A stretch of DNA of 54,849 bases from a virus (Duplodnaviria; Caudoviricetes), in the IMG/VR virus record IMGVR_UViG_3300038675_000850, positions 1 to 54,849 of that record. The stretch is one strand, 5' to 3'. Position numbers and translations under genes: made by a program. How positions within the stretch are numbered: position 1 is the first letter of the stretch; the number at the start of each line of letters is the position of its first letter. The notes beneath the pieces were generated by a model. That model did not search any database and was not told the DNA's origin. It saw nothing but the letters and a program-made list of their open reading frames with translations. Positions 1 to 54,849 of this stretch are shown in pieces.

Positions 1-1311
1 TTACAGCCTGCTTCCTTCAGGGGAGTTCCTTTCTTCGTTCAATCTCACACTCTCAGCGGAGGAAGAAGAATAAAAGACACTGAGAGGTTCCAGCAAAGAA
101 CGCTTACAGTAGATAATGGACCTGAGCTCCCCACTTTTGACGTGGTGGGATATGTCATTCAGAACATTGACAATGGCTGGGACTATTTCAATAACCGAGA
201 CAAACTTATTGATGCACTCCAGAACAATATTGACAAAAATAAATTCAATGTTGGGACCATGGTGCATCCTTATTATGGCAAGTACAAGGTACATCCAAAG
301 AAGTACAAGGTTTCAGAGACTTTCCAGGAAGGAGGAATAGCCCGGTTTGATATTACTTTTGTTCTGGAAGAGGATGAACTTTTTCCTGGAAAGATCACGG
401 CTCCTGCCCCTATTATGGATGCTGCTTTTCTTGAATCAAGTGATATATCCATTGACTCTTTCATTTCAAAATTTGACACCTATGCCTCATTTGTGGAGGA
501 GCTTGGAAGCACTCTCGTGGATGCTATGATGAAAGTTCAGCAGGCAGTCAGCTCAATTAACAACGCTGTCCGGGCTACTATCGCTACAGCCATCGGGGTG
601 GTCTCCAATTCAATTCTGATGATTGAGACTCTTCTGGACTCCCCTGCAGACCTGTACAACACCCTCAAAGAGGGCTGTGAATCCTTCAAATATGTATGTG
701 GTATGGGAGGGACCACAGTTCAGGGAGGGACCATTGGATCCTACTCCGGAAGAACTTATGGGGATTCCATAGTTCTTGATGGAGAATCAATCCCTCAATC
801 CATAGGACAGTCAGTTATGACCCAGATTATTACTTCTCAGGAATTTACAGAGGAAACCTTTGGAGTAATAGCAAGCACTCAATCCAAAAACAGGACCATA
901 GCAATTAATGCCTTAAAGTTCATGCTTCTTTCTTTTGCATGCAAGGTCATGGTCAGAATTGAATTTGAAAGCAAGCAACAGCTACTTATTTATCTTGATA
1001 AGCTTCTCAAGGCTTTTGATGATCTTCTTTTCAGGCTGGGGGATGAAATAGAACTTGATTTCACTGAGCTTTTTGTGGCTGTGGAAAAGCTCAGAGCTCA
1101 GGTGGCTTTCTTAATGTACCAGAAACTGGAAACGCTTGATTCTGATATAGTCTACACTTCAGGTAATGAAGGGGGGAATACTTTGGAGCTTGCCTACAAT
1201 CTATATAAAGATGTGGATAGAGCTGAAGAGATTTTCTACCGGAATATTTTAACTATTCGCCATCCGGGATTTATTCCTGGCAATACTGATTTATCGGTTC
1301 TTGAAAAATGA
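1..1311 (+). CDS. Mu gpN-like DNA circularization/tail protein (5'-truncated)
   Basis: Frame 1 is open from base 1 (LQPASFRGVPFFV..., the typical N-terminal motif); C-terminal LAYNLYKDVDRAEEI...IRHPGFIP; precedes Mu-like baseplate genes. Confidence 0.85.
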   Translation, partial: LQPASFRGVPFFVQSHTLSGGRRIKDTERFQQRTLTVDNGPELPTFDVVGYVIQNIDNGWDYFNNRDKLIDALQNNIDKNKFNVGTMVHPYYGKYKVHPKKYKVSETFQEGGIARFDITFVLEEDELFPGKITAPAPIMDAAFLESSDISIDSFISKFDTYASFVEELGSTLVDAMMKVQQAVSSINNAVRATIATAIGVVSNSILMIETLLDSPADLYNTLKEGCESFKYVCGMGGTTVQGGTIGSYSGRTYGDSIVLDGESIPQSIGQSVMTQIITSQEFTEETFGVIASTQSKNRTIAINALKFMLLSFACKVMVRIEFESKQQLLIYLDKLLKAFDDLLFRLGDEIELDFTELFVAVEKLRAQVAFLMYQKLETLDSDIVYTSGNEGGNTLELAYNLYKDVDRAEEIFYRNILTIRHPGFIPGNTDLSVLEK

Positions 1312-2408
1312 CCCAGAAAGTAGTCACCAAATTCGGACTCAAAGTCAATGGTACAGAATTCTCTTCTTGGAATAGAATGAGAATAGACACCAGCATGAAT
1401 GCTTTGTGTGGGTCTTTTGTTTTCTCTGATATGGATTTTAGCAGAGGCAATTTTGAGTCGTGGAAAATAAAAAAGACCGATCTGGTTACTGCTTTTGTTG
1501 AAGATCAGACTCTTTGTACCGGATACCTTGATGACATTCCGGTAGAATACGGCGCAAGAAATTCTTCCATCTCTTTTATCGGAAGAGATAAAACAATGGA
1601 TCTTGTTGATTGCTGTTATGTGGAAAGCAATAATTCTTTCAAAAAACAGTCAAGGCTCAATATAATCAGACGCTTGATTCTTCCGTATGGTACAGATATA
1701 GTCATTGATCCCTCTGCTTCTTCTGAAGCTTCTGTCATCCTTGACAACTACAAGGTTAATGAAGGAGAGACTGTAGGGGAAATGATTTCGGAAATATGTA
1801 GAGATGCAGGGATCCTCCCTATGACTTTCGGAGATGGAAAACTGACTCTTACCAAAGCCACTACTACCAAATCAAGCAAAGATCCTCTTGAGTTTGATCA
1901 GAATGCTGTTTATGGAAAGCTCATTCAGGATGACAGAAACCGTTTCAGTAAATATATTACGAAAGGATACGGCATAGGAGGGGATAATAAAAGGCTTGAA
2001 GATTTTATCAATCCTGTCGGGGTGTTTGAAGATCCAATCATCAAAAGATATCGTCCAAAGATGCTGTTTGCAGAGACCAAAACTGACAGTGGTAAATGCA
2101 GAGATCGATCAAAATGGGAAGCGAGAGTCAGAGCTGGGTTCTCCAGGGGAATAATCTATTTTGTCCCAGGATGGCTTCAGAGTGATGGAAGTATATGGAG
2201 AATAAACACCTTGGCTACTGTTTATGATAATTTCCTGGGAATAAAAGCCCAGCAGTTTCTCATTTCTGAAGCATCGTATATATATGATGAGGAAGGTGTT
2301 TATAGTCCTCTTACAGGAGCTTTTTGCATACTGAAGCTTGTTGACAAAGATACTTATTCCGGATCTGCCGGGGATATATCAATACAAACTGTTTTTGATG
2401 GAGATTAA
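1308..2408 (+). CDS. Mu gp44 (gpP)-like baseplate hub protein
   Basis: GRDKTMDLVDC, GETVGE, W..NTLATVYD motifs; synteny. Confidence 0.85.
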   Translation: MTQKVVTKFGLKVNGTEFSSWNRMRIDTSMNALCGSFVFSDMDFSRGNFESWKIKKTDLVTAFVEDQTLCTGYLDDIPVEYGARNSSISFIGRDKTMDLVDCCYVESNNSFKKQSRLNIIRRLILPYGTDIVIDPSASSEASVILDNYKVNEGETVGEMISEICRDAGILPMTFGDGKLTLTKATTTKSSKDPLEFDQNAVYGKLIQDDRNRFSKYITKGYGIGGDNKRLEDFINPVGVFEDPIIKRYRPKMLFAETKTDSGKCRDRSKWEARVRAGFSRGIIYFVPGWLQSDGSIWRINTLATVYDNFLGIKAQQFLISEASYIYDEEGVYSPLTGAFCILKLVDKDTYSGSAGDISIQTVFDGD

Positions 2409-2409
2409 A

Positions 2410-2967
2410 ATGAGTCCTTTTGAGACTTTAAAAAACAAAATTTCGATGATGATAGGAAGAGCCATAGTTAATACTATCAATAACTCAAAACTGACCGCCA
2501 CAATCCAGGTCACTGCTTTAAATGGGGATATCATTCCAGACGTCGAGTATCTTTCTCCTTATGGCTTTGAAGGAATGCCATCAAAAAGCCAGACGGTGAT
2601 AGTAAGCATAAACGGAAACAAAGATCAGGCGCTTGCAATAGTCCTCCATGACAGAGACAGCAGACCAAAAGATCTCAGCCTTGATGAGACAAAGCTTTAC
2701 AGCAAGTTTGGAGGATTTGTTAAGTGCAATAAGAACGGAGAAGTAGAGATCATGGGCAATGCAGATTACGCTGTAGCCTTCACTGATCTGAAGACTGCCT
2801 TTGATAGTCTCAAGGCCACTGTTGATGATCATATTACCAAGTACAATCTTCATAAGCATGGAGGAGTCTCCACTGGTGGAGGATCTACTGCAATTCCAGA
2901 TACTATTGCGGTTGTCTCTACTGCTGATATGAGTGGAGCTAAAGTAGACAAAGTGAGGCTGCCATGA
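2410..2967 (+). CDS. Mu gp45-like baseplate spike
   Basis: PYGFEGMP OB-fold region, C-terminal HKHGGV metal-binding tip; ATG 2410 chosen over 2338. Confidence 0.85.
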   Translation: MSPFETLKNKISMMIGRAIVNTINNSKLTATIQVTALNGDIIPDVEYLSPYGFEGMPSKSQTVIVSINGNKDQALAIVLHDRDSRPKDLSLDETKLYSKFGGFVKCNKNGEVEIMGNADYAVAFTDLKTAFDSLKATVDDHITKYNLHKHGGVSTGGGSTAIPDTIAVVSTADMSGAKVDKVRLP

Positions 2968-3419
2968 AAGACTGCAAAATATTATGGGACAACTCTACCG
3001 GTGTTGGAGATATAGGAATCTCCAACTCTGATCTTCAAATTGAAGAAGGACTTGAAACAGCTGTTTTCATGTCTCTGTACACAGATCAACGTGCAGCAGA
3101 AGATGAGAATACCAATTTTCCTCTTGATAAAAGAGGATGGTGGGGGGATATGCTGGAATCCAATGGGGATCAAGTTGGAAGTAAACTGTGGCTGTATGAA
3201 AGAGAGAAGCTCACCACGAAAGTTATTGCCCAGATTAAAGATGCCATGTACGATTGTCTGCAGTGGATGATTGATGATGGAATAGTTGCTCGAATAGATA
3301 TAGCTCTTGAAAAGCAGGAAAACAACAAACTGTTCACTGAAATAAAATTATTCAGACAGGATGATAGCAGAACAACTGTAAAGTTTGATGATCTGTGGAA
3401 TGCTCAAGGAGGACAATAA
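2964..3419 (+). CDS. Mu gp46-like baseplate wedge protein
   Basis: LETAVFMSLYTD, RGWWGD, GSKLWL, LQWMIDDG motifs. Confidence 0.9.
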   Translation: MKDCKILWDNSTGVGDIGISNSDLQIEEGLETAVFMSLYTDQRAAEDENTNFPLDKRGWWGDMLESNGDQVGSKLWLYEREKLTTKVIAQIKDAMYDCLQWMIDDGIVARIDIALEKQENNKLFTEIKLFRQDDSRTTVKFDDLWNAQGGQ

Positions 3420-3420
3420 A

Positions 3421-4521
3421 ATGCCATTTACAATACCCTCACTGACTGAGCTTGATGAAAGGATCCAGTCAGATTTCAAAAGCAGAATAGATGGAGCAAA
3501 ATCTCTTCTACGTAGATCGGTCCTCAAGATCCAGGCCCGGGCGTATGCGGGGGCTTGCCGTCTTCTGTATGGCTATTTGAAATACGAAAAAGACCAGATA
3601 TTTATAAGCACTGCAGATACTGACAGTCTTGATATCCATGGAAATGAATATGGGGTCCCAAGAAAGGATGCAGCCAAGTCTGTTGGTCTTGGAACTGCCA
3701 CAGGTACATCTGGATCCCCCATCGCCAAAGGAAGTGAGATAGTCAACGATGCCGGACTATCGTATTTCACAGATGATTCCTATACCATAGGCCTTGATGG
3801 AACTGTGCAGATTGCCTTTACCGCAGAAGAAGCAGGAGAGAAATACAATGATGATTCCGGAATTAGTCTATACTTCGTTTCTCCTCCTTCAGGTGTGGAC
3901 AGTGAAATAATTGTGGGCATCAATGGGATTGAAAGTGGTCTTGATGAGGAGTCAGATGACGACTACCGTCCCAGAGTATTAACCAGAAAAAGAAGGGCTC
4001 CTCACGGGGGGGCAGACTTCGATTATGAAAACTGGGCTCTGGAGGTGTCGGGAGTCACAAGAGCTTGGGCCATTGCCGGATATTATGGAGACGGCACGGT
4101 TGGTCTTGCTTTTGTCAGAGATAATGATTCTTCCATCATTCCTTCAGCTTCAGAGAAGGAAAAAGTCAGGCAGTATATAATAAACCACAATGATCTTACC
4201 ACAGGTCTTGAGGTGGGGATTCCTGTAGGGGCTCTCCCTGGGCTTATCATGGTGGATCTTTCAGAATACACCATTCCATTTTCTTTCAAAATAATCCCAA
4301 ACACCCAGGATGCTATTGCGGAGGTCAGGACAAAGCTTTCTGATCTTCTGAAAGCCAAAGGAGGACCGGGCAAGACAATATACTTGTCAGATATTGATGT
4401 AGCGATATCTTCAGCTCCCACTGAAACCGCTCACCGGTTGATATACCCTACAGAGGACATCGGAATCCCGGTTAATAGGGTCCCGGTCCTTGGGGAAGTC
4501 ACAGGACAGGACTATACATAA
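3421..4521 (+). CDS. Baseplate J / Mu gp47-like protein
   Basis: MPFTIPSL start, DEESDDDYRPR, PHGGADFDYENWALEVSGVTRAW motifs. Confidence 0.9.
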   Translation: MPFTIPSLTELDERIQSDFKSRIDGAKSLLRRSVLKIQARAYAGACRLLYGYLKYEKDQIFISTADTDSLDIHGNEYGVPRKDAAKSVGLGTATGTSGSPIAKGSEIVNDAGLSYFTDDSYTIGLDGTVQIAFTAEEAGEKYNDDSGISLYFVSPPSGVDSEIIVGINGIESGLDEESDDDYRPRVLTRKRRAPHGGADFDYENWALEVSGVTRAWAIAGYYGDGTVGLAFVRDNDSSIIPSASEKEKVRQYIINHNDLTTGLEVGIPVGALPGLIMVDLSEYTIPFSFKIIPNTQDAIAEVRTKLSDLLKAKGGPGKTIYLSDIDVAISSAPTETAHRLIYPTEDIGIPVNRVPVLGEVTGQDYT

Positions 4522-5369
4522 TGGCAAGAACGGCACTTCAATACAAACAGCTGCTGAAATCCCTCTTTCCGAAAGGAAGAGCTTGGAATAAAGAGGAGGG
4601 ATCCAATCTTGATCAATACTGTTACGCTCTTGGGGAGGAATTCTCCAGGCTTGAAGCAAGGCAGGAAGATCTTAACCGAGAGGTGCACGTCAATTTGGCG
4701 GTTGAGCTTCTTGATGAGCATGAGGAGGATTTTGCAATCCCTACTGATTCGTCTCTTTCCGTTGAAGATAGACAATCCGCTCTTCGCACAAAGCTTCTTT
4801 CTGTAGGAGGAATGTCCCCGGAGTATTATCTGGATCTGCTTTATGAAGCTGGATATGATTGTCTGCTTGAGGAATACACCCCTGCATGGGTGGGGAAGGT
4901 TGCTGTTGGGGATCCTGTTGGGGGGCAAAAAATAATTTTTTGCTTTACTATTTACCTGAGAATAGGTATTGATAGAGGAGAAGTTGATCTTGGATTTGAT
5001 CGGGCTTTTAGTAGAATAGAACCAAATGATATAAGTATTTATCAGAATTACAAAAGGGATATTCAGAAGATCATAGAACTCATCAGAGATATTAAACCAT
5101 CTCACATGCATGACTTCTATAATTTTTATGAACCTGCATTCAGCAGAGCATTTGATTTTTCCTTTGATTCTATTCCCACAAATGACGATTCTGTTCCAAT
5201 AGTTCAGTTTGGATCCGGATTTGCTTCTTCTTTTCCAAGTCCTCATGGCTATGATGGATCGTATCTGATAGGATCATTTTCAAACGCTTTTGATTTAGCT
5301 TTAGATGCTCATTATGGTGGAGAATTTGAGAACTCTGCCTTTGACAATAATTTTATGAAACAATCATAA
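4521..5369 (+). CDS. Mu gp48/YmfQ (DUF2313)-like baseplate protein with a Phe/Asp-rich C-terminal extension
   Basis: YKQLLKSLFPKGRAW and IKPSH motifs; follows gp47. Confidence 0.8.
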   Translation: MARTALQYKQLLKSLFPKGRAWNKEEGSNLDQYCYALGEEFSRLEARQEDLNREVHVNLAVELLDEHEEDFAIPTDSSLSVEDRQSALRTKLLSVGGMSPEYYLDLLYEAGYDCLLEEYTPAWVGKVAVGDPVGGQKIIFCFTIYLRIGIDRGEVDLGFDRAFSRIEPNDISIYQNYKRDIQKIIELIRDIKPSHMHDFYNFYEPAFSRAFDFSFDSIPTNDDSVPIVQFGSGFASSFPSPHGYDGSYLIGSFSNAFDLALDAHYGGEFENSAFDNNFMKQS

Positions 5370-5378
5370 GGAGGTTTT

Positions 5379-5954
5379 ATGGCAGATACACAAAGAACAA
5401 GAGCGGCTCTGCTTGCTCTCTTCGCGGATAATGTCACAGGACAGATCAGTGCCCAGGACTTGAGGGATTTCACAGTCACGGTAATGGAATCCGAATTTTC
5501 CAATCCTGGGGACTTCTGGAAGCAACCGTCCGTGAAAGCTATCACCACGGACAAAACTGGTAAAGGCTGGATTGATTACAGTCAGATCGTAGGGAGTGAC
5601 TGCTCCTTTGGAAATGTCCTCTATCTGGCAGCGTCAGGAGTTTGGAAAAAAGCAAATGTGGCTACCTCAGGGACCACCGGAATTGTGGGACTTGCTCTGA
5701 ACAGCTACGTGGCTGGAGACAGCACTGCCCAGATTCTCCGTAAGGGAGTGATCTATGATTCCAGCTTCTCAGCGGTTTTTAGTGGCTATATCGGAAAGCC
5801 GGTGTACCTGGCTTCTGGGGTTGCGGGATCCATCACAGTGGTGAAGCCTACAAACTCTGTACTGGTCATAGGCTGGGTAGAGCCCAGTGATGGCGGAGAA
5901 GTCGCTATTGGAAAATATCGCTTTGATCCGCAGTGGGCGATAGTGGGAGTCTGA
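5379..5954 (+). CDS. Putative virion structural protein
   Basis: AGGAGG RBS; beta-rich GNVLYL...GIVGLAL...GKPVYL pattern; lies in the tail module. Confidence 0.5.
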   Translation: MADTQRTRAALLALFADNVTGQISAQDLRDFTVTVMESEFSNPGDFWKQPSVKAITTDKTGKGWIDYSQIVGSDCSFGNVLYLAASGVWKKANVATSGTTGIVGLALNSYVAGDSTAQILRKGVIYDSSFSAVFSGYIGKPVYLASGVAGSITVVKPTNSVLVIGWVEPSDGGEVAIGKYRFDPQWAIVGV

Positions 5955-5955
5955 T

Positions 5956-7182
5956 ATGCAAAGAGCTTCTGGAGCTCACAATGCTGGTGGCCTTTATACA
6001 GAAGGGCCACCAGCTACTGCAATCACTGCTGATGCCATGAACAGCATACAGGAAGAGATCTGCAAGGTCATAGAAGATAGTGGGCAGAATATAAGAGACA
6101 AAAGTAATGATACCAGAGATCAGCTTTCTCTTGCCATAGCTGCTCTGGTCATGAAAGATTTAGCATCTCTTGGGTATCATTCTTTACTCCCAGGATCTTC
6201 ATTGATTCAAGAACTTACTTACAGAGAAATGTCATCCCTCTTCCCCTGGTGGTGCATGAATCAGCCGGATACAACTATTCTTAATGCGGTTGCCCCGGAT
6301 CTTGCTTCCGCTATGCGAAATTATAAACTACGGATGAAGCCGTGGAGCGATGACATCAGTACGTGGGACGTCACTGATCATGTTGAAACCGGAAGCTCCG
6401 CTACTCTGACTTTCAAAAAAAATGCCAACCTCAGTGGAACAGTGACGGCTTCAGATTCTGCCACGCTGACTTTCAGCGCGTCGCAGTCGTTCACCGCAGG
6501 CGACATCCTGATCCTTTCAACTGGAGCCATAGTCCGCATTATCAGCGGAGCGACTACTTCATGGGGGATAGATCAGAAAGTCACGATCGCCGCCGGAACG
6601 GCCCGAATCGCCACTATGGAAGAACTGATGATCCGGGCACTGTACTACGCTCAGGAAAAACACGGGAGCTACACAGACTGGTTCTGTCTCACGCTCACTT
6701 CTGCCATCGGGAATATCCCTGCCGGAGATTATGCGATATCGGGCTTAAGCGTATCATCCAATACAATCACGATTATTACAACTGCCACAGCGGGAAGCGG
6801 ATACGGGACATGGGATGATCAGGTTGAAATATATCCCTTCCGCATACCGTCAAGCGCGGATGCCCGCCACTACTCATGGGCCGGTCACTCCATGGTGGCG
6901 GCTGGCGGTGATGAGCATACGCTTGTGGCCGGACTCATGCGGCTGGATTATATGCAGAGTCATTGGCACATGGTGTATGGCAATCAAACCCTCAGCGGGG
7001 GATCTCGAATAAATACCTCCACGTCGCTTATAGTCGCCTCTCCGTCCAACTCTGTGCGCTGGGTTGGCGATGCTACAACGGCCATAACGGATGGCATTAG
7101 CGGTGTTCCCCGCACTGACAAACGCACTCACGGCTCTGATGTTGGCGTCTATACATACATCTATGCTGGTACAGTAAATTAA
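5956..7182 (+). CDS. Tail fibre protein 1
   Basis: Mu-type anchor PPATAITADAMNSIQEEI; C-terminal DYMQSHWH collar-like motif. Confidence 0.75.
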   Translation: MQRASGAHNAGGLYTEGPPATAITADAMNSIQEEICKVIEDSGQNIRDKSNDTRDQLSLAIAALVMKDLASLGYHSLLPGSSLIQELTYREMSSLFPWWCMNQPDTTILNAVAPDLASAMRNYKLRMKPWSDDISTWDVTDHVETGSSATLTFKKNANLSGTVTASDSATLTFSASQSFTAGDILILSTGAIVRIISGATTSWGIDQKVTIAAGTARIATMEELMIRALYYAQEKHGSYTDWFCLTLTSAIGNIPAGDYAISGLSVSSNTITIITTATAGSGYGTWDDQVEIYPFRIPSSADARHYSWAGHSMVAAGGDEHTLVAGLMRLDYMQSHWHMVYGNQTLSGGSRINTSTSLIVASPSNSVRWVGDATTAITDGISGVPRTDKRTHGSDVGVYTYIYAGTVN

Positions 7183-7193
7183 GGAGGACTCAA

Positions 7194-8594
7194 ATGCACA
7201 GAACAGAAGGAGCAAATAATCTAAACAATCTTTATACAGATGGTCCTCCAGCGACAGTCATCACCCCTGAGGCGATGAATAGCATTCAGGAGGAACTTGC
7301 TTTTATCATCGAATCAGCAGGACTGAAGCTACTATCAGCAAGTAATGATACCAAGACCCAGGTCCTGGAGGCTCTGAAGACGATTTTTAAAATAGGAAAT
7401 CCTGTCCAGACTATAACAGCCTCCTCAGCGAACCTTCAGGTCAATACAGAATACCTGATAAATTATACTGGAGGAGTTTGTACTCTGCAACTCCCCCAAT
7501 ATTTTGCTGTAGGGGACTGGATCAAGATCAGAGATGCTGGAGGATATGGTTTCAAAATTCAACAGGCTTCCTCTGGCAATATCATACTTCCCAATGGAAG
7601 CAGAACTCCTGCGGGTTCTATCTACTTTGTCCAGTCAAAAAGCAAATTTGCGTCTCTTGAGCTTGAAGGAGTTATTGCTAATTCAAGATGGAAGATCGTC
7701 TCTGTAATGGATCCAGGATTGAGGATGAAAGGATATTATCTTGGAGGGAACTATTCAGCCTCTGCCACTCTTGCATTTGACTTTCAATGGCAATCCACAT
7801 ATAAAGTGGCAAGCACCTTTGCCCCAGGTCTTTTATCATCCAAGGGGGCTTCTTCTCATATCAAGGGATATTCTTTTGGAGGCTATAGTGGCGGGGTAAG
7901 GACCGATATAGGAGCTCTTTCATTTTCTACAGAAGCCATAGCAACTCTTGTAGCAGCCTTGCCTCTTGGAAGAGCTTATGTTGGGGTTGTCCAGACAGAG
8001 AACATTGCTTTTTCTGCTGGAGGGAACACCAGTGGACTTTCTATGGTGAATAATATTGAAAAGTTTGATTTTTTTACAGAGTCTTGTTCTGCTTCAGGGA
8101 GCACCCTTACAACTGCCAGAGATGCAACTGTGTCCATCAAATCAGAGACCGCAGGGTATATAGGTGGGGGACTTAATGGAAGCGGGGTCACAATTTCATC
8201 AACAGAAAAAATAACATTTATTACAGAAGCTTGGTCTGTCTTGGGAACCACTTTGCCAACAGCAAGGGCTCAAGTTGGGAGCTTCAATGCAAAAGACTGT
8301 GGATATGCTATGGGAGGAAAGGTTGGGGTTGTGTTTGTGACTACCATTGATAGATTTACATTTCTTACTGAATTAGCTGCCACGATATCTTCCACTCTTG
8401 ATACTGCGAAGACTGATCCGGCTGCTGTTGAGGACTCCTCCAAGGGATACTTCTTGGGAGGATATACTGGCTCGGCTGGAGTTACAGTCATAGAAGATAT
8501 GGACTTTCTTACTGAATCATCCTCAGTGATATCAGCTGCTCTGACTAATCTTTCTTATCAAGGATCTGGAGTTCAAGGTTATGCTGGAGTATAA
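7194..8594 (+). CDS. Tail fibre protein 2 with Kelch-like beta-propeller repeats
   Basis: Same anchor (PPATVITPEAMNSIQEEL); about six ~50 aa repeats of GY.xGG...I(E/D)(K/R)xxF.TE. Confidence 0.75.
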   Translation: MHRTEGANNLNNLYTDGPPATVITPEAMNSIQEELAFIIESAGLKLLSASNDTKTQVLEALKTIFKIGNPVQTITASSANLQVNTEYLINYTGGVCTLQLPQYFAVGDWIKIRDAGGYGFKIQQASSGNIILPNGSRTPAGSIYFVQSKSKFASLELEGVIANSRWKIVSVMDPGLRMKGYYLGGNYSASATLAFDFQWQSTYKVASTFAPGLLSSKGASSHIKGYSFGGYSGGVRTDIGALSFSTEAIATLVAALPLGRAYVGVVQTENIAFSAGGNTSGLSMVNNIEKFDFFTESCSASGSTLTTARDATVSIKSETAGYIGGGLNGSGVTISSTEKITFITEAWSVLGTTLPTARAQVGSFNAKDCGYAMGGKVGVVFVTTIDRFTFLTELAATISSTLDTAKTDPAAVEDSSKGYFLGGYTGSAGVTVIEDMDFLTESSSVISAALTNLSYQGSGVQGYAGV

Positions 8595-8602
8595 AGAAAA
8601 AG

Positions 8603-8631
8603 AAAGGAGAGGCGTTATGCCTCTCCTTTTT
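8603..8631. terminator. Bidirectional intrinsic terminator
   Basis: AAAGGAGAGGC-gttat-GCCTCTCCTTT perfect 11-bp stem with flanking A and T runs, at the point where the two gene blocks converge. Confidence 0.8.
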
Positions 8632-9205
8632 CTATGAATGGTATTGGCAATTTAGGTTCTTGGTACTTAATTTGAATGGTATCCCCCACCTGTTCAACAG
8701 TTATTCCGAGTTGAGAAATAGCTGTCATCGTCCCAGGATCAATCGTTCCCCTTGCGGAGATTTCAATTTGAGCTTGCCTTCCTAACTTCTGCCTCCAGTA
8801 ATCGAATTCTTTCTCCTCAAATTTAATCCGGGAAAAATTCTCAGGAAGATCTTTTTTTATCAGCTCCGCTGCTGCTTCATAGGTTCTGATCTCTATCAGA
8901 CAGTCTTCAATGAGTTTCATTTCCTGACTGAGTTGCCATTCAGCTTCCTCCAGATTGATCATGAGTCTTTTCTTCTCAAAAATATCGGGCTGTCCTTGAA
9001 GCTGCAGCTCTATTTCTTCTACGTCCACTTCCTTTCTTTTCCTTCTAAACTCACATTCCTTTAGAGTCTTTAGTTTCATATCAAGCTGAAGAAGGGTTTT
9101 TCTGTAGGATCTTTCAGCTGTTTCTTCTTCACAAATGAATTTCAGGATCTGAAATTGACTGTTTCCAAAAGGGACTTTTCTTAATTCTTCTTCAAAGTTT
9201 TCCAT
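8615..9205 (-). CDS. Hypothetical coiled-coil protein
   Basis: ORF (probable start MENFEEE at 9205); helical and charged. Confidence 0.6.
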   Translation of the reverse strand: MENFEEELRKVPFGNSQFQILKFICEEETAERSYRKTLLQLDMKLKTLKECEFRRKRKEVDVEEIELQLQGQPDIFEKKRLMINLEEAEWQLSQEMKLIEDCLIEIRTYEAAAELIKKDLPENFSRIKFEEKEFDYWRQKLGRQAQIEISARGTIDPGTMTAISQLGITVEQVGDTIQIKYQEPKLPIPFIEKGEA

Positions 9206-9212
9206 GACTGTC

Positions 9213-9662
9213 TCACAATTGTATTTTGACTTTGGCACATTTATTGGAATCAAGACATAAATTCCCATAGGTTAGGCTGGAGTCCTTATATTCAAGAATG
9301 CAATAACTCTTAACTACCTTTTTATTATCTGCTATAATATAAAACCACATATTATGATCACAGTTAATTTTGGTGGCGGTTATGTCAAACCTGGGATTGT
9401 ACTTTTCCACCTTGTATGATGGACTGTACCAAGACTGGCCCGGATCAAGCTGAACATCCTCTTCTACGAAGGTGATTTCATCTTCCATGTTTAGATACCT
9501 GACATGGACCTCCGCGGGATCATTTGAGACATTGCATATCTGATACTTGGTTTCTACGGAATTGAAATACTCACACCCCGTCGTAAACACTGCAAGCACC
9601 AGAAATATGATGAAGGCAATCATCAGAAACCCCATGAGACAAATGTCCAAATTCTTTTTCAT
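9213..9662 (-). CDS. Putative lipoprotein
   Basis: MKK + hydrophobic stretch + lipobox-like FTTGC; GGAGGAG RBS. Confidence 0.6.
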   Translation of the reverse strand: MKKNLDICLMGFLMIAFIIFLVLAVFTTGCEYFNSVETKYQICNVSNDPAEVHVRYLNMEDEITFVEEDVQLDPGQSWYSPSYKVEKYNPRFDITATKINCDHNMWFYIIADNKKVVKSYCILEYKDSSLTYGNLCLDSNKCAKVKIQL

Positions 9663-12271
9663 AAACACTCCTCCAGTTCTTTTAATTTTGTTTTTGCAAG
9701 ATCATCAATGGGAAATTTCTGCAAGTAGATCTTATAAGCTTCCACTGCTTTTTTGATATTCCCCATTCTTGAAAACAACTCACCAAGATTCCTCCAGAAA
9801 TACTGGTAGTCTTCATTATTTATGAGAAACACACTCATCTCATAAGCTCCGCGTTGAACGTCATCTTCAATTAGCACCAGATTTCTTTCAAATTCAAATC
9901 TTTTGTTTTCAGGGAATTTTTTGACCAGCTTATCATAAGCTTCAAGAGACTGCTTTGATTCTCCTGAATAATGAAGCCCTGTAGCCAATCCCCACAGAGC
10001 ATCAGGTCTGTCCGGGAATATAGTGATGGCTTCTTTCAGAAGGTCAAGAGCTTTTTTGAAATCTTTTTGCTCCCGTCCTTCACTCTGGGCCATGAATACA
10101 AGCTCCCGGTATTCAATTTCTTTTTCTCTTAAAGCCATTTCTTCTTGGGCCGTACTGATACTGAGAATTTTCAAATACAAGCATTGATCAAAGATCTCTG
10201 CTGTTTGTTCTCTGATGGAAGGATCCCCTGCTTTACTTTCTATTATAGCCAGGCAATCCAGATAAGGTCTTGCCCAGTTTCCCTTGTCCAGATAGGTCTG
10301 AGCATCCTTTATTGAAGGCTGGTAATCAGTCTTTTCATAGAAGACCTCCCAGTTACCAGTCTCTTTAAACTCCTTGAAAACATCCATTGTCTTTTTGTAG
10401 CAGATGAGTAGCTCTTCTGCGGCGGTCTTTGCTGACATCAGGATTAGTTCATTTCTTCTGAGTCTTGTATGCATGTCTTTTCTGTTACTGAGGATATGTT
10501 CCTTCTTGCCATTGACCTTCAGCTCTTTAGATTGGATCTGTCTGGAAGCCCCGTATATGTAAAGCTTGATCAGGGAATTTTTATCACAGAGCGCATTGGC
10601 TTTGTTGGATAATTCTTCATTTTCTTTGAGCAGTTTCTCCACTTCCGCTCTTTGTTTTTTGGCAGAGAGGTGAGAAAGCTTTCTGTTGGTTTCAAGAGCT
10701 TTAATACAGGTATCAATAATTTCCTGAAGTAGATCAATTTCTTCTCCTCCTATCCTCTCAGCTTTATTTATATCTTCCACCCAGTCTTTTCTGAGGCTGG
10801 AACACAAAGCTTTGACTTCTGTTTTGTCTATCTCTTGATTTTTAAGAGCTCGGTAATCTCTGAGAGCCTTGACTAAAGCCATCTGTCTTGCTTCCGGGAT
10901 CCTTGCTCCTCCTTCCGTGGCATTTATTACAGTTACCCCTTGGGCTTTTGCTCTCTTTATTATGCTTTCAAAAGCAGTGATGAAAGAAGCAAGACCGATA
11001 TTAGTCAATACCGGTTCCCCCATATATCCAGGGACGGTTATGGCAGGTCCCATCGAATGTTCCATTAGATTGAGAGTGGGACTTCTGGGGTCCTTCACTC
11101 TCCATTTGATCTCATCCTTTTCCACAACCACCTCTCCTGAGGAGTCAGCATTTGGATTGTGGGAAAGCCCATCAGACAAAGCCAAATCAGAACCCACCAT
11201 TATGATTGGATTGCATCCCAGATGCAGAGCAAAGCTCATAGTGAAATGGGCCACTGATCCTCCTTGCTCTAAAGCTCCCCTGTCAGAGAGAATACCTGCA
11301 AGAGTGTCTTCAAACCCTGGATTGATCGTGGCTGATATTATCTTTGGTCCCTGCCATTGCTTCAGAAGAGGGGCATATGTTCTGTTCAGAGCTACCAGGG
11401 GAACCCCACAGTCCATAAGCCCTGTATAATGAGTCATGTTGACCTCCCCAAAGTCAACAGTACAGATAAAGTCAGGCTCTATGCCATAAGCAAGCAGAAT
11501 ACGGAGAGCCTGACCCACTGCTATGATGATAACACGATCAGTCATGTCTTGAAGTTGATGGATATTCTTCTGCAATGAAGGACCGGTACATACCATCACA
11601 GCTGGCTTTCCTTTGTAGATGTCTTTGAACTCGTCAATCCCCCGATGACGAATGACATAAGGTAGATTTTCAATGTCATTCTTGGCTATCTGCCCTCCTG
11701 CCATGGCCACAGTCCCAGAATTACATTTCAGATGATTGATATGTTCCTGGGTCTTCTGAATTGGGACTCCATAGACCGATGGCTTTAACATGGCATACTT
11801 TTCAATGAACATGATCCAGTCATTTATAAAGAAGCTACCTTCCAGCTGGGTGAGAAGAGACAAAAGCTCATCTGGTTTACTCTGAGACACTATCATCAGA
11901 GATCCATCTGACAGATATTTACTGACGTCATAATTCTCAAGAGCAAATTTCAGGATGGTCGTCTCTGGTTCAAAGACCACCACAGAATGCTCTTTCTTTT
12001 TTCTTCTGCAGACCATACTCATCAGCTGTCCTGTACCTGCTCCAAATATGATCGTGGCTTCGTCTTTATGAAAAGGATATTTTGGGACGTCGTTTTCCGG
12101 CTTTCCATCTATGAATTCCCGGACAATCTGCCCCCCATCCGCATGCGCAAGGAAACCATCTTGTTCTATGGAAACCCAAGAGGAATCAAGCTTGGCGTCT
12201 TTTAGTATCTCTGCCAGAAAGGAGTGGTTGTCTTTCATGGCTGAGAGATTCCTTGAGAATATTTTATTCAT
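9659..12271 (-). CDS. Maf-family (DUF115/MAF_flag10) nonulosonate glycosyltransferase-like protein with C-terminal TPRs
   Basis: IFGAGTG N-domain; KPAVMVCTGPSLQKNI, GIEPDFICTVD, GGSVAH, LGCNPIIMVGSDLA, VINATEGGARI motifs; TPR-like helices at the C-terminus. Confidence 0.85.
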   Translation of the reverse strand: MNKIFSRNLSAMKDNHSFLAEILKDAKLDSSWVSIEQDGFLAHADGGQIVREFIDGKPENDVPKYPFHKDEATIIFGAGTGQLMSMVCRRKKKEHSVVVFEPETTILKFALENYDVSKYLSDGSLMIVSQSKPDELLSLLTQLEGSFFINDWIMFIEKYAMLKPSVYGVPIQKTQEHINHLKCNSGTVAMAGGQIAKNDIENLPYVIRHRGIDEFKDIYKGKPAVMVCTGPSLQKNIHQLQDMTDRVIIIAVGQALRILLAYGIEPDFICTVDFGEVNMTHYTGLMDCGVPLVALNRTYAPLLKQWQGPKIISATINPGFEDTLAGILSDRGALEQGGSVAHFTMSFALHLGCNPIIMVGSDLALSDGLSHNPNADSSGEVVVEKDEIKWRVKDPRSPTLNLMEHSMGPAITVPGYMGEPVLTNIGLASFITAFESIIKRAKAQGVTVINATEGGARIPEARQMALVKALRDYRALKNQEIDKTEVKALCSSLRKDWVEDINKAERIGGEEIDLLQEIIDTCIKALETNRKLSHLSAKKQRAEVEKLLKENEELSNKANALCDKNSLIKLYIYGASRQIQSKELKVNGKKEHILSNRKDMHTRLRRNELILMSAKTAAEELLICYKKTMDVFKEFKETGNWEVFYEKTDYQPSIKDAQTYLDKGNWARPYLDCLAIIESKAGDPSIREQTAEIFDQCLYLKILSISTAQEEMALREKEIEYRELVFMAQSEGREQKDFKKALDLLKEAITIFPDRPDALWGLATGLHYSGESKQSLEAYDKLVKKFPENKRFEFERNLVLIEDDVQRGAYEMSVFLINNEDYQYFWRNLGELFSRMGNIKKAVEAYKIYLQKFPIDDLAKTKLKELEECL

Positions 12272-12446
12272 TGGCAAGCTCCTCTGTCAGTTCAGAAATT
12301 TTTATATCGTTGGATCTTATCTTCTTGAGTAGTCTTTTTGCTTCTACAGGAGCATGCTTGACTGCAAGTTTTAAGATTCCCATCCAGAGAGTATTGTTCT
12401 TCTCCCTGATCTTTTGGATCTCTCCGATTATTTCGTAATCATTCAT
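12264..12446 (-). CDS. Small helical hypothetical protein in the sugar cluster
   Basis: 60 aa ORF overlapping both neighbours by a few bases. Confidence 0.6.
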   Translation of the reverse strand: MNDYEIIGEIQKIREKNNTLWMGILKLAVKHAPVEAKRLLKKIRSNDIKISELTEELANE

Positions 12447-13047
12447 TTCCTTTCCACTCCTGTTTTAATATAGCATACTCAAATATATCGACATACTTTC
12501 CATTTAGAAACTGAGCTTCTTTGAAAGCAGCTTCAAACATCATACCGTTCTTTTCTGCGTTCCTCTGCATTCCGATATTGGTGGCGGCAGTTCCTGTCCA
12601 GACTCGATGCATGTTGAGTTTACAGAAAGCATGCTCAATGAGCTTCCCCAGGACCACTGTACCAAGTCCCATTCCATGATAGGATGTTTCTCCTATGGTA
12701 ATTGCATACTCTGCAGAGCGGTTGATCCAGTTTATTGATTGAAGAGAGGCATTCCCCACATGGATTTTTTTAACTGCTTCACCATAACCAACATAGGACT
12801 GTTCAACGGCTACTATGGCGAAGACGATTTTTTCTGTCCCTTCATTCAGAGAATCAAGAAAGGCTTCTTTCTTTTTTTCTGTGTAGGGGAAAAGTCCATG
12901 ACTGTTGTTCTTGGTGACTTCAGGATCATTAAACCATTCAAGGTACCTGGACGACACTGAAGGGTCATTCAAGAATTCTTTTGTGAAAGGCATAAGCTGA
13001 AATCTGGTCTTTTTAACTTCAAATTCATAAAACGCTGATGTTATCAT
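12439..13047 (-). CDS. GNAT (RimJ/RimL-type) N-acetyltransferase, PseH-like
   Basis: YLEWFNDPEV, HVGNASL, YHGMGLG acetyl-CoA motif, LNMHRVW; adjacent to pseB. Confidence 0.75.
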   Translation of the reverse strand: MITSAFYEFEVKKTRFQLMPFTKEFLNDPSVSSRYLEWFNDPEVTKNNSHGLFPYTEKKKEAFLDSLNEGTEKIVFAIVAVEQSYVGYGEAVKKIHVGNASLQSINWINRSAEYAITIGETSYHGMGLGTVVLGKLIEHAFCKLNMHRVWTGTAATNIGMQRNAEKNGMMFEAAFKEAQFLNGKYVDIFEYAILKQEWKGNE

Positions 13048-14048
13048 TCTTCCTTCTCTACTCCAGCCCAGGGTTCAAACTCTCCTGTGGAGATATAATT
13101 TGATATTGACTCACTGTCTGAATAAGTCCAAGAGTTATTGTCACTTGAATACTTCCAACGATTTTCTGATACTGATACTGATACAGGATCCTTCCTTATC
13201 ACAAAATGCCATGGAAAGGCCTCAGTAAATTCTGACTCTTCATAGGTAATCAAGATCTCATGAAGTTTCTCCCCTGGACGAATTCCTGTAACTTTGATTT
13301 TGGCTTCAGGAGCCAGTGCTTTTATCAAGTTCACTATTCTGATGGAGGGCATTTTAGAAATGAATATTTCCCCTCCTTCCATTTTGGTGAGATGGTCAAT
13401 GATAAAATCTGCCACTTTTGGTAGATGAATAAAGAATCTGGACATGGCCTCATGAGTCAAAGTCACTTCTCCTGTTTTTGCCTGCTCCAGAATCAACGGG
13501 ATTATAGATCCTCTACTTGCTATGACATTGCCATAGCGACAGCAGCTGAAAAGAGTTCTTCCAGGACTGTAGACATTAGCCTGCATGAAGAGTTTTTCCG
13601 CTACGGTCTTTGTGGCCCCGTAAAGATTGACCGGATATACTGCTTTGTCAGTGCTGATATGCATGACCTTGTGGACCTTGTTATCTATGGCAGCATCAAT
13701 GATATTGATTGCCCCATCAATATTGGTCTTGATAGCTTCTATTGGGTTGTACTCACATGCCGGAACCTGTTTCATAGCCGCGGCATTTATGACTATATTA
13801 ACTCCATTCATAGCCCTTGAAAGGCGGTTCTTGTCCCGGACATCCCCGATAAGAAAAGATACCGGAGCTCCTGGGAAATCTTTTTCAATGATCTGTTTGA
13901 GCTCCCACTGCTTGAACTCGTCTCTTGAGTAGATACGAATGCCAACCGGATTCCAATCGGTTAAAAGCTGGGAGATTAAGGTCTTCCCAAGACTACCGGT
14001 TCCTCCTGTTATAAGAATTTCAGCTCTTTTTATTTCTGAGTTTATCAT
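13044..14048 (-). CDS. pseB: UDP-GlcNAc 4,6-dehydratase (inverting), PseB/FlaA1
   Basis: GGTGSLG, YSRDEFKQ, KQVPACEYNP, STDKA..P.NLYGATK, RYGNV..SRGS, GIRPGEKLHE. Confidence 0.9.
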   Translation of the reverse strand: MINSEIKRAEILITGGTGSLGKTLISQLLTDWNPVGIRIYSRDEFKQWELKQIIEKDFPGAPVSFLIGDVRDKNRLSRAMNGVNIVINAAAMKQVPACEYNPIEAIKTNIDGAINIIDAAIDNKVHKVMHISTDKAVYPVNLYGATKTVAEKLFMQANVYSPGRTLFSCCRYGNVIASRGSIIPLILEQAKTGEVTLTHEAMSRFFIHLPKVADFIIDHLTKMEGGEIFISKMPSIRIVNLIKALAPEAKIKVTGIRPGEKLHEILITYEESEFTEAFPWHFVIRKDPVSVSVSENRWKYSSDNNSWTYSDSESISNYISTGEFEPWAGVEKEE

Positions 14049-14869
14049 TTCCTCAACTCCTTGTATGGTCTCATTCCATCTTCCGGATCAGACCTCATTT
14101 TTCTGACTTCATCTCTTGGGTGGTAGAAACTCATTGCGGCTTCGAGAGTTTCAAGAGTCTCCATAAGTACCTTTGCTTGTGAAGGGGTCCAACAGTGACC
14201 ATGCTTTGATTCCCAGCCAGCTCCATCAGACAAATCAATATGGATCTCTATATATTTTGCACCCATTGCTACCGCCCCCAGAATAACAGGGATCTTGACA
14301 CTGTGGTCAGAATACCCAACATCATACGAAAATTCTCCCTTGAGAAAGCCTATGGTATGTAAGTTGATATGATCCACCGGAGCAGGATACTCAGGACAGC
14401 AGTGATAAATGACTGTGGGTATTTCTCTTCTGTAAGTCAGAGAAACTACTCTGATAATCTCTTCCCCAGTAGCTCCTCCTGTGGAAAGATGAAGTGGAAT
14501 TTTCATTGAAGCTGCTTTCTTGATAAGTTTTTTCTTGGTAAATTCGGATGAAGATATCTTCAGAAAATCTACTCCTATCTCATTAACCAAGAACTCAACA
14601 TCAGCTTCGTGAAAAACAGAGCATCCAAGAAGGACACCAAGAGTGGAGCAGGCCCTTCTGACCTCTTTAAGAAAAGTTGTATCTATCTCCGTCTTTCTCA
14701 GATCCTCCGGAATATTGCCGGGGGCGTAAAGCATATCTGCTTTATAATACTGAAATTTAACTGCGGAGAATCCCAGCTTTACCGCGGTGCTTATGAGAGC
14801 TTTAGCTCTGTCAATACTTTGATTGTGATTGCTTCCTATATCAGCAATAAGAGCAGTACGTACAAACAT
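14045..14869 (-). CDS. NeuB/PseI-family nonulosonic acid synthase (short, no SAF domain)
   Basis: IADIGSNHNQ, AVKFQ, LKISS, LSTG, HCCPEYPAP, VGYSDHS. Confidence 0.85.
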   Translation of the reverse strand: MFVRTALIADIGSNHNQSIDRAKALISTAVKLGFSAVKFQYYKADMLYAPGNIPEDLRKTEIDTTFLKEVRRACSTLGVLLGCSVFHEADVEFLVNEIGVDFLKISSSEFTKKKLIKKAASMKIPLHLSTGGATGEEIIRVVSLTYRREIPTVIYHCCPEYPAPVDHINLHTIGFLKGEFSYDVGYSDHSVKIPVILGAVAMGAKYIEIHIDLSDGAGWESKHGHCWTPSQAKVLMETLETLEAAMSFYHPRDEVRKMRSDPEDGMRPYKELRK

Positions 14870-14879
14870 ATTTCCTCCT

Positions 14880-16220
14880 TTAAAATCCTTTGAACATTGA
14901 TCTGGAAACTGGATTGATCAACTCACCAATATTTTTAGTGACCTTGGCAAACGCCTCTGCAATAATTTCTACATGACGAAAATCAAGGGGCAGATTGTGA
15001 TACATGGAATGAAAGAAAGTATTCTCCCATAAATCCATAACTGCCGGAAAATGAACGTCAGATATTCCTCTCTTTTCAAAAATAGGCATCTTGAAAAGAG
15101 GCTTGATATATCCACAGCCCAGCATAGGACGCTCAGATCTGGATTTCTCACCGGTCAGCTCTGCTTGCACGGCTCTGATGAACCTATCTCTTGTCACGGG
15201 GGCTTTTTTGCTGAAGTAGAACGGCTGAACATAAAAAGAGTGAATGTCTGAATGGGTTTCATCGGAAGTCAGTCCAAGCTGTGGGAAAGAGGTTTCTGCA
15301 GAGGTTATCCAGGGGCAGGCATTTTCAATCTCTTTTTTGAGATTCTCTGCCAGTACAATTCTTGAATTTATAATTTCAATAAATTCTGAAGTGTCTTCTA
15401 TGATGGAATGAAGAATCAAGGCATTGATTTCCGTCATTCTCATATTGAACCCAGGGAGACCTCTTACAGAATGAGATAACCGAGCCTGCAGATAGTCTGG
15501 CATTGCTGATATGACTGACTCTGAATGGTTCCTCAGGAGCGCACATCGCATGGCAAGCTCTTCATTATTGGTTGTGATCATTCCCCCCTCACCACAAGAA
15601 AGATGCTTTCCTTGCGTGAAGCTGAAGCATCCTATATCCCCCAGAGTTCCAGTGAACTGGTTATCTCTTTTTGCCCCCGGAGCTTGCGCGGCGTCTTCAA
15701 TGATCCATAGCCCATGAGCATCCGCCACCTCCCTGAGTTCTTTGAGGAAAGCTTTTCCAAAAAGATCCACCACGATGATCCCTTTGGTCTTTGAAGTTAT
15801 TTTGCTTTTGACTGATACGGGATCCAATATAAATGTTTTCGGATCCAGATCCGCAAACACTGGAACTCCTCCCCAGACCATGGGAGCTGTGGCCGAGCAG
15901 GACATTGACCATGGAGTAACTATCACCTCATCCCTTGGGGACACCCCCAGAGCCCCACAGGCGATCTGAAGTGCTGATGTGCACGAGTTTACAGCCAGGG
16001 CATACGAGACTCCAAAAAGCTCCTGCCACCTTTCTTCCAGAGCATTGACTTGTTCTCCCCCCCAGAACTCCTTGATCCAGTTTCCCCGGTAATTTGATAG
16101 AAGCTTTCTGTTGGACATAAACTCATAGACTTTGTCCGCTTCATTCTTTGTGTAAGAGATCTGGTCAGGGAAAGGGGTACTTCTGACTTTCTTCCCACCA
16201 TTGATTGCTAATTTATTCAT
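14880..16220 (-). CDS. DegT/DnrJ PLP-dependent sugar aminotransferase, PseC-like
   Basis: MNKLAINGG, NSCTSAL, EDAAQA, FSFTQGKHLSCGEGGM (PLP lysine), GFNMRMTE. Confidence 0.9.
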   Translation of the reverse strand: MNKLAINGGKKVRSTPFPDQISYTKNEADKVYEFMSNRKLLSNYRGNWIKEFWGGEQVNALEERWQELFGVSYALAVNSCTSALQIACGALGVSPRDEVIVTPWSMSCSATAPMVWGGVPVFADLDPKTFILDPVSVKSKITSKTKGIIVVDLFGKAFLKELREVADAHGLWIIEDAAQAPGAKRDNQFTGTLGDIGCFSFTQGKHLSCGEGGMITTNNEELAMRCALLRNHSESVISAMPDYLQARLSHSVRGLPGFNMRMTEINALILHSIIEDTSEFIEIINSRIVLAENLKKEIENACPWITSAETSFPQLGLTSDETHSDIHSFYVQPFYFSKKAPVTRDRFIRAVQAELTGEKSRSERPMLGCGYIKPLFKMPIFEKRGISDVHFPAVMDLWENTFFHSMYHNLPLDFRHVEIIAEAFAKVTKNIGELINPVSRSMFKGF

Positions 16221-17253
16221 GTATTTTTCTCCTTTCATTTTGATACATTTCAATTACACCATGAACTTCCAGAGCTTCTCTTCCTGAACAGAATATGGCT
16301 CTGCTTTCCTGTCCGGTATCAAGAATAATAACAGCCTGAGTTATCAGATTATCAAGAGCGGTAGTCAGCTCAGTGTAGAATTTCAGAGGCTCTGTAGAAA
16401 GAGTCAGATAATCACCGTAGGTTTTTTCCTTCTCTTTATGATGGACATTGAGTCTCTTTCCATGATCGATCCAAGATATCTTCCCATCTGAAGTCATGAG
16501 AGTTATTTCAAATATCGCGAACTGCCTTCCATCAGCAGGGAGATAAACAACCGGAGCTCTGTTATGTTCGCAAATTATCATCCGAGTCGGGTCATAAATC
16601 TCTCGATCGTTTATTTCATGACCTTCACCACAAATAGTCACCTTCTTACATGGTCCAAGAAGATAGTTCATCAGATCAATAGCATGACAAGCTTCATGAA
16701 TGAAGCCTCTGGTATAGGTCACAGTAGCGTGATATATATGCTCTCGTCGGATTGCCTGTTTAATAGTTTCGACAGAAGAATCGTATCTCCTTATATAATC
16801 CACCATCAAGGTTATGTTATTAGTATTACATAGATGATGAATGATGGAGGCCTCACCTTGATTATTGCAAAATGGTTTTTCTGCAATGATGATTCTCGGG
16901 TTTATTTCTGTGATAACCTCTGCAAGAACTTCATAATGAGTAGAAGTAGGGGTGCAGACTGCCACGATGTCTACAAGATCCATATTGATATGTTTTTTAG
17001 CCATATCTATGGAGTAGAAAGTAGAGGTGTTCCATTTCCTTCCGGCAAGAGCACATTTCTCATGATCCACATCAATTATGGCCATCAGATTGATTTGTTT
17101 ATTATTGACCGCCGCATGAGCAATGGTTAAGGTATTTTTTGTTTTTGGAGAATCGTATTTATCATACTTGAGAGCTCCAATGCTCCCCGCCCCAATAATG
17201 ATCATGTTATAAACATGCTTGCATTGCTTGTCTTTCTTTTTAAATAGATTCAT
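16213..17253 (-). CDS. Gfo/Idh/MocA-family NAD-dependent oxidoreductase
   Basis: IIGAGSIG Rossmann motif, CTPTSTH, AEKPFC, YIRRY, HAIDL. Confidence 0.85.
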   Translation of the reverse strand: MNLFKKKDKQCKHVYNMIIIGAGSIGALKYDKYDSPKTKNTLTIAHAAVNNKQINLMAIIDVDHEKCALAGRKWNTSTFYSIDMAKKHINMDLVDIVAVCTPTSTHYEVLAEVITEINPRIIIAEKPFCNNQGEASIIHHLCNTNNITLMVDYIRRYDSSVETIKQAIRREHIYHATVTYTRGFIHEACHAIDLMNYLLGPCKKVTICGEGHEINDREIYDPTRMIICEHNRAPVVYLPADGRQFAIFEITLMTSDGKISWIDHGKRLNVHHKEKEKTYGDYLTLSTEPLKFYTELTTALDNLITQAVIILDTGQESRAIFCSGREALEVHGVIEMYQNERRKIHE

Positions 17254-17510
17254 TTACCCTCCTTCTCTGCGGCCTCTATGGCCTGACGTATTATTCCCGG
17301 AGTTTTATGCGCCGCATCAGGCGTGTCGGGGTCCGGCATCCTGATATATCCGAACATGATACCATTTGTAATAAATGTGTCTGCTACTTTCAACGCCTCC
17401 AGCATCTGATCCTTCACGGGGTCGGATTCACGTTTCCCCCTCAGCCACCCATCTACATAAGCCACATTTGCCATTTGCTTTTCTGTTATTTCTCTCGGTT
17501 TATCACTCAT
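17250..17510 (-). CDS. Hypothetical cassette protein (DPVKDQMLEALK...EAAEKEG family)
   Basis: Shares DNA and peptide blocks with ORFs at 38535-39147. Confidence 0.65.
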   Translation of the reverse strand: MSDKPREITEKQMANVAYVDGWLRGKRESDPVKDQMLEALKVADTFITNGIMFGYIRMPDPDTPDAAHKTPGIIRQAIEAAEKEGK

Positions 17511-17704
17511 CCCTTTCCTCCCCTCACCGCCTCGGCGATGTAAAATGTATTTGTTGCTTTTTCGTAGCCTGTTGAGTGGCCTGTCGTTTTACAGTGATGT
17601 CTGCACGCCTGTTGAGTCTGCCGCAAAGTCTTTCGGCTCAAATCGTCTGAACAGACAGTGCAATATCCAAGCCAATGAATTACCCCATGATTTTCAGTTT
17701 TCAT
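17507..17704 (-). CDS. Small Zn-binding hypothetical cassette protein
   Basis: CTVC...HHC..TGH; ends AEAVRGGKG, like 39144-39458. Confidence 0.6.
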   Translation of the reverse strand: MKTENHGVIHWLGYCTVCSDDLSRKTLRQTQQACRHHCKTTGHSTGYEKATNTFYIAEAVRGGKG

Positions 17705-17878
17705 TTCCTCATCGCCTCGGCACGGGCTTTAAAAGTATCTGCTGTTTTTTTGAAATCCTCCATTTCTAAAAGATTTTATCATATCATCAATCAGCTTGTC
17801 ACGCTCGGTCAGTTGTTTAAGTAAATCCTGTTCAACCAGTGTGTTCACTCTTTCGCTATCTCTTTGTACTTTCATCAT
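17701..17878 (-). pseudogene. Frameshifted cassette ORF (ERDKLID...RAEAMRK family)
   Basis: MMKVQ...LTERDKLIDDMIKS stops early; the family ending RAEAMRK continues in another frame after a T4 run near 17768. Confidence 0.5.
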
Positions 17879-18705
17879 CCTTCTCCCGGAGTATTTCTTT
17901 TGACATTCTTGTTATAATTAAGTAGGTCCATATTACTCAGTATCAGATCCATGACCTCAGAAGAGGAAAACAACTCCCCCTTAAAATGCTCAAATATATA
18001 ATTCAAAAGAGCCCAGTCCTCTGTGGTGTCCAAAGTCAGGCCCCAGTCAGGATGAAAATATTTATCCTCTGGAACTGTCATATTAGCTATTTTTATTGCT
18101 TGGGGAAAAAAGGTTCCACAGTAGTTCAAAATGTTCCAGCCGGAATGTCTCCGATGAATTTTATTTGTGACTGCCTGGTTGACTTTTTCCAAGACCGATT
18201 TTTTGTACACTTGAATATCAAAACCGTCTGGATAGCTCCTCACCACTACATTACTGACATAATCAAGATCTGACGCTCTCTGCATTTTGATGAGTTTTGA
18301 AATGTCCCTTGGATCCACCAAGGGGCAGTCAGCAGTGATGTCTACGATAATTGAATCAAGACGTCTCATCATAGAAGAAGCAGTGGTAACTCTTCCTAAA
18401 ACATCATTCTCACTTCCTTTAAAGACTCCCACCTGAAGTTCTTTGACACAAAATTCAGCCAGCTTTTTATCAAGAGGGGTGTCAGGCATAGCCACGATGA
18501 TGGTATCAATTTCATCACAAGCTCTGACTCTATCTACCAGCTGTTGAATGACTATTTTGTTACAGAGAGGGAGCATCACTTTTCCAGGAAGTCGTGAGCT
18601 CCCCATTCTGGCTTGGATGATACATCCTACCTTGTCAAAGTGCTTCAGCTTTCTTGGGTGGCGTGAGTTTTCTTTCTTGTTTTCTTCTTTGGTAAGCTCT
18701 GACAT
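17875..18705 (-). CDS. SpsF/PseF-like CMP-nonulosonate cytidylyltransferase
   Basis: IIQARMGSSRLPGKVM, GSENDVLGR, ITADCPLVDP, YPDGFD, LTLDTTED; GAGGAG RBS. Confidence 0.85.
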   Translation of the reverse strand: MSELTKEENKKENSRHPRKLKHFDKVGCIIQARMGSSRLPGKVMLPLCNKIVIQQLVDRVRACDEIDTIIVAMPDTPLDKKLAEFCVKELQVGVFKGSENDVLGRVTTASSMMRRLDSIIVDITADCPLVDPRDISKLIKMQRASDLDYVSNVVVRSYPDGFDIQVYKKSVLEKVNQAVTNKIHRRHSGWNILNYCGTFFPQAIKIANMTVPEDKYFHPDWGLTLDTTEDWALLNYIFEHFKGELFSSSEVMDLILSNMDLLNYNKNVKRNTPGEG

Positions 18706-18919
18706 GTTTTATATGCTCCTCTTTATGATTATCTTGCCAGTCTCTTCTTTTCTCTCTTGCTTTCTTGAGATTATTCTGATACCAAATTTTCTTTCTCATG
18801 TTATCACATGATTTACAAATAAGCTGAAGCCTGTCCCGGGTAGATGGATGCTTTGAGAATTGATCTCTTGGCTTGTCCTGATGACAGTTACTACATCTCT
18901 TTAACAACTGATTTTCCAT
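18635..18919 (-). CDS. Zn-finger protein (resembles the N-terminal domain of phage HNH proteins, no nuclease domain)
   Basis: KRCSNC...F......D.L...CKSC followed by a basic helix. Confidence 0.6.
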   Translation of the reverse strand: MENQLLKRCSNCHQDKPRDQFSKHPSTRDRLQLICKSCDNMRKKIWYQNNLKKAREKRRDWQDNHKEEHIKHVRAYQRRKQERKLTPPKKAEAL

Positions 18920-19496
18920 CTCTCTTCTCTACAAGAAATATTTTATCTGCTGATTCTTTCAATTCATCAATATGAGTAACAATAATGAACTGAATCCCAA
19001 GCTTCTTTGATATAGCTGCAAGCATTGCAGATGCTTTTGGCTGAAGACTTTTTGAGAGAAAGCGGAAAGGCTCGTCCAGAATTATAGTGTTGGAACTTTT
19101 AGGAGAGCTCAGCCACCATGAAGCTATTCTCAAGGCAAAAGAAGCCACATCCACCACTCCACCACCGGCTTCAGTCATAGGATCAAAAGTAGCCCCATCT
19201 TTTCCAAATACAAGATCAGCTTCTGTCTTTCCTCTGCGGATCTCAAAAGAGACCTTGAATTTGTATGGATCATCAAAGACAGCAGAGAGAGCCAGGGTGA
19301 CCACCTCAGATATTTTCCTTTCAAGATTTTGCTGAGTCTGTTGTCCGACAAGTTGAATTATCCTCAGAGCTTCTTCAGTGTTCTTGCGATCTCTTTGAAG
19401 TCTCTTGATAAGGGTCTCTCTTTCTGAGATCATCTGGATTACAGAGTCTCTCTCCCCTTCTTTCTTCAGAAGTTGTTTGGAAAGATCCTCAATCAT
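18891..19496 (-). CDS. Rad50/SbcC-like ATPase, C-terminal half
   Basis: Signature-like AGGGVVD, Walker B IILDEP, IIVTH. Confidence 0.85.
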   Translation of the reverse strand: MIEDLSKQLLKKEGERDSVIQMISERETLIKRLQRDRKNTEEALRIIQLVGQQTQQNLERKISEVVTLALSAVFDDPYKFKVSFEIRRGKTEADLVFGKDGATFDPMTEAGGGVVDVASFALRIASWWLSSPKSSNTIILDEPFRFLSKSLQPKASAMLAAISKKLGIQFIIVTHIDELKESADKIFLVEKRDGKSVVKEM

Positions 19497-19732
19497 AATG
19501 GATACGCCTCCTCAAAAGCTTCTATGTCTTTGTTGAGCTTCTTTTGAAGAACAGTCAAATCTTTTTCCAGAGAAGCGAGTTTGTCTGTGGCTTCTTCTAC
19601 AGAAGAGCATCCAAAGGTCTTTTTCAGATTCTCCAGAAGAACATCTCTACGGCTCTTTGCGGCAATCTGTTCTTCCTTGAGATTGCCAAGCTGCTTTTGA
19701 AGCTTTAAGATTTTATTTACATTGTCTGACAT
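19493..19732 (-). CDS. Small coiled-coil protein (possible middle piece of the split Rad50)
   Basis: Heptad pattern; lies between Mre11 and the Rad50 C-half. Confidence 0.55.
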   Translation of the reverse strand: MSDNVNKILKLQKQLGNLKEEQIAAKSRRDVLLENLKKTFGCSSVEEATDKLASLEKDLTVLQKKLNKDIEAFEEAYPL

Positions 19733-19743
19733 ACATCCTCCAA

Positions 19744-20628
19744 TTATTTAGTAGATACAAATTCCCAGATTTTGGTTTTAACCGGTTCCCGGACTTCATT
19801 TGCCAGAAGAAAATGTTTAATATTTTCTCCAAAGTTCAGAGAGACATCATAATTTTCATTGACGGAATCAATGAAAGATTCAAGGCGTTCATTGTATTCT
19901 TCAGTCAAATCAATATGGGTCCTGTCAATGACATCCTCTTCTATGGGGATAAAAACTTTTTTTACTTCATTGGTATCTGCGTACCATAGAAATACGCAGG
20001 GCTTATGTTCTGCTTGATCGGCTCTCATCCTCATCATGCTTCCAGGATTGACAAGGACCCTCCCCTCTGAAGTCTCTGACACAAACGTCTGATGGTTATC
20101 CCCTGACAATATCAGAGAGTACTCCAGATGCTCTTTCATAAGTTTCTTTGCAGAGTATGAAAGGATTTTATCTTGGGCCTTGACCGGATTTCCTCCATCA
20201 AGAAGCTTATGGATCATTCCGACATTTCTGTCTTTGATCACCACTCCCATCTTCTGGAATTCTTCAAGGGGAGCCAGAAAAACTGACAGAGCTTTGGAAG
20301 CAGAAAGTACCCCCAGAGAGGAGTCCTTAAAATTATCAAGGTTATGATTTGGGAGATCGTGGTTCCCTGGGATAGAATGTATATGAACTTCTTCATGAGC
20401 AAATAGAAGATCCATGACAGCTATCTCCAGTGCTTTTGATGACTTTGCCTTGTTGAAAAAGTCCCCTGAGCAGAATATGGGGCAGTAGTTATTTTTCTCA
20501 GCCAACTCAAGGAGGAAGGTCAACTTCTTCATTTGAGTGGAAAAATAATCATCTGTTCTGCATAGAGGCTGATCATCTCTGATATGAAGATCCCCACAGA
20601 GAACAGCGTCTGCATTCTTTTTAGCCAT
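19744..20628 (-). CDS. Mre11/SbcD-like metallophosphoesterase nuclease
   Basis: GDLH, GDFF, PGNHD, GDNH, NPGS motifs. Confidence 0.9.
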   Translation of the reverse strand: MAKKNADAVLCGDLHIRDDQPLCRTDDYFSTQMKKLTFLLELAEKNNYCPIFCSGDFFNKAKSSKALEIAVMDLLFAHEEVHIHSIPGNHDLPNHNLDNFKDSSLGVLSASKALSVFLAPLEEFQKMGVVIKDRNVGMIHKLLDGGNPVKAQDKILSYSAKKLMKEHLEYSLILSGDNHQTFVSETSEGRVLVNPGSMMRMRADQAEHKPCVFLWYADTNEVKKVFIPIEEDVIDRTHIDLTEEYNERLESFIDSVNENYDVSLNFGENIKHFLLANEVREPVKTKIWEFVSTK

Positions 20629-21658
20629 GTTTGATCTCCTGACCACAGAGAGGACAGACATCCGGCATTATATCCTCAAGCTCTGTTTCGATGTCTTTTA
20701 TTTGCTCCTGATATTCAGATATATCAGAGGAGCAAGAATTCTCTTCTTTAATTATCTGTTGTAATCCAGTTATTGATTCTTTTACTTCCTCTATTTTGTT
20801 AGAAGTATCTTTCAAGGCTTCCAGCTTCGTCTCAGCATCAGAAAAATTAATCTCCTGAAAATCCAGCTCATTCAAAGCTTCTATGGATTCTGTCAGGACC
20901 ATAATCTTCTCCTGCAGCTCTTCTTCCTTGCTGGAAGCAGAAAGCAATTTTTTGATATCCTCTTCAGCTTTATCAAACTTGATGTCCAGCAGAGCTTCAG
21001 AGGCTTTCGTGATCTGAGAAATGATATCAGATAAACCTGTATACTCCTTCCGAACTTTTGTCTCTTCTCCTGAAAGCTTCTGAAGCCCCTTCAAGCTTTC
21101 TTTAGCTTTATCAATCCAGGAAAGGGTCTCCAGCTTTTCTCTTGCCTGTCCCAGCTCTCCTTCCTGATTGGAGATCTGACTGTTCAGATCCCGGACAGCA
21201 GAGGCTGCTTTCTTCATGCTTTCGTCAATCTCTTCCAGATTAACCACTTTGTTGAAATATCTGGCCACTTCCCCGGAAGATTGGGAAAGAAGAAAAGGGG
21301 AATCCATTTGGTACTGTATATTGACTTCTGAGAAGTTTATTTTCTTGCTTATATCGTCAGGAACTGCTTGTCCAAGCGCTTTGTACTGCGTTGTACCTGC
21401 TCTGTACTCATTTAATTTATCATCTCTGACCTTTTCTATAGTCTCATTATTGAGAGCCATACAAACAGTTGTTTTTTTAGATCCCGTTCGACGATACCTA
21501 TCTCCTGCTGGTTTGTTATTCACAATCCAGTTTATGGCTCTGATTATGGCAGTTTTTCCGGAGTCTGATTTTCCCATTATGAGGTTCACACCCGGACCAA
21601 AGTCCAGGTGTGACTTCGCATGGGATTGAAAATCAATTATGTCAAGACTTTCAATCAT
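20621..21658 (-). CDS. Rad50/SbcC-like ATPase, N-terminal half with Zn hook
   Basis: DFQSH, Walker A GKSDSGKT, coiled coil, terminal CPLCG. Confidence 0.85.
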   Translation of the reverse strand: MIESLDIIDFQSHAKSHLDFGPGVNLIMGKSDSGKTAIIRAINWIVNNKPAGDRYRRTGSKKTTVCMALNNETIEKVRDDKLNEYRAGTTQYKALGQAVPDDISKKINFSEVNIQYQMDSPFLLSQSSGEVARYFNKVVNLEEIDESMKKAASAVRDLNSQISNQEGELGQAREKLETLSWIDKAKESLKGLQKLSGEETKVRKEYTGLSDIISQITKASEALLDIKFDKAEEDIKKLLSASSKEEELQEKIMVLTESIEALNELDFQEINFSDAETKLEALKDTSNKIEEVKESITGLQQIIKEENSCSSDISEYQEQIKDIETELEDIMPDVCPLCGQEIKHG

Positions 21659-21674
21659 CTGCTTTTCCTTAATT

Positions 21675-21935
21675 TTAAATTCGTTTTTTGCTTCTGAGGC
21701 CTTGGTTCTTGGCGTTTGTTTTCTTGGCCGTTTTAATTATTTTCTTGCTTTTGTTATTCTTCTTGAGAAGCTTATCAAGTTTGGCCATCAGTTCGGCTTC
21801 CCGCTCTCTCCAAGGGGCTTCAATCTTGGCAATGAAATCAGCTTCACTGGTAAGAAAGAAATTTTTGATCTTGGAGAGAAGCTTTTTCATTTTTGCAGCA
21901 GTCCATGATACAACTGCTTTTACAATGTCAGTCAT
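21675..21935 (-). CDS. Hypothetical basic protein
   Basis: GGAGG RBS upstream of MTDIVK; Lys-rich tail. Confidence 0.5.
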   Translation of the reverse strand: MTDIVKAVVSWTAAKMKKLLSKIKNFFLTSEADFIAKIEAPWREREAELMAKLDKLLKKNNKSKKIIKTAKKTNAKNQGLRSKKRI

Positions 21936-22431
21936 TTGTTCCTCCTCTTGAATATATTCTTCTGGCATATTCTGCCAGTAAAAGGCTTTCTGCTTTTCCA
22001 TCCATCAGCCTCCCTCTTTCTGTGAGGAAGTTTTGAGCTGGAAATAATTTTGAGGCCACAGCTGCGGAATCATGTTTGCTCTTTTTTACAAGCTGGAATT
22101 CTTTTTTCCATTTCATGGGGTGTACTTCCTGATAAGGAATTCTCAGAACGTCAAGAATAGAAAGAAGCTTTCCATAAGTCACCCCATAGTTGAAGGTTGC
22201 TGGAGCTCCTTGTCCTGGCATGCTCTGGGCTTTCTCAATAACACAAAAGACCTTATCAAGACAGCACTCAGTAATTTCCTTCAAGTCTTCAAAAATGTGA
22301 CGGCAATCGATTTTTCTATCGGATGTCAAAGGAACCTCATTAGCAATGGCCTCATCGATAGAGAATTCCCCTTTTGTAAAGACAATAGATATACCACCAG
22401 TCACCCCTGGATCAATCCCGATAAAGATCAC
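21928..22431 (-). CDS. RuvC-like Holliday junction resolvase
   Basis: IGIDPG, VIEKAQSMPGQG, WKK, DGKAESLLLA. Confidence 0.9.
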   Translation of the reverse strand: MIFIGIDPGVTGGISIVFTKGEFSIDEAIANEVPLTSDRKIDCRHIFEDLKEITECCLDKVFCVIEKAQSMPGQGAPATFNYGVTYGKLLSILDVLRIPYQEVHPMKWKKEFQLVKKSKHDSAAVASKLFPAQNFLTERGRLMDGKAESLLLAEYARRIYSRGGTND

Positions 22432-22568
22432 GGCTTCCTCCTATGATTCAGTACGTCTGCTGAGGACATCTTCTGAATCTTTTTGTAATTTTTAAAGCTG
22501 TGAGTCAGCAGTTTGAAGCAAAGAGTCAGAACCATTGCCACAAGCAGAATCTCAAATATTATTCCCAT
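22428..22568 (-). CDS. Small membrane peptide (46 aa)
   Basis: Manual translation MGIIFEILLVAMVLTLCFKLL...; fills the gap between recA and ruvC with overlapping ends. Confidence 0.45.
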   Translation of the reverse strand: MGIIFEILLVAMVLTLCFKLLTHSFKNYKKIQKMSSADVLNHRRKP

Positions 22569-23647
22569 CTGCATTTCCTCTCTTTACTTGAAATACTATC
22601 CTCTATGGCATTCCATTTTTCGATTACTTTTTTAGCCAGCTCCTCCTCCAGATTGTTTTCTTCAATATGTCGAACGAGGCCTGGCTTGGTATAGTCCACT
22701 TCTTCCCACTGTAACTTCACTTTGCTTTCTTTATCTTTGCCTTGAGGAGTTTTCAGATCATACAAGAAATTGATATTGCTTGTGACATTATCAATCCCGT
22801 AATCAAAGATCAAGTCAAAGAAACAGTTTCTGAATGGCTGAACTACTTTTGCTTTCTTGGTCCATGCCTTAATGGTGGTCCCAATGACTCTTTCCTTCTT
22901 GACCTTCTTCTCAACTCCCGCAAGCCAAAGGCAGACAGAGGCGTAAAAATCAAGAGCCTTTCCACCAGCTCTCAGATACTTTTCCCCGAAAAGCCCTGCA
23001 TTTATATTGTGACGAACCTGGGAAATTATGATGAGGATGGCGTTTTTGTGTTTCAATTCAGCTGCCCTCAGACGAAAAAACTGGGACATGTACTTCTGCT
23101 TTTCCATTGCATATGTCCCCTTGTCATATTTCTTTCCATCTTCCACAGCTTTCTGCCTTTCGTCATCCCGCTCTCTTTCTGCTTCAGAAGAGAGACCATC
23201 AAGGGAGTCCACCACGTAAACCAGGAACTCATCCTCAGATAAATTGTTCATCAGCTTTTTGAGATTGACTCCGAATTCTTCCACCGTGCTTGAGGTGGTT
23301 TGGTCTGTGGGGATCAGATCTACTCCATACATCTCTTTGGTATCAAAAGAAAAGCCTCCTTCACAGTCATCATAAAAGAGTTTTATCTTGTATTTATTGT
23401 TCAAGATTTTTTTGAAATAAATCTTGATCCAATATATGATGGCTTCAACTGCAAGATAGGTCTTTCCACTGCTTGTATCTCCAACTACGTTGAATATGGT
23501 CCCGACCTGAATACCTCCTCCGAGAACCAGATCAAGCAGGGTGACTCCTGTGGGAAGAAATCTTGGCATTTCCACGACCATTTTCTTCTTACTGGTCTGC
23601 TTTATATCGTCTGATATATCAGAGGAAGATTTTTCTTTTTTAGTCAT
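22559..23647 (-). CDS. RecA/UvsX-like recombinase
   Basis: TG..LDLVLGGG, Walker A GDTSSGKT, VVDSL, ISQVR, GGKALDFYAS. Confidence 0.9.
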   Translation of the reverse strand: MTKKEKSSSDISDDIKQTSKKKMVVEMPRFLPTGVTLLDLVLGGGIQVGTIFNVVGDTSSGKTYLAVEAIIYWIKIYFKKILNNKYKIKLFYDDCEGGFSFDTKEMYGVDLIPTDQTTSSTVEEFGVNLKKLMNNLSEDEFLVYVVDSLDGLSSEAERERDDERQKAVEDGKKYDKGTYAMEKQKYMSQFFRLRAAELKHKNAILIIISQVRHNINAGLFGEKYLRAGGKALDFYASVCLWLAGVEKKVKKERVIGTTIKAWTKKAKVVQPFRNCFFDLIFDYGIDNVTSNINFLYDLKTPQGKDKESKVKLQWEEVDYTKPGLVRHIEENNLEEELAKKVIEKWNAIEDSISSKERKCRWE

Positions 23648-23852
23648 TGAGCTCCTCCAGTTTCAGAAAAGAAAGCAGCTTGTCTTTCTTGACATACCAG
23701 ACTCCGGAAACCTTGGTTGCTATTCCCTTTTTGTGGCACCAGACTCTCATAGAATCAATGCTGATCTTTATGCCATAGGAGGCGGCCAAGTTGACCGCCT
23801 CCTTGGTAGACAGAAGTATGGGAGGATCTTTCTTTTCAGTCTTCTGTTTCAT
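23640..23852 (-). CDS. Small helix-turn-helix (Xis/MerR-like) DNA-binding protein
   Basis: LLSTKEAV...MRVWC...KVSGVWYV pattern. Confidence 0.7.
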   Translation of the reverse strand: MKQKTEKKDPPILLSTKEAVNLAASYGIKISIDSMRVWCHKKGIATKVSGVWYVKKDKLLSFLKLEELND

Positions 23853-24912
23853 TTTTCTTTGCCTTCTTTTTCAGGATGGTGAATTCATCGGAACACTCGT
23901 CCCAAAGCTTGCAGTCCTCACATTCATCGGTCGAGTCACAATCTTTTCCGAAAACATGGCCATGAGGACATTTGCTTGATGATTTCTTCTTTGGTTGGTC
24001 TTCTTCCTCGACCTTTCCTTTTTTCTTTGGACGGTCATCATCATCATCGTCCTCATCGTCGTCCTCATCATCGACCTTTCCTTTTTTCTTTGGACGGTCA
24101 TCATCGTCCTCATCATCGTCAGTTTCAATGACTTTGGATCTCTTTTTCGGGGTCTCATCGTCCTCATCATCGGAGGAGGACCCAACAACTCCAAAAAAGG
24201 AGTCCCGGACTTCTTCGTATGAAGGGACCACAAGAAGGCTATCAAGAGCGATGGTTTTTTCCAGGATGCTTTCTTTGTACTGTTTTTCACGATTCTCCAG
24301 GGAGACCTTTTCGATCTTGATGTATTTTCTACCCTTGTAAGTATCTTCATACCCCCTGAATTTGACACTCTTCCCATCTTCCGGATCGAAGAAAACTACG
24401 AACTCTCCGTCCTGGTCGGTCTCTGCTTCTTTCTGTATCTCCAGCTCGAACTGAAAGTGATTGGTCTCGAAAAGCTGGATCTTCTTGGACTCTCCTTTCA
24501 GATCCTTGATGTTATACAACACTCTTCTTTTGGGGTAGAGTTCTTTGATGACATCTTCATCTTCCCCCTGTTCTCTGAGCTCCTCTCGGTGCTCACAAAT
24601 GGGGCATGCTCTTCCGTAGTTCTTTTGCAGGCACAAAAATTCATCCCTTGCCGGGCCTACTGATTTATGCACGTAGACATCCAGGAGATAATCCACTTCT
24701 CCTTTTTTGCATCTGGGGGAATTATCAGTCACAGCGATGAAAGGGAGAATGTCAAGGAGATTGGTTCCCTTCTGAGGTTTATACCAGAGATCTTTTTCAT
24801 CCAGATTATCCACATTGATGAAATTTTTTCCAGACACTCCTCCGGAGTCTTTTGAAGCGTTTGACTGCTTCATTCTTTCTTTGTAGGCATCTTTGAAGGA
24901 TTTTTTACTCAT
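23836..24912 (-). CDS. Single-stranded DNA-binding protein (gp32-like) with acidic repeat tail
   Basis: ILPF, YVH...C......CPICE, RRVLYNI, FFDPEDG; acidic tail and C-terminal Cys cluster; lies between recA and the UvsY-like gene. Confidence 0.75.
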   Translation of the reverse strand: MSKKSFKDAYKERMKQSNASKDSGGVSGKNFINVDNLDEKDLWYKPQKGTNLLDILPFIAVTDNSPRCKKGEVDYLLDVYVHKSVGPARDEFLCLQKNYGRACPICEHREELREQGEDEDVIKELYPKRRVLYNIKDLKGESKKIQLFETNHFQFELEIQKEAETDQDGEFVVFFDPEDGKSVKFRGYEDTYKGRKYIKIEKVSLENREKQYKESILEKTIALDSLLVVPSYEEVRDSFFGVVGSSSDDEDDETPKKRSKVIETDDDEDDDDRPKKKGKVDDEDDDEDDDDDDRPKKKGKVEEEDQPKKKSSSKCPHGHVFGKDCDSTDECEDCKLWDECSDEFTILKKKAKKNETED

Positions 24913-25384
24913 TTGATTTCTTTCTCCTTTTTTCGTTGTATTGGTCTTTGGCTGATTTGGAAATCTCTCCGGCTACAACTTCTCCCCCTTCTTTTGGAGT
25001 TGAAAAGTATCCACCTATATGAAGCTTGACAAGATTTTCAAGAGCTGATTTGCGATGTTCAAAAGCCTTGACAGCGGAGTAATAGATGGAGGATTTTTCA
25101 TTTGCTTCCAGATACTCCTCCATGGCTTCTTTGTATTTTTTATGAGTCAAGATAGAAGCTTCAATTCCCTTGTCTGTGATTTTATCTCCGGATTCAGAAG
25201 CCTCTTCTTTTATCTGTTTATACAATTCTGCTTTTGTGATTTCCACTTTTTCTTTTGCTCGCTTGGCTTTGGAATCCCATTGAGCAGAAAGCTCAGAATA
25301 CTTCATGTAACGAGAAGGTTGTTCAATCCATTCCCGATCCAATCGGCCTTCATTGATCGTTAGATCTTTTTCATAGTCTGACAT
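24905..25384 (-). CDS. UvsY-like recombination mediator
   Basis: Helical; LDREWIEQP...AFEHRKSALENL; located in the recA/ssb neighbourhood. Confidence 0.55.
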   Translation of the reverse strand: MSDYEKDLTINEGRLDREWIEQPSRYMKYSELSAQWDSKAKRAKEKVEITKAELYKQIKEEASESGDKITDKGIEASILTHKKYKEAMEEYLEANEKSSIYYSAVKAFEHRKSALENLVKLHIGGYFSTPKEGGEVVAGEISKSAKDQYNEKRRKKSNE

Positions 25385-25398
25385 TTCGTCCTCCTTAA

Positions 25399-25426
25399 TT
25401 TATATATACCAAAATTTTTAAAAGTG
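25399..25426 (-). promoter_or_regulatory. 28-bp repeated element, copy 1 (putative middle promoter)
   Basis: Identical to 34751-34778; lies just upstream of an AAGGAG RBS. Confidence 0.6.
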
Positions 25427-25438
25427 ATAAGAAAAAAT

Positions 25439-26344
25439 CTATGATATGACAGAAAAACAGGAAAAAATAAGTCCTGCTTTTCCAGTATTAAAGTAATTAT
25501 CAGAGAAGCATTCAATGATGAACGCTGCTCTTTCCTGCCCTGAATTGAGAAGCGCTGAGGACATGTATCCGAGCACTGCCCTCCGCACCTTCTCCGGATC
25601 TTCATCAATCCCCTTGATGATCTTGGACACTTCTTTCCAGGATTCCTTTTTCAGAAGTGCCCGGCAGAGATCAATGACCGCGGCCTCTTCCACCTTGGCG
25701 GATCGGATGGCTTCTTTGATCTCATCTTCTTTTGTGAGTCCTATAACCTTTTGTAAAGTAATTACTGCTTGCCGGGCACTCCCCTCACATTCCTCTGCAA
25801 TATCCTGAAGAATTTCCTTATCAATTTCTTTCTTTTCTTTCTGACATATTGACCAAAGTAATCTGACAATCTGCTGGTCTTTGAGACGCTCCACCGAGAA
25901 GGTAACTGCTCTATTCTTGATTGTAGGAAGAAGCTTTTCCGGTTCCGTTGTACAAAGCATGAAATAAACATGAGCTGGGGTATCCTCCAGGGCTTTAAGC
26001 ATTGCCTGCTGAAAGTCTTTGGTAGTCTGATGAACCTCATCAAGAAGAAACACCTTGACTGATCCATGAAGGGGTTTATAGACCATCTGGGAAATGATAT
26101 CCCGGGCAGTATCAATACCACGGTTATTTGATGAGTTAAGTTCTACCAGGTCATGAGGGGAGCATTGTAGTTCACTGGCTGTGATTCTGGCAAGAGTGGT
26201 CTTTCCACATCCTGAGGGTCCAGTGAATAGATATACGTGGGGCTTTTTTTCTCCTTCAAGAACAGTCTGAAGAGAAGAGATGGTTGATTTGTTTCCTACC
26301 ACATCAGCAAATTTAGTAGGGCGATACTCAATATTGAAACTCAT
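25439..26344 (-). CDS. DnaX (gamma/tau)-like clamp loader AAA+ ATPase
   Basis: YRPTKFADVVG, GPSGCGKTT, LLDEVH, LKALEDTP. Confidence 0.9.
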   Translation of the reverse strand: MSFNIEYRPTKFADVVGNKSTISSLQTVLEGEKKPHVYLFTGPSGCGKTTLARITASELQCSPHDLVELNSSNNRGIDTARDIISQMVYKPLHGSVKVFLLDEVHQTTKDFQQAMLKALEDTPAHVYFMLCTTEPEKLLPTIKNRAVTFSVERLKDQQIVRLLWSICQKEKKEIDKEILQDIAEECEGSARQAVITLQKVIGLTKEDEIKEAIRSAKVEEAAVIDLCRALLKKESWKEVSKIIKGIDEDPEKVRRAVLGYMSSALLNSGQERAAFIIECFSDNYFNTGKAGLIFSCFSVIS

Positions 26345-28824
26345 ATTTCCTCCTTTTGTTTTTTGTTCCACGGCTCATCAATTCCAGCAATGTCCATTTC
26401 TATATCAAGTGGGACTATTATCCAGGGCCAATACTCCCGGATATCATCACACATGATCCGTTTAATGGCCGGTTTGAGATCCTCTACCTCATCTGGCACT
26501 GCATCAAGAACCATGGAGTCATGAATCTGTCCAATTATGAGGGAGTCCATTTTTTCTTTTTCAAGGTGCTCTTGTACATGAATTATTGACCAGAGGAGGC
26601 AGTGAAAAGCAGGTCCCTGCATTGGGAAGTTGAGGACTTCATTTTTAGTATAAAGGCCTCTGCATCTGAATCCTGAAAGAAGATCCACGTATCCTTTTCT
26701 CTGATACTCTTGCCAAGTCTCGTTTTTCCATTCATTATAGACTTGAAACCTATTGTTCCAAAAATCATACTCCACTTTTTTCATATGTTTTTCAAAAGCC
26801 TCATAAGTCTTGAACTTGAGCTGGTCATGAGCTTCTTTCCAAACGGCCTTTGCAGAGTTCACATAATAATCCCCATAGAACTGGGGGAATACAAATTTGT
26901 TTTTAGCCAAGTATCGTTGAATTTTTGAAACTTCATCCAGCTCGAAAATCTCTCTGGCCATGTCTCGGTGCATATCACTGGAAGGATCCTTGATGTATGA
27001 AATCATTTTTGGGTCCTTGTGATTGCAGGCAGAAATCCTGACCTCTATTCCTGAATAGTCTACCTCCATAAGTCTTCTTCCTGGCCTGGGAATGATCCCC
27101 TTTCTCGTCACCTTTTGTGCCAGCTCATCACGAACAGGAATATTTTGGAAATTTGGATTACTGCTACTTCCCCTGAAAGAGATCGCGGTGTTTAGATTAT
27201 ACATGGGATGTAAAAATCTTTTATCAGTCTCTTCAATGAAATTAGTGACGTAAGTATTTCTGAGCTTATACAGCTTTTTGTATTGTACGATATTCTTGGT
27301 AAATTCTGTTCCGATATTTTCAAGAACTTCCGTGTCGGTGCTTTCTTGTCCTGTCTCGGTCTCCTTTTCTGACTTTATTCCAAGCAGATCGAAAAGAAGA
27401 ACCTGAAGTTGTTTGGAGGAATTGAAATTAAAATTTTCTTTGAAATTTGCAGTCCATATTTTTGCTTCATCTGAATTGTTTATCTTCTCTTTGAACTTGT
27501 CCATTTTTCGTTGGAGCAATTCCATCTGAGAGTGATAATAATCTTCATCTATATAAATTCCATTTCTTTCAATCTTTGATAAAACCTTTTGTCCCTTTAG
27601 AAAGAACTCTTTTGCATCTGAACGTTCCTGATCTTTTCTATACAACCTGTATCCATAGTAAGAATCAAGGCCACAATACCTCAACAATTGAGCAAGGGGC
27701 ATTTCCTCCATTTTATTCTTGTCGTTGCCAGATCCTTTTGATGATATATACTTCTGCGCTTCTTTGTCATAACCTATGACCCCGAAATTGACATAGATCT
27801 GAAATTTGAGTCCAGTTATTCCTGATCTGTTATCTGCTATGTGACAATCGATCATAGTATCTGCCACCCAGTTATTAACCGGTACCCCCAACAAGATATT
27901 GGTCCAGACATCCTCATATTTGATGTTGTGTCCCACCTTGCCTATGGTAGACAACATTAGCTTCCTGACTTCTTCTATAAACTCAGGATCATCAAAGAAA
28001 GGAAAGCAAGCAGATCCCTTCATGTAGGTGACCCCAAGACAAAGAATTTTATGCCCGTCTGCATAAGGTTTGAGTCCGGTGGTCTCATAGTCAATGGAAA
28101 CATATTTCCCCTTGATTCCTTTTAAAAACTCAATCGCTCCTTCTTTTGTGAAAATTAGTTCAGGCTCAAAGGATTCCTCGGGAAATTCTTTTTCCCATTC
28201 TACAGCGGTTCTGATATGTCTATTGAACAAGGCATGTAGCACCTTATTATCTGAGTTGTAATTCAGATATTGGGGGTGGTAAGTGGGAAAGACCCAGCAC
28301 TGGTATTTCTGATCAGGAATAGTCCAGCCCACCCACTTTTCCATACTTGAAACGGAATCTCTCTCATGAAGAAAGGATTGCATTGCTATTTTGCCAAGAA
28401 TGATTATTTTCTCTGGGTGATATTTGCGAATGGTCTCGTCAAGATATTTATGGCACAATGCCACCTGGCGATTTGTTGGAGTCTTATTCTTTGGAGGCCT
28501 GCATATAATAGCATTGGTCTTCCAGCAATCTTTATCAAGATCAATTCCATGCTTGTCTAAAGTCTTCCTGAGAGTCTTTCCTGCATCCCCTACAAGTTGA
28601 GATCCAAGCTCATCCTCACTCTTCCCCGGAGCTTCAGCAATAATCAAGATCTTTTTTCTTCCTTCACCAGATGGAGGCATCTTTGGAGTCTGGCAGGTCT
28701 TATACAGACCACATTCTTCACACGCACTTCTTTGATCTTTCTTGCCGGATCTCTTCTTTGCTCCTGGGAGATTGGGCTGTCTTGTTTTATTCTTTTTTTC
28801 CTTCTGGTAAAAAAATCCTTTCAA
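26341..28824 (-). CDS. Family A DNA polymerase with N-terminal family-4 UDG-like domain and 3'-5' exonuclease
   Basis: CEEC.L...C, EAPG, CRPP.N, YHP (UDG4); DYETTG exonuclease motif; DYSGIEVR, KNKFVFPQFYG, QIHDS polymerase motifs. Confidence 0.9.
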   Translation of the reverse strand: MKGFFYQKEKKNKTRQPNLPGAKKRSGKKDQRSACEECGLYKTCQTPKMPPSGEGRKKILIIAEAPGKSEDELGSQLVGDAGKTLRKTLDKHGIDLDKDCWKTNAIICRPPKNKTPTNRQVALCHKYLDETIRKYHPEKIIILGKIAMQSFLHERDSVSSMEKWVGWTIPDQKYQCWVFPTYHPQYLNYNSDNKVLHALFNRHIRTAVEWEKEFPEESFEPELIFTKEGAIEFLKGIKGKYVSIDYETTGLKPYADGHKILCLGVTYMKGSACFPFFDDPEFIEEVRKLMLSTIGKVGHNIKYEDVWTNILLGVPVNNWVADTMIDCHIADNRSGITGLKFQIYVNFGVIGYDKEAQKYISSKGSGNDKNKMEEMPLAQLLRYCGLDSYYGYRLYRKDQERSDAKEFFLKGQKVLSKIERNGIYIDEDYYHSQMELLQRKMDKFKEKINNSDEAKIWTANFKENFNFNSSKQLQVLLFDLLGIKSEKETETGQESTDTEVLENIGTEFTKNIVQYKKLYKLRNTYVTNFIEETDKRFLHPMYNLNTAISFRGSSSNPNFQNIPVRDELAQKVTRKGIIPRPGRRLMEVDYSGIEVRISACNHKDPKMISYIKDPSSDMHRDMAREIFELDEVSKIQRYLAKNKFVFPQFYGDYYVNSAKAVWKEAHDQLKFKTYEAFEKHMKKVEYDFWNNRFQVYNEWKNETWQEYQRKGYVDLLSGFRCRGLYTKNEVLNFPMQGPAFHCLLWSIIHVQEHLEKEKMDSLIIGQIHDSMVLDAVPDEVEDLKPAIKRIMCDDIREYWPWIIVPLDIEMDIAGIDEPWNKKQKEEI

Positions 28825-28966
28825 AGCATATCTCCATTGTGATTAGTAATTGCTCATAATAAAAGAAAGATTGCAATCGTCGGAACTCATTGGGGATCAT
28901 ATCAAAAATAAACTTCTCTCTCTCTCTCTTACTTCCTCCAGGTTCCCCGGCCAGATAAATTATCAT
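28787..28966 (-). CDS. DpdA N-terminus-like mini-protein C (59 aa)
   Basis: Manual translation MIIYLAGEPGGSKREREKFIFDMIPNEFRRLQSFFYYEQ...; below the ORF-track cutoff. Confidence 0.65.
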   Translation of the reverse strand: MIIYLAGEPGGSKREREKFIFDMIPNEFRRLQSFFYYEQLLITMEICFERIFLPEGKKE

Positions 28967-29102
28967 TTATTTTCCACCTGAATTCTTCGTTAAACTCCCG
29001 ATCATTACCGTGGTAATGATAAGAGAACAAGCGTTGACTTAATAGATAGTCAAATTCTCTCTCTCTCTGCACTGTAATATTTCCAGCAAAGTAAATTATC
29101 AT
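28929..29102 (-). CDS. DpdA N-terminus-like mini-protein B (57 aa)
   Basis: Manual translation MIIYFAGNITVQREREFDYLLSQRLFSYHYH...; ATGA-coupled to mini-protein A. Confidence 0.65.
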   Translation of the reverse strand: MIIYFAGNITVQREREFDYLLSQRLFSYHYHGNDREFNEEFRWKINDNLSGRGTWRK

Positions 29103-29254
29103 TTATTTTCTCTATACTCTTTTAATATTTCAAGTATCTCAATAAGTCTTTTCATATAATGAAAAGATTGAAGTCTGTTAGCCATATCCGTCATATATAT
29201 ATAGTAACGATCGTGGTGTTTATCAAAACTGTTTCCAGCAAAATAAATCAGCAT
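29099..29254 (-). CDS. DpdA N-terminus-like mini-protein A (51 aa)
   Basis: Manual translation MLIYFAGNSFDKHHDRYYIYMTDMANRLQSFHYMKRL...; overlaps the clamp stop codon. Confidence 0.65.
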   Translation of the reverse strand: MLIYFAGNSFDKHHDRYYIYMTDMANRLQSFHYMKRLIEILEILKEYRENK

Positions 29255-30258
29255 AGAGCTACCAGATGCTTGAAGTTTTCCGCGTGAATATGCATTTTAT
29301 TATCATCAAGAATGACCTCAGTCAGAATGCCCAGAACAGCTTTCAGAAAATCAGGATGAACTTCAAACTTCAGATCAGGACACTCTGTAGAGTCAACGGA
29401 AAACTCCATCCATCCTTTCTGATTAGAGCTCCTGCAATAAAGAACTCCCTGTTCAATATTTATCTCCACCTTGATGTCCACATCTATGGAGTCCGAAAAA
29501 ACAGAACAGGCTTCAAGTGCTTCCAGAAGATTGCCTGAAGGCAGTTCAATCTTGACTGCTTCTGGGGAAACCTCAAACATTCCCTCAACATCAGGGAATT
29601 CAGCCTCCACTACCCGGCAGAAAAAGAAGACCCCACTTTTACTCTTGAAATAAATCCAGGAATCGTTAAGAGCAAAATGGGTCACGTCTTTCATCTTGAC
29701 CAGTTCGATTGCAGAAGTAAGTGGAATGAGGATGTCTCTTTTGCTTAAAGGAAGATCCATCGTAAAAAGACTGACTCTGAAGTTATCGGAACTTACAATG
29801 GTATTGCCTTTAATAGCCACGCAATTCAGATATGGAACCGAGGAAGCTTTTGCCACTGAAAAAAGACAATACTCTATTCCTTCAAGAAGAGTTTTTGGAA
29901 TCACTTTCCACTTTATTTCATCAATGTGTTTTATTGGCAATGCTTCCTGGATCTTATTTTCTACAAGACCAATACCTGCCCGGAACTTCTTGTTGACAAG
30001 GGTCATCTCTTTATCAGAACAGTTGACCTCCAGATCATCTGTTTTTGCGTTCTGAAGAGTCTTGGTAAATTCCTGAGCAGGAATACAGCAAGAGAAATCT
30101 GTTTTGTATGGATGAGCTATACTTATTCGATCATTGAAGGTGATCATATAATCACCATCCATCATGATACATGCGGTCTCTTCAATGATCCCTTTGGTGG
30201 AGATCCCAGGACTGACTTTACTTATGATTTCAAGAGTGCTTTTTCTGTCAAGATTCAT
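29248..30258 (-). CDS. DNA polymerase III beta-like sliding clamp
   Basis: SDNFRVS, ILIP, RVVEAEFPDV motifs; size and proximity to clamp loader and polymerase. Confidence 0.75.
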   Translation of the reverse strand: MNLDRKSTLEIISKVSPGISTKGIIEETACIMMDGDYMITFNDRISIAHPYKTDFSCCIPAQEFTKTLQNAKTDDLEVNCSDKEMTLVNKKFRAGIGLVENKIQEALPIKHIDEIKWKVIPKTLLEGIEYCLFSVAKASSVPYLNCVAIKGNTIVSSDNFRVSLFTMDLPLSKRDILIPLTSAIELVKMKDVTHFALNDSWIYFKSKSGVFFFCRVVEAEFPDVEGMFEVSPEAVKIELPSGNLLEALEACSVFSDSIDVDIKVEINIEQGVLYCRSSNQKGWMEFSVDSTECPDLKFEVHPDFLKAVLGILTEVILDDNKMHIHAENFKHLVALC

Positions 30259-30397
30259 TCTTCATGTACTCCTTTAATGTGGTTTTTGTTTCTATTTTTA
30301 TTAAGTAGAAAGATAAAAGCCTTTCTCTCTTTTGACAAAAGTCCAGAGAGGCTTTCTGATTAGCTTCTTGAAGCCAGGTAGCCATGTATATCTTCAT
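30248..30397 (-). CDS. DpdA N-terminus-like mini-protein E (49 aa)
   Basis: Manual translation MKIYMATWLQEANQKASLDFCQKRERLLSFYLIK...; ATGA-coupled to mini-protein D. Confidence 0.65.
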   Translation of the reverse strand: MKIYMATWLQEANQKASLDFCQKRERLLSFYLIKIETKTTLKEYMKNES

Positions 30398-30555
30398 TCT
30401 CGGTCCTCTTTCAGCATTTCCAGAGTATCTTTTAACCAGACATTCACATAATGATATGAGTGAAGCCTATTCCATACTGGCATCATTCTTGCCAACTCCT
30501 GTTCTCTCCCTTTGACATTCATGACAGAGAATCCTGAAGCCAAATACACTATCAT
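30394..30555 (-). CDS. DpdA N-terminus-like mini-protein D (53 aa)
   Basis: Manual translation MIVYLASGFSVMNVKGREQELARMMPVWNRLHSYHYV...; ATGA-coupled to the dpdA stop. Confidence 0.65.
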   Translation of the reverse strand: MIVYLASGFSVMNVKGREQELARMMPVWNRLHSYHYVNVWLKDTLEMLKEDRE

Positions 30556-31442
30556 ATAAGTCCAAGAGAAGTAGCTTTTTTGAGTTTAAAGTTCCAAGGC
30601 CATTTGGGAAGATTGTTCTGGAGATCTATGAAATAGATGATGTTGATTTCATCCCGTTTTTTGTAGTCAGATGAAAGTTCTTCTGGGGTATAACCTTTCT
30701 CTTTGAAATAGTCCAGAATCATTTTCTGTTCCAGGACTGAAAAAGTGTTGAAGTGCTGTCCTTCATCATCTTTCTTGGAGGACTTGTCAGATATATTCAC
30801 TTTGTGAGGAATTTCTGTGTAAGTATATTTACCCATTTTCTTTTTTGGGACCAGAACTCCCCCAAATCTTCCGGTCATTACCCAGCTTGTACTGTCCACA
30901 GAGTACCACGGGTACCTGACCAGTAGAGGAATTGCAGTCAAGCCAAAGCCATGAACCTTGACTTTGGGAGCACCCGAGGAATCACAGATATGATGAAGAA
31001 ACAGATCGTCAAGCCAGACCATCAGATCTTTAGTGGAAATAGGAACCATGCCCCCCAGGGCAATGTAATCATAGTTATCGATATAATGCTTCAGATACTT
31101 CAGATCTTCCCCATAATGAAAGCAGGGAAGAGGAGAAAGTCCTTTTGACTCCATGTACTTTTGATTCTCAAGAGTCTTTTCAGGATCTCCGATGGAGTCA
31201 AGAACAGCATAAACAGAGATATATTCTTCATGCTCTTTTATGAATGCAATGTATTCATCAATATCAATAGAGACTCCTTTGCTCCAAGCGCTGAACGCTC
31301 CAGAGTCAAGAAACAAGTTTATTTTTTTATCCATAGGATTGCTCCTCTTTTTTATAATAGCGTAATATGATTCCAATGAATACTCTTTATGTATCCCATA
31401 AAGAGAAAGACGTTGGATGGTATCGGCCAAATGAATTTTCAC
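30552..31442 (-). CDS. dpdA: DpdA-like (TGT-fold) DNA 7-deazaguanine transglycosylase
   Basis: FLDSGAFS, LDSIGD, PCFHYG, IALGGMV, VHGFG, SVDSTSW; located in the que cluster. Confidence 0.8.
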   Translation of the reverse strand: MKIHLADTIQRLSLYGIHKEYSLESYYAIIKKRSNPMDKKINLFLDSGAFSAWSKGVSIDIDEYIAFIKEHEEYISVYAVLDSIGDPEKTLENQKYMESKGLSPLPCFHYGEDLKYLKHYIDNYDYIALGGMVPISTKDLMVWLDDLFLHHICDSSGAPKVKVHGFGLTAIPLLVRYPWYSVDSTSWVMTGRFGGVLVPKKKMGKYTYTEIPHKVNISDKSSKKDDEGQHFNTFSVLEQKMILDYFKEKGYTPEELSSDYKKRDEINIIYFIDLQNNLPKWPWNFKLKKATSLGLI

Positions 31443-31447
31443 AAAAT

Positions 31448-31654
31448 TTATCTCTTTTTTATCTTGGTAAAAAGACGGGTCATTCTTTTGTAATCAGGGT
31501 CTACAGGATTGGGAGATTTTTCTTCTCCAAAATATCTGAAGTGAAGGGAACCCACTCCTAAACCAAAAATCATAAACTCAGTCCAGAGTTGGTCATGCTC
31601 TGGACCTGAGTTTTCACCATCAGTGATCATTGCCATGGTGAAGTAAATGTTCAC
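31448..31654 (-). CDS. Small hypothetical protein, possibly a divergent DpdA-N mini-protein
   Basis: Starts MNIYF; lies between folE and dpdA. Confidence 0.5.
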
Positions 31655-32517
31655 TTGATCAGCCTCATGAGTTCAGCTCTCGCAGATTCTTTTTCAAGAA
31701 AAGCTCCCTGAAGAGATGAAGTGACCATGATGCTGTTCTGCTTCTGGACCCCTCTCATGAGCATACACAGATGTTGAGCTTCAATAATACAGGCTGCCGC
31801 TTTTGGCTGAAGATATTCCATCAGGCAATCAGTAACCTGTTTGGTGAGGCGTTCCTGGATTTGAAGTCTCCGGGCGTACATTTCTACAATGCGGGCCAGC
31901 TTTGAGATACCAAGAACTTTTTTATCTGGGATGTAAGCAATATGAGCCTTTCCGATGAATGGGAGCATGTGGTGTTCACACATTGAATAGACCTCAATGT
32001 CTTTCAGAAGCACAATCTCATCATATCCATCAGCATCAAAAGTCTTGATGAAGTCTTCTGGCTTCTCATTGTAGCCCTTGTAAAGAGTTCCCCAAGATTT
32101 GACCACTCTCTTGGGGGTCTCTTCCAGACCTTCTCTCGTTGGATCTTCTCCTATGGCTTGAAGAACTCTGGTGACAGCGTCCTCTGCAGGAGCCTCATTG
32201 CTCATAGTCTCCCAAGGAAAGACCACCCAGTCATTTGCTCCATAACACTTTTTATCCCAAACAGCCCAAAAAGTGTATTCAGAAAACCGCTCCCTTGTAG
32301 CTCCTGAGTCTATGATATCATCTACTACAAGAACATCTGAGGGATTTAGTCCTTTAAGAGAGCTGGTCATACGTAAGTTGGCTATTTCTGAAATCATGAT
32401 GGCAATGGGAATTCCTCCACGAGGAACTCCATAAACAAAGATAAAAGAAGACAGATCAGTAGTAGAAATAAACTGAGATACTCTCTCTCTGATTGCTGCC
32501 CAAGATAGATTGATCAT
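31651..32517 (-). CDS. folE: GTP cyclohydrolase I (FolE) fused to an N-terminal type I phosphoribosyltransferase-like domain
   Basis: N-domain [26 protein letters not shown]; C-domain [38 protein letters not shown]. Confidence 0.9.
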
Positions 32518-33161
32518 TTTGAAACCTCGTACTCTGTGGGATCAAATCCTTCAAGAGCTTCCTTCCTCTCGGTACAGGTGCCACATTTACCGCAGTGAAT
32601 ATCTCCTCCTTTGTAACAGCTCCAAGTTCTTGAAAAATCAACTCCAATGGACATCCCAAGAAGACCAATGTCCCGCTTGGTCATGAAGGTGAAAGGAGCT
32701 TCGAGCTTTACCTGAGAGTAGGTCCCCATGAGCATAGCGTCTTTCATGGCAGAAATAAAAGGAACCCGGCAATCAGGATAGATGGCATGGTCCCCGGCAT
32801 GGTTAGCGATGAGAACTGAAGAGCAATCATTGCTTTCTGCTATCCCCGCAGCAATGGAAAGCATGATACCATTTCTGAAAGGTACCACGGTTTTCTTCAT
32901 GATCTGGTCTTCATAGTGGCCTTCCGGAATCGCTTCCCCCCCTTTAAGAAGTCCAGACTTCAAGTATGGAGTTATTCTTTCCAGATTGATGGATATCCAG
33001 GGAATTCCAAGAGAGTTGCAGTTATCCAAGGCGTAATGCAGTTCTTTATTATGCTTCTGGCCATAATCGAAAGAGACTGCCAGTTTGATCTCTTCTTTTT
33101 TGAGATGGAGGAGGGTGATGGAGTCCATACCCCCGGACACTATGATGAGCTTGTCTTTCAT
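32514..33161 (-). CDS. queC: 7-cyano-7-deazaguanine synthase
   Basis: [35 protein letters not shown]. Confidence 0.95.
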
Positions 33162-33676
33162 AGATAAAACTCTCCTTTGTCGTTTACCTTGATGTTCATT
33201 CCTTTTTCTTTGGCCATACGACCAGGGAGCTGAACCTTGATGGTGTTCATCATGGAGGTTTCTTCTTTGTCTGGGAAGTTCTTTCTCAGCTGTGACAGAA
33301 TCTTGTCCCTGGAAACCGGCTTGTATTTTGAACTGGCTCTGATGATGGCCTCAATGGTAGTGATGACTCCGGGTTTTTTTTCTCCTGCTTCTTTCTTGGG
33401 AGCTTTTTTTTCTCCGGTTGATTTCTTGGCTGAAGCGGATGCTTTTGTTTTGGCTCGGATGTCTGCGGGGACATCCATCTCCTGATCGGTCAGAAAGTCC
33501 AGGGTCTTTTGTGAGACCGTGGCTTTGCCTTCAAAGGCTTCCACCACTTCTTTGATCTCTGAAATGATCATGGAGCTTGTGGTCCGGGACACCACCTTGA
33601 TAGCGGGATCCGGGTTGAGTTCTTTGTTGATTTCATCCACTATGCGGATGAGGTCGTCTCTTGTAGGTGCTGACAT
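33158..33676 (-). CDS. Hypothetical basic protein, possibly DNA-binding
   Basis: Lys-rich linker, winged-helix-like C-terminus; embedded in the que cluster. Confidence 0.5.
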   Translation of the reverse strand: MSAPTRDDLIRIVDEINKELNPDPAIKVVSRTTSSMIISEIKEVVEAFEGKATVSQKTLDFLTDQEMDVPADIRAKTKASASAKKSTGEKKAPKKEAGEKKPGVITTIEAIIRASSKYKPVSRDKILSQLRKNFPDKEETSMMNTIKVQLPGRMAKEKGMNIKVNDKGEFYL

Positions 33677-33691
33677 AATTTTCTCCTTTTG

Positions 33692-34336
33692 TTATTTGAT
33701 ATTTAATAGCTTGTGAAGCTGGACATTCACACTTATCAGATTATCTTGAGCCAACTGACATCTGTCAATGAATTCAAGAATATCGTCCACTGAAACTTCT
33801 CCATGCACGGGACTCAGAGCTATTCCAATATTTGGAAAATAAAAAGATATTTCTTTGATGAAGCGTTCCAACTCATTATTAAGTTGATCATGGTCTTCTA
33901 CCATAATTTTTAATATCCCTTTCTCCGTGGCATTTAAAACATTATAATTGTTCGGGAGAGGGGGAGATTGTTTTTTGTAATTCATGATTACGGAGTCTGC
34001 ATTGTTTGCCGTATCAGTAAGGTCCCTGGTTCCATTGGTCTCAATAGAGATGGTATGCCCGTTGTCTCGGAGAATGACAATCAACTCCATTAAATCATCC
34101 TGAAGAAGAGGTTCTCCACCAGTCAAGGTGACTTTCTGGCAATTTAGATCTCCGACGTGTTCTGCCACCGCTTCTGGAGTCATAAACAGACCACTGTCAA
34201 TCGATCTGGATTCTTTAGTGTCACAATAAGGGCAGGCAAGATTGCATCCTGCAAAACGAACGAAGGTGGAAACGACTCCCTGACCAAAAGCATTGACCTC
34301 CCCATCAATGCTTTTGAATATTTCCATGACTCTCAT
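33692..34336 (-). CDS. queE: 7-carboxy-7-deazaguanine synthase (radical SAM)
   Basis: EIFKSIDGE, RFAGCNLACPYCDT, LTGGEP, IETNGT, QLHK. Confidence 0.95.
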   Translation of the reverse strand: MRVMEIFKSIDGEVNAFGQGVVSTFVRFAGCNLACPYCDTKESRSIDSGLFMTPEAVAEHVGDLNCQKVTLTGGEPLLQDDLMELIVILRDNGHTISIETNGTRDLTDTANNADSVIMNYKKQSPPLPNNYNVLNATEKGILKIMVEDHDQLNNELERFIKEISFYFPNIGIALSPVHGEVSVDDILEFIDRCQLAQDNLISVNVQLHKLLNIK

Positions 34337-34734
34337 GAACACCTCCATTCAGCGTAACTGGTACTGGTCTCCCAGAGCCGTACTCTGACAAGTTCGGTAT
34401 TCTTATGACTCCGGAAGAAGAGGTTCACTTGAATTTCTCCGGCAATCCAGTCTACCATATTTTCTGCTGTGGGGGGCACCACAAAGAGATTATTTAGGTA
34501 TTGGTGATCAAACTTGGATATGATGATGTCATTTACCATGGCTTTCAGATCCCCAAAATCTATAACCATACCTGAGGCAAGCTGTTCAGGTGTTTTTTCC
34601 GAAACCTGATCATAAATATACCCAACTTCTACCTCAAGTTTGTAAGTATGTCCATGAAGACTCTTGCATTTGCCGGGGTGATTTGGGAGATGATGAGCGG
34701 CTTCAAACTCAAATAATTTTGTAACGGTTGTCAT
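34333..34734 (-). CDS. queD: 6-carboxytetrahydropterin synthase
   Basis: FEAAHHL, CKSLHGHTY, GMVIDF, DHQYLN, PTAEN, LWET. Confidence 0.95.
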   Translation of the reverse strand: MTTVTKLFEFEAAHHLPNHPGKCKSLHGHTYKLEVEVGYIYDQVSEKTPEQLASGMVIDFGDLKAMVNDIIISKFDHQYLNNLFVVPPTAENMVDWIAGEIQVNLFFRSHKNTELVRVRLWETSTSYAEWRCS

Positions 34735-34750
34735 TTTTTGTTCTCCTTGT

Positions 34751-34778
34751 TTTATATATACCAAAATTTTTAAAAGTG
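34751..34778 (-). promoter_or_regulatory. 28-bp repeated element, copy 2 (putative middle promoter of the que operon)
   Basis: CACTTTTAAAAATTTTGGTATATATAAA on the minus strand, identical to 25399-25426. Confidence 0.6.
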
Positions 34779-34780
34779 CT

Positions 34781-36181
34781 TCAATTTTTTTCTTTTTTGT
34801 GACTCTTTTTTTCTTTCATTCTGCTGTCAAGGTATGCTTTACCAATTCCGTAATTGTACAGAACTTCAAGCTCATGACCATCAAAGAACTCTTCATTACG
34901 GGAAACCAGAACATTCAATCTCATGATTTGGCTTTTCTTTTCCTCCTTTGTTTGATTTAAAGCTATCATGTGGGTGACATGAGCAAGCTTTCTGACATCT
35001 TCTGCTGTATCTTCCTCTTTGACATCGTTTGAAAAAGTACCTCTGCCAGATTGGCTGGCCGTCACCGTGAGACCATGAATTTCCTGGGCCAGATTACGAA
35101 TGGCAAGCCATGTTTCATTTATTCGATGGCGGTACTCTTTTGGACTCCCAGGTTCAGGAGCCAGGATATCCGCATAATCAATGACCACCGCATCCGGATG
35201 AAATCCCTCATAGTGCCTGAGATTTTCAATCTCTGTTTTTATCACAGACACGTTTGCTGAATAAGCTGGATAACAAATGAGCCTGAAGGAACCATTCTTT
35301 ATCGCAAGCTCCATTGATTTCAATTTCCGCATGACTGCTTTGGAGGTCAGACCTTTTTTGTGGACCATTTTGTATTGGATGATATCATCCTCGTCATAGT
35401 ATGGGATGGTAATATCTTTTTCAATCCGCGGTTCTCCAAGAAAATTTTGGTAGATTCTTCTGAGCATTTGGTTTTTTGGCATCTCCATAGAGACAAACAA
35501 AACTTTCAATTGTCGGAACATAAGTCTGACTGCTATGTCTTCAAGCCAGAAAGTTTTTCCTCTCTTCATGGGTCCCATGAAAGAAAGAAAATCTCCCCGC
35601 TCAATAACTCCAATGAGTTCTCCCAGACCTCCAGGAAGCTCCAAGAGAATATCCCTCTCTTCATTCAAGGCATGCATCGCGGCTTTCTTATCCCGGATAA
35701 CATCTACAGATCCTGACTGAGGTCTCTGAACTCTGACATGACTTGCTACTGCTTGTTCTGCTTTATCAATTTGATCAGATACAAGAAGCCCTGATATATT
35801 TTGCGTTAGAAGCTCCAGCTTCCTCATTGAGAAATACTTTTCAGCTACATCAAGAATATACGCGGCATTGATAGTAGTTGATTGTTCAAAGTCAGAAGAC
35901 AGATCAGTCAGAAAATCTTCAATGAGTTCCAGGACATCTTCTGAAATTCTCTTGTTTTCTTTTTGCTCTACAAATATACCTTGAATATGAGATCCGGGAG
36001 CTTTCTTGTATTTTTTGAAATAGAGAATACACCATTTTGCTACAATCCTGACAAATCCGGTTTCAAAATATTTATCATCATGAATGAGATTTATCTGATT
36101 TAAAAAATAATCCGAAACTATATAACCTGTCAAAATCAAACGCTCTGAATCTGCACTCACTTCAGTCCTTTTGATCTCCAT
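34781..36181 (-). CDS. DnaB-like replicative helicase
   Basis: Walker A GPMKRGKT, VSMEM, VIDYAD, TASQ. Confidence 0.9.
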   Translation of the reverse strand: MEIKRTEVSADSERLILTGYIVSDYFLNQINLIHDDKYFETGFVRIVAKWCILYFKKYKKAPGSHIQGIFVEQKENKRISEDVLELIEDFLTDLSSDFEQSTTINAAYILDVAEKYFSMRKLELLTQNISGLLVSDQIDKAEQAVASHVRVQRPQSGSVDVIRDKKAAMHALNEERDILLELPGGLGELIGVIERGDFLSFMGPMKRGKTFWLEDIAVRLMFRQLKVLFVSMEMPKNQMLRRIYQNFLGEPRIEKDITIPYYDEDDIIQYKMVHKKGLTSKAVMRKLKSMELAIKNGSFRLICYPAYSANVSVIKTEIENLRHYEGFHPDAVVIDYADILAPEPGSPKEYRHRINETWLAIRNLAQEIHGLTVTASQSGRGTFSNDVKEEDTAEDVRKLAHVTHMIALNQTKEEKKSQIMRLNVLVSRNEEFFDGHELEVLYNYGIGKAYLDSRMKEKKSHKKEKN

Positions 36182-36192
36182 TGCGATCTCCT

Positions 36193-37482
36193 TTACATTT
36201 CTTGAGCTTTTCTTTTTTCTTTAGCAAGCTCTCTTGCTTTTATATCCGCCTCTATCTTCTGTGACTGGATGTCCACTAACTGAAGTAACCTGGTCACTTC
36301 CTTGTCTTTTTTGGTCAAGGTGAAATTGAAAGAGTGAGTCTCTTTGACAAAATTAAGAAAGCGATTAAAATTGACTCCATCATGTTTGCAATAGGCAATA
36401 TGAAGCTCCCCTTGTTTCTCCAACCACTTGATGTGGTTTTCTGCAAATCTTTTGAAGGTCCCAAAGTGGCTTTTGAATGTGTAGGTATCATAAAGAGGTC
36501 CGATCAGTTCCAATTTATTCTGATACCAGCGATAGAGATCATTGATAACTATAGTAAATTTGTCCATCATCTTTTCAGATGGTCCCAGAATATCTTTGTA
36601 CATCTCAAAGACTTCTTCATCCAGAATTTTGATTTTCTTTTCTTTGGATATTGGTACCGGAGGAAATTTCCAGCAATGAATGAACCAACTGTATTGAGTT
36701 CTGGGATTGTATATAAGCTGATTGAGAGAAGCTGGAACTTGAGATTTATCAGTGGGCCAGTAGCCATCCTTAAAAATATTGGTCATTCTTTCAAGAACCG
36801 TTTTTATTTCAGGCTCAGTCCATTTCTTATTTTTGTCTGCCTGGGAAAGATTCTTTAACTGTTCCAGCTTCAAGGTTCTCATCTTGAAAAATAGGCCCTT
36901 TTGTAATTTCTTTATGTCTTTGATAGTTGCCTGATAAGTTTTGGTTTCTGGATTCAGATGTTTACGGGTTCCCTCAAGGGTATTCCAATATTCAATTATA
37001 GGATGTGTCTTTTTCTTATTTTCTGATTTCTCCAAGGAACCACCGTCAGGTGGTTCTATAATACCCTTTAGGGTATTTATTTCTTTATTCTTATTACCGT
37101 CAAGTTTTTTAACACCTGATGTCAAAAATTTTAACATCAATACATAATTGATTTTGAAATATCTTTGAAGAGGCATGCCATATTTTTTGGTCAAAAGTAT
37201 CCCGGAATTAACCAAAGCTTCTATGGCCATTCTTTGTTGGTAGGGGGATAAACCCATATCAACTTTCATATTTTCCTGGGTGTTAAAGAAATATCCTTCC
37301 TTGTCGAGTTGTCCACGGATTTCAAAATAATTGGCTTTTGAAATCAGATCAGAAAGAATGACCGCGGCTTCAAAACCTAACGACAGACTTATCTGCTTGT
37401 TGACCATCCAGTATGCTTCTTGTCGGAGAGTCTGGTGGACTAATTCTCTTGCCTCTGATTCACTGATCATACTGACCTCCAT
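36193..37482 (-). CDS. Putative replication initiator / origin-binding protein (N-terminal wHTH)
   Basis: YWMVNK..LG.EAAVIL...GYFFNT...GLSPYQQR...GMP..RYFKIN pattern; lies between primase and helicase. Confidence 0.6.
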   Translation of the reverse strand: MEVSMISESEARELVHQTLRQEAYWMVNKQISLSLGFEAAVILSDLISKANYFEIRGQLDKEGYFFNTQENMKVDMGLSPYQQRMAIEALVNSGILLTKKYGMPLQRYFKINYVLMLKFLTSGVKKLDGNKNKEINTLKGIIEPPDGGSLEKSENKKKTHPIIEYWNTLEGTRKHLNPETKTYQATIKDIKKLQKGLFFKMRTLKLEQLKNLSQADKNKKWTEPEIKTVLERMTNIFKDGYWPTDKSQVPASLNQLIYNPRTQYSWFIHCWKFPPVPISKEKKIKILDEEVFEMYKDILGPSEKMMDKFTIVINDLYRWYQNKLELIGPLYDTYTFKSHFGTFKRFAENHIKWLEKQGELHIAYCKHDGVNFNRFLNFVKETHSFNFTLTKKDKEVTRLLQLVDIQSQKIEADIKARELAKEKRKAQEM

Positions 37483-37513
37483 TTTATATATCTGTGATCT
37501 CCGGTAAAAGGGA

Positions 37514-37561
37514 GGTCCACCCCATCACTCTATTGGTAGAGCGGTAGGAATGGGGTGGACC
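37514..37561. promoter_or_regulatory. Stable hairpin in the leader of the initiator gene
   Basis: 12-bp perfect inverted repeat GGTCCACCCCAT/ATGGGGTGGACC with an inner CTCTA-ttgg-TAGAG stem. Confidence 0.55.
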
Positions 37562-37635
37562 GGAACGATTTTACGTGTTGATTGGAGATCAAACAAAATT
37601 ATTAAATAATATAATTTAGTAATGTCTACTCTTTT

Positions 37636-38538
37636 TTAATATCCGATAAGAAATTTTCTTAAATATTTTCCTTCATCTGGGGACAGATCCCCAGGGTCTT
37701 TCCCATCTGCTTCAGGAAGTTCAATGAGTTCTGTTTTGACCTTCAGGCTGGCAAGAGATCTTGCGAGACCTTTTGCTTTCTTTTGAGCTTCTATATCCCC
37801 CGGATCAAATAATAAAAAAGCTTGATCCAGATATTTCTTGATACATGTTATTTGTCTGTTTCGATAGGAGGTTCCAAAAGTAGCCAGAGCTCCTTCTCCT
37901 ATTCTCCACACATCAAAAGCTCCTTCCACGATAATACCTTTTCGATCTTTTATGTTTTCTAAACCGTATAGAATATTTTTGTGGAGAACAACTTCCTCTT
38001 CAGGCTTACATGCCATATACCTCAGGGAAGATCTTTCAGTTACATCTCTTCCCTGATATGAAACCAATTTATTTTCAAAAGTAATTGGTATTATTATTCT
38101 GAAATTATACTCCCCTATGGGACCCGTTCCTTTTATTCCCCAGACTTTTTTTATTTCTTCTGGATCGTAATTTCTCTGAAGTAAGTAATTGATATGAATT
38201 TGTTGCAGTTCCCCGGTTCCTTTTGGTAAACTAACACTTTTGTTCTGACGCTTCTTTTCTGATGTATACGAGTAATTAAGATCATCGCTGCTGTACTCCT
38301 TGATTATTTCTTTTGCTTCTTTGTATGAAACTCCCAGTAAAGCTGCTATCAGCTGATCAAGATAATGATGTCCACATCTCCAACAAGCCACCCTGCTTTT
38401 TATGGGATTTACCCCGCAGTGGTTGCTATGATCATCACAGAAAGGACATTGCACGTTGACCCATCCTGGGGAGACATTGGGGCCTTCAGTCCATGCCGGG
38501 ATTCCATAGTCTTGGTAGAGGCGGAGGATATCAATCAT
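37636..38538 (-). CDS. DNA primase (Zn finger + TOPRIM)
   Basis: CPFC..H...CWRC, RIIIPI, YQGR, IVEGAFD, LFD, DPGDL. Confidence 0.9.
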   Translation of the reverse strand: MIDILRLYQDYGIPAWTEGPNVSPGWVNVQCPFCDDHSNHCGVNPIKSRVACWRCGHHYLDQLIAALLGVSYKEAKEIIKEYSSDDLNYSYTSEKKRQNKSVSLPKGTGELQQIHINYLLQRNYDPEEIKKVWGIKGTGPIGEYNFRIIIPITFENKLVSYQGRDVTERSSLRYMACKPEEEVVLHKNILYGLENIKDRKGIIVEGAFDVWRIGEGALATFGTSYRNRQITCIKKYLDQAFLLFDPGDIEAQKKAKGLARSLASLKVKTELIELPEADGKDPGDLSPDEGKYLRKFLIGY

Positions 38539-38822
38539 GCTCCCTCCTTTTCTGCGGCCTCGATGGCCTGTGGATAAATTTTTTCTCTCAACTCGTCATA
38601 ATTTAATAAGTCACCATACCCAAAACCCTCTTCCTGTTCCCAAGAGTCCAAACCCTCCATAAAATCCCGACAATCTTTACACCAATAAACGCTGCTAATT
38701 TCTCCACCATCCGCACTTGTTACATATCGCATTTCAGCTTTCGCAGGAAAGAGTCTTGTACATCCCCAACAATGATGAGGCTTTCTGGTTATGACTGTTT
38801 TTTGTGATATACAATCCATCAC
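38535..38822 (-). CDS. Zn-ribbon hypothetical cassette protein
   Basis: RKPHHCWGC...CKDC; ends QAIEAAEKEG. Confidence 0.65.
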   Translation of the reverse strand: MMDCISQKTVITRKPHHCWGCTRLFPAKAEMRYVTSADGGEISSVYWCKDCRDFMEGLDSWEQEEGFGYGDLLNYDELREKIYPQAIEAAEKEGA

Positions 38823-39147
38823 AGCCCCTCCTTCTCTGCGGCCTCGATAATTTTATCGACATAATTATTCCATTCATCAGCTCCGCAGTTACAATCGTCT
38901 ACAGCTAAATCGTTTGCACATCCATACTCGCTTTTGGGGCAACTATACCAATCGTCTTCACAAGAATAATGTTTTCGTATGGATTTTTTCAACGCCTCCA
39001 GCATCTGAGCCTTCACGGGGTCGGTGCGAAGAAGCTCTTTAATTATCTCTTCAACATTTGGGGGCCCGCTCTATCTTGCAACCAACGTGTGCATGCAACA
39101 ACTATTTTAAATGATATCGTTTTTATTTTGTCATCATGTTCGCTCAT
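38819..39147 (-). pseudogene. Frameshifted cassette gene (MSE...DPVKAQMLEALK...EAAEKEG)
   Basis: Start MSEHDDK at 39147 coupled to the upstream stop; frame breaks at the G5 run near 39060; the downstream frame matches the 17250-17510 paralog. Confidence 0.5.
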
Positions 39148-39458
39148 CCCTTTCCTCCCCTCATCGCCTCGGCACGATCTATTAATTTGCCAACATTGTG
39201 TCTTTTGCCGGGATGTGCCTCTACTACACGCAACGCCCCTATTAACTCATCAATCAGCTTGTCACGCTCGGCGAGAGCCTCAAGCTTGTGGACGCCTTTA
39301 ATAAACTTTTCTCTTAAATATAGAATGGGGGAACCATCATATTTAGGATTGGGTTCTAATAGAACCAGTTCATAATAATCTTTCGTCGAGTAGTCCCGGA
39401 CAAGACAACGCCCTTCGATGGTGTCTACGATATCAAATGGTTTATATTTTCTTTTCAT
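39144..39458 (-). CDS. Hypothetical cassette protein (ERDKLID...RAEAMRGGKG)
   Basis: GGAGG RBS; shares blocks with 17507-17878. Confidence 0.65.
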   Translation of the reverse strand: MKRKYKPFDIVDTIEGRCLVRDYSTKDYYELVLLEPNPKYDGSPILYLREKFIKGVHKLEALAERDKLIDELIGALRVVEAHPGKRHNVGKLIDRAEAMRGGKG

Positions 39459-39469
39459 GTCTTTTCCTC

Positions 39470-39964
39470 CTATGCCATTACAACTTCCGCTTTGACCACT
39501 TCTTCAAAAGTAAGAAAAGCCCCTTGGATTTCTTTGCGCTTCCATCCTTCATTTGTGAAGTAGTTCATCAAGGATCTTTTTGTGATTCTTCTGGGGAGCT
39601 TGTTTGATATGATGCATTCATACATCTCTTTTTCTTTCCCCTTTAAAATTATTTCAGGAAAAGAATTCAGACGGTCTTTGCATACCATAGAGGCTTGAAA
39701 ATATCCCGGATCTGTGGGGATCTCTACAAGACTGGTACGGTAGCTATTCTTGCAGATAGAATTGAGCTTTCTGCAGAGAGAATAACGGAGGAAGTTTTCA
39801 AATGGGCCTTTTGCTTTTTTGTATCTGGAATAAATTTCACAGAAAGCAAGATTTGCCTCTGCTTCCACTTCTTTTGGATCCTGAAAATACTTCTTTGCGA
39901 CAGATCTGGAAATTGCTTTGATGAGCTTCTGATTGTCCCTGTAGGCTTGTTCAATTGATATCAT
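39470..39964 (-). CDS. Putative phage sigma-factor-like transcription protein
   Basis: Region 2-like pattern KLIKAIS...EVEAEANLAF....YKKAKGPFENFL. Confidence 0.55.
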   Translation of the reverse strand: MISIEQAYRDNQKLIKAISRSVAKKYFQDPKEVEAEANLAFCEIYSRYKKAKGPFENFLRYSLCRKLNSICKNSYRTSLVEIPTDPGYFQASMVCKDRLNSFPEIILKGKEKEMYECIISNKLPRRITKRSLMNYFTNEGWKRKEIQGAFLTFEEVVKAEVVMA

Positions 39965-41832
39965 TTTTGATCTCCTTTTATTATTAGACTCATTGAGTCT
40001 TCAAGGTCACCATCATTGATCAGCTTGATGTTGTCCATCTTTGATGCTACTTTTTCGGCTACTTCTTCTTCAATTGTACCAGCGCAGAATATTAGTTTTT
40101 GTACAGCCTTGCTTTTTGCTCCAGCTCTGTGGATCCTTCCGAGAGTCTGCACGAGGTCCTGAGCGGAATTGGTGGGGCTAATTAAACTGACTCTTGGGAA
40201 GTTGCCATTTAGGTCATGAAGAGATATTCCAACTCCTCCTGCTTTGATATTACATAGGATGACTCTCTGGCGGTCTTCCTGGAAGGAATTGATATTATTT
40301 TCTCTTTCAGTGTCCACCACGGTCCCATCAATGATACATTTTGTTTTTAGCTTTTCTGCCAGCGCTTCAATGGTTTGTCTGAAGTTCACAAAGACAGCCA
40401 CAGAATTGCCTTCTTCAATCAAGTCCTGGGCCATTTCAACCATGGTGGGGACTTTCAAGAGTTCAATCTCCTGTCTGGCTCTCAGAATTTCTACAAGAAT
40501 ACTGCTTCCAAGATCCCGTTCTTTTGCTTCCTTGAGTCTTGATAATTCTGTATGCATGGAGTCGTAAGCTCTTTGTATTTTTGAAGCGTTACTATTCATG
40601 TCATATGTATCACAGATGATTTTGTTGTCTGGGAAAGCATCTCCGAGGTCTTTGATCTTTATACGGCTTCCTCTTTTGGGGAAAAGGTCCTCATGAAGTT
40701 TTTTGAACGTCTCTTCTGTTGGGGAGAATTCCACTCCAAACCACCCTTTTGAAACTCCTCTTGTATAAGCCCACCTCCAGAAATCTTGATGATCTGAGAA
40801 AAGACCAATCAGAAGTCCAAGAGAATAGAGCTGTAGAGGGTTGTCTGCTATAGTGGCAGAGAGCGCCAGCGCTTTTGAATCAGTCTTCTGAACAGCTCTC
40901 ATCATTTTACTGTTCAATGTTTTTTCATTCTTGCATCTGTGGGCTTCGTCAAAAATTATGATATGTCTTTCATCCGTACACCAATTATAAATATCTTTTT
41001 CATCGGATGTCTGGGAATAGGTGAGCCAATTGGTTTTCCCGTTTCTGTACTGTTCATAATTTGAGACAAAGCAGGGGATCCCAAAATACTTGGCGGCTTT
41101 TCTCCACGATGGAATTACTGTTTTAGGGGTTATTATGACCGGATAAAGTCCAAGTTTTTTTGCAACAGCCAGCGCCACGTATGTTTTACCTGTCCCTGTA
41201 TCAGAGGCATCCAGTCCAGCTCCATTTCTGAGAACCGATTCAATAAGTTGCTTTGCGTGGGGGACCTGATATTCAAAAAGATGTTCATCTTCAAATTCAA
41301 TATCAATGATCTGTTCTGTTATATGTTCCGCCCGGATAAATTCTTTCTTGTACCATTTTTTCAGCTCCGGGGATATTTCAAAATTTAGAGCCTCAAGTGC
41401 TTGGACAGAGTCCATGGACAGAGGAGCATTCCATGTTTTTGTTTTTCCATCAAACCGTCTGCCAGGAATTTCTTTGATTTTTCCGAGGAGTTCATAAAAT
41501 TCAGATTTTTCTGTCTTGAAAGTTATCTGAATTCTTTCGTCAGAAGACAAATCTGCTTTTTTGAGGGAGGGTTCCGGGATCTCTTTTGACTGTTCCGGCT
41601 TTGGTTCTGGAATAGATGAGTAGTCTACTCCAAGAGTAGAAAGCTGCTTTTGGTATTTCTTTAGCATCTTGTAAGCAGCTTTTGCCTGTCCAAAAGTCAG
41701 TTTTGGAGCATGAGCCAGAGTTTTACCAAAATTAGAATCAAAGCTGTTAAACCCGGCTTTATCTTCAGAGGTAGCTCCATCACAAACCCCTGACAGGCTT
41801 TTCAGAGCGTTATGAATTTCAATGTAGGTCAT
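39961..41832 (-). CDS. SNF2/HARP-like SF2 helicase
   Basis: DTGTGKT, DEAH, SAT, AGGVGISL, QTLGRIHRAG; HARP-like GRRFDGKTKTW. Confidence 0.9.
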   Translation of the reverse strand: MTYIEIHNALKSLSGVCDGATSEDKAGFNSFDSNFGKTLAHAPKLTFGQAKAAYKMLKKYQKQLSTLGVDYSSIPEPKPEQSKEIPEPSLKKADLSSDERIQITFKTEKSEFYELLGKIKEIPGRRFDGKTKTWNAPLSMDSVQALEALNFEISPELKKWYKKEFIRAEHITEQIIDIEFEDEHLFEYQVPHAKQLIESVLRNGAGLDASDTGTGKTYVALAVAKKLGLYPVIITPKTVIPSWRKAAKYFGIPCFVSNYEQYRNGKTNWLTYSQTSDEKDIYNWCTDERHIIIFDEAHRCKNEKTLNSKMMRAVQKTDSKALALSATIADNPLQLYSLGLLIGLFSDHQDFWRWAYTRGVSKGWFGVEFSPTEETFKKLHEDLFPKRGSRIKIKDLGDAFPDNKIICDTYDMNSNASKIQRAYDSMHTELSRLKEAKERDLGSSILVEILRARQEIELLKVPTMVEMAQDLIEEGNSVAVFVNFRQTIEALAEKLKTKCIIDGTVVDTERENNINSFQEDRQRVILCNIKAGGVGISLHDLNGNFPRVSLISPTNSAQDLVQTLGRIHRAGAKSKAVQKLIFCAGTIEEEVAEKVASKMDNIKLINDGDLEDSMSLIIKGDQK

Positions 41833-41842
41833 TTTGGGATCC

Positions 41843-42139
41843 TTAAAGATATTGGTTTATCATCTCATAAACTTCTGCCAGATTATTAGTCTGGAGAAGA
41901 TCTATTTCTGCAACGTCTTCCTGATCATTATAAAGATCAAGAGAGTATTTGTATTCAGGAAATACTTCCCGGTCTTCCACTCTGTCGTAATTGACCCACA
42001 GCTCCAATGACAATTTGTCATTGATTTTCTTTGTCATTCTGACCATCATATCATTGTTACTGCTTTTGTCTATAAATCCTTCTGGTAGAGGAGGAATTGT
42101 GGTTCCCTTGAATATTTCTGATATTTTATCAGAGGTCAT
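41843..42139 (-). CDS. Early hypothetical protein
   Basis: AAGGAGATC RBS. Confidence 0.7.
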   Translation of the reverse strand: MTSDKISEIFKGTTIPPLPEGFIDKSSNNDMMVRMTKKINDKLSLELWVNYDRVEDREVFPEYKYSLDLYNDQEDVAEIDLLQTNNLAEVYEMINQYL

Positions 42140-42152
42140 TTTTTGATCTCCT

Positions 42153-42356
42153 TTATCTTTTCTGCAGAGGATGAATTCCGTTTTCTATCATCCATCTGTC
42201 AGCTGCTTCCATGCATTCTTTTATGGATTTTCTCACGCAGGAAAAAAGCTGTCCGTTTTCTGCTCTGTAATCGTACTGAACCATTTTGACTTTGCGGGAG
42301 GTGAAGAAAACTTCGTATTGTGATTCTCCCTTTTTGATGTCCTTTGGATTTAACAT
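42153..42356 (-). CDS. Early hypothetical protein
   Basis: AAGGAGATC RBS; QYDYR...LFSC motif. Confidence 0.7.
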   Translation of the reverse strand: MLNPKDIKKGESQYEVFFTSRKVKMVQYDYRAENGQLFSCVRKSIKECMEAADRWMIENGIHPLQKR

Positions 42357-42371
42357 TTTTTTGATCTCCTT

Positions 42372-42668
42372 TTACTCTTCTGTTTTTCCGTAAAGCACCT
42401 TTGCGAGTCCAAAGTTTTTTGATTTGTTCTTGGCGTTTAGAAGTCTCAGCCCCCCGTTTTTCCCAATTCTTATTGACCTATATTTAAAGGTCAAAGCCTG
42501 AACTACTGTACTGGGAGAATCCATGTGACTGATTATGACCACATATACGGCCTTTGTTATTTCTGATTCATCTATTGATACAGATTTTATTTTTGATCCG
42601 ATTGAGGTTTCAAACTCTTCTACTCTGGTTTTTACGATCTGAAGTATTTGTGTTTGTTTGGCGTTCAT
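42372..42668 (-). CDS. Early hypothetical protein
   Basis: AAGGAGATC RBS; first gene after the sigma70-type promoter. Confidence 0.7.
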   Translation of the reverse strand: MNAKQTQILQIVKTRVEEFETSIGSKIKSVSIDESEITKAVYVVIISHMDSPSTVVQALTFKYRSIRIGKNGGLRLLNAKNKSKNFGLAKVLYGKTEE

Positions 42669-42700
42669 TTTTTTGATCTCCTTTTCTCTTTATGTATCCC

Positions 42701-42728
42701 ATTATAGCCCCCCGTATAAAATAGTCAA
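42701..42728 (-). promoter_or_regulatory. Sigma70-type early promoter
   Basis: TTGACT-16 nt-TATAAT on the minus strand, upstream of the leftward block. Confidence 0.75.
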
Positions 42729-42730
42729 GC

Positions 42731-42765
42731 GAAAAAATGAAAAAAATGAAAAAAATGAAAAAAAT
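42731..42765. repeat. Tandem G(A6-7)T x4 A-tract repeat (UP element / bent DNA)
   Basis: gaaaaaat gaaaaaaat gaaaaaaat gaaaaaaat directly upstream of the -35 box. Confidence 0.7.
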
Positions 42766-42839
42766 ATTTTATTCTATTATAAGCTGTTTATCTGGCAAAA
42801 ATGGTTTACTTTTTAAGTATTCCCTCCCAATTTTAGACC

Positions 42840-43538
42840 ATGAAAGCTAAATCCCCCAAACCAAAGAAAAAAACAGCAAAAAAGCCTGCATCAAGGTCAA
42901 AAAGATCTACTGCTATGAGGAGAGCTCATAAGGCCAGGAACAAGGATTCCGGACGCTTGAAAATGGTCAAAGAATCTGCGAAAATGCTGTCCATTACTGA
43001 TGCTCTCTTTACGGTTCCCCCGGAAATCATACAAGAACATATAAATGCTTTAGGTAGACCACAGAAATACGATCCGGAGATGTGTGCCAAGATAATCATC
43101 CTCATGGCCCAGGGAAGAACAAAAGAGACGGCGGCCGCGGTTATGGGTATTGCCTACAACACCTTGACTTTGTGGATACGGGAGCCTTCTGATGAAAATC
43201 CCAATGAATTTTTCAAACCAGAATTTTTGACTGCCGTAAAGATTGGAGAAAGTCTTGGGAGGTTGTGGTGGGATGAGCTTGGCAGAGCAAACCTCTACAA
43301 CAAAGATTTCAATAACACCTTGTATATGATGTTTAGGCAGAATATGCATGGATGGACTCGGCGGCTTGAGGGGAATATGGAACTCAAGACGGTAGAAGAA
43401 AAGAAGCTCACGATTACAAATAATACCAATGTGAATATCCAGGGAGATGAAGCCATTGCAGAGATCGCAAGAATCCTGGTTGAGTCTGGTGCGCTCCAAT
43501 CCTCAGTTAAAGACTTTATTAAGCCCCAGACTAACTAA
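42840..43538 (+). CDS. Terminase small subunit
   Basis: GRPQKYDPE + HTH, PEFLTAVK, WWDELGR; precedes TerL. Confidence 0.8.
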   Translation: MKAKSPKPKKKTAKKPASRSKRSTAMRRAHKARNKDSGRLKMVKESAKMLSITDALFTVPPEIIQEHINALGRPQKYDPEMCAKIIILMAQGRTKETAAAVMGIAYNTLTLWIREPSDENPNEFFKPEFLTAVKIGESLGRLWWDELGRANLYNKDFNNTLYMMFRQNMHGWTRRLEGNMELKTVEEKKLTITNNTNVNIQGDEAIAEIARILVESGALQSSVKDFIKPQTN

Positions 43539-44802
43539 ATACATTCCTCATACTCCAACAGCAAAGCAGGCGGCCTTTCTATGGTTGACCTGTCTTGATG
43601 CATTTTACGGAGGAGCTGCTGGGGGTGGTAAATCGGATGCCCTTCTCATGGCTGCTCTGCAGTACGTGGATATTCCAGGATATAATGCTTTGCTTCTGAG
43701 GGATACTTATGCAAACCTTATCAAACCTGAGGGTCTGCTCGATAGAGCAAATGAATGGCTCTCTCCGACGGACGCAAAATGGAAAGGGGATAACAAGTCC
43801 TGGGTCTTCCCGTCTGGTGCTACAATATCTTTTGGATACCTTGATGGTCCAAGAGACCATTTCAACTACCAAGGGGCAGCATATCAATTTGTCGGCATAG
43901 ACGAGGCTGTAGGTGTCAGAGAGAATCAAGCCATCTATCTTTTTTCCCGTATGAGAAAAAAGAATCCTGAGTCTTTCAAGAAAGATCTGAAAAATCTGTC
44001 TTCCTGGAGTGATGAAAAAATAGATCTATTTTACAGACAGTACCAGGCAATACCAATGCGCTTCAGAGCAGCCAGCAATCCTCCCAGACATGAACAGCTG
44101 GCGCGTGGAGCTTGGGTCAAACCAAGATACGTGGATCCTGAGACAAGAGGGGAGTACAGAAGATCTCTCGCAGAGCTTGACGGAATTACCAGGAAACAGC
44201 TTGAGGACGGTGACTGGGATGTTCAGATCTCAGGGAGATTTTTCAAGAGAGAATGGTTTGAACTCGTCCAAAAGCTTCCAGCTCATGAGACATTGATAAA
44301 TAGCGTGAGGTATTGGGACCTTGCCGCCACTGAAGAAGATCCTACAAAAGATCCGGCGTATACTGCAGGGGTCAGGATGTGGGAGGCTGTTGATGGACTC
44401 TGTTATATTGATTCTGTAATCAGAAAAAGAATGTCCCCCAGAAATGTAGAACAACTTGTCAGACAGACTGCTGATATGGATACCAGAAATATGGCAATCT
44501 GTATGGAGCAGGAGCCTGGATCAGCTGGGGTCAACAACATTTACCATTACCAGAACCACATCCTTCGTGAATTTGCTTTTTATGGAATCAAGAAACAGGG
44601 AAACAAAATTGATGAGGCTCGTCCATTATCTGCGAAAGCAGAAGCAGGCCTCATCAAGTTGGTAAATGGTCCATGGGTTAAAGATTTTCTGGATGAGATT
44701 GAGCTTTTCCCTGATGGCAAGTTCAAAGATCAGGTAGATGCTACTTCAGGGGCTTACAACTGGCTTGCGGCAGCTCCCAAAGTTGGAGCCCGATGGCTGT
44801 AG
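43447..44802 (+). CDS. Terminase large subunit
   Basis: YGGAAGGGKS, FVGIDEA, ASNP, YWDLAA, EQEPGS, DQVDA; start uncertain. Confidence 0.92.
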   Translation: MKPLQRSQESWLSLVRSNPQLKTLLSPRLTKYIPHTPTAKQAAFLWLTCLDAFYGGAAGGGKSDALLMAALQYVDIPGYNALLLRDTYANLIKPEGLLDRANEWLSPTDAKWKGDNKSWVFPSGATISFGYLDGPRDHFNYQGAAYQFVGIDEAVGVRENQAIYLFSRMRKKNPESFKKDLKNLSSWSDEKIDLFYRQYQAIPMRFRAASNPPRHEQLARGAWVKPRYVDPETRGEYRRSLAELDGITRKQLEDGDWDVQISGRFFKREWFELVQKLPAHETLINSVRYWDLAATEEDPTKDPAYTAGVRMWEAVDGLCYIDSVIRKRMSPRNVEQLVRQTADMDTRNMAICMEQEPGSAGVNNIYHYQNHILREFAFYGIKKQGNKIDEARPLSAKAEAGLIKLVNGPWVKDFLDEIELFPDGKFKDQVDATSGAYNWLAAAPKVGARWL

Positions 44803-44813
44803 GGGGAGGATAT

Positions 44814-45059
44814 ATGAAATCCAAAGGATACACGAAAGATCAGATGGCAATGATGAAAAGCATGAAGGAAGGGTTCAACAAAGACATGTCTGCAGTTGAG
44901 GCTGTGGCTTTCGTGATCACCTTTCTGATCACCTTCAGGAGAAAAGAAGTTCAGAAGTATCTGATCTGGGCTCTACTCCCTGGGAACATCTATCTTCTTT
45001 ACTCCAAAGGCTTTTTCTCATGGGCCTTTCATTTTATAATTGGAAGGTTTTTTTCATGA
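44814..45059 (+). CDS. Small membrane protein (holin candidate)
   Basis: Hydrophobic segments; GGAGG RBS. Confidence 0.45.
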   Translation: MKSKGYTKDQMAMMKSMKEGFNKDMSAVEAVAFVITFLITFRRKEVQKYLIWALLPGNIYLLYSKGFFSWAFHFIIGRFFS

Positions 45060-45484
45060 AGACATTTCAATCTCTATCTACAATACTTGGCATTCTTCTT
45101 GTTATCGTTCTTCTGTTTTTTCTGGGGGCCTTCGCAGGATACATGATAGCAAAGTATTCAATCGATCCTATTGTCATCCAGGGGGAGACCAAGACAGAGT
45201 ACAAGGTCATAAAGATCCCCGTCTCCCAGGATGATCTTCTACTTGCTTCTCAGTCCCCTATTGAAATAACCGGGAATATGAAGTATGTATGGTCTGAACC
45301 TTCTTTCATTTCAAAGCCAAGAGAAAATTGGTTTGATGTCAAGGCAACTGACGGCTACAAAGAATCCAGCAAATCTTTTAAATTATCATCCTCCTCTGAT
45401 GGTAAATGGAATTACGCTATATATGCAGGTATTGCTGGGGCCGGGGCCTTGGCTGGAATCGGCCTTTACTCTCTTTTGAAATAA
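45056..45484 (+). CDS. Membrane protein with N- and C-terminal hydrophobic segments (lysis/spanin-like?)
   Basis: N-terminal transmembrane segment and C-terminal AGIAGAGALAGIGLY segment. Confidence 0.45.
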   Translation: MKTFQSLSTILGILLVIVLLFFLGAFAGYMIAKYSIDPIVIQGETKTEYKVIKIPVSQDDLLLASQSPIEITGNMKYVWSEPSFISKPRENWFDVKATDGYKESSKSFKLSSSSDGKWNYAIYAGIAGAGALAGIGLYSLLK

Positions 45485-45496
45485 CAGGAGGTCTCA

Positions 45497-45877
45497 ATGT
45501 GGGTGGAAGTGACACTATCGGTTGGAATAGCTCTTATCTTGGGACTTCCTGCTTTCTTTGTTCTGTGGGGAAAGACTCAAGAGACTCTCAAAACTCATGG
45601 GGCATGTATTGAAGATATGAGAAAGGCATTGGAAACCACCAAAACAGAAGCAGAAGGAAGATTCTCTTGTCTTGACAAGAATAATGAAGAACTGAAGACT
45701 TATGTGGCGAGAGAGCTAAAGACCATTAGTGATCTTGGATGGGAAAGAGAGCTTGGGAGTACCAAAAAACTCAACGAGGTCTCTGAGAAGGTCATAAAAA
45801 TTGATTATGCCATGGCCTATATCAAAGAGACCCTTGATAAAATTGATAAACGACTTGAGCAGAAAGATTCTTTGTGA
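45497..45877 (+). CDS. Membrane-anchored coiled-coil protein (holin-like)
   Basis: One N-terminal transmembrane segment plus coiled coil; upstream of the peptidase. Confidence 0.5.
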   Translation: MWVEVTLSVGIALILGLPAFFVLWGKTQETLKTHGACIEDMRKALETTKTEAEGRFSCLDKNNEELKTYVARELKTISDLGWERELGSTKKLNEVSEKVIKIDYAMAYIKETLDKIDKRLEQKDSL

Positions 45878-45891
45878 TAAGGAGAATATAA

Positions 45892-46488
45892 ATGGGCATC
45901 AAATACATCGTAGGATATAATTTTCAGGGAGATAACCATAGCTTCAATGGGAAATCAAGTCCCTGGGTCCAGTGCTTTTCCACTTGCGCCTGGATGCTGA
46001 TATCATACTACACCCCCAAGGTAAAGGCAGGGGATGACAAGAGCCTTGCTATATATCATGATGATGTGGAGCTCTTGGTTGGAAATCCCGGCATTGCAGA
46101 GGATGTGAAGCAGAAAGAGCCATGGATAAAAGGGGCTTCTTCTCAGTGGTGGGATGTTCAGAGAGCAGGAATCACCAAGTGGCTTAATGATTTTGGCGTC
46201 AAAGGCAAAGCCAGATTCAGAGATCAGGACGTTCATTTTGTTGACCTTCCAAAACTCATAGAAGATAAAGGTCCGGTAATTCTTGGGACCAATAAACTGG
46301 GAGGTCTTCCTGGTGGGCATATCATTCTTGGCATAGGTTATGATGAAACAGGAATTTTCTGCAATGATCCTGCTGGGGATGCCAATGAGAGCTACAAGCA
46401 AGGCAAAGGAGACGGGGTCCATTATGACTATGTCAAGCTGAGCAAAGCTATGGGTGATAAAATACGCTGTATATACTGGGAGGTTTAA
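45892..46488 (+). CDS. C39-like (papain-fold) cysteine peptidase, candidate endolysin
   Basis: Q..N...QCFSTC (Cys), GHIILGIGYD (His), CNDP (Asp). Confidence 0.7.
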   Translation: MGIKYIVGYNFQGDNHSFNGKSSPWVQCFSTCAWMLISYYTPKVKAGDDKSLAIYHDDVELLVGNPGIAEDVKQKEPWIKGASSQWWDVQRAGITKWLNDFGVKGKARFRDQDVHFVDLPKLIEDKGPVILGTNKLGGLPGGHIILGIGYDETGIFCNDPAGDANESYKQGKGDGVHYDYVKLSKAMGDKIRCIYWEV

Positions 46489-46489
46489 A

Positions 46490-46804
46490 ATGAATAAAGG
46501 GGATGTTATCGACCCTATTGCTCTTGGTCATCAGGCCATAGACGTTAAGGGTCTCCTTGTTCAACTCGGATATGTAGTTCCGCAGGCGTCTATCGCCAAG
46601 CTGACAAAAATTCCCGCCGAGGTTGAGGCTCAAGTTGAAGCTCTTGTGGCTTCACGAGAGCTTTACGAAACACAGCAGGAGTCCGTGGAGTTTCTGTGCG
46701 AATACTGCGGGGAAAAGAACTCTTCCAATTACAAGAAAGAGAAGTCCACCGGCACGGTGTTCCTTGTCTGCGGTTCTTGCAACAAGGTTGTGGAGGTAAA
46801 GTAA
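46490..46804 (+). CDS. Zn-ribbon hypothetical protein
   Basis: CEYCG...CGSCNK. Confidence 0.6.
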   Translation: MNKGDVIDPIALGHQAIDVKGLLVQLGYVVPQASIAKLTKIPAEVEAQVEALVASRELYETQQESVEFLCEYCGEKNSSNYKKEKSTGTVFLVCGSCNKVVEVK

Positions 46805-47169
46805 TGGCGGTATCCTTGAATCATACTACGCTTGTAACAACGGCATCTACGGCAGACCAAGTTATTTTGTCTGTCACATTTGCGGCGAATACGAACATCA
46901 AAATGCTCGCTCTCGGTTCTTCGTACACGACCTATTCGGGAACAGAGGCCAACCTTGGGCTTGGAAGATTCCAGTATTATGTATCATCTTGGACGCAGAT
47001 ATTCGAGCAGAGATACCAGAATACAGACCTCGACAACAACTGTGGAATGAGCATCCTCCCGCTTGGTTCGGGCATAACAATACCATCGGGGAACCAGTTG
47101 AGGGCGATATGTACGCCTGCCTCGACCACTTCAATGAGGTGGCCTGCTTCAATCTGGGGGGAATACTGA
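46804..47169 (+). CDS. Ser/Thr-rich beta protein, paralog 1 (putative virion decoration)
   Basis: Clear paralog of the next ORF (LVTT..ADQ, TEA.LG, NTDLDNN, ICTP...S.RW). Confidence 0.6.
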   Translation: MAVSLNHTTLVTTASTADQVILSVTFAANTNIKMLALGSSYTTYSGTEANLGLGRFQYYVSSWTQIFEQRYQNTDLDNNCGMSILPLGSGITIPSGNQLRAICTPASTTSMRWPASIWGEY

Positions 47170-47540
47170 TGGCGGCTTTTTTTGGGCATGCGGTTTTGGT
47201 CACAACCTCTGTTGCGGCCGACCAAGAAATTTACTCATACACCGCCCCGTCTCCCTTGACCATGAAGTTCTTGAGCATGGGAGCGGCATATACGTCTTAC
47301 AATGCCACTGAAGCATATCTGGGATTTGCTCGGTTGCAGATTGATACGGGCGGAGGGTGGGAAACCTGTGACAGGTCTCCCGCTTTCGTTAATACAGACC
47401 TTGACAACAACAACCCGCTGATTATTCGGCCCTTGGGAGCCGGTCAGGTGTTGGCGACAGGGAGCAAAATAAGGGGAATTTGCACTCCATCGACATCGAC
47501 AAGCATACGATGGACAACCTGTGTGTGGGGAGATTTATGA
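47169..47540 (+). CDS. Ser/Thr-rich beta protein, paralog 2
   Basis: Start overlaps the stop of paralog 1; shared motifs. Confidence 0.6.
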   Translation: MAAFFGHAVLVTTSVAADQEIYSYTAPSPLTMKFLSMGAAYTSYNATEAYLGFARLQIDTGGGWETCDRSPAFVNTDLDNNNPLIIRPLGAGQVLATGSKIRGICTPSTSTSIRWTTCVWGDL

Positions 47541-47878
47541 GAAACTGTGTGGAGCTTGAAAGGGTGTGGAGAGACAAGGGCCTTCTCGCTGAAATAAAAA
47601 GCGAGATTGCACGGCAGGCGATGGTTAAATGGAGGGCTTGGGAGATTCTGCTCCCCCCAGACCTCCTGTGGCCCATGATTTCGGAAATCTCAGAGGGGAT
47701 GATGACCGAGTGGTCGCCTACTCTCTGCGGGGCAGGGGTACAGGTTGGGGAGCAGAATGAAATTGCAATCCGGTTCGTTCTTCCCGACATGAACCCGTCT
47801 CCGGTTAAAAAACAGACCATGAAGTATGTCCCACGAAAAGCGGACGACATTATTCCGGTTGGAGTTTCTGTTCAATGA
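47537..47878 (+). CDS. Hypothetical protein
   Basis: ATGA-coupled on both sides. Confidence 0.55.
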   Translation: MRNCVELERVWRDKGLLAEIKSEIARQAMVKWRAWEILLPPDLLWPMISEISEGMMTEWSPTLCGAGVQVGEQNEIAIRFVLPDMNPSPVKKQTMKYVPRKADDIIPVGVSVQ

Positions 47879-48309
47879 GCATAAGGTTCGAGTCCAATTT
47901 CCAGAGAATCGCCGGTGTTGCCCCATACACCGTGGCGGACATTAACCCTCTTGAGAGATGGTTCCGTGTCCACGAATGGCAAGTGGATGAGGGTTTCACA
48001 GGGAATCTGTTGATGGTCATGTTGAATGTCGAGCCTCAGTTCTCCCCTCCTGCAACGGTTAACTATGGATGGATGAGGGTTCTGGCTGTCACAGACACCT
48101 CTGCGGTTAAATGGAATACTGTTTTTGAAAGGAAAATGATAGGGGCCGTTCTGTCTGCAAAACAGTTCACTCCAAGATTGGTGATTATTCCTGTCGGGTC
48201 TGGTCTTTTGTTTACCGCAGGGCAGGGGCTTATGACCAAGGCTCTTTGTGCAAGCACCACTTCGTACCGTTGGTGGAGTTGCTATGTAATTGATGCGGAG
48301 GCGGCATAA
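47875..48309 (+). CDS. Distant paralog 3 of the 46804/47169 family
   Basis: C-terminus IIPVGSGLLFTAGQ...CASTTSYRW matches PLGSG...TSMRW. Confidence 0.55.
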   Translation: MSIRFESNFQRIAGVAPYTVADINPLERWFRVHEWQVDEGFTGNLLMVMLNVEPQFSPPATVNYGWMRVLAVTDTSAVKWNTVFERKMIGAVLSAKQFTPRLVIIPVGSGLLFTAGQGLMTKALCASTTSYRWWSCYVIDAEAA

Positions 48310-49163
48310 TGGCCGGAGCTGTTCATTACGGTGAAAAAACTTTCGATGATATTTCCATGTTTGGAGACAATAGCAACCGAGTGGATGACGTCATGGCTAC
48401 GCCTTCAATCGGCCAGGCTTCAATCGTGAGATACCGGATTCCGGATGACAACGATGCGACAATCAACTGCATGGCGATGTCCTGTGATTTCAGAGGAAGG
48501 CTTCTTTCCGGAGCATATAATAGGGCCCAAGACGGGGCACAGATTCAGGTCAGGGTTGATTCCACCATATATTACGAGCAGAAATTCAACTGGACGGGGT
48601 TGTCTGGGTACATCGGTGGAGCGGATGACTATAATTCAGAATCAGAAATTATGATGTCATTGTATGATATGGCGTTCGCTTCTGGTACGGTCATCGACCT
48701 GTATTTCACAGGGAAGACTCTGGTGCGGAGGATGGTTTATATCACCATCTTCGGGACTCTTGATGACGGTACTGTTATCAACACGGCGATAAGACAGGCG
48801 GTTGACGGGACGACCGCTACGGCGATTTCGGTTTACACCGTCCCGTCAGGCAGGACGCTTTATTTAAGGAGCATCACGATTTCCACCAGACACATTGACC
48901 TGTTCGCAGGGAAAGGGTATTTCGTGTATAATGGTATTCCGGTCATGGTGTTTGATGTGGCACAGACGGAGCTTGGCGGAGTTTATGGTCTCGTGTTCCC
49001 CTTTTATTCTCTGCCCATGAAGGAGACGTCCTCTATCGGATTCAGGCTTGATTCTTACGAGTGCGGGAACGAGGTTATTGCGGCGAGCGTTTATTCCACG
49101 GAAACCCCGATTTCTTCCGGAGGATTTTCTGGTGTATCAAGAGCAAGGGTGGTGAACCAATGA
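48309..49163 (+). CDS. Hypothetical beta-rich virion protein
   Basis: YTVPSGRTLYL motif; located in the head module. Confidence 0.5.
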   Translation: MAGAVHYGEKTFDDISMFGDNSNRVDDVMATPSIGQASIVRYRIPDDNDATINCMAMSCDFRGRLLSGAYNRAQDGAQIQVRVDSTIYYEQKFNWTGLSGYIGGADDYNSESEIMMSLYDMAFASGTVIDLYFTGKTLVRRMVYITIFGTLDDGTVINTAIRQAVDGTTATAISVYTVPSGRTLYLRSITISTRHIDLFAGKGYFVYNGIPVMVFDVAQTELGGVYGLVFPFYSLPMKETSSIGFRLDSYECGNEVIAASVYSTETPISSGGFSGVSRARVVNQ

Positions 49164-50659
49164 TAGTTAAGCAATCTACTGCTCGCAACAGAATGATCTT
49201 CATGGCTTCCAGTACTGACCATATCACCGGAGCCACCGGATTGACTTTGACCATAACAGCATCAAAGAATGGAGGAGCTTTTGCCTCCATTGCTCCGGTT
49301 GTGACTGAAAGAGGAAATGGATGGTATAATCTGGCCTTGACGGCAGCTATGCTTGATACCCTGGGAGATTTTATTGTTCATGCGGAAGCCACCGGGGCAG
49401 ATCCTTCTGAGCTTCCCATGGAAGTGGTTGCCTACGATCCTCAGTCTGGTACCAATCTTGGTCTTTCCAATCTGGACGCTACAATATCATCTATTGCCGC
49501 CAGCGTTTGGGGATATGGATCCCGGACTCTTTCCAGTTTTGGAAGTCTTGTTTCTGATATAGCAACAGCTGTATGGGGATCTGGAACCAGAACCTTGACA
49601 AGCTTTGGTACTTTAATTTCTGATATATGGGCTTATGGAACCAGAACCTTGACGGCTTTTGGATTCAATGTCACAGTGGCTACAAATAACGACAAGACGG
49701 GGTATTCCCTCTTGACGACTCCTCCTACGGCTGTCCAGATTCGCCAGGAAATAGACTCCAATTCCACAAAGCTTGATGTAGCAGTATCCACAAGATCTAC
49801 CTTGACTGCTTCTGATGTCTGGAATTATGCAACCAGAACCTTGACAAGCTTTGGTACTTTAATTTCTGATATATGGGGTTATGTGACCAGAACCTTGACC
49901 TCTGCTTCAGGGCCTACGAAAGAAGAGATCAGAACAGAGATCGATAATAACAGCACGAGGCTTTCTGCTATTCAAACCACTACTGACAAAGTATCTGGAA
50001 TGATTGAGAATGCCGGGGCGTACAATAGATTTACCACCCATGCCCTTGAACAGGCTCCTTCTGGTGGTGGAGGGATGACTGGGAGCTATCTTTTAACTAT
50101 AAATACAAAAGATTCTGGTGGGGCTAATGTTGTGGAAGCTTCTGTGGAGCTCCTTGATTCTTTGGGGACTACTCTTTATGAGAGAAAGCTTTCCAACAGC
50201 TCAGGCCAGGCAGTTTTCAATGCTGATGACGGGGTTTATATTGTCAGAATTCACAAAGCTGGATATTCTTTTTCCTCAGCTTCTGTGACCGTGGCAGGAT
50301 CCTCTTCAGAGCATTTTTTTATTGGGACAGCTCTTGTGATTCCTTCTCCTTTGGATCCTGATCTTTGCAGGTGTGCTATGTATCTACGATATCAGGATGG
50401 GACCATCCCTCAGGAGATTCAAGCGTACACTGAATTGATCGATCTACCTTTTGTAGAAGATAATTCTGCTTATTCCGGCATCCGTTTTGCTGGGGTCTAT
50501 GACATTTCTACTGGACTCATTTACTGGGATATCAAAAGAGGAGCCACGGCTGCTTTGACTATTGTGGATCTTGGAATTGATAGAATGAAGTTTGTGGTTC
50601 CTGATCAAGCTACAGCAGAATTTGTTGATCTGATAGATTTTGAAGAATACGGAGGATAA
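49160..50659 (+). CDS. Ser/Thr-rich repeat virion protein with a carboxypeptidase-regulatory-like beta-sandwich
   Basis: SKNGGAF...ERGNGWY N-domain; five W...(T/S)RTL(T/S) repeats; SNSSGQAVF..DDGVYIVRIHKAGY. Confidence 0.6.
   Translation: MIVKQSTARNRMIFMASSTDHITGATGLTLTITASKNGGAFASIAPVVTERGNGWYNLALTAAMLDTLGDFIVHAEATGADPSELPMEVVAYDPQSGTNLGLSNLDATISSIAASVWGYGSRTLSSFGSLVSDIATAVWGSGTRTLTSFGTLISDIWAYGTRTLTAFGFNVTVATNNDKTGYSLLTTPPTAVQIRQEIDSNSTKLDVAVSTRSTLTASDVWNYATRTLTSFGTLISDIWGYVTRTLTSASGPTKEEIRTEIDNNSTRLSAIQTTTDKVSGMIENAGAYNRFTTHALEQAPSGGGGMTGSYLLTINTKDSGGANVVEASVELLDSLGTTLYERKLSNSSGQAVFNADDGVYIVRIHKAGYSFSSASVTVAGSSSEHFFIGTALVIPSPLDPDLCRCAMYLRYQDGTIPQEIQAYTELIDLPFVEDNSAYSGIRFAGVYDISTGLIYWDIKRGATAALTIVDLGIDRMKFVVPDQATAEFVDLIDFEEYGG
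49585..49877 (+). repeat. Exact 47-bp direct repeat (49585-49631 and 49831-49877)
   Basis: aaccagaaccttgacaagctttggtactttaatttctgatatatggg occurs twice, encoding TRTLTSFGTLISDIW. Confidence 0.85.
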
Positions 50660-50664
50660 TAACT

Positions 50665-51048
50665 ATGTTTTTTACCCAGGATTTCACCGGACCAAGTCGT
50701 CTTCAGCAGTTTTCTTTTTTCTCAAAAGGATCTGCGATAGGATCTTTCATAAGTGAGGTAGTTCAGCTTGGTGAAAGATGGTACCTGCAGGAAGTCAGGC
50801 TGCATTTCAGTACAGCAATGGGAAGCGTGAAGTATATTGTGGCCAAGATCAGCGCCAACGTGGCTGCCTTCTCGTCTTTTAACACCCTCATCCAGTCAGA
50901 TTCCCTGAATGGCCTTCAGGACTACCGGCTGTACTGGTCAGCTCCATTATTTTTTGCCAGCTGTCAGGATCTTGTCATAGAGGCAAGCGTTCTTTCGGTG
51001 GCAAACGAGTATGGACTTCAGGTCATAGGCTGGGCAGTCATAGACTGA
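50665..51048 (+). CDS. Hypothetical protein
   Basis: GGAGGA RBS; lies before the portal gene. Confidence 0.6.
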   Translation: MFFTQDFTGPSRLQQFSFFSKGSAIGSFISEVVQLGERWYLQEVRLHFSTAMGSVKYIVAKISANVAAFSSFNTLIQSDSLNGLQDYRLYWSAPLFFASCQDLVIEASVLSVANEYGLQVIGWAVID

Positions 51049-51058
51049 GGAGGCTTCA

Positions 51059-52429
51059 ATGTTTGGATTTATAAAAAGTACTTTTAGGAGAGTGAAGGGG
51101 GCAGTATTCACTGGAGCTGCCTATCTCTCCACGGGTGGAGCCTCCTGGACCCCAAGAGACTACGACAACTTTGCCAGAGAGGCGTATCTAAAAAACATTA
51201 TCGCCTTTAGATGCATTGATTTGATTGCTAAATCAGTAGCATCTGTGGAGTGGTGTTTGAAGAAAGATGATCCTTCCAAGGAAGATGAAAAAGTGGAGGA
51301 TCCAAAACACTCTTTCAATCTGGTTTTAAAGAGACCAAACCCCAAGCAGAGCTGGAGAACTTTAATTTACTACGCAATGTCGTATTATCTTTTGACCGGG
51401 AATGCCTTTATAAGTAGGGTGAGCTTGTCCGGAGGAATAAACCGGGGGAAGGTCAGGGAGCTTTATTGTCATCGGCCTTCACAAATAAGTATGGAAACGG
51501 ACACCGCCTCTGGAGATATTACTGCCTATAAATATCAGCAGACAGCTCAGATAACGAAGAAGTATGAGGTGGATCCTATAACTCAATCATGTGATATGCT
51601 TCAAATAAAGACCTTCAATCCTCTTGATAACATATGGGGACTCGCTACTGTGGAACCTGCTGCAAGAGAGATTGATACCAATAATGCCGCGGTGGATTGG
51701 CACAAATCTCTTCTGGAAAATCAAGCCCGTCCAGGAATGCTACTTCTTTTTGAGAGGGCAATGACTGACTCTCAGTACCAAAAGCTCAAAGAAGATATAC
51801 GAAATGACAGAGAAGGGGGAAATAATGCCGGCAAATCCCTCATTCTGGAAGGGGCAAGAGATGTCAAGCCGTATGGATTTTCACCCACAGAGATGGATTT
51901 CATTGAAGGAAACCGGGACAAGGCACGAATGATCGCAGCAGCTTTTGGAGTTCCTGCACAGCTTCTTGGCATTAAAGGGGATTCCACTTTTGCAAATTTT
52001 GAACAGGCCCGGACTATTTTTTGGGAGGATACGGTCATTCCTTTTGTTGGAATGCTTAAAGAAGAACTGAATGCCTGGCTTTTCTTTGATGATCCTTCCG
52101 GGGTGGAGCTGGAGTATGAGCTGGAACATGTTCCTGCTTTGTCTTATAGAGAAGCAGAGCGGTGGAAGAGGGCTAACGAATCCACTTTCATCAATACAAA
52201 CGAAAAGAGAGAACTTGCTGGCTATGATTCGATAGGTCCGGCAGGAGATACCATTCTTATTTCAGCAGCCGTGGTTCCTTTGGATGATAATACTTTTGCT
52301 CCTGTTGATGAATCTCTGGGAGGAAATGGAAATGAAGGAAATACCAATGGACAAACTGATGGTGGAGATGATTCTGGAAATAATGGCCAAGGCAGTGGTG
52401 ATGGTGATAGTTCTGATTCTGGTAATTAA
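51059..52429 (+). CDS. HK97-family portal protein
   Basis: RPNPKQS, LLTGNAF, NQARPG, EMDFIEG, IAAAFGVPAQLLG, TFANFEQA, NEKRELAGY. Confidence 0.95.
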   Translation: MFGFIKSTFRRVKGAVFTGAAYLSTGGASWTPRDYDNFAREAYLKNIIAFRCIDLIAKSVASVEWCLKKDDPSKEDEKVEDPKHSFNLVLKRPNPKQSWRTLIYYAMSYYLLTGNAFISRVSLSGGINRGKVRELYCHRPSQISMETDTASGDITAYKYQQTAQITKKYEVDPITQSCDMLQIKTFNPLDNIWGLATVEPAAREIDTNNAAVDWHKSLLENQARPGMLLLFERAMTDSQYQKLKEDIRNDREGGNNAGKSLILEGARDVKPYGFSPTEMDFIEGNRDKARMIAAAFGVPAQLLGIKGDSTFANFEQARTIFWEDTVIPFVGMLKEELNAWLFFDDPSGVELEYELEHVPALSYREAERWKRANESTFINTNEKRELAGYDSIGPAGDTILISAAVVPLDDNTFAPVDESLGGNGNEGNTNGQTDGGDDSGNNGQGSGDGDSSDSGN

Positions 52430-52441
52430 GGAGCGGAAGCC

Positions 52442-53212
52442 ATGATCAATCTGGGAAGTAAAGTAGCCAAGGTCAGAATGCTGTTTTATATAGACCGGCA
52501 AATGTCGGCTTTGGAAACCCCATACAGTAAAGCGATAAGTGGGGTTCTGAGAAGGCAGGCAGAGGTCATGGCAAACTTTCTGGAGCTTGGTTCCAGGGAT
52601 ATTGACCATGTTCTTGGTATTACTTCAGGGGACATGTTAAAAATTTATCAATCTTATTATAAAAGGATTTACTTTTTATTCGGTCAAATTATATTTGACA
52701 TTATTGAGAAAAACAAATCCTTTTCCGCGTTTGAGATCAAAGGAACTATGCGGGAATCCTTCTACGACTCAATGATGCGTTGGGCTCAATCTCAGATGGG
52801 TCAGAAAATAGGCAAAGTAAACGCCACGACCAAAAAGAAGATTGCTCAGATCATTGAAGAAGGAATGATAGAAGGAATCAGTAACAGAGAAATAGCAAAA
52901 CAGATTTTGAGCTGGAGTGAAATATCTTCCTTGGCGAGGGCAATGAGAATTGCCAGAACTGAGACTCACACAGTAGCAATGAAAAGTACTCAAGAGGCTA
53001 TGCAGACAACCCGCATGGGATATGACAAAGAGTGGATAGCTGCGGGAGATGATCGTACCAGAGAGGAACATTACATTGCGGATGGTGAGGTGGTTCCTAA
53101 AGATGAACCATTCATGGCAACCGGAGAGCCGTTGATGTTCCCAGGAGATCCGGGAGGAAGTGATTGGAATGTGATAAACTGCAGGTGTATAGAAGTATAC
53201 AATATTCGTTGA
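52442..53212 (+). CDS. Mu gpF / SPP1 gp7-like minor head protein
   Basis: RAMRIARTET, KEWIAAGDDRTREEH, FPGDP, INCRC. Confidence 0.9.
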   Translation: MINLGSKVAKVRMLFYIDRQMSALETPYSKAISGVLRRQAEVMANFLELGSRDIDHVLGITSGDMLKIYQSYYKRIYFLFGQIIFDIIEKNKSFSAFEIKGTMRESFYDSMMRWAQSQMGQKIGKVNATTKKKIAQIIEEGMIEGISNREIAKQILSWSEISSLARAMRIARTETHTVAMKSTQEAMQTTRMGYDKEWIAAGDDRTREEHYIADGEVVPKDEPFMATGEPLMFPGDPGGSDWNVINCRCIEVYNIR

Positions 53213-53226
53213 GCTGAGGTGGCGAA

Positions 53227-53880
53227 ATGGAAAAGCTTGATTTCGGATTTGAGATAAAAGAAGCGGACATCAAAGAGGATGGTACTTTTGAAGGATATGG
53301 ATCTACTTTTGGAGGCATCCCCGATGCCTATGGCGATGTGATTGCTCAGGGGGCTTTTCGGGCCTCTCTTCAGAAGGGAGGAAGAAACGGAAATGGGATA
53401 GCTCTTCTATGGCAACATAATCCTGATCAGCCTATTGGTATATGGAGGAGTATCACTGAGGATAGCAAAGGGCTTGCTGTTTCTGGCAAGCTTGCCAGAG
53501 AAGTTCGTCAGGCAGAGGAAGCTTACATTCTGTTGAAGATGGGAGCCCTCAAAGGGATGTCCATTGGATATGATACTGTAGAGTATGAATTTAACAAAGA
53601 CACCAAGATCAGAACATTAAAAGAAGTTAATTTGTGGGAGATTTCCCTTGTGACCTTTCCCGCAAACGTCAGTGCCACCGTGACCGGAGTAAAAGCTCTG
53701 GAAGAAGCAAAGAACATCCGTGATTTTGAACGAATCCTGCGAGAGGCTGGATTAAGTTCAAGACAGGCGGTATACATCTGCAGTCTCTGTAAAAGCCATT
53801 TCGATAATCGCAGTGAGTGTGATAAATTGACAGTGGCTTCTGCTTTTCAAGCAGCTCTGGCAGAAGTAATGCCAAACTAA
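53227..53880 (+). CDS. HK97-family prohead protease
   Basis: FEGYGSTF, LLWQHN, GMSIGY, LWEISLVTFPAN. Confidence 0.95.
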   Translation: MEKLDFGFEIKEADIKEDGTFEGYGSTFGGIPDAYGDVIAQGAFRASLQKGGRNGNGIALLWQHNPDQPIGIWRSITEDSKGLAVSGKLAREVRQAEEAYILLKMGALKGMSIGYDTVEYEFNKDTKIRTLKEVNLWEISLVTFPANVSATVTGVKALEEAKNIRDFERILREAGLSSRQAVYICSLCKSHFDNRSECDKLTVASAFQAALAEVMPN

Positions 53881-53900
53881 TTTATCAAGGAGGCTTATCA

Positions 53901-54849
53901 ATGGCCGAACTCGAAGACATAATCAAAAACAGTAACGAGCCTGAAGTGGTTCGTGCAGTTGTAACACAGATCAAGGCGTATGGTGATTCCACAAAGAAAA
54001 ACTTTGATGATCTTCGTAGAGAATATGAAGAACTCAAGAAGACCGTGGACTCCGGATTTTCTGATGCCACCCAGGAAGCCAAATTCAAAAAGCTTTCTGA
54101 GGCAATCATAACAAGGCAGCAGGCACTGGATGAGGCAATCCAGAAAGCTTCAGCAGATCTGACGAAGAGAACCGATGATCTGGAACTTGCCTTCAAGCGT
54201 CCAGGGGCAGGGGGCTCCTCTTCCCATTCCGAAAAAGACTTTCTGGAGGCAAAATCCTTCCTGCATTCCATTGATGCGGTGAAAGGTACCGGATCCCGCG
54301 TGGACATTCCGGATTCTGAAGTGGATCCCGCCGCTCTCAAAACCTACGCAAAGCTGATGCAGAAATACATCCGCTTTGATGAGAAAAGGCTTGATGAAGT
54401 GGAAAGAAAAGCCATGCTGGTTGGTAGTGACCCTGATGGTGGTTACGTAACGGTTCCCCAGATGGCTTCCGCCATTCTCTCCAGAATGTTTGAGATGGAT
54501 CCCCTCAGAGCTCTTGCTTCTGTAGAGACCATTTCAACTGGGGCCATAGAGTGGCTGGTTGACTGGGATGAGACACAGGCGTCCTGGGAAGAGGAAACAA
54601 AGACCGTGGATGCTGACACCCCCACTGCCAAGCTTGGCAAGAAAAGGATTGCGGTGTTCCCTCTGGCAGCTCGTCCCGCAGCCACCCAGATTCTTCTGGA
54701 AGATGCCTCAATTAACATTGAGAGCTGGCTGTCCGCAAAAGCAGCTGATAAATTCTCCAGAGTGGAGGCTCCGGCCTTCGTGACCGGGAATGGAGTGGGA
54801 AAGCCGAGAGGATTCCTTACCTATCCGAACTACTCCTCCAGTGGAGTGG
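53901..54849 (+). CDS. HK97-fold major capsid protein (3'-truncated)
   Basis: AGGAGG RBS; coiled-coil delta domain, then KAMLVGSDPDGGYVTVPQ; open to the window end. Confidence 0.9.
   Translation, partial: MAELEDIIKNSNEPEVVRAVVTQIKAYGDSTKKNFDDLRREYEELKKTVDSGFSDATQEAKFKKLSEAIITRQQALDEAIQKASADLTKRTDDLELAFKRPGAGGSSSHSEKDFLEAKSFLHSIDAVKGTGSRVDIPDSEVDPAALKTYAKLMQKYIRFDEKRLDEVERKAMLVGSDPDGGYVTVPQMASAILSRMFEMDPLRALASVETISTGAIEWLVDWDETQASWEEETKTVDADTPTAKLGKKRIAVFPLAARPAATQILLEDASINIESWLSAKAADKFSRVEAPAFVTGNGVGKPRGFLTYPNYSSSGV

Follow-up and report, generated by a model that had tools for sequence, protein, structure and literature searches.

The short open reading frames (mini-ORFs) that accompany the dpdA gene of an uncultivated member of the Caudoviricetes are best explained as alternative quarter-barrel subunits of a naturally split DpdA, a reading to which a probability of about 60 % is assigned. 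DpdA is the enzyme that replaces guanine in phage DNA by 7-deazaguanine. Each mini-protein would represent a free-standing first quarter (β1-α1-β2-α2) of its (β/α)8 barrel, and the dpdA gene of this clade would usually encode β3 to β8 only, with all of the catalytic aspartates. The mini-proteins would bind this core in trans, β1 of the former pairing with β8 of the latter and β2 with β3, and this strand pairing would close the barrel. Several diverged subtypes per genome, with common docking strands and a differing loop after β1, would give rise to alternative holoenzymes. In that case a single catalytic core would combine with any of several small, mutually alternative subunits to make up DpdA. 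The sequence analysed is the complete 54,849-nt record IMGVR_UViG_3300038675_000850, hereafter the window. An original prediction, made from the sequence alone, had proposed that the mini-ORFs complete the catalytic core in trans or by recombination; homology, barrel strands, core-only DpdA genes, a docking model for one of the five and traces of recombination speak for it, while a sixth ORF that it had tentatively included does not belong to the group.

Organisation of the dpdA locus

All features of the locus lie on the minus strand. The block of preQ0 synthesis genes (31651..34764), recognised with Pfam and PHROG, includes QueD/PTPS (34333-34764), a QueE-like radical SAM gene (33692-34348), a 172-aa ORF with no function assigned (33158-33676), QueC (32514-33161) and FolE, which is PRT-like in its N-terminal part (31651-32517). 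With FolE, QueC, QueD and QueE-like genes alongside, the window DpdA is a putative enzyme for the exchange of guanine for 7-deazaguanine in DNA. It consists of an in-frame N-module of subtype E (residues 1-36; 31335..31442; MKIHLADTIQRL...LESYY), which starts at a GTG codon and has a weak Shine-Dalgarno site, and a catalytic core from Met37, comprising β3 to β8 and the C-terminal helices (30552..31334; phrog_887, E 3.3e-67). The 68-aa ORF between FolE and DpdA (31448..31654), which had been put forward as a possible sixth mini-ORF on account of its MNIYF start, is not a module, with no match at E ≤ 10 to either family profile and no credible match in Pfam or PHROG.

Downstream of DpdA lie m5 (53 aa; subtype A; 30394..30555; MIVYLASGFSVMNVKGRE...WNRLHSYHY), a free N-module of which the ATG overlaps the DpdA stop codon (ATGA), and m4 (49 aa; subtype B; 30248..30397; MKIYMATWLQEANQK...RLLSFY), which overlaps both the stop of m5 and the start of a DnaN-like sliding clamp gene (29248..30258; PF02767, E 2e-8; phrog_947, E 7.2e-33). 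The clamp is situated between module pairs, its stop overlapping the start of m3 (51 aa; 29099..29254; MLIYFAGNSFDKHH...RLQSFHY). The tail of m2 (57 aa; subtype C; 28929..29102; MIIYFAGNITVQRERE...RLFSYHY) overlaps, out of frame, the start of m1 (59 aa; subtype D; 28787..28966; MIIYLAGEPGGSKRERE...RLQSFFY), which itself overlaps by 38 nt the start of a family A DNA polymerase gene, the product of which carries UDG-superfamily and 3'-5' exonuclease domains at its N-terminus (26341..28824; PF00476, PF03167, PF01612). The mini-ORFs are thus joined to their neighbours by ATGA-type stop/start overlaps or by 38-nt overlaps.

The mini-ORFs form a widespread gene family

The five mini-ORFs, of 49-59 aa, share the pattern MxIYxA...RLxS[FY], with six invariant alignment positions (M1, Y4, A6, R30, L31 and S33). 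When the family profile was compared with the 54,849-base record, exactly m1-m5 were matched (E 1.6e-23 to 2.2e-15), and the originally predicted set of five overlapping minus-strand ORFs with a common motif is hereby confirmed. A wider profile, built from 145 stand-alone members and run against 4,011 six-frame ORFs, likewise recovered the five at E 2e-23 to 1.6e-9 (m5, 2.2e-23; m4, 1.6e-9; m3, 2.2e-14; m2, 5.8e-11; m1, 1.1e-14), the next match in the record having an E value of 0.42. The agreement of the five with the family profiles far exceeds chance.

Among 1.84 billion cluster representatives, a 14-sequence profile retrieved 149 at E ≤ 1e-3 and eight at E ≤ 1e-10, nearly all of them 44-107 aa in length. 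For type-A pairs with dS of 0.4-1, the dN/dS ratios (Nei-Gojobori) are mostly between 0.04 and 0.38. These comparisons indicate that the mini-ORFs are real genes under purifying selection, belonging to a large and widespread family of phage proteins of 45-75 aa that has escaped annotation. Orthologues of m5 are found directly downstream of DpdA in, among others, L008, L010, L011, L020 and L037, while those of m4 include P0014, P0215 and P0235 as well as the modules that come second behind DpdA in L008-L011, L016 and L037. Orthologues could further be distinguished for m3 (P0223), m2 (P0013 and P0213) and m1 (P0012, P0017 and P0018).

Searches of the five against Pfam-A and PHROG yielded only scattered matches (E 0.027-0.32), which fall short of any cut-off. 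An identity as DUF4406 (PF14359) or nucleoside 2-deoxyribosyltransferase (NDT; PF05014) proteins is very unlikely, with 0/72 family members matching at E ≤ 1; neither profile matched the whole record at E ≤ 10, but both matched control genomes. A word-based search for longer proteins returned no long protein at E ≤ 10, a point against the split-DpdA reading that is explained by the scores a short profile reaches in a database 5.8 billion in size.

Homology to the DpdA N-terminus

Characterised DpdA proteins, that of CAjan among them, have the N-terminal quarter fused. In the full-length proteins of CAjan, BcepGomr and a Stenotrophomonas phage, the N-terminus reads M-x-[LVF]-[YF]-x-A...[IL]LESYHY, followed by ...VFLDSGAFS. 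An HMM of the 145 stand-alone minis gave 22 domain matches in 20/124 DpdA proteins above the best decoy (8.2 bits, the highest score among 124 reversed DpdA proteins), with top scores of 33.4 and 31.7 bits. Twenty of these matches start at DpdA residues 1-18; the remaining two come from P0162, in which they correspond to tandem modules two and three. The resemblance to residues 1-36 of the adjacent DpdA, pointed out in the original prediction, is weaker but real: hhalign comparison of the window-type N-terminus (a profile of the window and seven close relatives) with the mini profile gave a probability of 93.7 % (E 1.8e-7; 32 columns). At the level of sequence, the minis are homologous to what appears to be the β1-α1-β2-α2 quarter of the phage DpdA (β/α)8 barrel.

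The AF2 model of the 296-aa window DpdA (pLDDT 85.7) shows strand and helix alternating in eight units, of which units one and two fall within residues 2-31. The strands of the fused N-module are placed at residues 2-5 and 22-25, at a low pLDDT of 48-68. In a VIA alignment, residues 1-280 of the model were matched to residues 4-409 of the solved DpdA 7ui4 (Z 18.1; rmsd 3.4; 251 aligned), with residue 1 paired to residue 4, and the top Foldseek matches were arcTGT, TGT and DpdA 7ui4. The models thereby support the assignment of DpdA N-termini to strands β1 and β2 of a TGT-type barrel, in line with the proposal that the minis represent its first strands and helix.

Residues D46, D82 and D183 of the window DpdA are invariant in 67 homologues, and each of them terminates a strand (3, 4 and 8). 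Judging by strand order, we infer that they are the equivalents of the catalytic aspartates of Salmonella DpdA, given as Asp95, Asp130 and Asp256 in its description (PMC10164549). The Zn site CXCX2CX22H is absent from the window DpdA, which has only two cysteines, and the protein is therefore grouped with the phage DpdA proteins (phrog_887) rather than with the bacterial Dpd-system type.

Linkage of the modules to core-only DpdA genes

Among the 120 best DpdA homologues, 81 start no more than 12 residues before the motif [LIV]FLDSGA[FY]S, and the majority of the DpdA frames in loci L003-L021 similarly open just before it. Most dpdA genes in this uncultivated clade begin just before β3 (LFLDSGAFS), with one to six free modules alongside. 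The association was found from both directions, with minis present in 14/19 metagenome loci found through DpdA, and a DpdA core in 14/19 IMG/VR loci found through a mini; in the other five of the latter, the contig ends 21-1102 nt upstream of the mini. All 100 mini copies in 33 related loci are on the same strand as DpdA, and the subtypes hold their positions across phages whose DpdA proteins are only 45-66 % identical. The simplest arrangement, one core-only DpdA and one mini, occurs in L020, and minis are absent from the three loci with a long fused DpdA N-module (L001, L002 and L018). The minis are linked to core-only DpdA genes, and the core would presumably depend on a module.

Since the window DpdA carries its own in-frame N-module, modules acting in trans matter in the window only on condition that Met37 serves as an additional start for the core. 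A Shine-Dalgarno site (AAGAGGAG) is located 7 nt before the Met37 ATG, and this internal methionine is retained in 7/7 close fused relatives; the strong ribosome-binding site and the conserved codon suggest that the core is probably also translated from this position. Furthermore, a module type that P0067 and P0079 carry in fused form is encoded as a separate overlapping ORF in L010 and L011.

Predicted complex of the core and m5

The predicted complex of the core (residues 37-296) with m5 scored 0.89 as against 0.30 for the best of three controls, but considering that the two chains resemble the halves of a split fold, this score may reflect what the model has learned about intact TIM barrels and is not proof that the pair binds. 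A mark of this level is reached by 58/80 solved complexes and 2/110 mismatched pairs, these counts being rough as custom alignments were used. The model runs share at least 96 % of contacts, with a partner pLDDT of at least 77. Residues 2-4 of m5 contact core residues 180-183 (β8), and residues 28-34 contact core residues 42-45 (β3), so that m5 is predicted to lay its β1 on β8 and its β2 on β3 of the core, closing the barrel. The peptide docking foreseen in the original prediction is hence reproduced in the model, in which m5 fills the gap of the core.

Conservation in the minis is higher at the predicted interface than elsewhere (mean entropy 1.80 versus 2.92 bits; Mann-Whitney p 0.007), and the variable part is the loop at positions 9-16. 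By TIM-barrel topology, the loop after β1 would lie on the catalytic, DNA-facing side. From this topology and from a published suggestion on the β1/α1 and β2/α2 loops of Salmonella DpdA (PMC10164549), we infer that the modules may tune the DNA target, changing the motifs in which 7-deazaguanine is inserted.

The same docking geometry would be expected if the modules were regulators or competitors that switch DpdA off or on, either by binding to the core or by ousting the fused N-module, or if they were decoys for a host factor recognising the DpdA N-terminus. This is unlikely, even though the window DpdA already carries an N-module of its own and several modules per single core exceed what assembly needs. 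In most relatives there is no fused module that could be ousted, L020 encodes nothing beyond a core and one mini, and conservation within the modules is highest in the docking strands, as expected of a structural subunit; for the decoy version, furthermore, no host target is known. The split-DpdA explanation itself, with one module per barrel, leaves the presence of four to six modules per genome unexplained, as well as the proteins with two or three tandem modules (P0144, P0187, P0226, P0245 and P0162).

Recombination among modules

The modules also bear traces of exchange, as the original prediction had envisaged. L015 and L042 contain an A/B module chimera when compared with L010 and L037. 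In run X3, m3 and m2 are merged as one in-frame hybrid, and the DpdA N-module region 31329-31450 is swapped for 183 other letters, with flanks that have only 2 other letters in 250 upstream and ~82 % identity in the aligned core. A DNA repeat of 19-28 nt extends across the module starts. Together with the occurrence of identical module types in fused and unfused form, these observations are compatible with a DNA-level cassette store, from which the DpdA N-terminus is swapped by homologous recombination between the conserved β1 and β2 coding stretches, and in which the free copies would not have to function at the protein level. As an explanation of the modules this is quite improbable, given that every free copy retains a start codon, a reading frame and a stop of its own, that dN/dS is far lower than 1, that subtype positions are stable among such diverged phages, that neither a recombinase nor inverted repeats were seen, and that translational coupling is not expected of silent cassettes. 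Such a store can also coexist with a split DpdA.

There is very little probability that the minis are unrelated to DpdA function, as short relatives of DUF4406 or NDT-like proteins or as modules of which four form a barrel of their own. Starts of the MKIYLAG type are known from NDT-like proteins, and an ESM Atlas feature search returned one cluster labelled 'DUF4406' (score 0.91; the family assigned to 27 % of members) and an NDT cluster (score 0.89; 13 %), but a DpdA core lies beside the minis in every locus where this could be checked. It is similarly hard to credit that the ORFs are non-functional relics, either remnants of the 5' ends of DpdA duplicates that have decayed or gene-insertion scars, for although what they copy is confined to the 5' portion of a gene and several copies in relatives are frameshifted or truncated, the 149 diverged cluster representatives keep their length and start, dN/dS is low, subtype order is kept, the strand is always identical and the ORFs appear to be translationally coupled to their neighbours.

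Comparison with known systems

The closest known counterparts are the phage DpdA proteins of the Queuovirinae and their relatives (CAjan, the iggy group and BcepGomr gp31; phrog_887), with cores 41-45 % identical to that of the window, the same N-terminal motif pair, the same gene order (FolE-DpdA-clamp-polymerase) and preQ0 genes likewise alongside DpdA. They differ in having one fused N-module, 155/164 phage records covering at least 80 % of a full-length query beginning at residue 1, and no free modules beside the gene, whereas the window and related uncultivated phages have one to six and a DpdA that is often core-only. When 50,697 deposited phage records were searched by tblastn with a typical mini as query, no match was obtained at E ≤ 0.01. 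The DpdA of Salmonella Montevideo, from the Dpd restriction-modification system (7ui4), forms a (β/α)8 TGT-type barrel as does the window DpdA model, and its three aspartates would correspond, by their order at strand ends, to those of the window. It is described as one chain of 413 residues that has a Zn site (CXCX2CX22H) and a large helical domain (Ins8) and is partnered by DpdB (PMC10164549). In contrast to this single chain, the first quarter of the window DpdA also exists as free genes.

No description of free DpdA N-module subunits, or of a naturally split TIM barrel, was found in the literature searched. In TIM-barrel fragment complementation (HisF halves, PRAI and TIM fragments), separate pieces rebuild the barrel via neighbouring strands. 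These laboratory fragments are engineered halves of one gene, whereas the phage split would be natural, of the quarter/three-quarter type, and provided with several diverged quarters. Phasevarions of type I and III restriction-modification systems similarly combine one catalytic machine with exchangeable or switchable specificity parts, in which simple repeats occur and between paralogous copies of which recombination takes place. The DpdA modules belong to a different enzyme class and fold, and their frame differences are seen between contigs only. An (AG)6 tract is present inside m2 (29056-29067) and an (AG)7 tract inside m1 (28915-28928); among relatives, 6/19 of the modules with an (AG)n tract are frameshifted, which could reflect decay, and module copy number also differs.

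Gene organisation around DpdA

The DpdA gene of the window (30552-31442; 296 aa, GTG start) forms part of a run of minus-strand genes which, from the higher coordinates downwards, encode QueD (34333-34764), a QueE-like radical SAM protein (33692-34348), a lysine-rich protein of 172 aa without family match between QueC and QueE (33158-33676), QueC (32514-33161), FolE (31651-32517), a 68-aa ORF without family match between FolE and DpdA (31448-31654), DpdA itself, the mini-ORFs m5 (30394-30555) and m4 (30248-30397), a sliding clamp (29248-30258), the mini-ORFs m3 (29099-29254), m2 (28929-29102) and m1 (28787-28966), and a UDG-exo-PolA polymerase (26341-28824). The five mini-ORFs thus lie exactly where the original prediction had placed them, and the junctions around them are all stop/start overlaps of the ATGA kind or overlaps of 38 nt. 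The 68-aa ORF, which had been proposed as a sixth member, does not belong with them, as it gave no match at E <= 10 to either family profile. Small unrelated ORFs also occupy the FolE-DpdA junction of phages BcepGomr and CAjan. The GTP cyclohydrolase I domain of FolE spans residues 112-287, with a weak phosphoribosyltransferase likeness in the N-terminal ~100 aa (phrog_8995, E 3.9e-6; Pfam PF00156, E 0.015, below cut-off), while the family A DNA polymerase carries a UDG-superfamily domain (PF03167, E 6.4e-23) N-terminal to its 3'-5' exonuclease and polymerase domains. Relatives of the clamp protein were not found among viral contigs, and the window record has a CheckV completeness estimate of 36.

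A large family of mini-genes

The mini-genes form a real and large family, which has no Pfam or PHROG model; searches of the minis against both databases gave no credible match. Six positions (M1, Y4, A6, R30, L31 and S33) are invariant in the alignment of m1-m5, and the family profiles retrieve only these five from the window record (weakest E 1.6e-9; next match E 0.42). A word-indexed search with the five-sequence profile yielded fourteen proteins from 22 candidates, comprising the window's own five and nine from other contigs, each with a likeness to a particular paralogue of the window. When 1.84 billion cluster representatives were scanned in full by HMMER with the resulting 14-sequence profile, 149 proteins could be distinguished at E <= 1e-3 (eight at E <= 1e-10), nearly all of 44-107 aa and beginning at the motif. 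One of the 149, the repeat protein P0271, is a false positive. A word-based search for longer proteins, again with the profile of five sequences, gave 818 candidates and none at E <= 10, which is uninformative since DpdA N-termini score only 9-33 bits. A tblastn search, at the given sensitivity, of 50,697 deposited phage genomes yielded no match to a typical mini (P0147), and a profile scan of genome contigs gave a single match, on a MAG contig of 1,066 nt, which says nothing about the host.

Several family members are composite. Two modules are joined in P0144, P0187, P0222, P0226 and P0245, while P0241 (126 aa) combines one module with an unrelated C-terminal domain, which may be KTSC-like. 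Natural fusions to a DpdA core occur in P0259 (269 aa; one module) and P0162 (354 aa; three tandem modules), the AF2 model of the latter (mean pLDDT 68; modules 36-75) being too poor to show how the extra modules pack.

The mini-genes correspond to the DpdA N-terminus

The likeness to the N-terminus of the adjacent DpdA, on which the original prediction was built, is borne out by profile comparison. The N-termini of the window DpdA and seven close relatives (MK[IV][HY]LADTIQRERLY...LESYY) aligned to the mini profile with an hhalign probability of 93.7 % (E 1.8e-7). An HMM of 145 stand-alone minis, compared against 124 DpdAs, gave 22 domain matches, spread over 20 proteins, that outscored the best of 124 reversed DpdA copies used as decoys (8.2 bits); twenty begin at residues 1-18, and the remaining two fall in P0162, as the second and third of its tandem modules. 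The DpdAs of the Burkholderia phage BcepGomr, a Stenotrophomonas phage and the Escherichia phage CAjan similarly start with a hydrophobic strand (MKLYLAG, MNLFIAG and MNVFMAA, respectively), followed ~30-40 residues later by [IL]LESYHY and then VFLDSGAFS.

The AF2 model of the window DpdA (mean pLDDT 85.7; pTM 0.82) contains strands at residues 2-5, 22-25, 43-46, 75-79, 107-109, 126-130, 162-165 and 181-183 with helices between them, the first two strand/helix units being of low confidence (pLDDT 48-68). A PDB sequence search with a full-length DpdA returned nothing; the top Foldseek ranks for the model include archaeosine TGT, bacterial and human TGTs and the DNA preQ0 insertase DpdA of Salmonella (7ui4). 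Model residues 1-280 align to chain residues 4-409 of 7ui4 in VIA-align (Z 18.1; rmsd 3.4; 251 residues), and the alignment with Zymomonas TGT begins at residue 40, past the N-terminal lid of that enzyme. On the basis of these alignments the module (residues 1-36 of the window DpdA) represents the beta1-alpha1-beta2-alpha2 portion of the barrel, in keeping with the predicted role as its first strands and helix. PMC10164549 places the catalytic Asp95, Asp130 and Asp256 of Salmonella DpdA on later strands, and describes the loops after beta1 (Ins1) and beta2 (Ins2) as flanking the active site and helping to form the DNA surface; its authors suggest that Ins2 and Ins3 may take part in sequence-specific recognition. 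Three aspartates of the window DpdA, D46, D82 and D183, do not vary among 67 homologues and belong to the core (residues 37-296).

Core-only DpdA genes and their linkage to the mini-genes

Of 4,203 homologous proteins at E <= 1e-20, the best 120 were inspected, and 81 of these start no more than 12 residues ahead of [LIV]FLDSGA[FY]S. By a crude pattern the same 120 divide into 89 without a module, twelve with a full and sixteen with a partial module and three without the core pattern, a classification that undercounts modules, as several of the "partial" proteins have whole modules spelled otherwise. In DpdA-seeded metagenome loci the frame typically opens just ahead of the motif, for example with MNKVSLFLDSGAFS or MKKINLFLDSGAYS. 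A Met at the position where core-only genes begin is kept in 7/7 of the closest fused relatives; in the window this is Met37, with AAGAGGAG at 7 nt upstream, while the GTG start has a weak site. A full-length DpdA used as query from residue 1 has a coverage of at least 80 % in 155/164 deposited phage records, including CAjan and the Pa-X/PBPA162 group, and cultured phages therefore carry the fused form. In two loci, a second, diverged DpdA-like ORF lies directly upstream of a core-only DpdA (L009, 3441-4268; L012, 1341-2187); it has a short fused N-module (MKIYYAAG...VLISYYG...SLFLDSGAF) and appears frameshifted in L012.

Scanning six-frame ORFs with a wider mini profile located minis in 14/19 DpdA-seeded metagenome loci. 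Of the remaining five, three break off at the DpdA gene, L018 has a long fused N-module, and L021 extends ~690 nt downstream without a match. The scan found no minis in the loci of two named phages with fused DpdA (L001 and L002). Conversely, a DpdA core is present in 14/19 mini-seeded IMG/VR loci, and in the other five the contig breaks off 21-1102 nt upstream of the mini. A module shares an open frame with the core in three of these fourteen core-bearing loci (L027, L033 and L043), and several others keep just the beta2 half in frame. All matches at E <= 1e-3 (100/100, in 33 loci) share the strand of DpdA, even though the opposite strand carries most of the six-frame ORFs of these loci. The order of module kinds is likewise conserved: as in the window, subtypes A (m5; GG[FM]TVMNVKGRE...W.RL.S) and B (m4; ATWLxDxxQ..SL) follow DpdA, and subtypes C (m2) and D (m1) follow the clamp. 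The smallest arrangement, a core-only DpdA accompanied by a single mini, is found in L020. Should the idea of assembly in trans prove wrong, the mini-genes still serve as a dependable marker of this DpdA clade, one that has had no annotation to date.

A predicted split DpdA

When the window core (residues 37-296; 67-row alignment) was modelled together with m5 (72-row alignment), the complex scored 0.89 (runs 0.90, 0.89 and 0.80), whereas the best of three controls reached 0.30. The score mark was reached by 58/80 solved complexes and 2/110 mismatched pairs, which is only a rough calibration, since our own alignments went into the model. Contact agreement among the runs was at least 96 %, and partner pLDDT at least 77. 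The peptide is thus predicted to dock into the barrel, as originally proposed, filling the gap between the last and first strands of the core; the most confident predicted contacts link m5 residues 2-4 to core residues 180-183 (beta8), and 28-34 to 42-45 (beta3). Over residues 1-40 of 145 minis, conservation is higher at the positions of the predicted interface than elsewhere (mean entropy 1.80 vs 2.92 bits; p 0.007), while positions 9-16, in the loop after beta1, are the most subtype-specific part.

We consider it probable, at roughly 60 %, that DpdA is naturally split in these phages, with several diverged kinds of small quarter-barrel subunit supplying in trans what the core lacks. A split DpdA accounts neither for how many modules a genome carries nor for the tandem-module fusions and the frameshifted copies. 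Taken as a pair, the two chains look like an intact TIM barrel, and the docking result may for this reason reflect likeness of fold rather than binding. The modules could instead act as a regulator or decoy, which we regard as unlikely.

No description of these mini-genes or of a split DpdA was found in the literature searched on phage DpdA and 7-deazaguanine, and term searches within PMC6884629, PMC10516641 and PMC10484667 gave no mention of such mini-genes. Nor did the searches turn up literature on a naturally split TIM barrel. If correct, a split DpdA would provide a natural TIM barrel assembled from a separately encoded quarter and three quarters, and would bear on barrel origins. The growth of (beta/alpha)8 barrels from smaller units is a long-standing idea.

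Recombination, (AG)n tracts and module diversity

Single modules in two loci (L015, 6951-7121; L042, 3424-3594) consist of a subtype A N-terminal half and a subtype B C-terminal half, while the corresponding regions of L010 (1774-2102) and L037 (5983-6323) carry two separate modules, which indicates recombination between neighbours. Four sequencing runs were compared, all as contigs, in which minority variants are invisible. The contigs of runs X1 and X2 are identical or nearly so to the window (at most one differing letter in matching pieces), and the window may derive from them. In X3, from a related strain of another study, an in-frame hybrid at window positions 29067-29231 joins the first m3 codons to the rest of m2, skipping 165 nt, and this strain therefore has one module fewer. 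The same run has 183 other letters in place of 31329-31450, which holds the DpdA N-module and reaches from the stop codon of the 68-aa ORF into the third core codon; the match is good in the upstream flank, and the core aligns with more divergence. At the 85 % threshold this stretch may represent strong divergence instead of a true replacement. Recombination of modules, as originally proposed, is supported by the chimeras and the hybrid in relatives. It is quite improbable that the modules serve as a cassette store at the DNA level, a role which would be compatible with a split DpdA.

In many modules the R-E-R-E that is conserved in helix alpha1 is spelled by an (AG)5-8 tract. Of 23 such tracts in 353 kb (window and loci), eighteen lie in mini matches, four in frameshifted module remnants beside DpdA cores and one in FolE. 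Nineteen have recognisable beta1 and beta2 flanking motifs; thirteen of these are in frame, four being the same module in near-identical contigs, and six change frame exactly at the tract. Both window tracts (m1, 28915-28928; m2, 29056-29067) are in frame, and no length difference was seen at either in the X1-X3 contigs. Further tracts are located at L003 3373, L007 4511, L034 4276, L035 4246, L041 6368 and L044 6211. The tracts may act as on/off switches that are prone to slippage, or may mark places of decay or of errors in assembly.

A more elaborate version of the split DpdA can tentatively be proposed, in which a six-strand core would be completed by one or another of four to six exchangeable subunits, each a quarter of the barrel (the N-module within the window DpdA being subtype E). 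Their DNA-facing loops would direct 7-deazaguanine insertion to different sequence contexts, recombination between modules would reshuffle the repertoire, and (AG)n slippage within modules would switch subunits. That the module kinds differ in function, be it DNA context, timing or partner, is the boldest part of the first idea, and a doubtful one. Such a combinatorial DpdA, if true, would be the equivalent in phages of the phase-variable specificity seen in restriction-modification systems. Modification with 7-deazaguanine by DpdA-type enzymes is among the major means by which phages escape restriction and CRISPR cutting. Alternative first quarters, if true, would offer a handle on the DNA-motif preference of DpdA.

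That the modules are mere relics is highly improbable; Nei-Gojobori dN/dS is 0.04-0.38 at dS 0.4-1 among the type-A copies with DNA in hand, in a comparison that leaves out five "window" rows, and two nearly identical pairs gave noisy values from very few changes (1.15 and 0.53). A function unrelated to DpdA is hardly credible either, the DUF4406/NDT-like identity raised by an ESM Atlas lead having been rejected on negative profile tests. As parts of DpdA, if this is true, at least 149 clusters of "hypothetical" mini-genes, often merged or missed by gene callers, would gain a function. Many database minis (P0012, P0015, P0143, P0158, P0218 and others) carry NENI[SLF]S-like tails, comparable to window positions 28929-28966. 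Such a tail is the ATGAAAATATAT... start of the next module read out of frame, and gene callers therefore run modules together.
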